Assembly (NCBI GenBank): GCA_965644265.1
Contig: OZ286461.1
Coordinates: forward strand, 76,012,001-76,076,000
DNA from: Glycera tridactyla
Lineage: Eukaryota
Reading direction: 5' to 3'
Length of the DNA: 64,000 nt
The notes beneath the pieces were generated by a model that made no database searches, was not told where the DNA came from, and worked only from the letters and a program-made list of their open reading frames with translations. Below are positions 1 to 64,000 of this stretch, piece by piece. Both the position numbers and the translations under genes were made by a program. Positions within the stretch are counted from its first letter, which is position 1. The number at the start of each line of letters is the position of its first letter.

Positions 1-52
1 AAACTGCCAACGCTCTTGTCCTCTGCCCCACGGCAGATCCACAAAAATGCAC

Positions 53-71
53 CCCCACACACACACGCACG

Positions 72-148
<77 letters not shown>
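53..148. repeat. (CA)n microsatellite
   Basis: Direct read; other (CA)n tracts at 42771-42813 and 62724-62763. Confidence 0.95.
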
Positions 149-935
149 CATATTTTATGCAATGGGAGACATTCAAGATTGAATCTTGAATTTTGCCTTA
201 TCACATAAGGGGGATGTTGACCAAGGCCCATGTTTCAGGCTCAAACAGGTGCAATGATTGTTGGGGGTGGTAATTTTGTTCATTTGCCTCCATGACCATC
301 ATTCCACCTATGATTTTTTCAAGAGTTCCTGAAATCAATGAGAATGGCCGATGAAAAGTCCGCAAGACCAACTTGGGGGTGGGCACAGTTGAAGTGGGAA
401 TATAATGTGAAAAAAGTTAGCACAAATGGTTTACTGGCTTCTTCAAACAGTCGATCACAGTCAAAGACGACCCAGAAGCAGCAGACCATGGTCTCTAATC
501 ATGTGTGTTATGGTATTATTTTTCAATGTAAATACCATATTCTCCATAATTAGCACCCCGTCCCCATTAGCACAAAAATGATCACCAGATGTGTAAGTGG
601 AGCTGATATTTGTGTTTGGTACTATTTTTCGACGTTGATGTATTAGCAAGTGCCCCCAGACACTAATTAAGGCCATGCATGCACTGGCAACCAGATCTGG
701 TTTGGTGGCAATTCATGATTGAACACATGATCCCCATCATTATCATCAGTGAAAGTTTGGGCTGAAATGGTGTTCCTGACTGAAAGCAATACTAATATTG
801 GGTCAACTTAATTGAGAATAACTTCTTTTTTTATTACTATTATTGCAATGGGTGTCTTATACTTATTGAGGAAGATGTGTGGAAAATGCAACTTGTACTC
901 GCTAGTAGGTAACCATTGTTCTGTAATATTTGTAG

Positions 936-1109
936 GTGCAGCAAAAGTACGGACATCATACTAGGCTTATATCATACAGCGCGGACATCATGGGAAACTT
1001 GTACAAGTATTCAACTTGTCACAAATGACGAAGGAGTTGATGAACTAGCCCAGCAATTTTCTGAGATTGTACGAGTAGTCATTGGCATACGGACTCATCA
1101 CTTCTCACA
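936..1109 (+). CDS. STAT: STAT-like exon (end of coiled-coil domain)
   Basis: tgtag|G TGC..TCA CA|gtaag; CSKSTDIILGLYHTARTSWETCTSIQLVTNDEGVDELAQQFSEIVRVVIGIRTHHFS; phase 2/2. Confidence 0.75.
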
Positions 1110-4100
1110 GTAAGATGTATGGTTGAACCCGTCTACAAACACCGCCCCAAGATTTGATTTGTTAAAATGTTTCACTGAAATAATTTTTATCTTACCTCAA
1201 CAAAGTTTTTTTTTTGGGGGGGGGGGGGGGGGTACTGTGGTTGTCCTGGCATCTGCATGTCTCCTATTGTCTTGGGGCAACCATCCTTAATTTCAAGGTG
1301 ATTGGATGCATAAACAGGGTGTCCACCCATCAGGGGAAAGTCAGGGGTATTCCAGACAGGACAAAAGTCAGGGAAATTCATGTGATTGTCAGGGAAAATT
1401 GGAATTTTGGGAAATGTCGGGGAATTTCATTTCAAATGTCAGGGAATTAGTGGATTTCATCTTCTAATATGAAGAAATGATATCGGTTCTCGACTGAGAG
1501 CCCACCACTCTGGTAGAATTTTCATTAGTGGCAGAAATTGGCAGAAATTGGTCGCAAGTTGACAATTGATCATCGGTTGGGCACATGGAATAAGAATGTG
1601 GATCTTATATATCTCTTACAAGTGACCACCTGTGTCAAAGGATCACTTAGATCTCAATGATCAGTGCTCAAGTTTTCTCAGATTAACATACCATCCTTTT
1701 ATTCTTCAAGCATATTGAACAAAATTGAAACAATTACCTGTGCGCTCTGTAGAGTAGCAGTCAGTTCACAACTAAAAGCAGCATTGCAAACCATAAATCC
1801 ATCACACAAATATTTTAGAATGAAAGGTTGCCATAATGCGCACAGAATATTTTGACAATCTGTTACTGATCCCATATTTTACAAATTTTCACCAAATTTG
1901 TGATCACTGTGAGTCACCATTGCAGTCTACATTGACTTCTGTGAAACTTTGCCAAGTGTTGGATCTTTCACAAACTGCTCATTGACTGCTAACATGACGC
2001 GAGAAATGAATATATCATGCCATCTAGGCAAAACATGGTTGCTGTACAGATCTATTTATTGTTTAGATTTTTCTTATTACCAAATCTGGCAAGTAAGCAC
2101 ATGGTTTGGCACAGCAACTAATTGACTTTTGACTACATTTGATCATCATTCCACCATTACTTATCATTCTTGTCATAACCTCATCTCAACAAATTTGAGG
2201 AGGGGTATGTTGAAGTCTCTTTACTCAGCAACTAGGGGCCTTGCCACATGAAACTTGGCCTGTGTATGCTTCAATACATTTGTTAACCCCACATGTTTTG
2301 CTTGATGAATTTGAGGTTGAAAATAGACCTTTTTTTTTCAAAGTGATGCTAGCTATATTTAGTGATCCAAGTGAGTCATGTTCAGTTTGGATTCAGTACA
2401 TGATAGGTATCTTTATCCCTCAAGATTGTATTCTACCCATGAGAGACTGATATTTTGGAATAAAATGTTTTTTTTAATGACTTAACTTTGACAGTTCTGG
2501 CAAGCTTTCAATACTGAGTTATACCAGAATTGATGGAAGATGTATTTCATAACATCCCCATCAGACCCATTGAACTTACACTATGTGCTTTAAGAATGTG
2601 AGTCACATTTCATCTTGTCAGGGGAATCATATATTTGTTCAGGTAATTGTCAGGGAATTTGGTCATGGTTCATGGTCACCCTGATAAAGGTCTAACTAGC
2701 TTTTTTGTATGCATTTTTGAAGCCCCTTCAAGTTTCAGGCTTGCCAAACAATGACTGCCAAAGGTAAAAAGCATTCTATTTGACACCTCTGTGACTTGCG
2801 CAGGTTACTGATGCAATAGGCATACATGTATTATGCCCACTTGCAGTGCTCTTGTTCATGAAATTGTTTTTTCTCTTGTAGATGCCTTGTCATAGACAAC
2901 CACCCTGCGCTCATTCACAAGGTAGAGGAGAAGAAGAAAGGGGCATTGTCAAGATCACTCGATGTTGGAATCAGGTGAGTGGGTATAAGAGAAATCCTTC
3001 CTAATTGAAGTTCTGATACATTCTGCTGAAAAAATGATGATGTGAATTTATATTGCACATTTGTTGCCTGGGGCTTGAGGCCCTCTCACAGTATTATGTA
3101 CTGAGAGAAATAGCAACACATGGAATCAATAAGACAGAAATGCAATAGCGAATATGTTTGTATGAACATTTTTCTGGGACTCGTAAAAGGTGCCTCTGAG
3201 CGCAGCGTGAGTAGATATCAGGAAGGGATCCATGAATTCCAGGAGGATGCTTAGAATTATTGTCTGTGTTTGTGTGGGCAGGTTGATTTTGAATTCACCA
3301 GCCTGATGGACAAGTGGAAATAATAAATGCAATAGGCATATAATGCAGGCAAGGTGAATTTTGAAGGGGCAGGTTGCACTATGAGCATGCTAATATTGCT
3401 GGTTCTGCATTAAAAGAAGTAGTGTCCATGCTATACATCAAGTCAGTTCTCAAAGAGAGAGAGAGAGTGGTGTAATGACAGTGTGCCTGGGTTCTGGGTG
3501 GTTACTGGTGCAGTTTATTTCATCTTTCAGTGCTCTTGGTTCGGCAAAACTGTTTAGTGCTTCCGAACTCCCTCTCAAGATTGGAGGCAAGCCTGAACTA
3601 TATGCCATAGACGACTTACGGAAATCCAAAGGGGAGTTCACTTGTAGGATGGAAAGTATGACCTACAAAACGGGCAGGCGAGACTGGTTGAGTGGGTCAG
3701 GTACAATGATCCTGGCTAGATATGACAAAGCTCACAAAGTCCAGGATAAATTGATGACAGACAACAGATATATTGCCAGATTCTCGATCATTGCTCCAAT
3801 CAACGGGAATCAAGTTGAAGTTCAGGTAAATCTTTCCATTTTGGAGTCTGCGCCAACATATAGAAGGATTTTTCATGTATGTGACTGTATTTTCTCATCT
3901 CCCTTTCTTCTCCCCATCCTTCCCTAAATAGCAAACCAAACCTCCATTGCATTCTCTTCTAGGGCTGGGATGAAACACAATAGTCACAAAACAAAACATT
4001 TCTAGAAACACTCCTCATGGATAGATAACGAAACGAAACATTATTCGTCCCTCCTCAAGGAATCTAGCGCTGCAATCCTCCTCTGCGCTAACCACCCTTG

Positions 4101-7100
4101 GCTTTGCATTATGGGCACCTCTACTATCGAATTGACGCGCCCGCCAAAAGTTCATCAAAACACCCTCATTCGAGCTCTCCACCACAACCCAGTGGTTTCT
4201 TTCATGAACCGATGTTTTCTCGCATCATATTAATGGCCGATTGAGTTATATTCGCCGAATAAATGTCGAATAGGGATGCAATGCACAATTTATCAGCGCG
4301 GCTTCTGGCGGGAAACACCCTCATTTGCATAGATTATATCAAATACAAGCTATTTTTAGATCGCACCATGACGGTATCCCGATACCAAATTTCCAACAGC
4401 CCTGGTCTGGCTTACGATTTTTCCCTCTATATCATGTTTGAGCGCTCCGATCTCTCAGGGAATAAGGTATGTTGTCGGAGGAGACGAGATGCACATTGTC
4501 GGACAAAATAAATGTTTGCACCGTGATATTCGTGAGTTTATTGTCAAAATTAATCGCATTTGACTGCCATTTTCACTTGCATCGATCATATTTATTGGCA
4601 TTTGAGCATACTGAGCCATGTTTCATTGTATTTCAAAATCCTCCTTTTGGTTTCGAAACAATCGTTTCGCGTGTAAAATATCGGTATTATCGGAACTTCG
4701 GCGAATCGTCACACCCCTATTCTCTTCACGCTTTCCAAATGATATCCATCTGTGTAATCTTCCTAGAAAATCCCATGTTCACTAATGCAGATTGAATCAG
4801 CTGACTCAGGATACCATCAGGCAGTCATTTTGGGGATTTCTGGATAGGGAAGGGGGCTTTCGGACACTCACAGTGAACAGTCATGAAGTTTTATTCTTGG
4901 TCAGTAATTTTAGGCACTTTGTGTGATAGTCAGTGAATAGAAGGAGAAATCTGATCAGGTTTACCAAACTCGAGCATTGGCAGTCATCTCATGCAACATG
5001 ATCATAAAAATATGGGACCAGAATGAAAATATATTTCACAATACACCTTTGGAATGTACGAATAACTTTCAGAAATCATCTGATCTGTCTTGTGGATTTT
5101 GAACTGTATTTCCAGCATAGCAGGGAAGCGCCCAGCTTGTGTGGGAGCAAGCATTCTTTTGGCATGAGCTACTCAAACTGCCTGAAATAACAATGGCTGA
5201 ATAACCCAGTTAGGAACTCACACCATTCCCTACACAGTCCAGGGGTCGAGGAACTTGTTCTTTAATTGTGAGATAATCGGGAAGATTAACCCTGTTCACC
5301 TATACGATTGATGTGATTAGAAAAGAGTTAATGTCATCTGTTCTGAGATAGACTCTGCCCTCTCTACTTATAGGTCGAAACCCATCCTCTCATATTCGTG
5401 TCACATAATTCACAGAGGTGGCATGCCCTTGGACTTCATCTTTGGTCAGCTTGTATCGAATCAGAGGTAGGTCCAGATTACGCAGTTGTATACAGTTGAG
5501 CCTATATTAAGCAACCATTGTATTGAGCAGCCACCTGCTTTATTTTGCCATTTTATGTTGATTTTCCTCTTGAATAGTGATTGCTAAACTTTCCTTTCTT
5601 GAACAACCTGCTATCCGTTATCTTGAGCAGTCACTCACTCATAGTTGTCAGCTTATACAAGCTTGAATGTGTCTTGGAGCATATGTTCCTGGCCTGAAAC
5701 CAATCGCTGATAAATGAATTTAACCCTTCAAATGCACTAACTCAGAAAAAATGCTGCATGTATTTGTGGAGTCCTGCCAAATTTCTGACCGCCCAATATA
5801 TCATCTCTAGTGTATCTTTGCAGGAAGCGCCATGGTCTAGTATTGCCCATCTCATCAATCTTTACTGTAACCAGAAGACTAAAAAAAATCTGAGCACAGG
5901 CCATCTGGACTTTCTTCGAGGAAGACTTCAGATCACTGGTAAGTTGACCATGATTTACTACAGAAGTAATTCCACAGAGTTACTGTATGTCTAGAGCGGG
6001 CAATACTGCACTTTTGCTGACCTGAATGCCATGTATTAGGATGAGGGCTATCATGGATAGATATTTCTTCATTCAGTTTCTCCATGCATCATACAATGTA
6101 ATACATTTGCTCCATGAGAGCTTCTCCAGTTTGACGAAGTAAGACAAATAAACACAAAAATACATTAGGGCTATTCCATTAAAAAATATTGGGGGGGGGG
6201 AGAGGAAGGGAAAAATGTTGACCCTCACCCCGCCCCCGCTTCTGTCTTGAGCCTCCTACCCCCCACTTTTTCATCTCTCGAGCCTCCCACCACCCACTTT
6301 TTAATCTCTCAAGCCTCCTACCCCCCACTTTATCTCTTGAGCCTTCCACCCCCACTTTTTCATCTCTCTAACTTGAGCATGTTAATATCGCTGGTTCTGC
6401 ATAAATACCAGTGTAGATGTAGTTAGTTACTGAAACAACCACAGCACGAATGATGGCGCTTCTCACGCGAATTCCAGATTGCAGCGGCACTTGTCATCAG
6501 CGATAGTTCAGAAAACTATTGTTTCCCGTTCCAACCTGGCGGTTCGACCTGGAACCAGACTGCAGCGCCATCGCACCGTGACAGTCACTTTTGAAACTAT
6601 CAGATTGTCAACAACCAAAATGGCGGTGGCATGTGCGTTTTTTCGCTCGCCAACGAATAAAATGGTTTTCGCTTTTATATTGATGGTAAATACATGGATA
6701 TACAATAGATTGGCGTGAATCCTTGACTTGTACGGTCGGACCACCATCTGCAGCCTCGTGTACACCCGAACGTGTTTTGAAATCGTCCGGGACTATCGGA
6801 CATCAGATTTTTCGCAGTACCTAGCTCCAAGTAAAGAACGTCAGATTTCACACATTTTACCACCCGCTTTTGTGGTTTTTCCGTAACTTCTGGGTAAAAT
6901 ATTACTTTCTCTTCACTTTCACCCCGCTTTTGCGGAAATTCTCTCTGACCCCCGCTTTTTCACGATTTTCCCTAATGTCGCCCACCCCCGCTTTTGCATT
7001 TATGGTACCCCATCCCACCCCTGCTTTTTTTCAACCCCATCCTGACTGCCCCCATTATATTTTTAAATGGAATAGCCCTTACTTAACGATCAATGATGTA

Positions 7101-10100
7101 TGATAATGTAACATTAGAAGTATTTCTGCCATGCCTCATGGGACTACAAATATGGATAATGAGATTTTGGTATATCAATAGTAAAAGTCCAACATTGACA
7201 ATGAATTACATTTCAATTTATGATATTTGAAGATGTTAGTTAGTGACTGAATGGATGAGCATTACCACAAGTACCCCACACAGTTCCAAAAGTGTCATAT
7301 TATGAATGTGATTGAATTAATCACATTAAATGCAAATGCAAAAGCTTTTCTCGAAATAATTTATTTTCACAATGTTAAAAATTAGTGTTCTAGCCCCTCG
7401 ATATCAAAAGAATGATGGTTATTAACATAATATTACAGTGTTTTTGAAACCTTTGTTTGAAGCAATATTCTGGTGGTAACTTTCAGAAAAATATTCCATA
7501 TTTTCTCCTAATATAGATTTTCTTTTCAATGATCAATATAAATGAACTTTTTTCTCTTATTGCAGACAACAGCACGTTAGTGAAGAAAGATGACTTCCTT
7601 AAGGTAAGAGATCACGTATATGTGAGAATACCATTGCATGGGTTGAGTTTTACAAATTAGTGGTTGGCTTATTTAGTACAATGCCTTTAGCTATCTTTGG
7701 TTGATGTCTTATCTGATAATTATGAGACTGACTGAATACTGTGAATACAGATATGTGTGATTGTCCTAAATGTGACCAAAAAGAGATGGTTTGTTGGGAT
7801 TATATTTGACTGTCGAGTAAATAAAGCAGCTCAGTGGAAGCATCAGAAGTGATCCATTGTTGGGGGGGGGGGGGGGGGTTCACTCTATATGTAGATTCAT
7901 TCTTGCAACAGCAAAGTCACACTATCCAGTAGGCAGGTGTAGTTTTTACAATAAATGTATTCACTGTGGAGTGTGGAATTCCTACGAAAATGAGTATGTC
8001 ATTGCTGCAATGATGCTGGCCAGCGCTCATCATATGGAGAAAATTCTTCATTTCTCTTCAACAAATTTGGCCGCAATTACTCCTATTGCAGTAGAACATA
8101 GCAAACAAATTTGCCCAGTATATACCTACCTATGAGAAAGATATGCCATCTCTCAAATGAAAGGTTATGAAGGAAACCGGACAACCATTATATCACACCC
8201 ATTTGATAGCTGTCTTGGATGTCATAGGAAAAAAGTGAAGGTCATATTCATTTGCTGATAGGTTTATACCACGAATAAAAAATGCAGTGATCATGTAAGG
8301 ACTTGCACACCAGTGTCATAGTTATCAGAGAAGAGCTTTCACAGTGGATGCGTGACTTCTGATTATGATGTGGATCACTATTGATGTAAAAAAACATAGA
8401 CAATGGGAGAGTGAAGAATGTGGTCCCCTCTTTTAATGTTTCTGTACATAGTGACTGATTCCAATGGAATCATTGTTTGAATTTCGCCTCAGTGATGATC
8501 CTGAAAACAGTGGTCACACAAAAAGTGGAAGCGACTGTATGCATCAGAATGAGATCACATGACCAAAATGGCGTTGTCCTTTCAGAAACATCTACCAAGG
8601 ACAAATTTCTCTCTGTGGCGATGGATCTGGTGTTGCTTCAATTCTCTGAGTAAGAATGAGCTTAGTCAAGACTGGAAACAAGAGTAAGTTGCGTATGGTA
8701 TTGTGAGAGGATAGGGCTATCGAAAAATCAGTTGAAATGCAGTGCCGAGGAGGGGGAGGGAAGACGAACAATGTGCACCCATGGATACAGTGATATCACA
8801 GTATTATGTAGAATACTTATTCTGCATTTACTCCAATACAAAGACTGTATGTGAATATATCTACCCATTCTTTCTGTAATCGTAGTGATTCATGTTTAGC
8901 TAGGGGTTGACACTCCATAGAAATCTTCATTTCCTATGAGAGCCTATTTTGTGGCAAGGCATCTGCGTGAACCAAAGTTTCACCGGTGTTCGGGTGAAAA
9001 TTTGGCGTTCACATTTGTCTTGTGAGAGAAGTACAAGTCCTATTGAGAATCCATGGATACCTTCTTATCTGCAATGGAGTTGTGCATAAACATGGCTAGA
9101 TTGACTAATTTATCTTTCGGATTGGCTGCATACTCGATGTCTGGCCTTGATAGGCTTTCTCCATGTATTTCCCCTTTGCGCATGAGCTCCATAACTTCCT
9201 TGCGGTACGTCACTTCCAGTGATCTACATGTATTTATTGCTGGTTGCGAACCTGGAAGAAGGATTCGGTCAATGTTCACTGATTAAACTGATGTTTTGAA
9301 TAAATGGGGATTGTCATCCACGAGTCGTCTGATCCATTGTATAGTGCAAGAATTTCCCTTTCTATTCGTGCAGTGGTCCTGGGCATGGCGATTCCTGTTT
9401 AAATCCCTACTGAATGCTAATCATGTATTCAATTTGGCGTTCACATTTGTCTTGTGAGAGAAGTGCAAGTCCTATTGAGAATCCATGGATACCTTCTTAT
9501 CTGCAATGGAGTTGTGCATAAACATGGCTAGATTGACTAATTTATCTTTCGGATTGGCTGCATACTCGATGTCTGGCCTTGATAGGCTTTCTCCATGTAT
9601 TTCCCCTTTGCGCATGAGCTCCATAACTTCCTTGCGGTACGTCACTTCCAGTGATCTACATGTATTTATTGCTGGTTGCGAACCTGGAAGAAGGATTCGG
9701 TCAATGTTTCACTGATTAAACTGATGTTTTGAATAAATGGGGATTGTCATCCACGAGTCGTCTGATCCATTGTATAGTGCAAGAATTTCCCTTTCTATTC
9801 GTGCAGTGGTCCTGGGCATGGCGATTCTTGTTTAAATCCCTACTGAATGCTAATCATGTATTCAGTCTTCCAAGTTCTCATGAGCCTGGTTGATTTGGGG
9901 GACAAAAATACTTCTTTGAAAATGTGAATAATTATTTTATAGAATTATCTAATGAATGCCAGATGTGTATAGGGTTTTTTAATTGGCATGTTCCTCTTGG
10001 ATATCAGCGCCAGGAAAGTTTGACTGTTTTGTAACACTTCCAATCCAATTTGCAGTGTTATCCATGGATTCATCTCTCATGATGAGGCAGACACGCTTCT

Positions 10101-13100
10101 GCGGAACACACCTCTTGGAACGTTTTTAGTCAGATTCCGAGAAACCAAACTGGATACATCTCAGAGCACTGAGCAAGGCTGCAACCTCTGTGTCTGTATC
10201 TCAACAAGGGATGGTGCTGGTGGTAAGTAGATGATTGATGACGAGGCCACAGCTTTGCTGAATTCTTTTTCTGGCAGGCAATAATACAATTTATTTTAGT
10301 GATTTTGATACTTCACTCATCACTTGTCCACTCGCCAAGACTAATCACAGGCGAGATTGATTGGCTTCTCTCCATGTTTGAAGTTTTGTTTCTCTTTGAT
10401 ATTTTCACCAGTATTCACAATTCGTCATGTCATGTCTGAGCTAAATTATGGGTCGACTTTTGTGCCAGATATCCTTATACACTGGGTTGACTTATATGGC
10501 AGTATATAGAGTATGTTTTGCAAATTGGAATCATTCATATTTTGTACAAGAAACCAGTGGGAAGAGTTCGAACAAATCAAAAATAAGCTTAGCATGGTCT
10601 AGTGACACTGGTGTGTTCTTTTTTAAGGTGCTGTGAAGCCACGACAGGCAACCTTGAATTATCAAGATTTGCAAAGTCGGCCACTCTCACAGTATTTGAA
10701 AAACCTTCAAGTCAATGATGATTTTGGGGAAACCTATTGCTTGACTCATCTGTATCCAGATAGACCCTTGCTGCAACTCTGTGAAGAGCTGGAGAACCAA
10801 GGTGAGTTATTTTTTTGGGTTCTTCATTTGCTTATCTTATGGCCTATTTTTGACAACATTCTTTGTTCTCAACCATGGTGCCAGTAGTGTTACATAGATG
10901 TCATCTGCTACGATTTCAGCGTAGCAGCTACAATTTTCGATGTCTCACTACGCTGCTGCGAATAGACCTCCAAAAGCTACGATTCTCACGAAAAGTGGTG
11001 AAAAAGTATGGAAAATGGTCCTAAAATCAACCCATGCATGCAAAAATCCAGCTTTCTCACAACTTTCGTCAGAAGTTGCCGCGAGAAACCGGGGATGTGA
11101 AGACCAGAAAGGGGCAGCAACATTAATCCAGCGTGTATCAGTGGAAACGATGCTCGATATAAACAGCTGGAATCAATTGCAAAACGAATATTTAATGACC
11201 CCCGACTGTGGCAAGAGACGCTAACGATTGTCCAATCAGGCTAGAACACCCTAAAAGAAAATCCTATCTTTTCAATGTTAAATTGGTCGAATTCCCTCCC
11301 CCAAAACCAGCATTCCAAAAGAAATTTGAGATGTCACCATACTGCCTTGCTATGGTACTGTTTTTCCTCTCTCTCCACTCAAAAAATCAGCATAGCATCA
11401 CCTGCTCGTTTTTGAGATAACTGGATTTGAAGTTAGGGTGTTGGGGATGTCTCTCACATACCCATGGAGGATACCCCTATGGGCCTGGTTACTCACAGGA
11501 GAGAACCTGCCCCATAGGCGTATGAATACATTCTCTCAATACATGTACAACAAATAAACATGTACTTCTATTTAAAATACAGAATGGGTTTCATTCCACA
11601 TAGTCATCAGAGTCATAGGGCTCTAATTGTGATTTCCCATTATAGTTCTTGGTCTACCAAGCACCTATTGGCCAATGGTAGTGCCGCCGTGACCTCTTTT
11701 AGGGTCATCTAGCCGGAAATGACACATTGAGAGTCCGCTTGTTCTGCCGAAAAACGACACTCAGAGATGTCGCAAAGATCAGAGCCATCAACTGAAGGCT
11801 AGGACACCCTTCAATGTTAAATTGGTCAAATTCCCTCCTCCAAAACCAGCATTCCAAAAGAAATTTGAGATATCTCCATACTGCCTCAAGTGCTATGGTA
11901 CTATGTTTCCTCTCTTTTCGCTCAAAAAATCAGAATAGCATCACCTGCTTGTTTTTGAGATAACTGGATTTGAAGTTAGGCTGTTGGGGATTTCGCGCAC
12001 GTGAGAACGAGGCTGATCGTACAGAAAACCTGGTTATTTTGGCCACGTGATCACCGGATCTCCGCAAGAACGCATGTGCTAGAGGTGGTCTCTACTGACT
12101 TCATCCAGGCTAGGTGTACGAGACTAGTCGACCATTGCCGATCAAAAATACGGAAATACCCGATCGTAACTCTATGACAGTGGACATTCACAAAGTTTGC
12201 CGAACATGCCCGATCACATTGGGAGGGAGAAATATCAGCATATTAAATCATTTCAACAGTGATTACATCATAATTGATGAATTATACATATAATCGGTTG
12301 CCCGCGAATGTCGATTTTGTCCTCACGGGCTTCGCTACTATTTTTCGATCTCAGAAGTTGGCGTCTATGGCATTAGGCATCAGACCTAATTCTGTAAATC
12401 AGTTGATCAAGATTTATTATCAAAGATAATTTCACAAATGGCTCGTGAACAATTATGACATAATGGTCACCTGGATCTGTAGGTGTCTCTGAGGGGAGTG
12501 GAGTGTGCTTCTAGTGAGCTTATTCAGCTGGTTTTTTAGAAATTCAAATTAACTTTTCTCACACTTGACATCCATATGTATGTACTATTGACACATGGAT
12601 GAAAACATTTCGTTGAGGCCTGCCCACACATCCCAAAAAAGATCACGGCATCGCAAAAACATTTCCCTGGCCCTTCACCATGAAATCTGCTGTGACCCAC
12701 AACTGCATGCATGTTGTTGATAAGACACTGGTGTGGCTGTTTTTAGATGGGTACAAAGAAGCCTCAGGTTACTATTATAGCATGAGTCGACCACCAATGT
12801 TGAATCTGAGGAAGGCTGGTGCAAGGTAAGTTGATATAACTTCAAACTAACATTTGTTCTGATATACAGATTAAAGTAAGTCTACCTCTGACATTTGAAA
12901 CATAATGAACACCATTGATCAATATGATACAAATATAGGATAATTGCAGAGGAGTGCAATGAAGTATGACTTCGATCAAATGTGACAATCTGTCATTTGC
13001 AAAATAATGCGTTTCGGCCATGTCTTTGCCATCAAAGATTGGTTGCTATCTTGCACACCGATTTGTATGGGGAGGGGGGGGAGGTAGTTCCTGCAGTCCT

Positions 13101-16100
13101 TCCGGCTTCTGCATCCGCAAGCTCCTTTGAGGTCATATGTAAGTCATGTGAAGGTCATGTTTAAGTCCCTTTGCTGAGCAATTAGAGCACCTAGCCCCAT
13201 GACATTTGGCCTGTATATGCTTCAATACATTCACTGATTTATCCAGTCATCATCACCGTTGTGTTCTGCTCGATCAATTTTGAGTTGAGATTTTTGTTGA
13301 TGGTGAAACTTTGCCTTCAGGGGCTATATCTGATGATCCTGTTGTTGGAGTTTGTAGCTCAGCAAATATGGCCCCTATCACCATCAGATTTCATGCACAC
13401 ATGGTGGAAGGGTGTTCACCTATTGATTTAGCAGTATCCCAGTTTTATTCCATGATTTTGGGGAGAAAATGCATATTTTTGATAAGATGTTTTTGTTTAA
13501 AGTCAGGTAACTAAGCAACCTCCACCCCCCAGCACCACCAGATATCATACACTCACGCTTCAGTGTATTAGCGAGAGCGTTCACCCATCAGTGCAGCAAT
13601 ATCTCAGTTTTTGGTTGGGATTTTTGAGTGAAATTGCTTCTTTCTGAGAAAATGAACTTTCCGCCAGAGTTTTGGTTGAAGTCAGGATACTCTACAACCA
13701 TGACCCCTACCTCTGCCAGATGATAAATAGACATGTTCCAATGAATTCTGAAGGGTGCCCTCCCTTCCAGGGCTCTACATGGACTATTTTCAGCTGTCCT
13801 CAGGGCAGTTGCAGTAGGATATTTACCTGCTCTCCCTGCCATTTTTACCTGCCCTACTACATTGTCATAGACTGAATAATGCTTAGGTACCTGTCTATAG
13901 GACAGGCAGACCAATAAAACCACCTGCTCTAACAATAAATCTGCCAGCCTGTGCCATTACGGCAACCATTAGCGTAGAGCTCTGCAGCATCGTAGTTTTG
14001 CAAAAATGATTTTTTGGTAGAAATGGAACTAGAGGTCTCTGACAAGATACCAGCTTTTTTATTTGATATGTCTGATGAGAGACCACCTCCTTTGAGGGAC
14101 CACTTCTCGGTGGTATTTTGGCAGTCTTTCATTGCAGGTTTCACTGCATCAATATGATCTTGGATTAGGGATTTTGTACTTGACAAGATCGCCACAGAGA
14201 TTTCATTTGGGCCCATGAATTCTGTGTTGGTCCTACTCCAAAGATATTTGTGGTACCCATCACATACATTTCTCTTGCCATGATGTGTTCATGATTACAG
14301 GACATCGAGTACAATCCCTGCACATGTGGCCAGTGCTGATCTTGTAGCAGCATTATCACCAGCTAGGTTAGTGCACTCATTTGCATTTATTTTGGTCAGG
14401 TGGCAATGGACAGTTGCTGACTGTATTACAAACCCTGCGCATAGATGGTCAACTCCCCATATTTCCCATTGAACAGCTTCATAGACAGATCCATGTGGGA
14501 CTGCACTAAATGCCCTATTCAATGTGTACAGGACAGATGTGCTTTCTTTGCACCCTGGAACTGTCAGCTACTTTACCTTGACGACCTTTGTTGTTCCCAA
14601 TCATCTTGTGTCCAGATTTTGTTGGAGTGATGCCTGTAGTTTACGTAGCATTCAGTTTTCTTAGACGAGGAGTATGAGGCATGCATAATCATTTGTGTTG
14701 ATACATGGTCTCATATTTATATTTTCATCGATTTCAGCAGCAGTAATTTCGATGGCAGCTCTATGGCCTCCTCGCCCATGTCTCAGAATACACTTTCTCC
14801 ACCTCATGGATCCCGTTTGTAAGTACTTTCTTCTTTAATTGTCCAATGCCATGGACGTGGCAAGGGACTATTGAAATGCCCTCCATCCATTCGTCTGTCC
14901 ATCCGCCCGTCCTCCACACATTGGTTTCCGACCATTATCTCTTGAACCGCTGATTGCAGAGCTTCCATATCGGAACTGGGAACTCATCCAAGGGACCTTC
15001 AGACCTGATTAGTATTCCACTGGACTTCAGTGATTTTCTGTCAAATGCTGGCCTCTGATTTGTTGATGGGTTTCCAAATGCTATCTCTTGAATCGCTGAT
15101 AGAAAAAAATTGTTAACCATATTCATCAGTTTCTATCTTTGTCACAAGGAAGCATAAACTAATAATCGCCAAAAGTAGGCCGAATAGACAGTTGCATCTG
15201 TATAACTACACTATTTTACTTTGACAAGTCATATGATTGAATTCCCCGGCGTCCAGTTATATGGTATTGATGCATGAATCTCAAAAATCCATCAAATATT
15301 CTCCAGAAACAGTCGAATTATTGAGCGGTATGTTCATCCATGTGTCCTGCCATGTTAGACCTGGCTTGCTTGCTGACAAGGCAAGAGCAAAAAATTCGGA
15401 CATCTTGGGCTATCAAAGCCAGGCGGCAACTTCTCTCTCCCTAGGGGGGAGGGGGGGGGGATTCCTAATGAGGGTCAGGGCGCTTGTGACCCTAAGTTAA
15501 GGGCCAAGATCACATGTGTTTTTCAGATTTTCACATTTTGCACAATAACTCAAGCCAGCATTGCTCAGCCAACCAAACAACTCAATGAATTTTCCCTGTA
15601 TGGGTGACTCACTGGGCTCCCATCACAGACTCCTGCATATTCAATCTGTGAAAAAGAATTTCAACGTATTTCGTTATGCCCCACAGTTTGTAACACCGGA
15701 GGGGCATTGTGTTTTCGAATTGACCCCAGTGTGGGTGGATTTGTGGGTGGCTGGAGGAAGGTTTCTAGACAATAAGTCAGAAAGTTTCAGGGCTAACCTT
15801 CTCAAACTTGGTGTACACACTTTCCTAGGCTATGGCAAGACACCTATCGATTCTGGGGAAATCATCTTGAATTTCAAGGTCTTTGACTGCAAAAAGGTCA
15901 AAGTGCTTCCTGGACAATAACTTCAAAAGTTTCAGGGCAAGCCTTCTCGGACTTGGTATACAGACTGCTAGGCTGTGGCAGGACACCTAGTGATTTTGGG
16001 GCGGCCATCTTGAATTTCAAGGTCACTGAATGCAAAAAGGTCAAAAAAATTCCCAGACAATAATTTCAAAAGTTTCAGGGCTAGCCTTCTCGAACTTGGT

Positions 16101-17332
16101 GTACAGACTCTCCTAGATTTTCACGGTTATTTCAGTGTGGAATTGTATCAGTAGTATTCATATATTTCACTTTTTTCATTCACCCTTCCTGTTACAAGCA
16201 TGCACTCAGCAGGGCATTCACACTCACTGAGTGCATCCAGTTATTATATGTGAGGTCATGTATCCTGAATAATTGGTGTCACTGATGCTGTGGGATGTGG
16301 AGGTTTGATGGAGAAAAATCCACTACAGTCGGTTTGCTTTTTTTGTGGCACCTGTGTTTTGCTGCTTTGAAATCTGCATCCTAGTGTGAAGTATCAATGT
16401 CACTACTTACAATGGATATTTTCCCTTATATATCTTTCTCAAATGTCACCCATTCTGTCTGCGAGTGAAATCCTCTGCACAAGATGCAAAAATTACGATG
16501 TCATAATGCGATCCCAAAGTCAGAACAATGCACTTATCTACTATCCGGGCTTAATTCATATGTTTCTCTTCGGGATTTTCAGGTATTTCTGTTGGATTCT
16601 TATTAGGTCTTACAAATGATGTTTCACAAACAAATATCAGCATTGGAGAATGATCGGTGAAAACAGGCGCCGCAAAAAAAGGCAAACCAACTGTAGGTCA
16701 CTGATATGTACATGAGTGACCTGTTTTTATATCCAGGCAATATCTGTGTGCTAATTCATGTAACTGTTTGCAGTGATAGCCGATTCAGTTCTCTTGATGA
16801 GTCACTTGAATGTATCTCAAATGATGGTCAGACACTGACTGCCGAGTCACCAAGTCAAAATGGAGTGGCTTCTGAAATCGTCGTGGGAGAATGGGATCAA
16901 TTCAGAGATGAACTGACCCAAACTGTGGTAGACTTGTTGGCGAATCCTGTTGTGGGACAAGATGTAGGGTAAGTGTGTGCGCACGCATGCGTGCGTGTCA
17001 GTCACAGTGTGGGGGCTGTGGTCGGGAGTGACTGTGGGTGCATGTTCATGGGTGTACATGTGGGCGTACATATAGTAATAGGTCGAAACACATTTCCATG
17101 CAGCTATGCAAAGTAGTCTTCATCAAGTTCACATCAGCGAATTGCTCCACCATCCTGTTGAATAGATAGACATCCATTATGAGATATTCATAATTTTAAG
17201 CCAATCATGATGTGCTGCTTCAGTCCTGATTTTGGAAAGCACATCTCATAGTACACTAATGGCTGATTATATGTTTGTTTTTCTCTTCCATGCAGTTTTG
17301 GAGATAGTTTCTGTGATACTGCCGTTGAATGA
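936..17332 (+). CDS. STAT: Divergent STAT-family transcription factor, 5'-partial, 12 exons: join(936-1109,2882-2974,3531-3825,5374-5466,5824-5938,7566-7603,8586-8683,10056-10222,10628-10801,12747-12825,16774-16968,17296-17332)
   Basis: All introns are GT-AG and phases agree across the 11 junctions with no internal stop. Motifs appear in STAT order: CLVIDNHP (cf. TFIIEKQP), MTDNRYIARFS..NGNQVEVQ (cf. VTEEKFTILF..GGNELVFQV), VETHPLIFVSHNSQ..LW (cf. TLSLPVVVIVHGSQ..LW), APWSSIAHLIN..NLSTGHLDFL (linker), HLPRTNFSLWRW (cf. NLPGWNYTFWQW), DWKQDVIHGFIS..TPLGTFLVRF (SH2), LTHLYPDRP, then DGY. Alignment was by eye against remembered STAT5/STAT3 motifs. Confidence 0.88.
1315..2683. mobile_element. hAT-like TIR element with GTCAGGGAA subterminal repeats and apparent 5-bp TSD ATAAA
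   Basis: ataaa|CAGGGTGTCCAC ... ATGGTCACCCTG|ataaa; gtcaggg(a/g)aa arrays at 1340-1445 and 2616-2658. Confidence 0.7.
2882..2974 (+). CDS. STAT: STAT-like exon (start of DNA-binding domain)
   Basis: ctcttgtag|A TGC..ATC AG|gtgagt; CLVIDNHPALIHKVEEKKKGALSRSLDVGI. Confidence 0.85.
3531..3825 (+). CDS. STAT: STAT-like exon (DNA-binding domain core)
   Basis: atctttcag|T GCT..GTT CAG|gtaaat; lies in ORF 3475-3927; ...GTMILARYDKAHKVQDKLMTDNRYIARFSIIAPINGNQVEVQ. Confidence 0.88.
5374..5466 (+). CDS. STAT: STAT-like exon (end of DNA-binding domain)
   Basis: acttatag|GTC..GAG|gtaggt; VETHPLIFVSHNSQRWHALGLHLWSACIESE; phase 0/0. Confidence 0.85.
5824..5938 (+). CDS. STAT: STAT-like exon (linker domain)
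   Basis: tttgcag|GAA..ACT G|gtaagt; EAPWSSIAHLINLYCNQKTKKNLSTGHLDFLRGRLQIT. Confidence 0.85.
6168..7078. mobile_element. Harbinger/Tourist-like MITE with TTA TSD
   Basis: tta|GGGCTATTCCATTAAAAAATAT ... ATATTTTTAAATGGAATAGCCC|tta; 3-bp TWA TSD is the PIF/Harbinger signature. Confidence 0.8.
7566..7603 (+). CDS. STAT: STAT-like small exon (linker)
   Basis: ttattgcag|AC..AAG|gtaaga; (D)NSTLVKKDDFLK; only this frame is open. Confidence 0.8.
8586..8683 (+). CDS. STAT: STAT-like exon (linker end / SH2 start)
   Basis: cctttcag|AAA..CAA GA|gtaagt; KHLPRTNFSLWRWIWCCFNSLSKNELSQDWKQ. Confidence 0.85.
8999..9863. repeat. Near-perfect tandem duplication (432 + 433 bp) of a probable L1/Tx1-like LINE fragment inside a STAT intron
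   Basis: Units 8999-9430 and 9431-9863 differ at only about 3 positions seen; duplicated ORFs 9053 and 9485; the - strand reads QWIRRLVDDNPH. Confidence 0.85.
10056..10222 (+). CDS. STAT: STAT-like exon (SH2 domain core)
   Basis: tttgcag|T GTT..GGT G|gtaagt; VIHGFISHDEADTLLRNTPLGTFLVRFRETKLDTSQSTEQGCNLCVCISTRDGAG. Confidence 0.9.
10628..10801 (+). CDS. STAT: STAT-like exon (SH2 C-terminal part)
   Basis: ttttaag|GT GCT..CAA G|gtgagt; AVKPRQATLNYQDLQSRPLSQYLKNLQVNDDFGETYCLTHLYPDRPLLQLCEELENQ. Confidence 0.87.
10893..12369. mobile_element. TIR element of the same family with degenerate 6-bp TSD; contains an internal ~190-bp direct repeat (about 11255-11450 and 11810-11990)
   Basis: gtgtta|CATAGATGTCATC ... 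GTTGGCGTCTATG|gcatta. Confidence 0.6.
12747..12825 (+). CDS. STAT: STAT-like exon carrying the putative activating tyrosine (DGY)
   Basis: tttttag|AT GGG TAC..GCA AG|gtaagt; (D)GYKEASGYYYSMSRPPMLNLRKAGA. Confidence 0.82.
14835..16242. mobile_element. Helentron/DINE-like composite non-autonomous element with ~145-bp internal tandem repeats (about 15767-16120)
   Basis: 5' hairpin TGCCA-tggacg-TGGCA followed by a (ccat/ccgt)-like simple repeat; about 2.4 copies of the gacaataa..aaagtttcagggc..gaatttcaaggtc..aaaaaggtcaaa unit; 3' hairpin CACTCA-c-TGAGTG then ccagtt. Confidence 0.55.
16774..16968 (+). CDS. STAT: STAT-like exon (acidic C-terminal tail)
   Basis: tttgcag|T GAT..GTA GG|gtaagt; DSRFSSLDESLECISNDGQTLTAESPSQNGVASEIVVGEWDQFRDELTQTVVDLLANPVVGQDV; phase fits the previous exon. 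Confidence 0.72.
17296..17332 (+). CDS. STAT: Probable last coding exon of the STAT-like gene
   Basis: Strong polypyrimidine acceptor gtttgtttttctcttccatgcag|T TTT GGA..GAA TGA; (G)FGDSFCDTAVE*. Confidence 0.55.
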
Positions 17333-19414
17333 CTAAGGGCCCCCGATGATTCGGATTCTGTACCCATGTTGATTGTTGCTAATTCACAGCCAACATCTGC
17401 TATAACGGACTTCCTTTAGACAGTGAAAGCGTCCACTCACTTATGACAGCTTGAATCAGCGTAATGGCATTGGTCTGAAAGTATGACGCCTATGTCCAAT
17501 CTCATGACAACAACAAGATGCTCATCTAACCGATTCAGTGACTGATATATTTTGTCATTTATGTGATTCATGTCAACTGATACACTGAAAGTGTGAAAGC
17601 ATATCTGTGGTTTAATGGTACTGGAGAAACTGCCTAGGACAAGAAGTGCTGCCAATCCATGATTATTAGGCTATCCCCTAGAAATAGTGGTGATGCTGCC
17701 CAGTTGCAATGCTCCTAAAACCCACAGCACCCTTTTCTCCAAATCTGATACATTTCCTTATTTCAAGTACTGCCCTTTGTTTGAAATGAAAGCATCGCTG
17801 CCAGGCTATAGTGTCAGCTTCCAGTTAGTTACGTTATCCAATAACACAACCCAGCTAATAATATGCAAGAGCAGTAATTTCAGAGTTGCAGAGTTGCTGG
17901 TGAATGAACAAGTCAGTGATACATGTAGTCAGTGGTGATTTGATCTGCTCAAATTGACTTAATCAGTTGACTTGGGTCTCCATTCTTAGAATCAGTTGCC
18001 GTGTACTTTGCATTTCAAGAACAGCGTTCATTGCATTTATTTTTCAACAAGACAGAGCTTGTAATTGGGCCTAATCTCTCTAGAACTAACATGTCCCAAT
18101 CATCATTTTCTTGAATACATTTGTCTGTTTTCACTCTCCAGCATTTTGTGACTTTTTACAGGTCAACTGGCCCTTTCTCTACTAAAACCATGCCAGTCGT
18201 CATCATCCATATCACCAAATCTGTCTTTCAGTATTGACTGATCATCAATTAAAATTTATTAGTTGATCGAAATTGTATCCTATTTAACAAGTTCCAAAAA
18301 CAGCACCAATACCTAGCAATATATGCAGTACTTATCTAGTATATTTTTGCTATAAATGCAGTTATTGTGATTGTATTTACATGTATTCTGAATATTGATG
18401 AATGACCGACCAGTTTGTTTGCTTCAATCTATGATCAGCCATATTCATTTATCAGTTGGCAAGCACCCTTTGCTGGACCGGAACACTTATAAAATATCCT
18501 GTCCAGTGGACAGGTATATTTCAAATCACCTGCTCCTCTCAAATTCACTCAGCCTTCATTATATGTTCATTGCATTTACCATTTTCAACCTGCCCTCCAT
18601 TAAAGTCTACCTGCACCAGGGAGGTGGGTGGCTATCACTTCCCATCCTGCTTTGGGTAAAATTGCTTGGTGATGATCTGTGTAGGAATTATTTCAAATGA
18701 GGAACTTGTTGCCGGTCAATGTGAAGATACCATCTCTATGTAAAGGCCGACCCGAGCAGTCTTTTTAGACTGGTTTCCAGTATCTTGCTACCCATTTGCT
18801 TGTTGCGATACTGACATTATTTATATCTGCCCTGCATGAATGGCGATTGACCCATGAACTGTTCAAGGAGAAATGCTGACTCACCAGTCTTGAAAATTGC
18901 CAGAGAATGCACAAAAAGCATCATAAATTATTTGAAGCTTCTCTCAAAACTTGAGAGTAGGTTATGGCACACTGTGGTGTTGGCCTTGCGGTCGCTAGGG
19001 AGACAAACAATCAAATGTGCTGTATCAATTCGTATTCACCGCTATTCTGTCATTGGAGTTTGAAAGCCTACCAGTGGTTCTACAAAAAGATTAGTACAGT
19101 GAAACCTGTCTTGGAAGACCCACCTTTTGGGAGACCACCCTCCAATGGGAGACCACTCTTTATGGGCTCATATCTATTTGACATAGTCAAATATACCTGT
19201 CTTGAGAGACCACTTTTCAATGGCGTTTGGGCGGTCTCCCAAGACGTGTTTTACTGCATCAGACATCATGATTGATGACTGGTCATATCCAACGATGATG
19301 ATCAGTCGGAATCACTCACGGATCATATCCCATAAATTGTTCATGAGCATGATAGCTGTATTTCTAGAACTTATGCACCTTATGTTAAACCCTTTCATGA
19401 GATATGATCACCAA

Positions 19415-20143
19415 NNNNNNNNNNNNNNNNNNNNNNNNNNNNNNNNNNNNNNNNNNNNNNNNNNNNNNNNNNNNNNNNNNNNNNNNNNNNNNNNNNNNNN
19501 NNNNNNNNNNNNNNNNNNNNNNNNNNNNNNNNNNNNNNNNNNNNNNNNNNNNNNNNNNNNNNNNNNNNNNNNNNNNNNNNNNNNNNNNNNNNNNNNNNNN
19601 NNNNNNNNNNNNNNNNNNNNNNNNNNNNNNNNNNNNNNNNNNNNNNNNNNNNNNNNNNNNNNNNNNNNNNNNNNNNNNNNNNNNNNNNNNNNNNNNNNNN
19701 NNNNNNNNNNNNNNNNNNNNNNNNNNNNNNNNNNNNNNNNNNNNNNNNNNNNNNNNNNNNNNNNNNNNNNNNNNNNNNNNNNNNNNNNNNNNNNNNNNNN
19801 NNNNNNNNNNNNNNNNNNNNNNNNNNNNNNNNNNNNNNNNNNNNNNNNNNNNNNNNNNNNNNNNNNNNNNNNNNNNNNNNNNNNNNNNNNNNNNNNNNNN
19901 NNNNNNNNNNNNNNNNNNNNNNNNNNNNNNNNNNNNNNNNNNNNNNNNNNNNNNNNNNNNNNNNNNNNNNNNNNNNNNNNNNNNNNNNNNNNNNNNNNNN
20001 NNNNNNNNNNNNNNNNNNNNNNNNNNNNNNNNNNNNNNNNNNNNNNNNNNNNNNNNNNNNNNNNNNNNNNNNNNNNNNNNNNNNNNNNNNNNNNNNNNNN
20101 NNNNNNNNNNNNNNNNNNNNNNNNNNNNNNNNNNNNNNNNNNN
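19415..20143. other. Assembly gap (N run)
   Basis: 729 N. Confidence 1.
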
Positions 20144-20418
20144 GATCTGTGAGTCAGTGGATAAGGGTTGGAGGATCATTACATTCTAATGATTATGATG
20201 ATGATCATGGAGATCTTGACAAACCTTTGGATTTGACTTGTCTATGAAGTTGGCAAAGAGAGGAGGTTATTTGGCTTTGATGTGAGATCATCGTAATCTG
20301 TGTGATATGATGGTCAAACCAGGTGAAAAATGGAGGCTGCAACTTGGGGGGGGGGGGGGACTGAGGGACACCATCGTTACATGCACATCAAGCTACCATA
20401 ATTGAATGATCATGTATG

Positions 20419-20420
20419 TA

Positions 20421-20501
<81 letters not shown>

Positions 20502-20567
20502 TTGTCTGTATGTTATCCTGTCTGTCTTGGTTGCCTATTTGTCTGTGTGTCTGACTGTGACTGCAGG

Positions 20568-20633
<66 letters not shown>
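20419..20633. repeat. Compound (TCTG)n + (TC)n microsatellite
   Basis: Direct read; explains the SVCL/SL/RE ORFs at 20406-20721. Confidence 0.95.
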
Positions 20634-20635
<2 letters not shown>

Positions 20636-20686
20636 GCCCAAAAGATAATCAACTAATCAATGTTTCTCACGATACTCATATTACAT

Positions 20687-20867
20687 CAGAGATGCCATCC
20701 ATTATGATTCTGGAGTATTGATTACTTTTATGAGGCAAAATTTCGGCAATGTACGCATGATATAAAAAATTCTCAATTTTCTTATTTGATCATCGCAAAT
20801 ACTACCATCATCACTCTTGGTAACTGGCTTCATTACTAATTTTGATCATCAAAGGTTGGCATTGCTG
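20687..20867. mobile_element. Older copy of the same family, TSD 5/6 match
   Basis: ttacat|CAGAGATGCCATC ... GTTGGCATTGCTG|ttatat. Confidence 0.6.
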
Positions 20868-21581
20868 TTATATTATCTCTATACATCTCATGGATGCAGT
20901 TTGGTTTGGCAAGTCATTATGAGGAATGAGTGATTTTTTCATGATTTCTCTTCCCAGTACAGCTGCTGCATCGTAGTTCAATGATAATGTATAATATACT
21001 CAATGGCCTTGATATCACGTCTCATCTCTGTAAATCTGTTTCTGGTATATTTTAGGAGGCGGCATTTCGGTGTTGTGGAGTCCTCGTGAAGGGATGGACA
21101 CTCATGTAGGCATAACGAGTCAGAATTCTAGGCACCATTTCATCAGAGTAGGAAATTGTTTTTTCATTATTTGAAGCAACTCAAAGTGAATAATTTGATG
21201 CACTTGATTCATCCAACCCAGACACCAAGTACTTAATTTTTGTCAAATTCCATCAGTTTTGAGCATGATTCATTCGCTTTCTGGAGATAATTGAACTTTT
21301 GATGAATTTTCATCTCCGAAAGAAGAAAATGTGCCAAGATAAAAGGGTCAATTATATCTCATCTGTAACGTATGTGAATGCAATCCTTTAAAGTCGGAAA
21401 TATGTAGGAAATGGTATGTGATTTTTTTTTCTTGAGTTTTGGGATCACCAAAGCTGCTACCACTGCTTGTACGGCAAATAGCCATTGTCACTGTTGTTCA
21501 TGTTACCACTCCATTCATGGTTGATCAATATATCATAGGGTTGTGACCCGATAACATGCTAACTATTGACTATGATAACTA

Positions 21582-21757
21582 CAGTTGAACCTGCTATAAA
21601 GGGCACCTGTATTAAGCAACCACCTGCCTTAAGCAGCCACTTTTGAAAATCCCTCCAGAGTATTTCTCACTATAATTAACCTGTATTAGACAACCACCTG
21701 TCTTAAGCAACCACTTTTCACTGTCCCAAGGGTGGTTGCTGAATACAGGTTTGACTG
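21582..21757. mobile_element. TA-flanked MITE (Tc1/mariner-pogo type, CAGT..AACC ends)
   Basis: ta|CAGTTGAACCTG ... CAGGTTTGACTG|ta; internal AACCACC repeats; related copies at 5493-5669 and 62271-62436. Confidence 0.8.
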
Positions 21758-21988
21758 TACATACAAACTTCATGCTCTATCTCCACAAATTCTCGTCCAA
21801 TTTTCATGATCTAAAATCTGAAATAATCATCATAAAACACAATCACATGCCTATATCATGCACTTGTTTTTGGTAGGACCCAAAGCTCCCTGCCGGAAGC
21901 AGCTAGAAAAGATGGGAGGACAGCTGCCTTTGGGATCTCTGGTTCAGTAGTATATAATCATGATCTCGCTGCCGGATGACTACAGATA

Positions 21989-22146
21989 CAGCGGAACCTG
22001 TGATGAGAGACCGCCCTAAATGTCACCAAAAAGCAGTCGCTCAAGAGAGGTGGTCTCATCGGAAGTATATTTGACTTATGTCAAATAGAAAAGCTGCCCC
22101 ACAAAAGCGGTCTTCCGTTGGGGGTTTCTCATCACAGGTTTCACTG
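21989..22146. mobile_element. TA-flanked MITE (GACCACC/GGTCT type)
   Basis: ta|CAGCGGAACCTGTGATGAG ... CATCACAGGTTTCACTG|ta; related copies at 19097-19256, about 49117-49230 and 50048-50226. Confidence 0.8.
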
Positions 22147-23165
22147 TAAAGCAGGTCCGCAGCCACAATTTTGAAGAATCCCTGTGGCGATACTCATATG
22201 AATTTGGATATCACTATATATTGTTTGGTAACTTGCTGCTGTTCATGTTTTTGAAATTCACTCTTGAAATTTGTTTTGTCAGCTTCAAATTCACATTCAT
22301 GCTGTGATTCTCGACATTGTCTGACAGGTTACTCTGTATATTTCCTTGGAGTTTCTGACGCAGTCTTCAGGGAGTTGGATTGGTAATTTGTTGCATCTCA
22401 AATTGGAGATTGTATTTGTTCTGATAGATGTGCATTGTCTATTCTTGGTGCCCTTATATCCATATGGCAAGGTTGAGACTTCTCCCATCTTTTTTCCTTT
22501 GGTGGATTCATTCTTGGTTTTATTCCATTTGAATCTTTGATTTAGGCAATTCAGGACATTGCATTTCTTGAGCTTTCTCTTGTGTTCATTCTCACTCTAG
22601 TGATTCAATTGTTCGAAGTTGGTTTTTTCACTGATGATGTGATGAAGTATGAATAATCCTTGTACTTCTCCACCATTATTTCTTTCTGACGCTATCATCT
22701 TCTTGAACGTCTGAGACATGGCAGTAGTCAGCACAGTGAATATACTCATGATTATGTCATCCGGTATGTGTGTACCCTATTGCCAATATGATGCACCTTA
22801 AAAATATTCATGCCTATTGTTTAATTTCATATTATAATTCACGGATCGATCCCTTTCAGTTTATTTTCTTGGCTTCTTTAATGCATGGCTTTCAAATAAC
22901 ATGATGCATGTGGCAGTCTTATAATGAGAATGGATTTTATGATTAAGTAAAACCTATATCAAGCACACTCAGAAATTTGGGTTTTTGAGAATGGTAGGCT
23001 TCTGAGTGATGCTTGCTGGTCGAAGGTTTCATACTACAGCTAGGATGTATGCTTTAATGAATGAGAATGATATTGCCAAGATATGTTTTACATGTATTTA
23101 TGGTGTCAGTTTGATGAGTGTGTGTGCTTCAGGTGTGTGCTGCTCACCTCTGTGCTGAACATTTT

Positions 23166-23351
23166 CGTAGATACCAACCTCTGATGGACAAAAATAGTAG
23201 CAGTGCCAATTTCAATGAGTATCACCGCCAGTATTTGCAATGAAATAATTAGAAAAATCTTGATTTTTGAGTAGCATCACCCGTGAAATGCAAGAATCTT
23301 GGCCTAAAAAGAGTAGTTGCGACTCCAAAATCATAGCAGTTGGCATCACTG
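23166..23351. mobile_element. Same TIR family, 6-bp TSD CATTTT
   Basis: catttt|CGTAGATACCAAC ... GTTGGCATCACTG|catttt; interior similar to 28182-28369. Confidence 0.8.
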
Positions 23352-25727
23352 CATTTTGTGTTTGTACATTTATTGTTGGCGAAAGGTGGGAGTGGTATGG
23401 CAAAGATGTGTTGGATATGGTGGTGTCAGCTTGTTGAATGCACTTGTACTAGTGATTTGAGCAGGCACTGCTCGCACCCTGTGTATGTGGTTGCTGTGGG
23501 GATAGTCATTTCCATGTTCATCCTATTTATTTATCAAGCACCAGAAGCTTTGACTTGACACACAATGTATGGAGTAACTTGGTGGTGCACATGGCCCCTG
23601 ACAACCTCTTGAAAATTCATTTTGAGTTCCATCAGGGCACGCCCGCTCCCAATTATATGTTCCTGATGTATGTGTCTGATATAAAATTCTCTGAAAATCT
23701 GTATCATTGCTGCATATAACACCCAACACATACGTTGTATACTTTGAGCAGAGCATGTTTTTCCATATTTTCGATATTGATGACCCAAATGAGTGCACAG
23801 AATGTAAAACCTGTATGTGTTTTATGTAATAGCCATAATCTCCTGTAACCATTTTGTTCATACACATTTTGCCATGTTACATGTGTTTGTCATGTATCAT
23901 TTGAAAGCTTTCATCATTTGCTACCTACCTGCTTGACTATACTGGAGGACTGGATAGTGACTCAACATGATTATCTTGCAACAACTCACTCTTCATGTGA
24001 AAGATGGCATGGCATACTGACAACACACAAAAAGACGTACCACGGTGTCAGAGCCCAGGGTCTACAAATGCAGCTGCTACCTATGAAAGGAGTCAAAACC
24101 TGTTTACGAAGACCACCATTGATCACAACAGGAAGTTGTCTTTGTGGTCTAGTCACAGCATAGGCTGGCCGTTGTTGATGAGTGGTCTTGTGCAGATTTA
24201 ACAGAATGTAAGAAAATGGATGAATGTATGTACCACATACCATGGTGCTTGATATTAAATTGAATGCTACTGTTATTCAAAATATACGATTTAGTCAAAA
24301 TATACCATTTGATCAGAGATATGATGTCTTCAATGAAAGATGCCAACAAATGGATGTTGCTCATAACATCATAATAAAGTCTTCATGAATTCAGTGTTTG
24401 ATCGTGATTGGGGTAATGCTTTGAGTATGGAATGTAAGAACAGAATATCCCATGATCTTTGACACTCTCAACATTTTCTGCCATGAGTGACAAATTGCTT
24501 GGTCATTTGTTCAATGATTGTCTTGTGATGGAATTTCAGATATGGTTAGTGATTATTATATGCATCGACATCGAAGCTACTAATGTTTGAGCCATCACAG
24601 TATTGTGAGTGTGGGTGTGTTTGCATTTATTGATAGGCCTATTTGACTGGTCGGTTTCGTTGAATGTGCATTGACGGAAATGTACTTAACAATCGTAGCC
24701 AGCCAAATAGGTTTCGTTTAACGTACTCAAATGACCGTTGAGATTGTACGCGATGAAAAAGTGTTAATGCACCACCCGAATACAAAAAGTGATCAACGAT
24801 CCGGCCATACTCAGCAAAATTGACCAGTCGAATAGGCCTGATGTCATTGTGTCATAAATGTTCATGTATGGGTACAATTATTTTTATATGTACTAAATTC
24901 AGTACACATACTTATTTGTTAGATGTTGTGTTTGTTATAAATGGTTTAATTTGTTAAGTGTTGTATTTCACCTGGTGCATGTATGAAAGCTCTCCATAAA
25001 CTACCCTCCATAGCAAGTAACTGCCAGTTTTCTACAGTCAGTTATCAAATTACTAGATTTTGAATGTAGTTTGCAAGTATGACAAGAGACAGGATGATTG
25101 TGGGTCCATGAACATACATGATGGGACTAGGAAGCAAGCCTGTATTGGGGATGAATCATGGATAATTAGCTGGGATACAATATCCCATACGGCGTGATAA
25201 AGTCTATATGGAGAGATATAGAACCTCCATCTGGGGATGGATTCTGGGCTGAGGAGGTTAAATTTCATGCCATCTCAACCCGAACTCAGGCTAGTCAGGC
25301 ATTCACGCGTCCTGTGCTGTAACATAGCTATGATCATGAATTATTTTGGTGCTCTGAACATGAATTGAAAGGACCCAGCTGATTAATTGATCAATGTTCA
25401 ATGGCATGTATCAACCCAAAAGATTATGTATGCCATGTCCCTGGTATATGAAAGCTAGATGTTCTGTCCCCTGCAGGCATCACTTGGACCCCACTGATGC
25501 ACCAAGTATGTGTGACGTAGGCAGGAATAAAGGACCAGATGTGCTCACTCACAAAAGTCACGCCTTTCTTGGAAAAACTGCAGGGTGTCAATGAACCATG
25601 CTATGGCTTGCAAGATGCACCATCCTTTCTCAAGTTAAGGGTCTGTTGATGCTTCAGTGGGCAGGGCATCCCCCACCCCCTGAAGTATAATCTCTTGGGT
25701 TGATCCATACAGATGAATCTGATTTAA

Positions 25728-25918
25728 CCATCAATCTTATACCCAGTGCCCAATTAGTAAATTTTGTCCCACCATCGATCTTGTGAGAAAACCAGTGCTC
25801 AATTGGTAAATTTTGTCCCACCATCAATCTTGTGAGATACCCAGTGCTCAATTGGTAAATTTTGTCCCACCATCAATCTTGTGAGATACCCAGTGCTCAA
25901 TTGGTAAATTTTGTCCCA
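25728..25918. repeat. 49-bp minisatellite, about 4 copies
   Basis: Unit CCATCAATCTTGTGAGATACCCAGTGCTCAATTGGTAAATTTTGTCCCA. Confidence 0.9.
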
Positions 25919-28181
25919 TTTGGGTACCTCGGTGGTCATTTGCGGGTGACAAGTCATAGGGCAGTATGTGTATCATATGACACACTGCACAATACGCTTG
26001 AATTGCTTTCCTAATGGTAATTACCGAGGTCTGTAGTATTCACCTGGCCCATTTTACTGATATGCTACCCATCTCCGACCCGATCGTCTGGATGGGATGG
26101 GAGCTGATGCCAGGTTATACAAGAGCAGCAGTATTGGGAGTTAAACACATTAGCATCACTCTATAAAATCTCACTTAGAAAAGTCAATGTGACACTTATG
26201 TTTTTTATTTCATTATTCATCGATATACTCTGCCAATCTGTCATCCGCCTATGTGTACATTTGGATCAATTGACTGTACATGAAATAATCCATATTGTTT
26301 GTAGATGTGCATTCAAAATATAATTGTTTCAAGTTTCCATGAATATTTTCATGCATTTATTTCTCTATATTGTTCCCATGTATATATAACATGACCTGTT
26401 TAGAAATGAATATGTGTATTATTACATGTCGCCATGAATATACTTAAAATTCTTAGATATCCTTATCATCAGTCGCAATAGATGAAATAAAGTTGTTTTT
26501 GACCTGCATTTTGTTTATTCTGTCTCCCCCCCCCCCGTTTTTACCCATGCCCATGTTTTCCCTTTCTTACCTGGCCTGCAGAGATGCATCCAGTTTTCAA
26601 GATGAAGGACCAAGTAGGCCCTTTTCCTCTAAGTGCTATTCCATTTAAAAGTAGGGGGAGGGGAATGGGGTGGGGGTGAGGGTGGGGGGGGGGGGTTGTT
26701 GATGTTGACCCCATTCCAAATAGAGGGGGAGGGGCGAATTCTGAATGGAAGGGGGTAATGCTCCAGAATGAACTGGGCAAAGTCCAAGCAAGTTCCAGGC
26801 CTAAATACAGGTCAACCTGTGATAGGGAGAGGTCAATAAAGTGAGAAATACTCGGTTAGTTCTGTCAGTGCCATATGCAATATTTTGTGATGCCCGTGCA
26901 ATGGGCATGGGTGGGATCATTCAAGAGTCCTCTGAGGTCCTTAACAGGAGGTAAAAATTTAGAAAATTCACGGAGCAGCACTCAAATCCTGGAAGAGTGA
27001 ATCGGACATCAGGAGACTGAAAAGGCAAAATTTACTCTCATAATAGGAGAGTAAATATTTCAAAAGATGATAGTGATCTACTAACTGTGAAGACACAGCA
27101 CTGCAACTTCGACTCTATGAGATGGTTTTACATATGCCTGCGCAGGTACAAGTTGCAGGGAGAAATATCAGCAGAACCTGGGTTGTAGAGAATCAGATCA
27201 TCACACCGCACTGATGATTCATTATGATTAGGCATCTATCCACTATTTATCTAAGCATTTTTCAGCTTGTTTACCTTTTATAACTTGCACAAATTCAGGA
27301 GTGATATTGTTTTCAGGAGAGTGATTCTTTAGACCTTGATGGGAGAATGGCTGTCAAAGTTTTACTCAAGGGCTTAGAGATGCTGAGCTTAAGTTGAAAA
27401 TGTGGTCTGATCTCTTAACTGGTAGAACGTGGTCAATGATACACCAACCACATCCGAGATGTTGCTCTGATGCCCTCAACCGGGACAGGGGCCGGAACAC
27501 CCTCCCCAGCGTCTATGGGGAGATCCTAAGATCATGTGATCCTCGCCCAACTTCCGCGTCATGTGATCAAGCAACAGCCGAGTCCCAGTAGCCTATAGCT
27601 GATGAAAGGGGTGGACGCTCGCAGAAAGCTTATACACCAAGAATCTTTACACAGTGAGTACCGTGAACTTATACTCCAAAAAGCTCTGATGCTAGTTTCT
27701 TTTTGAAAAAATAGCACCATAAAAGTCAGGGATTTGATTGGCTCACAACCTAAAACTTTGAAAACAAGATTTTGTGATCCAAGAAACCCCCAACAACTGC
27801 CAACTATAGCAACCAAAACTGCAAATAAACACTGCTCTATCTCCACTGATTCTGGTGCGATTATCTTTAACTAAAATTCAACATATTCAGCATAAAGTGA
27901 CCGTTCATGCAGGCATGGAGTGCAGCATTTGTGATGGAAAACCTGAGAAATCCGCAGATCCGTGGTGCAAATCACATCCCTGAAAAGTGCATGGTGACTT
28001 TCAACATGCACTTTTTTTTACGAAACATTTCTATTTTTTTCTGACAGAGTTAGATGATCAGAGTCCAGTAAAAAGTAAAAAGTCTCAACCAGAAGCCTGC
28101 ATCACTAGAGATCTACAATGAAGTAACAGAAAATGTGTAAAAGATTAGGAATGCTGCGACTTATCACCGCTACCCCTACTG

Positions 28182-28369
28182 CATAGATGCCAACCGGTGA
28201 TAGACACAAATAGTAGCAGTACCGAATTCAAAGAGTTTCAGTGCCAGTATTTGCAATGAAACAATAAGAAAAATCCTGATTTTTCAGAGTAGCATTACTC
28301 GTAAAATGGAAGAATTCTGGACTAAAAAGAGTAGTTGCTACTCCAAAATTGTAGCAGTTTGCATCTCTG
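28182..28369. mobile_element. Non-autonomous TIR element with 6-bp TSD CTACTG
   Basis: ctactg|CATAGATGCCAAC ... GTTTGCATCTCTG|ctactg. Confidence 0.85.
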
Positions 28370-30036
28370 CTACTGGGACTTCAAATTTGCATTATGATCA
28401 CACAAGGGTAAATGGACCTAGAAAACTGCCTCAAAGGACTGGTTCATAGACAGCAAACCTTCATGTTGAAAATGTTCTCTTTGAGGTATGGAATAAGCTC
28501 CAAAATGTGATGAGAACTTTCCTCATGAAACATCCGTTACCAACCAGATATTGGTATATCTTGAAACTTTGAGACATGAAAAGATTTTGTAATTTTATTC
28601 AATCATTCTCACAATCCAGTGTTTTTATAATGTGAAATTCAAAACTTGTTCTCAAGAGCTTTGGACATCTTTCAGAGATAGAAATCTGGAATTCACTTCT
28701 CAATTCATTTGATAGATGCTTGGTCCATTAAACAAAATATAAAATTATGGTTGATGCATGTAGCTATCAGTGTCATGTAGGTTCAGATGATTGATTTATT
28801 GATTGATGTGTTGGGGCATGTATCGACCCAGAGGATCATGTATGCCATCCCCTGCAGGCATCACTCACACAATGTAACTTGCTGAAAGCTGACACTCAAA
28901 CCTGATGGCAGTGCTTTCTCTAAGCAAAGCACAGTGCTTGAAACAAGGAAGAGCATTAGGTATGGAGGATACTCAACCAATGTGTTCAATCACGAACTGT
29001 CAACTTCAAACCAGCTTTACAATTATAGGCGCCCCATGGTTGCGGTACAATGCCATCACACAACCCAGTACCATATCACTGCTAGAAATGCTGATTGTGT
29101 GGAGGCAGCAGCAATATACTGGATGCAATTTTAATCCTTCAAAATTGAGATCTATGGATATTTTCACACAAAGAGAAGACAGCCAGGTGAACATGACTTT
29201 ATTCTGTACATAATTAAATAAACACTCATATTATACACATCTATTCTCAAATTAATAGCAACATAACATGACAGCGGGATATAACTGGTAAAAATGTACA
29301 GTTGCATCCAGGATATCCTAAATTGGGGTGGGGGGGGGGCATTTCAAATTTGAGAACATTTCACAAAATTTCCCAATATAGGTTCCCTAGATGTGGAAAA
29401 AATCCAATCTGCATGATATTTATGGAAGGGATGGGGGAGGGCCACTGGCTCCTGATTGCCTTGAATAAGGGCGCCCACTCAACTGCCAGTAAATGTGTGA
29501 ATTGGTCTCAGGTCTTTAGGATGCATTCTTGGAAATGAACTAAGGATGGAGTGATGACGAATGAAGTTTGCCACCACTCTCAACGAATAGTGATCTCAGG
29601 ACCTCTAGTCTTTCATGTAACTTTGTATGCACCTACCAAGTAACTGATAATATAATCAAATGTATATAATTGATCATATACTTGAGTGATTGATGGAAAT
29701 TGAGAAGGCATAGAAGGATGCAAAAATGTTGCATGATCTCCAGTGAAGATGTGGACTAGGTGAATTGTCCATCGCCAAAAAATGTCCGCAATCAGATGAA
29801 GAAATATATCACTAAAATGACTAAACTTATAATAAGGGACTTTAACATATGATTGAATTTAACATATCTACATCTAACAATATAGCCGAACCAAATATAA
29901 AATCGGCAAGTACAAACTGAGAATCTTTCTGTTGAGTTTTGGGCATATTCTCTGCATATCTTGCTACTACACTATCGATGATCCACTGTAATGTAGGAGT
30001 GGCTTCATTGGAATACACTTAATAAAAGGAGAGTCC

Positions 30037-30126
30037 TTAATTGATACCATCTTCTTTTGGACTAGACAGTTTCTGCTCGAACTTGTCGAATTCTTCTCTT
30101 GTGACGATATCCAGCTCATCCTCAAC
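30037..30126 (-). CDS. NFU1: NFU1 exon 8 (stop)
   Basis: ttgcag|GTT..AAT TAA; [29 protein letters not shown]. Confidence 0.93.
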   Translation of the reverse strand, partial: VEDELDIVTREEFDKFEQKLSSPKEDGIN

Positions 30127-33100
30127 CTGCAACCACACCGCCATCTTATCTTGAAACAGTATGCAGTATTATCGAGTATACTCGATTATCAATCGATCAT
30201 GCTGGCAAAATAGACAATTGATTGCAGGGATGAGGAATTGATTTGATCAGAATACAGTAAGCGCATGTGTTTCAGTGGATCTGCAAAACAACCACATTCC
30301 TGGATTGGGCTTGCACACTGATGCTCTGAACATTTAAAGGATGCCAATTTACCTGTCTGGTAAACGTTCCCTTCCACCATGGTAGATAGCCACGCAGTCA
30401 AATCCCATAATACTCGATGCCAAATCTAAGTTTTCCCTTGACCCACCAATACCTCTCACTATTGTGTGAGCTCCTCAATACATTACTTCTGTGCAACACT
30501 CATCATGTCACTGTACAGGGAGCTACGAAAGTCATGTCAACGGTTAGGGATAGGGACCCTCATGGATATTTTCGAAGTTAGTACAAGTGGAAAGTTAGGT
30601 TTAGACACTATCATGACCGTACCAAAGTTGGCAGTCTATGCTGACTGTAGTGGAGACTCCTCAAAGTGTGTGTGCCCCTGTTCTTCATGTCAGTCTCAAA
30701 TTTCAAACTCTCATACTTTTCAAGGCAAGATATCTATTGAATGTATTGTAAAGTGTTAAAACTAAGTGTTGGCCACAGGCAGGGAGACATGGCACTGCTC
30801 TAGGAAGCTCCATCGCATGTGGCCTGTTAATATATGCCCCAGGAAAAACATCACATGCTGTATTCTACCGACATGGATGCACATTAAGAGGCACCTGACT
30901 TTTCTTATCAAATATGAATACTAGTGCCTAATTTTATGTGGCATGCACTGCTTCAAGCAGGGCTCCACACTGTGATTACCCTCGCATAATTCTTTGGGGT
31001 CAATCACACCAAGTGAATAGTTTTCACACAAGTCATCTCATTGGTGATGAGTGTTCTGCTATTTGACTGGTACGGGAAAGTGTTGTTATTTGCTAGCTGA
31101 ATTCTTCCAAACTCAGGATGCACAAGGTTGCCATCAATTCCTCTGCCCCCAACTCCCGAATTTGATTATCTGATAGCCCCCTTCTTCCTTGAATTGGCTT
31201 CCACTCTGTCTTTACTTTTACATAGGAGATCCCTGAGCAGGTGGTTCGATAAAAAATAATTAACAAGACTTATGAGAGCTTACAGACGGGACTGGCCAAC
31301 ACACACACACATGCACTGCCAGTGAGTTGAAAGGTGAGACTAATATTAGCTTACCTGTTCAACCGCTTTAACTTCTGGGATATAGAACTGCATCATATTC
31401 TCAACGCCATGTTTGAGGGTGACAGTCGAACTTGGGCAACTTGTACACGATCCCTGCATCTTCAATTTCACTATACCATTTTCAAATCCCTGAAAAAGTG
31501 AAGCGAGATTAGTAACTTGTCAATAAGAAGTGAATATCTTGACTGGTTACCTCCACAGTACAGTGGCAGTCCAACCATCATATCAAGTCAGGCATGAGTA
31601 CAAGTTGGCATCATTTGACGAATGTGTCAAATACAGTGGAACCTGTGACAGGAGACCCCTGAGGAGAGACACCTCAGACAGCTTCTTTGTCAAGGAAGCT
31701 TTTCTTTTTGACAGTCATACTTCAGTGAAATCACTGCATAAAATACTTTTTCTGAACCTATTTGAGCAAAATACTCATAAGAAAATCTGGTGAATATCAT
31801 TTCACAGATGTCCTTCATTGAATAGAGATAATCATACATTTCAAAAAACAGTCGAACCTGTCTAAAGACCGCCTTTGGTCATATCGAAAAGTGGTCTTTA
31901 TGGGCAGGTGGTCTTTACAGAGAGGTCATTTACTGTTGAAAATACTATCACGGTCGCAGCTCAGGGCAGTCTTTATAGGCAGGTGGTCTTTATAGAGAGG
32001 TGGTCTTTAGAGCAGGTTCGACTGTACAAGTATCACAGATGTGTATTTTATGCATGGTTTTGAAGTGATTTTTTCCCTGCATGAGTTGCTCCAAGATACA
32101 TTGATGGTGGGACTAGAAAAATATCAATCTAGCCTGATGTAGAATCACTCACCATGAACACAATATCTCCACCATCCTCCTGCACGGTAGGCCGTATTCG
32201 TGTGTCAAGCAACTCTTTGATCATGGACACGGTCTCATCATCTTCTTCACTATCCATATCATCTGCAGTCACAAAATTGATTCCTCAAGACTCGAAACTG
32301 TTAATTCATTTATTCATCTGTTTATTGACATTTCTTTCCATAAATGAAAGAGACGACAAAACCAGATTCTTATTTCCATACAGAATCATACTTGTAATCA
32401 CATAATAGGGGTCCCAGGATTATCCCATAGCTGTCTAACTATAGAATCATCCAATTGTCCTGGGCAAAAACATTTGCTAAATTAATTCATTCCCAAGAAA
32501 ATGAAACAATATTGAGCTGAATGCGTGCATCGAGCTTGCTGCTGATATCGCTGGTTGTAGCGATTCACCCATTAATGAGGAAGTGGGAGCATCCAGGGGA
32601 GACTGGAACTGTGATCCAGAGGATGATTAATGCCCCCCCCCCACCCCCCCCCACCCTCACTCACCCCAGCCAATGTGAACTTATGAGCACCAGGAATATC
32701 TATCAAGATGACAGCCCCAGGTCTGGGTACTGTAGGATCAATACAAGAAGCTGTCATGGACAGTGTATTCATCACCACAGGTGCTGATCTGCAGGTGAGA
32801 TCCAACATGAGCGATAATTCTGGATACTAACTTTTGAATATGGTCGCCTTAAGAGAACCCACAGGTAGCAATGTAGAGTGTAAGCATGCATGCATGCAAA
32901 CTCATGCACACTTGATGTTGAAATCAACCAAAGGTGAAGCTTGGCTATCTCAAAAAATGTCAAAAGCTGCATGTAAAATAAATCAAATGGCAGTAATTCA
33001 AAAGTTGTAGGGTAAAAGAAATATGCCTATGCACACCTACCCCTCATTGGTAGTGCACATACCAGAAATGGGCAGTGTAGTATCAATACAGTGGACACAG

Positions 33101-36100
33101 CGTGCGCCGGACAGACTGAATCCAGTATGCCCCCCACCTTTGGTGGTGGGGGGGGGGGGGGGGGGGGCATAATAACGGCATTGTTGTGACATTTTGCTTA
33201 ATTATGATCAGTAAACCTACCCGCAGCTTCATTCAGACTACTTTCTGATACAACAGGCAAGCCAGTAGCGAAAAAGTCCATTACAGTTGCAAACACCTCT
33301 GCCTTGACTACCTGCCAGTCACTATCATCCACCTGAAAACATAAGTGAAGTGAAAACTACAATGAGCAACACTCTAATGAAAGACAATCTCTCACACAAT
33401 CTCCCTCCCCCCCCCCCACACACACACACCTCACATGATCGTTCCCAGAGGAGTCATGCAGCATGAATCATGAATGACCAATTAGCATGTGTGTAAACAC
33501 TGGGTGATGATATCTGTAAACCATATAGCATTTTCTAACACTCCGACATACGAATTTATCTACGAATACTGAAAAAAATCACAAATGTATGATTGAACTA
33601 GATGCACTTAATGAGTGTGAATGGCCTGCAAAGTGCATGCTTGTCACAGGGAGACTAGGTAAGAGAAGTGAGATATATCGTCGAAACCAATGCCTTTTCA
33701 CATGGAATAACCTTCAAATTCAAGATGGCCATCCCAAAACCAATGGATGTTTCAAACTCTTGATTTTTCATCCAGAACCATTTTGACCTCGAAAAACAAA
33801 ATGGCCACCACAGAATAGATAGGTGTCTTGCCATAGCCTGGGAGAATCTGTACATAAACTTTGTCTAGCCCTCAAACCGTCTGACTGAGTTGTAGTCCCA
33901 AATCTGTTTCAAGTTCAAAATGAAAGTCCCACCTGGTGGAATATTGCCATTTTATTTGATAATCAATCATGCGCTCTTGTTACATCACTAGATATAAAAC
34001 TTGATTGTGTCTTGAAACATAGGTTTACACATGGCTATCATTACAGCCTCGAATTACAAGAATTTCAGGTTCAGGCCCTGTGGGCACAAGCTGAAAAATA
34101 CTGTTGAACCAGTCTACAAAGGCCACCTATGGTCACATAGAAAAGTGACCTTTATGAGGAGGTCATTAACTGTAGAAAATACTATGATGGCCACAGCTCA
34201 GGCTGGCCTTTGTAGAGAGGTGTTGTCTCGAGCAGGTTCAAAGAGTCTGTTTGTACCGTGTGTCACATTGTATATGGGACTAAGGAACTGTTGTATTGTA
34301 TCCAAATCATGGAGATTAGAGTAGAGGAAACAGGAAGGACTTACTTTGGAAATTGTGATAAAGTCTGTTCCAAAGAAAACACCAGAAACTCCATTTATCC
34401 TAAACAATTGCCTGAAAAAGAAATAATAGAAAACGATGATGCAAGGATGCCAATTACCAAGGACTAGAATGAGTACAGTGAAACCTGTCATGAGCGACCC
34501 CCCCAACTAGCGACCACCTCTCTTGAACGACCATTTTTCCCGCCAAAATACCAAATACAGAGATGCCAACTTTCCGCGGCCGGAATTCCTAAAGATGCCG
34601 AAAAAAATTCTAATAATTCTGCATGAATTCCTAATCTTGTCAGTGAAAATTCCTAATGAAAATTCCTAATGATTGCATTGCATTGAAACTGGGAAGGTGC
34701 AAGCATAAGGTGCATTCTTCCACACAATGTGACCTGTATCATTCATTAGAATATAGTCGAACCTCCATAAAGACTGCCTTCAGTCGCACCAAAAAGTGGT
34801 CTTTACAAGGAGGTGGTCTTTATAGAGAGGTCGTTTACTGTTGAAAATAGTACTATGGTCGCAGCTCAGGGTGGTCTTTATTGGGAGGTGGTATAGATGA
34901 ATTGGATGAGGAAACACGACTGAAATTTACTCATCAACTGTTCACTGGTAATGGTATATCAGTGATGAAAGTGACTCACGACCAAATCTCCTGAAAAGTG
35001 CGTAAACCGGTTTTGGGATTCATGACATATCGCGGCGCGCATTTGTGTTAAAAGGAAAATCATCTGAAATAATTGAATTTTATTGAAAATACCTATGTAT
35101 TTCTTACTATTCCACCCATATTGAGAAAATCAATAGTATTTGGCCAGATTGCTGGTCTACTGATCAATTGCATCAGTTTGCCAGATTCCTGCAGGAGGGC
35201 TCTTCACGAAGACTTCCTTTTTGAAGGAAACTTGTTTTCGAAACCAAAGTGACAGAACGATCTGAGCAGAGATGGCCAATATCGCAGATCAGTCTGGTTC
35301 TTTCTGGATGACAGTGAGTAAAAACGATACCAACATGGCGATAATCACGTGTATTTCACATCCCAAACGTAGGTATGGGGAAATCTAGTCTCTTCACCCT
35401 CTATTTGAAGAACAATCGTATGTTGTTTCTACATTTCGGCTTCCCCGGGCGCCATTGTTTTGCTCCACTGCGCAAGCGCTTTCTCGCCTCTGAAACAGAT
35501 GCCTTCCCCAGTTGAACGATTGTCGCACGTGTATTAAACATGGCCAAAGAAATCAAGAGCGTCTGTCACGGAGGCAAGGCGAATCCGGCGCTTGTTCGTC
35601 TAATTGCAATTAACATGGATTATCGGACAATCTAATGGCAATAAACAGACGTCTTTCATCGCGTTACTCTCCAGAGGCATTCTTTATTTGTCTTCTTCCC
35701 CAGGGTAAGTAACAAGACGCCATCCGTTGCTCGAATGTATGGATTTGGTTTTGGATTACTCGCAATCAAAGTGACAGTTCACGCGCCATGTTTCAAAGTT
35801 GCGATTTTGCCGGATTTCTCCTCACCTCCGGCGAATATTCTCGAAAATCGGCCATCTCCGGAATTCCGCAAATCTCCGGAAGACTTTCATCACTGGTATA
35901 TCAACACTGATAGAGAGATTACTTTGTTATCTCATTATATGAGATACAATGTATAGGGGATGAGAGAGGAGGGTGGGGGGGGGGGGGCATTTATCAGACA
36001 GCTCAATGAAATCTGACTTGAAGCAAAGAGCTTGTATAGGCTCTTTGCTTGAAGGCCATAAAAAAATGGTCAGTTGCACAGCATATAATAATCTAACCTG

Positions 36101-39100
36101 CAGAGTATTATGGAACAGATTATCCTGTGACCACTAGAATGATGCGTCTTGCTATCTAATGTCTCTGGGAGGGTGCAGGGTGAGGGGTAGTGATGGGAGT
36201 GTTGCTGGCAAGTGGTTGTCATGGGGACGACATCCTCACTCAACAGGAGCCCCTTGATTGAAGAATTTACCTATAGTTGGCTCCCTTCACAGTTGGTATA
36301 GTGTCCATCGGAGTATGCCCAAATGATGCCACTCTGGTGACTAGGCATGAGGCATTAGGGAGCCACATCATAAAATGGAATGGACTGTAGCAGGATGCAG
36401 TACCAGTCACCTCCAAAAAGCGTAATAATTGACTACCAGATCGTAATGGCGTAATATAGGGTTGAAAATCGTAATCATTACACCAAAATCGTAATGGTTG
36501 GCATCTCTGCAAATACTTCTAAAATGACCTCTGATGAGCGACCACCTGTCTAACGCGACCAGCGACTGGCCTAAATAGTACCAGATTACCTGCGACGAAC
36601 GACTCCAAATCAACTCACTTCACGCTTCACTGAAGAAGAACTATAGCCTATTGGCCAGTCATTTGAGCCGAATTGCTCACATAGAAACACGGTGTCGCTG
36701 AACACAGTGTCGCTGAGATTACATGTCTACATGATGGGTTATCAGCTTTTGTTGTTGTAACCTTCTTCGTGGTACGTTGGTCTCTCTGTAAATGTTGATA
36801 TAACACACTGTGATTAGTCATCATTTGTGGTTATGCACTCTGTATGGTTTCGGTTGGCGCTTTAGTTTCTCAGTCCTGAGCAGCTGTTAAGAAACTTTGT
36901 AATAACCCTTCTAATTGTACAAGAAAATCCATCACTCATTCGCTCAAAACAGTATTGCGCAACAGCCTGAAGCCTCTCTCTTGGCTAACATGTGACAAGA
37001 CGGCTCGAAAAACATTTTTTTTCTCTGATGAACGATCTTTCAACGGATGACATTTCTGCGCTTTGACATTTCTGCGTTTTGAAGGTTAAAATCGTCCATG
37101 TATTCTTTTATTAATATTGTTGGTGGAACAGGGATGCCGTCTTTGATGTGATCTTAAAATAGATGCTCGCATAAATTATGCTTAATGAGGGCTTCCCTCG
37201 AAGAACATGGTTTTATGCAGTTAATTTGATGCAGCTGAAAACGCATGCACTTTACCGTTTCTGGCGAATAATGGCGATATTTCCTCATGAAAACACTGGT
37301 TTTGTTAAGAATGGAGTCTATATATGACCTCTCCATGTGATTTGCGTGTATTTCGCGAAACATCGTCGATCATCAATGTTTATTCAGCGAAAGATTAGTG
37401 GGCAATATAGGGAGTATTTGCTATGTATACATGTGTTCGCGACTGGGCCCAGTTGACCGAACCTGCGACCAGCGACCACCTGTCTTGAACGACCACTTTT
37501 TCGTGCTTTCTAAGTTGGTTGCTCGTCACAGGTTTTAGTGTACAATGTAATGAAGCAAATTTGTGGGAGAAAGGATGGCAATTTATTCAATGATCAAATA
37601 AGTGGACCCTGGATTTCTTGAAGTAATTTCACCTGTAGAAAGACCAAAATCCCTGCTCTTAAAGAGGAATGACTACTCTAAAAAATGATGATGGTTGGCA
37701 TCTCTGATACATACCTCCAGATGGTAGAAGATCGAGATATTTGAGCTGCCGGGATCATACAGGAACTGATTGATTTATCACATGAAACTAAATTTCCAGA
37801 CTCCTGGTAATATTCTGGGAGTAATCAATATTGTGCAAGCATACAATCAGAGATGCCAACTTTTCGTAGTAAAAATAGTAGCAGTGAAAGTATTTGCAAT
37901 GGAATAAATGAAATCTTGATTTCGCAGAGTACAATCACTTGTACATTGCAAGAATTTGTGCCTAAAAGATACAAATCCATGGATCCGCGGAACCCATCCC
38001 TGATAATGGCCATGTACCCGCCCATCTGGCAGGCAGATTGATGAAATTACCTGTCCTACCAAAAATCCACCTTTAGGCCAGGCTTCAGTATGGAGCCCAT
38101 ACTTACTTGGCTAGTGCTGAGGCTTGTGCAGCTTTGATACTGGGAAAGTCCATTGTGCCAGACTCCAGTACTTCTCGTCCGGGCAAAAATTTGAGACTGT
38201 TGGGATTGGGTGTTTCTTGCGTCTGTATGAACATTGTACGCACTGGAACATAGATGTAGGGACAGAACGCGATGAGCATGCATGCCTGTCTCAGGAAATG
38301 AAACACTATCACATGATGGACATCCTCCATGATGACCTTCATCTTTGACTCTTATCTTGAGATTTAGCCAAAATTCAAAATAGTGTCCAAAACAACAATC
38401 TCAACTACTTATCAAGAAAACAGGCTGGTCACTATCTATTTTTTCCTTTGAAATATGGAGATTTCAGGGAGGATTTCTGAAGACTGGCTCATTTGGGTGT
38501 TTGATAAGACATCTTGATACTCTTCTGGCCTCCATTGGAAATGAACCTCATCCTGTATTTCTCAGATTATACTTGCATAATTCCAGTAGTTTAGCCACTG
38601 ACAAGAGACCCCCTGATGAGCGACCACCTTAGAACAGGGCGAGAAGAGATAGCCGCCCACCTACCCGGGGCAGGTAGATTTTCCAGGTGGGCAGGGGGAA
38701 AATGAACATGAATGACATGCATATATAAGCAGGGCATGTGGATTTTTCAGGGGGGCAGGTGGATCTTCAGGATGTCTTCTCGCCCTGCAGACAGGAGACC
38801 GCTTTTTCAGAGTGGCTTTCTTATTTGACATATAATCAAATTTACTTCTGACAAAAGACCAACTCTGTTGAGAGACCGTTATTTGATGACATTTAGGGCC
38901 ATTTAGGGTTTCCCTGTACACCTCAGATTATAATTGCAGAATTTCAGAGCATTTACAACATATGTTACATAACTGCGCCCTGAAGGTCCCTCGTTGCACA
39001 GCTGATGATGGTTTATTCATTACCAGACTAGTGATGAAGAGGATGAATTACCAAGATGGGTGAGTGGTGGTACCCGTCTGTGATGTGAAGGGAATAAATC

Positions 39101-41613
39101 TGATGCACGCCATGGCTTCATCCATCTAACTCTGCCATGATGATAGTCACACCGACTGACTAAAGTTGCCAACAGTCTGTAAAATGAAAAACAATTTCTC
39201 TTAAATCAAAACTGACCACACAAGTTGACTATTCGAAAGGAAAATAGGCCTTGATGCTAAGGTTGCCCAAAGAGCATGTGCTGGAATGCCGCATCCACTT
39301 GCCAGGGGTTGGGGGGGGGGGGGGCCAATTTGACACTGAAAATGTAGGAATTTCTCTCTGGGTGTTCTAGCCTTCAAGTTCGCCTGGCCTAACCTCTGTC
39401 AAATCCAAATGTGGCGGGTACATTTCAGACGCTAACTTCATCAATTTTTGTCTGATTTGATTTTTAATGGCACGAATGGAATATACAGGTCTTCCGGCGA
39501 TTATCGAACCTAGCCTTGGGTAGTCTGTATGCTTTTGAAGAGGATTACACCATCATTTCATTGCATTTTTACAGCAAATCCGCCGCCATTATCAGCGATT
39601 ATTTGTATATGAAACAATGGGGGATACGGCTGCCACACACGCTGATATGTGAATGGGATGATGTAAACCCAATCATCACCCCACACTCCTCTTATCCCCC
39701 CCCCCCACCCCATCACCCTTCCTCCTCTAGTCAAGAGTTAGTTGTGTGTTATGTTTCTGTTTGTTTATATGTAAACTGTACTTTTTGTGATGCTTGTTTG
39801 TCATGTTTTGTCTTGTGTACTCGTGTAGCAAAATACTTTAAATGTATCAAAGTGATACTGATAAATTCAAATTCAAAAGACTTCATATTCGCCGTATCAC
39901 AAATGACAACATAGACATTACACAGAAAATAAAGCATCTACAAGATAAACACTCACAGTCAGATTCATCAATATCCCATCATATAGATTTTGATGTATCA
40001 CAAATGCAAATACAACTTCTTATATATACATACATGTATCAAATACAACTGAAGTACTTGCATACTGAAAATAGATTCTGATGTATCACAAATACGAATA
40101 TGATTATTATATACATACAATTCTTGCATTCCTGCCAATTTGGTATTCAAGAAATAGTTTGGTGACAAAAGCTTTTTCATTTCCTCTCTCCCCTCTCGTA
40201 CCTATTCATTACCTCTTGGGGCTAGTCTCCCTTAGTATTTCAGACCCATCTGCACAAAAGGTGGCAAGGCATAGGGCTAGCGGCTTGTGGTCAGCTTTCA
40301 TAATTGCGAGGAACTGGTTCTTGGGGCTGAGGCTATCTAACATAGGGATCACTTCTGCACAGGTCACGAGGAGAGTTGAACGAATGTCGGTGAGGGAAGA
40401 ACAGCTTAGGAGAAAGTCGGCTTCATCCCCTATTTCACCCGGGCAGGAGGGACAGAAACGGGAGTCCACTGGTGTTTTTGTGTGTCTGCCTCTTTCTATT
40501 TCAAGGGTGTGTGAGCTTGTACGAGGTCTGGTCAGGGCGGAGCGCTTTTTTGGGGGTTGTTGACTTGAAGGTACCGCTCGAATTCAAAGGGCCTTTTCGA
40601 ACTTCGCATACCGGTACGTCCGGATTTGTTGCCCTGGCCAGGCTTTGTGCCTGATGCTGAGTTCAGAGAGGCCATACAGAGGTCACTATACTATGGGAGA
40701 TGGGGAGATCAGACTGTACAGGGCAATTGATTGAGTTCGGGTCATCCATATCGTGGGCCGTTCCAAGAGATTCATGGATGCTGTGAAACCTGCGGGAGAT
40801 TGGCGATATTTGGCGTTCTAAGGTGATATATACACAAGAACCTCGCCGAGATTACATTTCTAATCGTCTGAAATGTATACAATGTCTGGTAGCCAGTCTC
40901 ATTTCAATCCGATACGAAATCACGATGCTAGGCCAGTTTAAAAGATTACATGTCGACTGACCGACTCGCCAATCGACCGCCACTTTTCCCTGGTCAACTG
41001 ACCCCCAGTCAATGCCAACAATTTTTTTCGATATACAGCCATAAATACATCAACTTTATCCAGTAGAAAACGATTGTTCGCACACATTTTGCTATATATC
41101 TTTGCACTCGTATTTGAAGGTGATAAACCCATTGAAAAATTATGAAACTTCAATCGAACAATCTTTCAACCCATGCCAATAGTCCCCATGTATATTGTGC
41201 AGTTGCTGAGATATTCGGCTTCAAAGTTGGGAAGTCGTTGAGGCAGGTGACTAGCGTGTTCGATGAGTCAAGGAAATAGTGTCGGTCAGTCGTCCGGCGA
41301 AAAGCGGCGGTCGATCGGCGAGTCGGTCAGTCGTCCTGAGACCGTTCAAGACGTATCCGCCGCCCGTATCCGCCACGATTAAGCTTGACAGACTTTAGCC
41401 CGGCCAATGGGCGATAATGAATGTCCCAAAAGTTGACAAACCGATTGTGTTCTAGTCTGGAATTTGTTTGCCCTATTTAAAACCTAAACTGTTGAGAAAT
41501 GATAATGGCGCATTAATTGATGTCCACAATGTAAGTTTTCACCTTGAATTACGACATATTCTAGGTGAGACAAGACCCAGTCTAACTGCGAAATTTCCGA
41601 TGGAGGCCGCCAT
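30037..41613 (-). CDS. NFU1: NFU1 iron-sulfur cluster scaffold, mitochondrial; complete, 8 exons: complement(join(30037-30126,31355-31489,32153-32262,33221-33332,34345-34411,38107-38242,39052-39176,41543-41613)); 846 nt, 281 aa
   Basis: [19 protein letters not shown] (Nfu_N), [53 protein letters not shown] (NifU-C CxxC). All introns are GT-AG with consistent phase. The N-terminus [26 protein letters not shown] is Arg/Ser-rich and acid-free, like a mitochondrial presequence. Confidence 0.97.
31355..31489 (-). CDS. NFU1: NFU1 exon 7 (CxxC motif)
   Basis: tttttcag|GGA..CAG|gtaagc; [45 protein letters not shown]. Confidence 0.97.
31849..32024. mobile_element. CAGTCGAACC-ended MITE in NFU1 intron 6
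   Basis: CAGTCGAACCTG ... CAGGTTCGACTG|ta; related copies at about 34100-34240, 34753-34890, 53190-53364 and 58165-58250. Confidence 0.8.
32153..32262 (-). CDS. NFU1: NFU1 exon 6
   Basis: ctgcag|AT GAT..ATG|gtgagt; [36 protein letters not shown]. Confidence 0.97.
33221..33332 (-). CDS. NFU1: NFU1 exon 5
   Basis: ttttcag|GTG..GCG G|gtaggt; [37 protein letters not shown]. Confidence 0.96.
34345..34411 (-). CDS. NFU1: NFU1 exon 4
   Basis: ttttcag|G CAA..AAA|gtaagt; [22 protein letters not shown]. Confidence 0.97.
34558..36509. mobile_element. Same TIR family, 6-bp TSD CAAATA, expanded by nested inserts
   Basis: caaata|CAGAGATGCCAAC ... GTTGGCATCTCTG|caaata. Confidence 0.8.
34960..35895. mobile_element. 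CpG-rich TIR element, 6-bp TSD GTATAT, nested in 34558-36509
   Basis: gtatat|CAGTGATGAAAGT ... ACTTTCATCACTG|gtatat; perfect 13-bp TIR. Confidence 0.85.
38107..38242 (-). CDS. NFU1: NFU1 exon 3
   Basis: ttccag|TG CGT..GCC AA|gtaagt; [44 protein letters not shown]. Confidence 0.97.
39052..39176 (-). CDS. NFU1: NFU1 exon 2
   Basis: ttttcattttacag|A CTG..CTT G|gtaatt; [41 protein letters not shown]. Confidence 0.78.
39870..40930 (-). mobile_element. LINE 3' fragment (RTE-X/CR1-like C-terminal zinc-knuckle region and 3'UTR) in NFU1 intron 1
   Basis: [56 protein letters not shown]; (TTTGAA)n-like tail near 39870. Confidence 0.75.
40954..41333. mobile_element. MITE-like element with ~50-bp GC-rich terminal inverted repeats in NFU1 intron 1
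   Basis: CGACTGACCGACTCGCCAATCGACCGCCACTTTTC versus the reverse complement of GAAAAGCGGCGGTCGATCGGCGAGTCGGTCAGTCG; no TSD resolved. Confidence 0.7.
41543..41613 (-). CDS. NFU1: NFU1 exon 1 (start codon, targeting peptide)
   Basis: caagATGGCGGCC..TCA AG|gtgaaa; [23 protein letters not shown]; phase 2 fits exon 2. Confidence 0.75.
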
Positions 41614-41900
41614 CTTGTGTCATGGGGGTCGTTTAGGTCATGTTAGTCCCCGAACGGAGACTCTGTAAGCCGGAATCAGCGGGAACGCAGATGGTACATC
41701 GGGATCAACAGGATAGAAGTGGTTTGATCGGAATATACCGGAAAATGCACCTAATGGGTCCCCACCCCGTCCGTTCACCCTCTGATTTGAGACCACATAT
41801 TTTGAAAAATCAAAACCACATAACGGAATAATAAAATATCCGATGAATCTACGTCTACATCTACGCTGTTACTCCAGCAGGGCCCGAACGCATGCGCGCT
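41606..41900 (-). promoter_or_regulatory. NFU1 proximal promoter region with YY1-like and NRF1-like motifs
   Basis: CAAGATGGCGGC overlaps the ATG (41606-41617, - strand); ACGCATGCGCG lies at about 41888-41898; locally CpG-rich. Confidence 0.45.
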
Positions 41901-42254
41901 GGATGTGCTCTGTTTTAGTAATGCCGGAGTCTCTCTTCGAAGGTTTCTTCTTCGTCTTCTCCTTCCCAATGAGTACAGTATCCCTATAGTTGGGGCATTC
42001 TCATACTGCAAACTGTGCATTTGTGGTGCAGGGAAACAACAGCGTATAGCCGAGGTGCAGTATTACTCGATAAAAGTCCTCGTAAAAGTATTAGTTATAC
42101 ACCATGTTAAACCGCACAAAAGTCACGACAGGAGGAAACGCGAAATGGCGCTTCTTGCGCGAGACGCCTAGTGCATTGGTACTTCCGCCCCATGCACCCA
42201 GCATGATGCTCTCTCTCTCATCATGTTTGATGTGACGATAAAAGCAAGTAGCAA

Positions 42255-42357
42255 GAAGCCACGGCTGCAGAAAAGGTGTGAAGCCATGGCTGCAGAAAAG
42301 TGTGAAGCCACGGTTGCAGGAAAAGGTGTGCAGCCACGGCTGCGGAAAAAGTGTGAC
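42255..42357. repeat. ~25-bp minisatellite, about 4 copies
   Basis: Unit GAAGCCACGGCTGCAGAAAAGGTGT. Confidence 0.8.
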
Positions 42358-42768
42358 CAACAACGCCTGTACTCTCCCATCAAACTACCATCCTTCAGTG
42401 ATTTACTTAGCCCCGTTCCCCCCCCCCCCACTTTCTCTCACCCACTTTCTTGCCTGCCTGCCTGCCTGCCTGCTGGAGGGAGGGAGGGGGAGGGGGGATG
42501 GGGACGAGTTGAGAGAGAGGAAGAGAGAGAGAGAGAGCAAGAGAGAGAGGGGAGAGAGAGAAGCTCGATCACCCAATTTGTCAATATATTTGACAGAGAG
42601 AGGGTGATTTTTGGTCACGGGGTCCTGTATGAAGTGATGATCAAAGTTAGAGGACACGGGGGACAAGCCACGGTCAGAAGTGAAAAGCCACAGTCAGAGA
42701 GGTGTGAAAAACTGCACTAAGACATCACACTTCAGTGATTCACAGAATGCCTTCATCTGTCTCTCTCT

Positions 42769-42818
<50 letters not shown>

Positions 42819-42944
42819 GGACTGAACGGGAAGTAGCTTTGCACGAGCACTGCGACACAATAATGCTCTAGACAAGCCACCAGATGGCGCACTTTCGCCT
42901 CCGTGAAATCGGCAATGGCGTCATGTATATGTTCAACTGAAAAC

Positions 42945-44178
42945 CCATTTCTTCTTCTAGACAAGACAAAGTGTGGCTGCTTGACGCTTAAAAGTGTCAG
43001 GTGGAAGCCAAGTCACTTCCACTGGGATCATGTACCACAGACGGGCAGCTGCTGGGGAGAAGCTATGCTGGTAGATCTGAGAGCGGGCGTAAGGGATGAT
43101 AAATCGCCAGGCATCTTCCGGACCGATGTTTCTGTTCGACTGTTGGAGGTATTGATGAATGTTAAGCTCAACAATACTGTGGGTGATCTTGTAGAGCATG
43201 ATGGCTCTTGCTTGTCGACGTTGCTGCTCTAGTGACTGCCAGTTGAGGTGTGTCAGCATGTCGGTAACATTACTCATTCGGTTGAAGACTGACATCACGT
43301 ATCTTGCTGCTTTCCGCTGCACACTCTCAATCTTGTTGACGTTTCGTTGTGTGTGTGGTGACCATACTGTCGCAGCATATTCTACTGTAGGGCGGACCAA
43401 CATCTTATAGGCCTCCACTTTTACCTGTCGGGTGCAACACTGTGTGTTCCGCTGAAGCATTATGCGAGTGGTGTTGGCTTTGGCTGTGATCTTATCTACA
43501 TGCGCATTGAAGTTCAGCTTCTTGTCGATCTCCAGCCCGAGGTACTTGGAAGATTCCACAAGTGCTAGTTGGTGCCCATGGATAAAGTATTTCGCTTCTA
43601 CTGGCTTCTTCTCGAGAGTAATGCACAGGATTTCACATTTATCGGGGTTGAATTGCATTTGCCAGGTGTGTTCCCACTGTTGGATGCGATCTAGATCTTC
43701 TCGTAGGGCCATGGCATCCGCATTGCATGTAATCTCACAATATAGTAGTGAGTCGTCGGCATACAGTCGAGTATTTGAGGTGATGTTGTCATTGATGTCG
43801 TTGATGTAACACAGGAACAACAACGGCCCTAGAACCATTCCCCGAGGTACACCACTTCTCAACGGCGATTCCTGGGACTTCTTTCCCTCACAAACCACTC
43901 TCTGCCTACGGTTTCTCAGGAAGCATTCAATCCACACGCATGTGGTGCCTCCGATGCCATAGTACCTCAGTTTCTGCAGTAGACGACTATGCGGCACCTA
44001 GTCGGCAACTTCAAGAAATCTAGTAGTATGGCATCAATCTGGCTCTTGTCTTCTACTGCTCTCACGAAGTCCTGAATTGTTGCAATCAGTTGTGTCTCCG
44101 TGGATCGGCGCTTCCTGAAGCCATGCTGTGCATTGTTTAAGATGTCACAGGACTCTAGAACATCTGTTTTCAGAAACA
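42945..44178 (-). mobile_element. 5'-truncated CR1-type LINE (reverse transcriptase and C-terminus)
   Basis: QHGFRKRRSTETQL..LDF / PHSRLLQKLRYYGI..SGVPRGMVLGPLLFLCYINDI..RLYADD..WQMQFNPDKC..KYLG..RPTVEYA..IESVQRKAAR; one frameshift near 44010; short (AAG)n tail after the stop. Confidence 0.93.
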
Positions 44179-45102
44179 AAAATGAAAGTGAGTAAGCAAG
44201 TTATCAAGTTAGGATTTGTTGCTGCTGCAATGGACTTGTTTCTGATTTTTGCCTGTCATCTTTTCTTATTACTATTATATGGGTAGTGTATGTTGTGCTT
44301 TTGAAGGCAAGTACTTCATAAATTGCATATTTCAAAAGGTCTGCCTTGCTACATCTGCCAACTGTTGGCCTATATTGTTCATGTTGACCCATAACCATAT
44401 CAGTTTGATAATAGGTAAACTTCTCTACAGGTGCAGATCTAGGCATGTTTGGGTAAACTTGCATTCATTACATCTCATTTGGTTATGAATAGCGGTTCTT
44501 CAATGACTAGTGAAAGTGTACATGCTGCCACTCATGCTGCGTCTTAATAAGTCTACAGCTCAACAACAATATTTCATGCAAATTTATTCAAACATTGCTG
44601 ATTGGTGCTGGTTGGAATTTCAGGTGCACCGAATGGCTGTGTTAGTCGCCGTCCTGTCCCATGTACGTATGTTTGCCAGTTTACTTATGATATACACCCT
44701 GATCAATGAAGGAATAGATAGGGATTATTAATTGACATTGAATGATATTCCAGATCATTAAATGTTCACTTAATGATAATAACTTTGGCAAACTGGGTAT
44801 ATTTCCATGTAGACATCACATTCTCCTGGGATTATTTCTTGATGCATCAAGAAGTCTTCTCTTGTTGAGTGAGAAAGCATAACCATCAGCTGACCCCAAG
44901 AATAAACATTAAGGGCAAAGAAGACTGCAATGAAAACTACAACAATACTCATTGAGAATTAAGACATTATGTCAACTGTGACATAAATGCGAGTCCGGTT
45001 ACTGCTTCATATCAAATTGTAAGGATCAATCAAGTTAGAGAATGTATGATATGGGACTCTGTAAAACTGAACAGGGTCAAATTTCAATTTTTTTTCCTGC
45101 AA

Positions 45103-47476
45103 ACTTCCGGTGGCCAAAGCAAATGTGCTTGGCAATATGCCAGGCCATGAAGAACATGTGGCCGATTTGCCAAAAGAGGCTGCAGTTATATGGGATACGA
45201 ATGCAACTGTTCCTGGTAAGTGATCGCATGTAACTATTTCATATGAACTGCAGTTGTCCAAAGAGAATTGTTCCCAACCTTTTTGGGAAAGGACAAAAAT
45301 GTCAAATACTGACACTATCACTAGTGGATGACGATCATCGTGGTTATAAGTGTTCTAACATGTTATTACTTCTGATTATTGTGGTACAGCATGAGTTCAT
45401 AAATAATCATTTAGTGATTTGCATGGCTATTCAAGAAAGAATTTCAATATTTAATAGTAACTATACTTATGCTAATACCAGTAAGGCCCAATACCCATAG
45501 TGATGGGAATAACAACAAGAACTAATCAAGAACTGTGTTTCTTCTCCTTTAATGGGAGGAATCAAAATGAGCAACATTTGCCACACGGGAGGTGCATATC
45601 TCCATCACACTCAACAGTAACTGTCATTCCAGTTGGTAGTCTCACTGAGAAATCAGAAAGTCAGGGTTATTCTTTTCTCTGCACGTCAACCTCCATACTC
45701 CGAAACATAAATAAATGTAAACTGAGTGTTATTTCGTACATATATAGTATATGTTGGGGACTTTCGCTAGATTTGCCATCAGACAATTATTGAATTAGAG
45801 GCCAAGGTGTACATGTGACATCTGTTTTGTTGCAGAACCTGGTATGTCAGTGATCCTCACTCCCCTGATCAGAGCAGCGACAGGAGTAGATGCGCAATTG
45901 GTTGATGGTATGTAAAAAAAATAGTTTGGTGTATTGAGTATCCAATGGGACTCCAATCATCACAGGCTGGTCCTTATCTGGTTAGGGTGTGATGGTTTCA
46001 AGTATGTGGAAAGTCTTCTTGTTGCGACATAATGACCAAAGACAAACCAGTCATTCGAGCTCATTCCGCATAAAATCATTTTCACTGGCTTCGGACGGCA
46101 TCAGCAATAGTGGAATGTTCCTAAAGAAATCTGGCATTCAAGTTTTAATAAATCATGAACTGAATCATCAAACTCATATTACAATTGAGAGAAAATATAT
46201 AACAGATGCTAGTCACAGAGATGCCGCCAGGCCGCGCGATCGCGGGATGCTCGCGATCCCTCCATCATCGCCCGCGCTACATGAGCATCACTGCGTGAAC
46301 GAAAACGCGATATCCCGCGATTAGATTCAGCCATTGCGCGAACAAAAATCGAGAAATATGCGGAAAACGTTAGTCATTTCTTCAAACACGAACGATATTC
46401 GGCCATCTTGATCGAGAACTGCGCAGCTTTTGCCGTGTGACTCGTAAAAACGTCTTCTGCGCATGTTGTTTTCGCGTTAGTTCCCGATAATTCCGCGATG
46501 TGGCGCTGATCGCAGCGCCACTCAGCACCTGGTGTGATTAATGCGAACTATCGGCAGCTTCGTTTTGGCGCGAAAATTTGAATGCTAGTATGGTGAACGT
46601 GTCAGATTGACTAAGTACCCAATCAATGAGTGGGGTTATTCCAATAATAGTCAAACCTGCTCGAACCACCTTCCCTAAAAGACCACTTTCCTACTAAAAC
46701 CCCTTTTTTCATCCAACCAGTTGCAATGATTTAACATACTTTTTTTCAAACAAATTTTATTTGATTTCTATTTGAATTGGCTATAGTGTTGTACAATTTA
46801 ATGTCATAATACGATTTCCAGGTATTGAAAAACGTTCCTGAAAATTGGAAATGAAGATCCCCCTCTTCATATGTCAAATCCCCCTCATCTCAGAAGTCTG
46901 GGGGGGAATTCCCCCTCCGGGAAAAAATCCTGGAAGCATCTCTGTAGTCATGAAATTTGATCTTGATGTCAAATCTTAATTCCCACAAAAAAAAATCAAA
47001 CAAGATTGATTCTGTGAAACTGTTTATCATGATACACCATTGAAATGTAAAAATCACAATTTTGAAAATAATCAAAATTGATTCTATTTCCAGATAAAAG
47101 TCCAGTTCCTACACCTCCTAAAAGGGCGCATACCCAGATATCAATTGATGGTGAGTAGGACTTTTACTACCCTGTCACAGTTTTTTATTCATTGTGTTCT
47201 TGGAGTTGGTTGTGGACTCCCCAGACTTATTCCGTGACACAATATGCCCTCTCAATCCTCTATTCATTCAACCATGTTTTTTTTGTGATTATCTACTCTT
47301 CCAGTACAATTACTAGTTGTTTGACTGCATGCCTGATTAATTTCTTTATTTTCTCTTCATGAGCAGAAAAGTTCCTGGAGAAGATGGACACTCTGATTGA
47401 GGTCAAGAAGAAGCGCAATGCGCTACTAAATCAGCAAAACAAATTGCTCGATCTGCAAGCTGGATCTGCAAACTGA
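45103..47476 (+). pseudogene. Multi-exon ORF remnant convergent with the Harbinger transposase (candidate Harbinger second gene); exons at about 45103-45215, 45836-45907, 47094-47150, 47367-47476
   Basis: Three phase-1 GT-AG introns join ..DTNATVP / EPGMSVILTPLIRAATGVDAQLVD / DKSPVPTPPKRAHTQISID / EKFLEKMDTLIEVKKKRNALLNQQNKLLDLQAGSAN*, ending in a coiled-coil-like stretch about 200 bp from the transposase stop. I could not find the Myb/SANT domain itself. Confidence 0.4.
46216..46944. mobile_element. TIR element, 6-bp TSD TAGTCA
   Basis: tagtca|CAGAGATGC ... GCATCTCTG|tagtca; CpG-rich interior. Confidence 0.8.
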
Positions 47477-47683
47477 GCAGATGTCATCCTAATGAGGTAA
47501 GTTACAGTTGGATAGTGTGAGGAATAGGGGAATTTCACAAGTTGCATCCATCGCTGAAAATTCTGTATCTAACCATTAAATATATACCTCAAATGAAATT
47601 CCATTTACAATTGAATTCAGACCCACTGAATAAGACAATGCTCACAACTATTTGTATTGCACCAGGGGTAAAGTAATTTTTAC

Positions 47684-50390
47684 TCACCAATCACTGAATC
47701 GGTAACGGATGAGATTTTCCCTGGTGAGAACCCCATCTCGATCTTCTCATGGCAATACCACGTTGAGTGGTTGATCATCCACATTGTCGTCTTCATCATC
47801 GGCCTCAAGTTGAAGTGCCTCCGGGTCAGCGATCTTGGCGAGGCGGCACAGGCATTACTTATATTTACTGTCAGCATGCCCCCCACTTCTGTCTAAGCAT
47901 CCGGAAGAACATAGATGAGGAAATACATATCAGAGGGTGAATTTATTCATGTGACGCTCTTATACAGAAAGAATCTACGAGACAAAGATACACAAAAAGT
48001 AAATTAGATATAGTTGAACCTATCCCTAAAGAGCGACTTTTGTTGCATAAGGAAATGACTTTTATTGGCAGATTACCTTTACATTAATATGAATTTTACA
48101 GCATCAACTAATTATGTTCAGTTCCCCAAAATTTGGTAAAAGGATATTTACCTGAACCTTGACTTTAAAACGCCAAAGCTCCTCTCCACACAGGAACATG
48201 TGGTTTTATGCACCCGGTTGTACCAGTTTTCAGCAACAGTCCTTGGCTGCAGCAAAGGTGTCAGCAGCCATGGGCGGCATGGATAGCCACTGTCTCCTAG
48301 AATGTATAATTCAGATATTAATGTTACCCGGACATTGGCATGGCTACCTGCAAATGCATCAAAATTTCAACCTGGGCTCAACACAGGCTCGCATAAAACC
48401 AATGACAGCAATTTGGCTCATGAGATCATGAAATGATCATTTAACCTAATCAGTAAATATGAAGTTGCAGTGATAGTTGCATTCAATCATAGTGATAGGT
48501 AGATGGTTTTAACACAGACATAATATACATGTCAGTCAATGGAAGGGATATTGTGTTCTTTATAAGCTATTTTGTTTCCACACTAATGTATGTCCTGCTT
48601 TGATGTGCACTTCTGATAAATATTTTGATTGTGAAGATGTCTGAGATATAATAACTACCTAGCAACCACCGTCCTTCGAATCAGTTGCCCCTTTCGCTCA
48701 TCTCCTGCCTGATAAAACTGTTCTCCCAAATGAAAGAGTCATGGCGGGAACCCGGCCATCGCACCTCCACGTCCCTGAATACCAGGTTATTGTCACAAAC
48801 AGCCTGAAAGGAAGCAATAAAATCACATGGTAATACAATATCTGTTGAAAAAACTTAGAAGAATAAATCAACACTATAGCAAAAAGGGTGATAAAGTTTC
48901 CCCTCTCTCATGTAAGGAGTAGCTTTCGAGTACTAGAATTATGGCACAGGTGAAAAAATCCCACTCAGGTAGAACTTTCCTCATATACTTAACAGACATT
49001 GCTAAGAAGCTACACATATTATGTGCAATTTAACCACCATGTATGAACAGATCTAAATGGTTTGTTGAAACAATTTTTTTAGGGGGTTGTGAGGGAAACA
49101 AACTGAGGTTTCATAAAATAAAACCTGACTTTGGAGACCGCCCCAAACGCGAACAAAAAGTGGTCTCTCACGACAGGTGATCTCATTCAAGGTATATTTG
49201 ACTATGGGTCTCCCAAGACAGGTTTCATTGTATTAGTTAATTGCAATTTGTTCTTAGGAAAGCTAAATAGTTAATATACTTGCATGGTGTTGCTAAATTA
49301 TTTCATATACTAACCTGTACATTTATGGAATGGCCGTTTTTTCTGTTGTTGTAAGTCCACTCCTCCTCGGCAGGAGCTTTTACTGGTATGTGTGTCCCGT
49401 CAACACAGCCAATGGTGCACGGCATGCATGTGGTGGCTCGGAATTCTTCAGCAATCTCATTGATTGCTTGTCTGAAACAATGATATACCTGGTTCATTGA
49501 CTAAAAATACTTTTAATTTAATCAATTAATCATTAATGTCCTTGTAGTTCAGTATCTAACATTTATTCAAACTTGTCACTCATACATGCAGAAACACTTG
49601 TGTGTTTGATGGATCAAATAAGGGCATTGGTATATATATTAACCTTACTTCTGGTTGGATAAATTCATTTCTTTTGCGAGAAGCAGTGGGAGAATGAAAG
49701 GTCACTTTAGTATTAACACTCACCTGTTGTTTGGATATTGGATCCAAGTTGGTGCCACAGACACCAAATAGTTTAACTTTTCCAACACTGTGGTGAACTG
49801 ATGATTTACTGACGCCGTGTAAGTCGCCCATATCAGTGAAACTCCCACTTTGGGCAAAGTACCGCAGTGCGGTCAGAACCTGAGGACAGACAGAATTGTA
49901 GAATATTAAGTAGTGTCGAAATGGCCTTTCAGAAATGTACATGAGGAGCTAGCTCATATTTGACTCGTTGTGGTCCTGAAAACCTCCACTATGAAGGCCA
50001 CTTTTTGATGCGACCGTTGGCGGTCTTTAGAGACAGGTTCAACTGTATAGTGAAGCCTGTGATGAGAGACCCCCCTAAATGTCAGCTAGAAACACTGTCT
50101 CATGTGATGCGGTCTCATCGGTGGTAAATTTGACTATGTCAGATAGATAAGCTACCCTGAAAAACGGTCTCCCATCGGAGGTTGTTTCGCGTCAGGGGGT
50201 CTCTTGTCGCAGGTTTCATCCCGCTGAAACACATCTGCATGTGGATTGAAGCAATCATTCCTGGTTGCCAATAGCGATGGTGAGAGCAGTGATGAATGTT
50301 TGAAGTGAATTTTTTCTTCGAATTATTTATTTGTTTCTGATGAGATGCAGGTAATCTAGAAAGCTCAGCATCATCGCTTGAAGGACATAT
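47684..50390 (-). pseudogene. Decayed spliced PIF/Harbinger (HARBI1-like) DDE transposase; exon remnants at about 50230-50390, 49724-49879, 49315-49471, 48659-48803, 48152-48296, 47684-47900
   Basis: VLTALRYFAQSGSF..GDLHGVSKSSV (HTH), IGCVDGTHIPV..YNNRKNGHSINVQ, AVCD..WPGSRHDS, GDSGYPCRPWLLTP..VERSFGVLKSRF, CLDRSGG..RENLIRYRF. Lesions: frameshift in exon 49724-49879, TGA at 48681-48683 and 47747-47749, last acceptor AG changed to GG. Confidence 0.88.
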
Positions 50391-51829
50391 CAATGCAGTT
50401 CTTGTACAATCTATGAAAACAATTTAAACTGAGTTAATAACCATAGCAATAATATTTTTTTGTCTTGACAAATTCTGGATTTTATGAAAGTTCAGGAAAT
50501 TTGATAGCTTCCCACCTAATTCACTGAGTTCTCGACCGGGAATTTTATATATGGATACACTATAGTAGAGCTACCTCAGCTTCCATGGATGTTGAGTGCT
50601 TCAGCTCTCAATGCCAAAAACTGATCTGAGTTTTTCCTCTCACAATTATGTATAAACTGCACTTCCTGTTGCCTTCAAACATGTATATATTGAGGCAATC
50701 AAGCTTTATTACAATGCATGTTTGCTTTCTTTGTGGGGCCTTTGTATTTGACATTTTAGTGCTTTATTGCTGTGGGGGCCTTCCTTGGTGGCTCAGTTTT
50801 ACCATGCCGGGCCGGCATGCAATGGGTCTGGGGTTCAATCCCCAGTCCTACCATGCAGAAATGATCCACCCTTCATCTTCGCTCCTCCTTGGCAGGTGGT
50901 CTGATTCAGCAGAAAGTGGACCTAAAACCTTAACATTTCATTTCATTTCTTTCTTCATTGCTGTGGGGGTTTTTTACATTTGAGATTTTTCAGCAATTAT
51001 GCTATTGCACACCAGTTTTTGATGCTATTCAGAACATTGTACATTATTTGTATCACTGATGATGGTTCTGTATGCAAAGATTTCTAGAGCAGCCCATTGA
51101 GAATTATTAGTGTACACATACGTGTTTGAAGTTGGAAGAAGTCAAAGGATTGATCTGCCATTTAGAAAACAGGGAAGAGGTCTGGGGATTTCTGAGCTTA
51201 TGATGTGAAAACTCAAGAGACATATAGATTTGTCAAGAATGCATTCAAGAACAGTATTGTAGATACAACATGCAGGTGTGCCTACTATTAGTCATGATAA
51301 CTCTTTTTGAACCGGTATAATTGGCCGAGAAATTAATTTCATCTTGATGGCGTTTGGTCTGCCTGGTCAAATGATTGAATTTCTCGAACTGTCTTCATAT
51401 TACCTGTCTATATTTATGTAACTATTCATATTCTGTTACTATTTACATCCTGCAATATGCTTTTATCTATACACATTATGAACTGACAGCTGCTGCTTTT
51501 TCAATCATAAGTGTTGCTATCAAGGGTGGTGCTGCCACCAAAATTGAACTAGTCAGGATAATCAGGATAGTATCCATTCCTATTAGTTGGATCAGTGTTA
51601 GTTCAATGCATTTCAATTGCAGAAAGTTTCATGTGTAGATGACTGACATTTGACCTGTATTTATGTAACTATTTATATCTTGTTACTATTTAAATCATGC
51701 AACATGCTAATTTATTCATACACATTCGGAAGTTGCATTTGCTTTCATTTTGTCGGTATGCTCAATAAAGATTTTAAAATCAAATTGATGTCAGTTTATT
51801 GTTTATCACATATTGAATGGTGTAGTAGC

Positions 51830-52640
51830 CACCACCACCAACACCACCACCGCCGCCAGAACCACCACCACCACTAGAAGGAGTCTTGGAAGATCCATGA
51901 ATTCGCAATGCATGGGCGTCACAATGTATCCCAGATGGTGCTGAAGTGACGTTAAACCAGAACCAAACAACCAACCAACCACCACCAGAACCAAATAACC
52001 AACCAACCACATACACAATCACCACCACCACCACCACCAGAAGGAGGAGTCTAGGAAGATCCCAGTGATCCGGGATCAGTATACTATGAGACTTCATCAT
52101 TTCACACTGAATTGTGGTCTCCTAAGACCTCAAATCTCTCCCATCCTTCACTATTTGGCATGAAATGCTCTCATGGCACCTGATAAAAGGTAGAAAAATC
52201 ATTCTGGGACATGCTGTGGAGTGGATATGAAAAGTGAGAAAAAGCTGGCTGAAGCTGTTTCCCATCACAAAATCTGATGGCTAGTGAGACTGATCAAAAC
52301 CTGGACAACCAACCAACCAGCCACCCACCACCACCAGAAGTGGGAGTCTAGTGAGATCCCTACCATGCCCAGTACATGGGCATCACGATATAGCCCAGAT
52401 TGTGCTGGAATGATGTTAAACCACCACAACAACCACCACCACCACCAGGAGAAGTTTAGGAAGATCCCACCCATGCCCGTTACATGGGCTTCACAATATA
52501 GCCCAGATGGTGATGGAGTGACGTTAAACCAGAACCAACCAACTAGCCATCCACTCACACACCCACCACCACCAGAAGGAGTCTAGGAATATCCGCCCAT
52601 GACATGAGCGTCACAATATAGCCCAGATGGTGAGTGACAT
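51830..52640 (+). repeat. Head-to-tail cluster of ~90-bp units separated by (ACC)n/(AACC)n tracts
   Basis: Unit AGAAGGAGTCTAGGAAGATCC..CATG..TCACAATATAGCCCAGATGGTG..GTGACGTTAAACCA at about 51872, 52039, 52335, 52447 and 52571; inverted copy at about 52900-52990; dispersed copies near 26870-26935 and 61932-62000. Confidence 0.8.
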
Positions 52641-53529
52641 GGCCAGTTCAATTTTGAACACCTTCCCTAGGCTGATATTTGTTTATCCAATGTGAACCTT
52701 TGGAGTTAAAAGCTATTGGAGGGAGGGGGGGGGGAGACTATTAAATTACAGTTTTACTAATACATGTTTCTGAGAATATGTTTCATCGTACACGTGCCCA
52801 AAGAGTAAATACACTTTGCACCTGTCTGAAAAGACCACATTTAGTTGCAAAACATGATCTTTGTAGTTATCAGTCATATTGTCTATGTGGTCAGGTTTCG
52901 GTTGATTTGAGATTAACATCAAGCCAGCACCATCTGGGCTATATTGTGGCACCAATGCAATGGGCATGGGTGGAATCCTCCTTCTGGGTCCCAAACGGAA
53001 GATGAAAATACATGAAATTCACAGACACTCAAGGTGCCATTTCTGTGAGTATTTGGCCAGGTGACTTTTGTATAGAGGTGAACTCTTGCACAGTTTGATT
53101 GTACTATTGCACTTATCAGTCATGTGGTCTATGTGGCCAGGTGACTTTTGTATAGAGTTGGACTGGGAAAGAGTGCTAGTCAGTCACTACAGTCAAAACT
53201 CTCTATAAAGACCGCCTTCAGTTGCACTGAAGAGTGGTCTTTATAGGGAGGTGGTCTTTATAGAGGTCATTTACTGTTGAAAATACTACCATGGTCGCAG
53301 CTCAGGGCAGTCTTTATAGGAGTTGGTCTTTATACAGAGGTGGTCTTAAGAGGAGGTTTGACTGTTTTTAAATCCTGCAATATGCCTTTATTTATACACA
53401 TTATTAAGTTGCACCACCACCACCGCCACCGCCACCACCACCACCACCACACCACCACCACATGGACACACCACCACCACATGGACACACCACCACTATC
53501 ACCACATGGAAACACCACCACCACATGAC

Positions 53530-54129
53530 TGGTTGCAGGCTAGCTAGCCAGTCTAGAAACAGAGCCGATCACAGCTGCCACCTAGTGGCTCATGTTATGA
53601 ATTGTAACACAAACATTCTGGAAGAAACCATCCCTGGGGTCCTATCAACGCTGATCAAGGTCTGGCCAAGCAGTCAACTGCTATCAGCTGGATGTTACAC
53701 TTCCAATAAGTTCAGAAAAAGCAAAGGTTGGTGCTTACTTGTGTCTCAGGACACAGGGCATGAGATCGGGCTGTCCATAGCCATTTACCACCTCCCTGAG
53801 AAGGGCTCTAGTCAGCCTATACTTGGAAACCAATTCCTCATTGGAAAAGTCGCCCTCCTTCGGAATATTCTGGGCCTTCTTTGCCGATCAACAGGATTCT
53901 GTAGCAGATGATCCGCCATTTTATTTGTTTCTAAGGAGCACTTTAGCAGTCTCAGGAGCACTTTAGCAGTCCTCTGACCGCTCCTAACCTTAGGAGGGAA
54001 GTTTGGAGGTAATCTTGGGAGGTTTGCATTAGTAAAACACTTTGCTTCACTCCTTGTGAATTCCTCCTTAATCTGGGAGTTGAGAGGAGTTAGGAGGACT
54101 TAGGAGCCTCCTAACTCTTAGTAAAACAG
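53530..54129 (-). mobile_element. Second Harbinger remnant: terminal/subterminal TAGGAG-rich region plus degenerate transposase 5' exon (53739-53919)
   Basis: MADHLLQNPVDRQRRPRIFRR/(frameshift)DFSNEELVSKYRLTRALLREVV resembles a HARBI1-type N-terminus; donor AA|gtaagc; upstream end ctgttttactaagagttaggag with repeated taggag. Confidence 0.55.
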
Positions 54130-55860
54130 AATGATGTGTTCCAGCAGCTTACATGTCACAGATGTAAGTGACACCGGTCTGTAGTTTGCTGCTTTCGCTG
54201 GGTCTCCTTTCTTGAATTCTTGAATAAGGGTGTAATGTAACCCAGTCTCCATTCGTCTGGAACTGTACCTTGGTTTAGCGACGCCTGGAAGAGTAGGCGA
54301 TATGCAGGTGCTAATTCCGATCCAATTTCCTTCAGAAGCATGCATGGTATGAGGTCCGGGCCTGCTGCTTTATGAGGATTTATATCGTTCATCAGCTTCG
54401 TAACACCAGAGAGGGACAATGTGATGGATAGTAGGTCCTGATATGGACTCGGCCCCAATACTGTGTGTTGGGACGTATCCTCCTCGGTAAATACAGACGA
54501 AAACTGCTCATTCACTATGCCCGCCTTCACCTCGCTGTCGCTTTGGAGGACACCCTCCTTCTTGAGTGACTGAGTGCACTGAAGCTGTTGTTTATGCCAA
54601 CAAATGATTCAAAGCCCACAATAACAACAGATCCTTGAGATGCTTGTGTTTGCTGATGCATCAAAGACTTGTGTGTTTAAGCATTCCACTCCACCAATGT
54701 CTGGGGAAAGAATGAATATTTGAGAATGTTTGTGCGTGTGGTTGATGTTTCGAACAATTGGCTATGGCTGTCCCTCGTTCGTTGCTGTGCGATGGTGAGG
54801 AAATCATGAGGAACGTCAACCAGATCATTTGGTATCTTATAAAAGATACTCAGCCTCAGATGCCTCATCCTCTCCTCAAGTAGGTCAAGGTTCAGCTGTT
54901 CCAACAGTGATGTGACTGTGCCTGGTGATCTTTCATAGTTCCCTATGATGTACCTAGCCACGCTTCTCTGTATGTTCTCTAGCTTTTTAGTATTCTTTTT
55001 AGTATAAGGGTCCCAGGCTGCCGCCCCATACTCTAACCCAGATCTGACAAGTGCAGTGTATGCCGTTTTCTTAAAACCAATACTATCCACCCGGAGATTC
55101 CTCCTTATCATTCCAAAGGGTCCTGCTCGCCTTCCCCGCAATGTACTCAGTATGGGCATTCCATCCAAGGTCATCCTGTAACTGGATCCCTAGATATGCA
55201 CTAGTGGATACCTGCTTTAGATGTGTACCATTCAGAGTATACTGCCATTTTACTGGTGATTTAGATCTTGTCACACTCATGACGTAGCACTTTTTAGCAT
55301 CAAAGCGTAATTGCCATTTATCCTGCCACCTTGCTAATGCATCAAGATCATTCTGCAGTTTCTGGTCGTGGACGTGACCAACTCCGGGAGAACATTAATG
55401 TACAGCAGGAACAGCAAGGGCCCAGTGCCGACCCCTGCAGAAGTCCCGATACCATGTCTCCTGCACTTGATTTGCAGACTTCGAGGGTTACTGCCTGAGT
55501 ACGCCCCCGGAGGAAGTCCTCAATCCATGACCAGATTTTCCCACCGACTGCATAATATTCAAGCTTTAGCAACAGCCTCCTTTGTGCCACTGAGTCGAAT
55601 GCTTTGGTGAAATCAAGGATCACCAGGTCCACCTGTTGCCTTTTATCTATGGCAGTTGCCAGGTCCTTCAGCGTTATGATTAGTTGTGTTTCGCACGATC
55701 TTCCACTTCGGAATCCATGCTGTGTCCATCTCAGCACCTAGTTCGTCCATATCCGCCTTCCTGTATTGGAGGACCTCTCTCTTATCCGTTTTCAGGCACT
55801 GTGGCTTCAACATGATGTCGACTGCCACTGCATCCAGGAATGTTCTTGGTGTTCTGTATC
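54130..55860 (-). mobile_element. Degraded, internally deleted and permuted CR1-type LINE
   Basis: QHGFRSGRSCETQL..LDFTKAFDSV (55348-55737), SAYLGIQLQDDL, AYTALVRSGLEYGAAAWDPY..ENIQR (54677-55174). The pre-RT block EQFSSVFT..KAAGPDLIP..NYRPVSLTSVTCKLLEHI (54130-54560) lies 3' of the element end. Confidence 0.88.
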
Positions 55861-56405
55861 AGAGTTGGATCAGTAGTAAAGAATATGTCCAATATATTCT
55901 GAAATCATTCAAATACGCAAAATATCACCTCTATGTGCTGTTTTAATTAGGTTTTTACCACTGTTTACCCGCTACTTTGATGCGCCCCGATTAAAGTGGC
56001 TATTTTTGGCATTACTTTAGAATCCGTCCACCGTCAGATTTGAGATGACAAATTGTGAATAATTGAAACTGACCTGACAGAATAATAAAACATCAATAAA
56101 TCTCTCAACTGATGAAAATTTGCATTCATGTAGAGTGATTTAGCATGTTTCATTGACATTTTTACCAGTGTTTACCGGGCGATCATCATGTTCGCCATCT
56201 TGTTTAGTTCAACAGTCGTCAGTGATGTAATCATGGTAATCTCCCATTTTTTCAAATTCTACATGGTGCGGGGGGGGGGGGGGCGGGCTCTCCCCCTACA
56301 TTTGAAATACATTACCAACAATTCAGATAATTCGTCTTTATCAGAGCGCCAAACAAAAAATACGAGCCCATGGCAGTCATAACCTATATGAGAAACCACA
56401 GTTCA

Positions 56406-56476
56406 GACCTGATGGCCGAGTGGTAGGATGTGCGCCTCCCACGCTGGCGATCCGAGTTCGAATACAGTAGGAGCAA
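56406..56476 (+). mobile_element. tRNA-Gly(CCC)-derived SINE head or tRNA pseudogene
   Basis: A box TGGCCGAGTGG, anticodon arm CGCCT-CCC-ACGC and B box GAGTTCGAATAC match the eukaryotic tRNA-Gly layout, but the acceptor stem does not pair. Confidence 0.6.
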
Positions 56477-58819
56477 CACAATTTTTCAATGAATGAGAAC
56501 CCAAATCTCGTCTCCAAAGTCATTTTTGGCGAGGCAGTCTTGAAGATCAGCTATTTGATCTCTACATTCAAAATATATACAGACAACTTGCAAAAATACT
56601 TCTGTGAAAGCGCTGCAGATGATCTCCAATATACAGCCACAAGATGTGGACAAACTGTCCATATACAACTAGCTGCCAAATATGACACTGGCGATAGTGA
56701 CCCCTTGGAATTTTTGTGCGAAAGTACCTTCCATGGCCAACACAAACTTCAAATTTGGTGGACATAAAGAAAAGCCTCTATTCTGTGCAGCGTGCTTTGG
56801 GAACAAGGCAGCATATTGAGAGTTTCTGATGAGATGGCATTCGAGGACAATGGTATCAAATAATCCAAGAAGGTGGCCTCTGTTTTCATTATTGGAACCG
56901 CCAATCTCATCGAAGATTTTCTGGGAAAAATGGCAAAGGTCGTGAATAAAGGTGAATAAAACTCGAGCTGTACTTCATTCCCATCACCTACACTCGAATT
57001 TTATGCTGAATATTCAGGAATGAACATTTTTAGTGGAGGACAGCATCACTCATTCACCATCATGAGCCAACCCAGGCCACACACGCTGACTGCTGGCTTC
57101 CACATGTTCAGAATATGGGGAGGAGTCAAGCCCAATTCTCCGATCGATGGCTGCATCTTGTCAGGCTAGTATACAACGCGAGTGGTGTTCTATGCTTATC
57201 ATCTGAAATATTGATTATGTGTCCAGTGCGATCCAAGGTGACCTAAAGGGAGAGCTGTGAAAACAAACCCATTCCTGTGATTCCATGTTCAAGAAGTGCA
57301 AAAGTCAACACTCGCCATTGACGGTGAGTGTTGATTTGTGATGCCGAATCATTATTATTTTCTTCCATTTGAAATGCGTATTCCTCCACTTTTTTGGGAT
57401 GATAGCAGTTAGGGACAACTTCAGTTCTAATTGTATTTGCTCACTGTCCCATCAATTTTAGAAAATTATCAGCGATGAGAGTTGCAGTTCTGATGATGTA
57501 AACCTTATCGGAAATTTGTGTGTGAAATAAAGCCCTGGCCAATACCCATCATCCAGGCATGACGTATTCTCTTAAACGCTACATTATTGACTTCAATTTA
57601 TGAAATAATTCACTGATTTACCTACAGCTATCACAAGATACGTCATGTGACCTCTCTTTGATAAGTTTACTGGTGCTCACATGTGTTGAGTTTTGTACTC
57701 AACGAAAACGTGCTAGCAGAGACCCTGATACAAAAAATACTCAACAATCGAGAGCAACCACCTGAAAAGGTGTAATTGTCAACAAGGTTGCAAGCTGGAC
57801 ATCATACGGCATAATCGGTTGGTCAGTTTTGTTGAGTACTTCCCAAGCATTGAGTAGATTTTCGATTTTGAGTTGATTACAAAACTCAATGTGCGTCTGC
57901 CACCATTGAACTCGTGACACATCTCAAGTGACAGTGGGCTATAAAATCAATATTACAGCTTTTTTGGAATATAAATTGGTCCTTGGTGATATGAATTGTT
58001 ACAGATTCAATTACCAAAAATACATAGGCGATCAGTAGGCAGTTTCGATGATGTGAACAAATGCCGCCATCTTGGATTTTATCATACAACAGTACTCACT
58101 TCGAGATTATGTTATTCCAGAAACGCACAGTATACTGCATTATTCATGAAGTATGACGCATATACAGTCTAACCTGCTCTAACGACCACCTCCCTATAAC
58201 GACCACTCTGGTGTGCGACCGAGGGTGGTCGTTATAGGGAGGTTCGACTGAAATAGAGGTTTGCTCCATGATGAGCACATTTGAAAGTTTGTGTAGGATC
58301 TGGAAGGTACTTTGCCAAAGTCTTTGACATAAAAAACAGTGGTTGTACTCAACGTTTTAGTCTGCGCCTTCGGGTGCCGACTCATTTAGATCGAAGTTCC
58401 AGGCGGGGGGGGGGGGGGGGGTCTGCAGATCGGCCTGCTATTGACCTTTCACTTAACTGTTTTGACATGTGCTCATGAGAAATCGATGTTGAGTGCTCCA
58501 ATAAATTTGCACCCACTGATATCTATCGTGCATTTGGAAAACTATCAATAGTACCTTTACCAGCCACTGCAAGCTGAGAGCGCTGCTTTTACGAGAGAAA
58601 GATATATAAAGAGTGGTGATTCCAGTCGATTCAGACCGATTCATCCGATGCCTATTGCATGGGCAACACACTCTTCCCAGCCAAACCCTTTATCCAACCT
58701 ACCGGCAACTTCCTCTTTAAAGGAAACGCATCGGGTGGTGGGTTCCCATTGAGGGTGTCAAGTTGCAGCTAACAATCGCTAGTATTTTGTAACGGAAACG
58801 AGGCCCCCTATTCTTTTTT

Positions 58820-59035
58820 GACACCCTTGACGCTGCCACCAAGACCACCACTGCCACTACCACCACCTCCGCACCCACCTCTGCCATGCAGCCCCCTCTC
58901 ACCACCACCACCACCGCCACCGCCGACGCCACCACCACCGATGCCACCACCATCACCACCACAGGCGCCGCCTCCTCAACCACCTCTGTCTTCCCAACCC
59001 CCTCTCACCACCACCACCACCACCACTAACACCGA
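58820..59035. repeat. (CCA)n-rich low-complexity tract
   Basis: Direct read; source of the Pro/Thr-rich ORF 58818-59225; similar tract at 53410-53525. Confidence 0.85.
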
Positions 59036-59431
59036 CGCTGCCGTGGCCATCGCCGTCGTTCTAGTCATTATCGGTGCTAATGATTCCCCTTTTACTGGTC
59101 ACATACACCAGCAGGATGTTCAGTACAGCCAACAGAGGAAACGTTCGCCAAAACCCTATCATGTATTATCTATCCTAAGTGTCTCAGAAAGGGATGGAGA
59201 CCCTGTTTCCGTTACCAAACGTTAGCGATTTTAAGCTGCAACTCAACACCCTACTGACTGCTTAGATAGGATTATCTGAATCTCGGCTGGTGCAGAGTGT
59301 TCGCAATATCCGGACATTCACAGCTGGAAATGGTGTTCATCGTGACAGTCGGAAACGTCGAGGGTTATCCTGCCATACGAGATTACGGATCAGACACAAA
59401 TAGGTCAGCAGAGAGGAATTCTATACCGGGT

Positions 59432-59560
59432 NNNNNNNNNNNNNNNNNNNNNNNNNNNNNNNNNNNNNNNNNNNNNNNNNNNNNNNNNNNNNNNNNNNNN
59501 NNNNNNNNNNNNNNNNNNNNNNNNNNNNNNNNNNNNNNNNNNNNNNNNNNNNNNNNNNNN
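59432..59560. other. Assembly gap (N run)
   Basis: 129 N. Confidence 1.
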
Positions 59561-59744
59561 CGGAATGGATGCATATGAATCTGTATGCATCTTAGTATTC
59601 GCTTGTTTGCATATGGTGGCTTTTATGGAAGAAGCACGAAAAGACACCATACATAAGAATGATAATACTCTAGACATGTATGCTTTCACCCGTGAAGCGC
59701 CTTTGAACATGCTAGGGATATTGGCATTATATAAATCACTATAT

Positions 59745-59845
59745 TAATATCATTATCATCATTGATATCATAGTTATTATTATTATTATTATCATTATTA
59801 TTATTATTTTCATTATTTCATTATCACCATGATTTTCAATATAAT
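59745..59845. repeat. (ATT/ATC)n microsatellite
   Basis: Direct read. Confidence 0.85.
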
Positions 59846-61728
59846 TATCATTATTATCATCATGGTATCTGGGTAGCCATGGCCACGGATAATGACCGTG
59901 GTCCCAATCTCCACACTAGAGCAACCTCCAATAGTGGGTGTGAAAAGCTATGACATCGTTACATTCCGGAATATATGACAAACATACGTCAAAATATTTG
60001 CCATTTTGTGAAGATATCGTTTCAGATTCAAAGTGTATTCGAATATTGGAGAGGTGGTGATAGAATGGAAACCATCTACAACTTCACACTCAGCTAATCA
60101 AAATAGAACAAACATTCACCTACTGAAAGGAGGATAAACACACTTCAACAAATTATTGACATAGTAACTTTCAGTATTATACACTAGTCAATATTACAGA
60201 AGAATTGGAAATTGCAATGCCTTGATCGTGATCATGTTCGCAGTGATATGTTAGGCGAGAATCTCAGAATCCAGCATCAACCTCTATCAGGAACTGAGAA
60301 GCCTATCCGAAGGCGATGAAAGTCTTTGTTGAGCAAGATGGTTCAATTATTACGTACCTGATTGGCCCGTAAAAGGTGACGTATGAGGGTGATGAGGTGG
60401 GACACTCGTGATTTTGCATTGGACAGGCGGGTTCAAGGGCTCTTTCCCATTATTCAGCGCCCTGAATTGGGATGAATTATGACCAGCCAGACGTGAGATA
60501 GACCGAATCTCTTCACATACCAACCCACGACCATAAGTCTCAGCTGATCTGATACATTGCCCGATAGGTCAGGAAACTGATAGCTCTTGGCGGTTGTCTG
60601 ACCAGTCAAGAATGTATAGTCGGTCTGCTTGTAAACATAAACTTAACGCTGTTGTCATATCGACTCTATTTTTTCTTTCGAGTGTTATCTACTGCTATGC
60701 TGGGAGATAGCACAATCTTTCACGAGTGGCCATCAAAATACCAATACCAGTGCACAATCAAATACTAAATCACGGTCAGTCAACGATGTGTAACATCATA
60801 CAGATGAGTTTTGAACACTCCATTCTTGGGCTTGTATGTGCATATATGCCGAGGAGGAGTATCAGTGTAGCCACTTATTATAGTGCCACCGCTTACCTAG
60901 AACTATTGTTTCCATATCCCAGATAGGTGCTCACATGTCTGTTTCCCTGTTTTGAGCTCAACACGAGGGGGGCCCAGACCACGCGTCTAGTCTGTGACAA
61001 CTAGCGTAGTGTATGGCTCAGTAATATGGTAAGCATCCTCACACTTAATTTGTGGTCACCCATCCCACGACTATAGCTGCAGCAGCAGTAGCCCTTCTAC
61101 ATTTGGGTCACTTGGCATCCCTCAGATACATCCATGGTCCAAATGAATCGGCCAGTGACTTGTCATTGGCAGTAATGCTTTGACTTTGTGGTCATTTTGG
61201 ATCCTACATGCCTAGTTTGCAGCTAGCAATCGCTAACGTTTTGTGACGGAAAACAGGGCCCCCATTATTTTGACACACTTAAGATAGAGAACATTTGGTA
61301 GGGGAAGTTTTCACGAGAGCTCATCACTTCTCGAGGATGTCGTGATTGGTTTTGAGAAAGAAATACAGTGCGACGACTACTCTCTACGAAGCGGGTCATC
61401 AGAGGCAGGACGGGTGTTTATTTCAAAATCAAAAGAATAGGTGACAAGTCTTATCTAGTGAGATGTTAAGAATGTTGGTATTCTAAGGATTGTTTTTCAG
61501 GATGCGATATGGATCGCGTTATCGTAAATAGGAATATACCTGCTCAATGACTCAGAGAACCATGCAGTGTCTGGTGTCACAATGCAAGCGTAAGTTGAGC
61601 CATATGTACATTTGTCTGTATGATTGTCTGTGCTCGGCATCGTGTTTTTGCGACCGCACGAGACATTATTGGAGTTCAAAGAATCCTAAATACGGATGAA
61701 AATAAACAGCTTTCTGACAGACGTAGTA

Positions 61729-61906
61729 CAGTCAAACTTGTCCTAGGCATCAAGCCTCGGGACATGACAAATGTGTGTGCTTGGAGCAGGTTCATGCTTA
61801 GTACAGGTCAATTATAGTGAAAAATACTCTGATGGGATGAACAAAAAACTGTTGCTTAGGGCAGGTTCTTACTTAGTACAAGTCTTGCTTAGGACAAGTT
61901 TGGCTG
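61729..61906. mobile_element. TA-flanked MITE
   Basis: ta|CAGTCAAACTTGTCCTAG ... TTAGGACAAGTTTGGCTG|ta. Confidence 0.8.
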
Positions 61907-62016
61907 TATTTCATTAATTTTTGGGGGGACTGAGAAGGAGGAGTCTTGAATGATCCTACCCATCATTACATGAGCATCTCGATATAGTCCAGACAACCAC
62001 AGAGAGAATAAGTTCC

Positions 62017-62017
<1 letters not shown>

Positions 62018-62066
<49 letters not shown>
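62018..62066. repeat. (TA)n microsatellite
   Basis: Direct read. Confidence 0.95.
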
Positions 62067-62071
<5 letters not shown>

Positions 62072-62723
62072 CATCATATCTACATAATTTTATACCTCAG
62101 TTGTGTGGTACACTACTTCTCTGCTCGTGATTTGACAACATTAGTGGAGGAATTCTTGGAAAAACACAGTTGTCTGCGACAGCTATCGGATATTCGGAAG
62201 AAGATTATCAAGACATGGTTTTTGTTGAGAATGACTTGAAATGTAAGGCAACCATTTCTATATACTCGTACAGTGGAACCTGTATCAATCAACCACTATA
62301 TTCAGCAACCATCTGTCTTGAGCAGCCACTTCAAAATCCCGCCTGAGTATCTTTCACTAAAATCAACCTGTATTAAACAATCACCTGTCTTAAGCAACCA
62401 TTTCCCACGGGTGGTTGATGAATACAGGCTTTATAGTATATCCATCTCTGATATTTCATTCCCATCTACGATATCCCTATTATAATACCGAATACATTAT
62501 AGGGAATATCTATGGGTGTTAACTAGGTTTATGCGTGTAAGCTTGTGCATATGGAGTTCATCATTAAATTGCGACATGTACAATATTAAAACGTTGACCC
62601 GGATTTGCTCCCACTTATAAAGAGCTATCGCCATGCCGGACTTCCCCAAAATTAGCACGTCAGTGTAGAATTAGAATGATGTCTGTAATCTGTGTATGAC
62701 TGTAAGTGTATATATATGCGTAT

Positions 62724-62768
<45 letters not shown>

Positions 62769-64000
62769 TGAGTGTGTGTTTGAAGGGGCGTGTCAAAAGT
62801 GTTGTGCAGGGCAAACGGGATAGAACAAGGGAGAGAGAGGGGGAGAGACAGACAGACAGATAGACAGAGACGGGGGGGGGGAAGATTACGACAGAGAAAG
62901 AAAAAAAATGACATATAGTCCCCTGGCGATGGAGATTCAGCCAGCCAACAATCAGCTGTGTGTGTGTGGGGGGGGGGGGGGGGTCTGTGAATATCTGTGG
63001 GTGGGTGGTACAGCTTACGAAATAAATTCTCAAACCTGTACCGTTCGGTTGGAATGTACTCCACACAGAAATGGCTCTGAAACGGGAGGCACGTGATCCT
63101 TGTTGACGTTGATGCTTTTTCGTCTTCCTTTACGAATTCGGTTCATAACTCATTAGGGCTTAAAACATTCCTTGACTCTACTTTGTCGTGCCCCAGGTCT
63201 CGTCTGTGACCCTATTCGCCATATCAGTGAGTTAGACGTCTGACATAATGAGGTCTGGCATAATTACTGGCTTGTTTACAATTTACATTTCGACTTCACC
63301 AGACAGCAGATTTGATTCACTGAGATTCGGGGTCATTCAAAATATATACACTATCTACCACTTAATAATATTCGTACATACATGAGGAGGGGTTCCTCTC
63401 AAACTAGGATTGAAAGTCAAGCTTAAGGTGAAAAGTGATGTAAAAGTCGAACGTTGTCAAAATGAAGCGGCTGAGGTTAGTCTCTGGGGATGATTGGACT
63501 CCCATCCATAAATCGCGTTGAAACAAACCGAAAGATCACGACCGAAACAGGTTGGGTAGACATAATACATGATTTTTGGGTCGATAAGATGTTATAGATT
63601 ATAACGTAAGGGTACTCGACCGTGACCTTCCACATATTTCCATGGCAGTGCGTGCGTTTCAAAACTGCGAGAAGATGGATTGTGTTATGGCCACCTCTGT
63701 GCAGAGGCCACTTGCTCACGAAGACCACCCTTAGCACTAGTTGCAATGGTATTTTATACATCATCCCTCAACCCTCGTGCACTGACCGCCGCCATGGGTA
63801 GACTTTTCAGTTGGCCCATTCAATGTGCATACACGGGATGATTCGATTGAGATAAGTCCTCTGTAAAATGTCATCATCAAGCAGTATTTTCATTCCACAT
63901 AGATTGCTACAGCAACTATCTCGAATATGGACTTGATTGGAAAATTCCAAGATGGTATTGAGCGCATGAGCACCTTACAATGTGGACGTTAATACTCCAC

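Follow-up and report, generated by a model that had tools for sequence, protein, structure and literature searches.

A transcribed, highly divergent STAT-family gene with substitutions in the SH2 phosphotyrosine pocket

The locus described here comprises the 3′ two thirds of a STAT-family gene that is intact, transcribed and spliced. It lies on the plus strand of the window, the 64-kb stretch of DNA that was analysed. Judged by its sequence, the encoded protein has evolved very fast and is related to an unnamed divergent clade of animal STATs. STAT activation hinges on a single contact, that of a phosphotyrosine in the SH2 pocket, and in humans single changes at STAT3 K591 or S611 cause disease. 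A natural, expressed STAT that differs at both positions yet retains the central Arg and its tail tyrosines is a ready-made test of what the pocket requires, and the gene illustrates charge shifts within SH2 pockets. We consider it rather probable that this intact, transcribed relative of the divergent clade is still STAT-like, its pocket charge being relocated and the pocket not dead.

The exon chain and its transcripts

The rebuilt chain runs from 936 to 17332, exactly the limits first proposed, and consists of canonical GT-AG, phase-consistent exons ending in a TGA at 17330-17332. In the locally joined model, 540 codons stay open across 13 short plus-strand exons, and every inferred intron is GT..AG. 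The original prediction of 12 phase-consistent exons was upheld by this chain and its RNA joints, but one exon (14301-14366) had to be added to our reconstruction of it. The “full architecture” that it described applies to the part beginning with the last stretch of the coiled coil (then predicted DNA-binding domain, linker, SH2 domain, Tyr-rich DGY segment and acidic tail), whereas the window starts too far downstream to include the N-terminal third of the gene. The longest contig (4481 nt) has 1747 nt before position 8584, of which the window exons account for 808, leaving ~940 nt of transcript 5′ of the part explained by the window.

Spliced contigs of 1841-4481 nt in four public runs carried four joints directly (7603|8586, 8683|10056, 10222|10628 and 10801|12747), and two further joints, 5938|7566 and 12825|14301, were read from loose contig ends. 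The splicing first proposed from the letters of the genome was thus seen in transcripts at these joints. The 30 loose letters before 7565 were exactly those of window positions 5908-5937, which confirmed the exon 5 donor, and the loose end behind 12826 corresponded to 14302-14331 with one synonymous mismatch. Three of the four located differences between transcript and genome were synonymous. The SH2 exon contains three such differences, one of which has no listed position and might touch a pocket codon.

The first four exons are predicted. Exon 1 (936-1109) would cover the last part of the coiled coil and aligns weakly to STAT profile positions 272-317; it was placed by its acceptor (ttgtag|G), its donor (gtaaga) and the phase to the next exon, and the gene extends upstream of it. 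With exon 2 (2882-2974), which has strong splice sites and matching phase, the putative DNA-binding domain begins (CLVIDNHPALIHKV); the exon aligns with the same part of a STAT_bind-positive relative in L003. The 98 codons of exon 3 (3531-3825; acceptor ctttcag, donor gtaaat, phase) would form the core of this domain and fall within a single local tblastn alignment to L003 (E 4e-24). The end of the domain, with the motif PLIFVSHNSQ, is encoded by exon 4 (5374-5466), supported by a profile match at 5386-5454 and by its splice sites. Its donor is uncertain: 5466, 5484 and 5487 are each in phase 0, the choice was made on splice signal and phase alone, and the relatives are ~8 residues longer at this end.

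The linker begins in exon 5 (5824-5938), identified by a profile match and by its RNA-confirmed donor, and continues in a micro-exon of 38 nt (exon 6, 7566-7603), fixed by the joint 7603|8586 in all four runs and by the loose end leading back to 5938. Another linker micro-exon, at 7604-7659, had a slightly higher profile score and was ruled out by the same joint. Exon 7 (8586-8683) encodes the end of the linker with the motif FSLWRWIW; a contig piece (8584-8683) covers it without differences, the joint 8683|10056 closes it, and it scored 22.6 bits against the clade profile. Exon 8 (10056-10222; acceptor AG at 10054-55, donor gtaagt at 10223) holds the SH2 core, with helix A, strands B and C and the BC-loop insert; it is flanked by RNA joints in four runs and has a Pfam SH2 match. 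The remaining SH2 domain, up to the motif LYPDRP, is in exon 9 (10628-10801), delimited in four runs by the joints 10222|10628 and 10801|12747 and containing a profile match at 10663-10767. As originally stated, the SH2 core escaped the ORF track: its exon lacks a start codon and does not appear in the 40-aa ORF list.

Exon 10 (12747-12825) carries the tyrosine segment DGYKEASGYYYS, the Asp codon of which is split by an intron, and is supported by a contig piece (12745-12826), by its joint and by the donor AG|gtaagt. The added exon 11 (14301-14366) follows the DGY exon and precedes the acidic tail; its 66 nt keep the frame. It was identified from the loose end and the acceptor ttacag, its donor (gttagt at 14367) being set from phase only. 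A direct splice from 12825 to 16774 would also be in frame, but the only contig continuation shown (run X4) enters 14301 first. The last two exons are predicted: exon 12 (16774-16968), an acidic Ser-rich tail, was placed by acceptor tttgcag, donor gtaagt and phase alone and had no homology support, and exon 13 (17296-17332), comprising the final 12 codons and the TGA, by acceptor ccatgcag and phase alone. If the intron between them were left unspliced, the protein would stop at the TAA at 16970-16972.

STAT family membership and divergence

A STAT profile search over both strands of the whole window returned five best matches that all lay on the plus strand, spread over no more than 5.4 kb and in the order of the profile. 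The locally joined model aligned as one domain, scoring 121 bits with a 25-STAT profile and 131 bits with the clade profile. A minus-strand “GFISH” match near 57.5 kb proved to be a chance hit (E 8-15, no neighbouring matches), and the repeats examined contained no tRNA-derived element.

Run exon by exon, the domain searches that had been recommended were positive for SH2 but not for the other Pfam families. Searched alone, the SH2 exon gave a Pfam SH2 score of 27.6 bits (cut-off 21) at 10057-10221, and the clade profile scored 40.5 bits over the entire exon. STAT_linker reached only 17.5 bits, on exon 5, below its cut-off of 27, a low score that we attribute to the splitting of the linker domain over three exons. 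A STAT linker directly before the SH2 domain was found by our own STAT profiles (matches at 5821-5928 and 8583-8681) and by the continuous alignment of the joined model. Exon by exon, exon 3 alone included, Pfam detected no DNA-binding domain (STAT_bind), and motif searches for signatures of this domain gave nothing useful. The joined model aligned over STAT profile positions 324-474 and across the DNA-binding domain of the STAT_bind-positive gene in L003 (E 4e-24, 26% identity); one tblastn alignment spanned the DNA-binding domain to SH2 of the STAT_bind/STAT_linker-positive gene in L003. After the SH2 domain, tyrosines occur in a motif conserved among relatives, DGYK matching the clade's DGYKRGKY and SGYY matching L003.

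The gene had been called highly divergent, and rightly so: identity to any STAT in hand was at most 23%, and its terminal branch in the tree was 3.96 against a median of 0.42. The window protein grouped with nine members of the unnamed divergent STAT clade with support 96/92, a placement subject to the caveat of the long branch. This clade (P0032/P0076, P0059-P0065, P0072 and P0079, all unannotated “hypothetical protein” entries from JGI, Logan or ENA) is marked by an insert of ~9 residues in the SH2 BC loop, after RFSE and containing SQ, and by DGYK after the SH2 domain. Both marks are present in the window protein, which also agrees with the clade in domain order and in the length of the insert (clade NIENSQKSDISG, here KLDTSQSTEQGC). 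In contrast, the clade keeps GFISK and FLLRFSE(S/T), and its members are 50-74% identical to one another over the linker and SH2 domain but no more than 23% identical to the window protein. Moreover, P0065 (L002/L003) encodes the DNA-binding domain to SH2 in one 560-codon ORF, whereas the window gene uses many short exons.

Canonical STATs of the STAT5/6 type (Pomacea P0037, Nucella P0066, Argiope P0048, vertebrate STAT5A/B and STAT6) share with the window protein the order DNA-binding domain, linker, SH2 and then tyrosine, as well as PVVVIVH-like, FxFWxW-like, GTFLxRF and LYPD motifs. They differ from it in lacking the BC-loop insert, in having FLLRFS and the helix-A Lys, and in standing apart in the tree. 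The “STAT6-like” protein of Mercenaria mercenaria (P0052), found by the same searches, is a divergent STAT from a mollusc whose BC-loop insert (NITDSQGVKS) is related, but it keeps GFVSK and FLLRFSD, and the 96/92 branch places it with the canonical STATs.

When the SH2 exon was compared exhaustively by HMMER with 1.84 billion representatives of ~15 billion predicted proteins, 31 weak matches were obtained, mostly non-STAT SH2 proteins, and no orthologue. The gene was missed by ORF-based annotation and no product of it was recovered from these representatives, and it therefore exemplifies a signalling gene that short exons conceal. Relaxed constraint is another possible reason for the very long branch. 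Taken further, the gene might be an expressed but decaying paralogue, a pseudogene in the making whose odd residues are drift, as its branch length, its low identity (at most 23%), a DNA-binding domain that Pfam does not recognise exon by exon and the missing close orthologue would suggest. We find this improbable, given a frame open through 13 exons with canonical splice sites throughout, spliced contigs in four runs, the preponderance of synonymous changes (three of four located), STAT motifs conserved all along and exon borders in common with a distant relative. The open frame, canonical splicing and transcription are those of a functional gene.

Residues of the phosphotyrosine pocket

The two pocket motifs reported at the outset were recovered on the plus strand, GFISH at 10066-10080 and FLVRFRET at 10123-10146. 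Their positions were mapped by an ungapped alignment to residues 459-488 of STAT3 chain 1bg1_A, the chain index being converted to STAT3 numbering on the assumption that the construct starts at residue 127. His (codon 10078-10080) stands at the position of K591 and Arg (10138-10140) at that of S611, while the β-B5 Arg (10132-10134) is kept at R609 and Glu and Thr (10141-10146) occupy E612 and S613; the replacement of Lys by His and of Ser by Arg, with the Arg and Glu retained, is as first described. The β-B7 residue is Ser in 106 of the 121 human SH2 domains. The STAT signature, FLLRFS with a Lys or Arg in helix A (α-A2), is replaced here by FLVRFR and His. According to a review, FLLRFS is present in all STATs (PMC6895964). 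In STAT3, pY705 contacts K591, R609, S611 and S613 (PMC6032208), and the β-B5 Arg is the principal partner of the phosphate (PMC6895964; PMC7530234).

In a census of ~45 STATs, the K591 position was always K or R, and the S611 position was always S, save in a Tara Oceans fragment (P0013) that has R in helix A and K in place of the Ser. If His and Arg were common in invertebrates, the gene could be an ordinary STAT orthologue; nothing was found in favour of this. Protist STAT-type SH2 domains do vary at the helix-A position, with His in P0014 and P0025. Every canonical STAT collected, from molluscs (Pomacea, Nucella), a spider (Argiope), a tunicate (Clavelina) and vertebrates (STAT1-6), has K/R and S, and the 96/92 support separates the model from them, which makes this explanation extremely improbable and contradicts the idea that His/Arg is the usual invertebrate state. 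The original designation as a lineage-specific paralogue survived in part: the substitutions are indeed unusual among the ~45 STATs, but a wider divergent clade groups with the gene and P0013 is basic at the S611 position.

Possible function of the altered pocket

The invariant Arg and the nearby tyrosines lead us to favour a remodelled but working pocket. In the STAT-like mechanism that we consider rather probable, a tyrosine in DGYKEASGYYYS, 11-19 residues past LYPDRP, would be phosphorylated and bound by the SH2 domain of a partner, and the dimer would then bind DNA. The phosphate pocket retains the essential Arg (STAT3 R609 position), Glu and Thr, has lost the helix-A Lys to His and has gained an Arg for Ser, which we interpret as positive charge moved within a pocket that is not dead. 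Altered phosphopeptide specificity or phospho-independent activity, as originally suggested, is a hypothetical consequence of these residues.

By analogy with the STAT3 alleles, the changes at the K591 and S611 positions could instead mean loss of phosphotyrosine binding. K591E/M and S611G/N/I are loss-of-function alleles of human STAT3 found in hyper-IgE syndrome (AD-HIES) (PMC6895964), and they affect the same two positions. The protein might then act independently of tyrosine phosphorylation, the second of the original suggestions; it could resemble an unphosphorylated STAT, serve as a decoy or be a dominant-negative partner of the canonical STAT. The joint change of two phosphate-contacting positions (His for Lys/Arg and Arg for Ser), the inactivation of human STAT3 by single changes at either (PMC6895964) and the extremely long branch are compatible with such a role. 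Against it, the pocket keeps its β-B5 Arg and its BC-loop Glu and Thr, the SH2 domain still ends in LYPDRP, and the conserved DGYK/SGYY tyrosine segment is present. The residue at the S611 position is basic and should therefore attract phosphate, not repel it, and p120RasGAP C-SH2 is among the SH2 domains that bind phosphotyrosine with rearranged basic residues (PMC7530234). In each AD-HIES variant a single residue is lost to an acidic, neutral or small one and disease results, whereas the window gene has His and Arg together in a natural expressed gene. On balance, we regard loss of binding as a possible but somewhat unlikely outcome.

More tentatively still, and unlikely in our estimate, this STAT, perhaps with a small marine lineage that includes P0013, may have rebuilt its phosphate pocket, giving up the helix-A Lys and taking an Arg at β-B7, which would give it a different ligand preference. 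Such a pocket could accept another phosphotyrosine geometry, a second phosphate or an acidic motif, or its His could make binding pH-sensitive, and it would be a natural case of rewiring of the most conserved part of STAT signalling. A word search with P0013 (L001) retrieved P0013 itself only. This fragment, known from one exon, covers the SH2 core; its acceptor and donor fall where those of exon 8 do, and identity is 48-51%, although it differs in the Arg at its helix-A position. With its Lys at the S611 position and the same exon borders, P0013 shows that a basic residue in this place is not a one-off.

Homology and exon structure of the locus

The gene at this locus is real, spliced and transcribed, and its product is a STAT that diverges strongly from the others and has an unusual pocket. 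The window has a eukaryotic composition (~41% G+C), is intron- and repeat-rich and contains two N gaps. The GFISH and FLVRFRET motifs reported in the original prediction were present on the + strand, at 10066-10080 and 10123-10146, respectively, in an exon with its acceptor AG at 10054-55 and its donor, gtaagt, at 10223. This SH2 core exon had been said to escape the ORF cutoff, and it was indeed missing from the 40-aa ORF list because it has no start codon. Alone, it passed the Pfam SH2 cut-off (27.6 bits vs. 21); exon by exon, Pfam matched only SH2 and a sub-threshold STAT_linker.

We have searched 1.84 billion representative proteins exhaustively with the SH2 exon (HMMER), which returned only 31 matches at E < 0.001. 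The majority were non-STAT SH2 proteins and none of the 31 was a close relative; a STAT fragment (P0030) was among them. Word searches starting from P0030 and P0032, the latter a "hypothetical protein" animal STAT, gathered about 45 STATs, covering vertebrate STAT1-6, canonical mollusc, spider and tunicate STATs and an unnamed divergent clade. A profile of 25 of these was used to scan all stop-to-stop pieces of the window on both strands. The top five matches all lay on the + strand (5386-10767), colinear with the profile, in the order DNA-binding domain end, linker (two pieces) and SH2 (two pieces).

Splice sites and phase around these matches, together with the originally proposed limits, gave a canonical GT-AG exon chain from 936 to a TGA at 17330-17332. 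The spliced translation, assembled from window coordinates (540 codons), matched the 25-STAT profile at 121 bits as one continuous domain (profile positions 272-690); with a divergent-clade profile the score was 131 bits. Local tblastn against the gene of L003, a relative's locus whose product is Pfam-positive for STAT_bind and STAT_linker, produced a single alignment (E 4e-24, 26% identity) that begins where the DNA-binding domain does and reaches into SH2. Homology was continuous across junctions 2974|3531 and 3825|5374, which supported the exons there. At 5466|5824 the protein was ~8 residues shorter than its relatives; donor 5466 is thus uncertain, since the weaker in-phase donors 5484 and 5487 would close most of this shortfall.

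Spliced transcripts

Part of the SH2 region was found in four runs, all from one study, whose contigs were compared with window positions 7400-13399 (6,000 nt). The label of these runs as RNA was only guessed, and it is supported by the contigs being spliced, which can arise from RNA alone. Each run provided one contig (1841-4481 nt) that left out precisely the introns predicted, each with GT..AG ends. RNA junctions, proposed as a check, were thereby recovered for part of the chain, with the + strand joints 7603|8586, 8683|10056, 10222|10628 and 10801|12747 all read directly in the contigs of the four runs. The contig overhang before 7565 was identical to 5908-5937, giving the joint 5938|7566. 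A candidate linker micro-exon at 7604-7659 was ruled out, as joints 5938|7566 and 7603|8586 fix the exon as 7566-7603.

The overhang behind 12826 corresponded to 14302-14331 with one synonymous mismatch, and exposed an in-frame 66-nt exon (14301-14366). The observation of the original prediction was confirmed, with limits at both ends and with this exon added, which was absent from its 12-exon chain as reconstructed here. In the 4481-nt contig, 1747 nt lie 5' of 8584, of which the window exons account for 808 nt; the N-terminal domain, together with the greater part of the coiled coil, would therefore lie upstream of the window. The contig also continues for 2213 nt on the 3' side of 12826, beyond the stretch checked.

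Transcript and genome diverged at ~1% of positions. Three of the four placeable differences were synonymous and the other was a Thr to Ile change in the BC-loop insert, a third SH2-exon difference being given without position. Decay of a redundant paralogue is a less likely reading of the locus, since the frame is open, the splicing canonical, the gene expressed and most of the differences synonymous.

Phylogenetic placement and the phosphotyrosine pocket

A maximum-likelihood tree built from 29 STATs grouped the window protein with nine divergent-clade members (96 ultrafast bootstrap, 92 SH-aLRT), apart from the Mercenaria mercenaria "STAT6-like" protein and all canonical STATs. The description "highly divergent" was borne out by a terminal branch of 3.96 changes/site (median 0.42) and a best identity of 23%, values that also attach a long-branch caveat to the placement. 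The clade and the window protein have an equal-length, SQ-containing insert after RFxE (NIENSQKSDISG in the clade, KLDTSQSTEQGC in the window) and a DGYK shortly behind the LYPD end of SH2. These shared sequence features back the putative clade placement. In L002 and L003 (8200-14300, ENA long-read metagenome assembly), a divergent-clade STAT is encoded from DNA-binding domain to SH2 by a single ORF of 560 codons without interruption, and a STAT_int ORF lies 1.5 kb upstream of it. The family is therefore intron-poor there, whereas it has many short exons in the window.

The SH2 exon aligned without gaps to STAT3 chain 1bg1_A 459-488. Taking residue 127 as the construct start, which we assume, the window residues pair with those of STAT3 as follows: His/K591, Arg/R609, Arg/S611, Glu/E612 and Thr/S613. 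In the STAT census, the first pocket position was K or R and the second S in all but the window protein and P0013, a Tara Oceans fragment with R at the first and K at the second. That such residues are ordinary among invertebrate STATs, which would have undone the original prediction, is contradicted by this census. The acceptor and donor positions of P0013 match those of the window's SH2 exon, and on this basis the fragment belongs to the lineage of this gene, in a different organism; its K makes a basic residue at beta-B7 rare, yet not unique to this genome.

The pY705 of STAT3 touches K591, R609, S611 and S613 (PMC6032208). According to a review, FLLRFS is present in all STATs, and among 121 SH2 domains alpha-A2 is Arg/Lys in 118 and beta-B7 is Ser in 106 (PMC6895964). 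With lower probability, the protein may have lost phosphotyrosine binding and act phospho-independently, in view of human loss-of-function STAT3 alleles at both substituted sites (K591E/M, S611G/N/I; PMC6895964). We rather infer that it would still act via phosphotyrosine, because the protein retains its principal Arg, Glu and Thr of the BC loop, the remainder of SH2 and the conserved tyrosine segment. Judging from the residues, positive charge appears to have moved within the pocket rather than been lost, since the new residue is basic. The original interpretation is partly supported: the divergent STAT and its unusual pocket stand, as a variant inside a well-known family, and the functional reading stays conjectural.

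Repeats and other features of the window

The intron before the SH2 exon carries a perfect tandem duplication (8999-9864; unit 432-433 nt, 99-100% identical). Contigs of the RNA runs accumulated there, reaching a mean word depth of up to 366, and ended in unrelated sequence; it is therefore an abundant dispersed or transcribed repeat outside the STAT mRNA. A second repeat family lies within the intron 10801-12747, at 11238-11714 and 11891-12000, with many contigs at high depth that are only 90-95% alike. It includes a 110-nt pair (11348-11457 and 11891-12000, 90% identical), and no tRNA-like part was found in this family. The predicted gene's final long intron holds a tandem array (15767-16110; 143-nt unit, 2.4 copies, 82% matches), and a (CA)46 microsatellite occupies 56-147, at the window start. 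A short contig piece at 13152-13185, with overhangs on both sides and from one RNA run (X4) only, was unrelated to the STAT transcript. On the - strand, a 345-codon ORF (42957-43994) matches Pfam RVT_1 (E 5.6e-16) over the C-terminal portion of this reverse-transcriptase domain and is probably a retroelement remnant.
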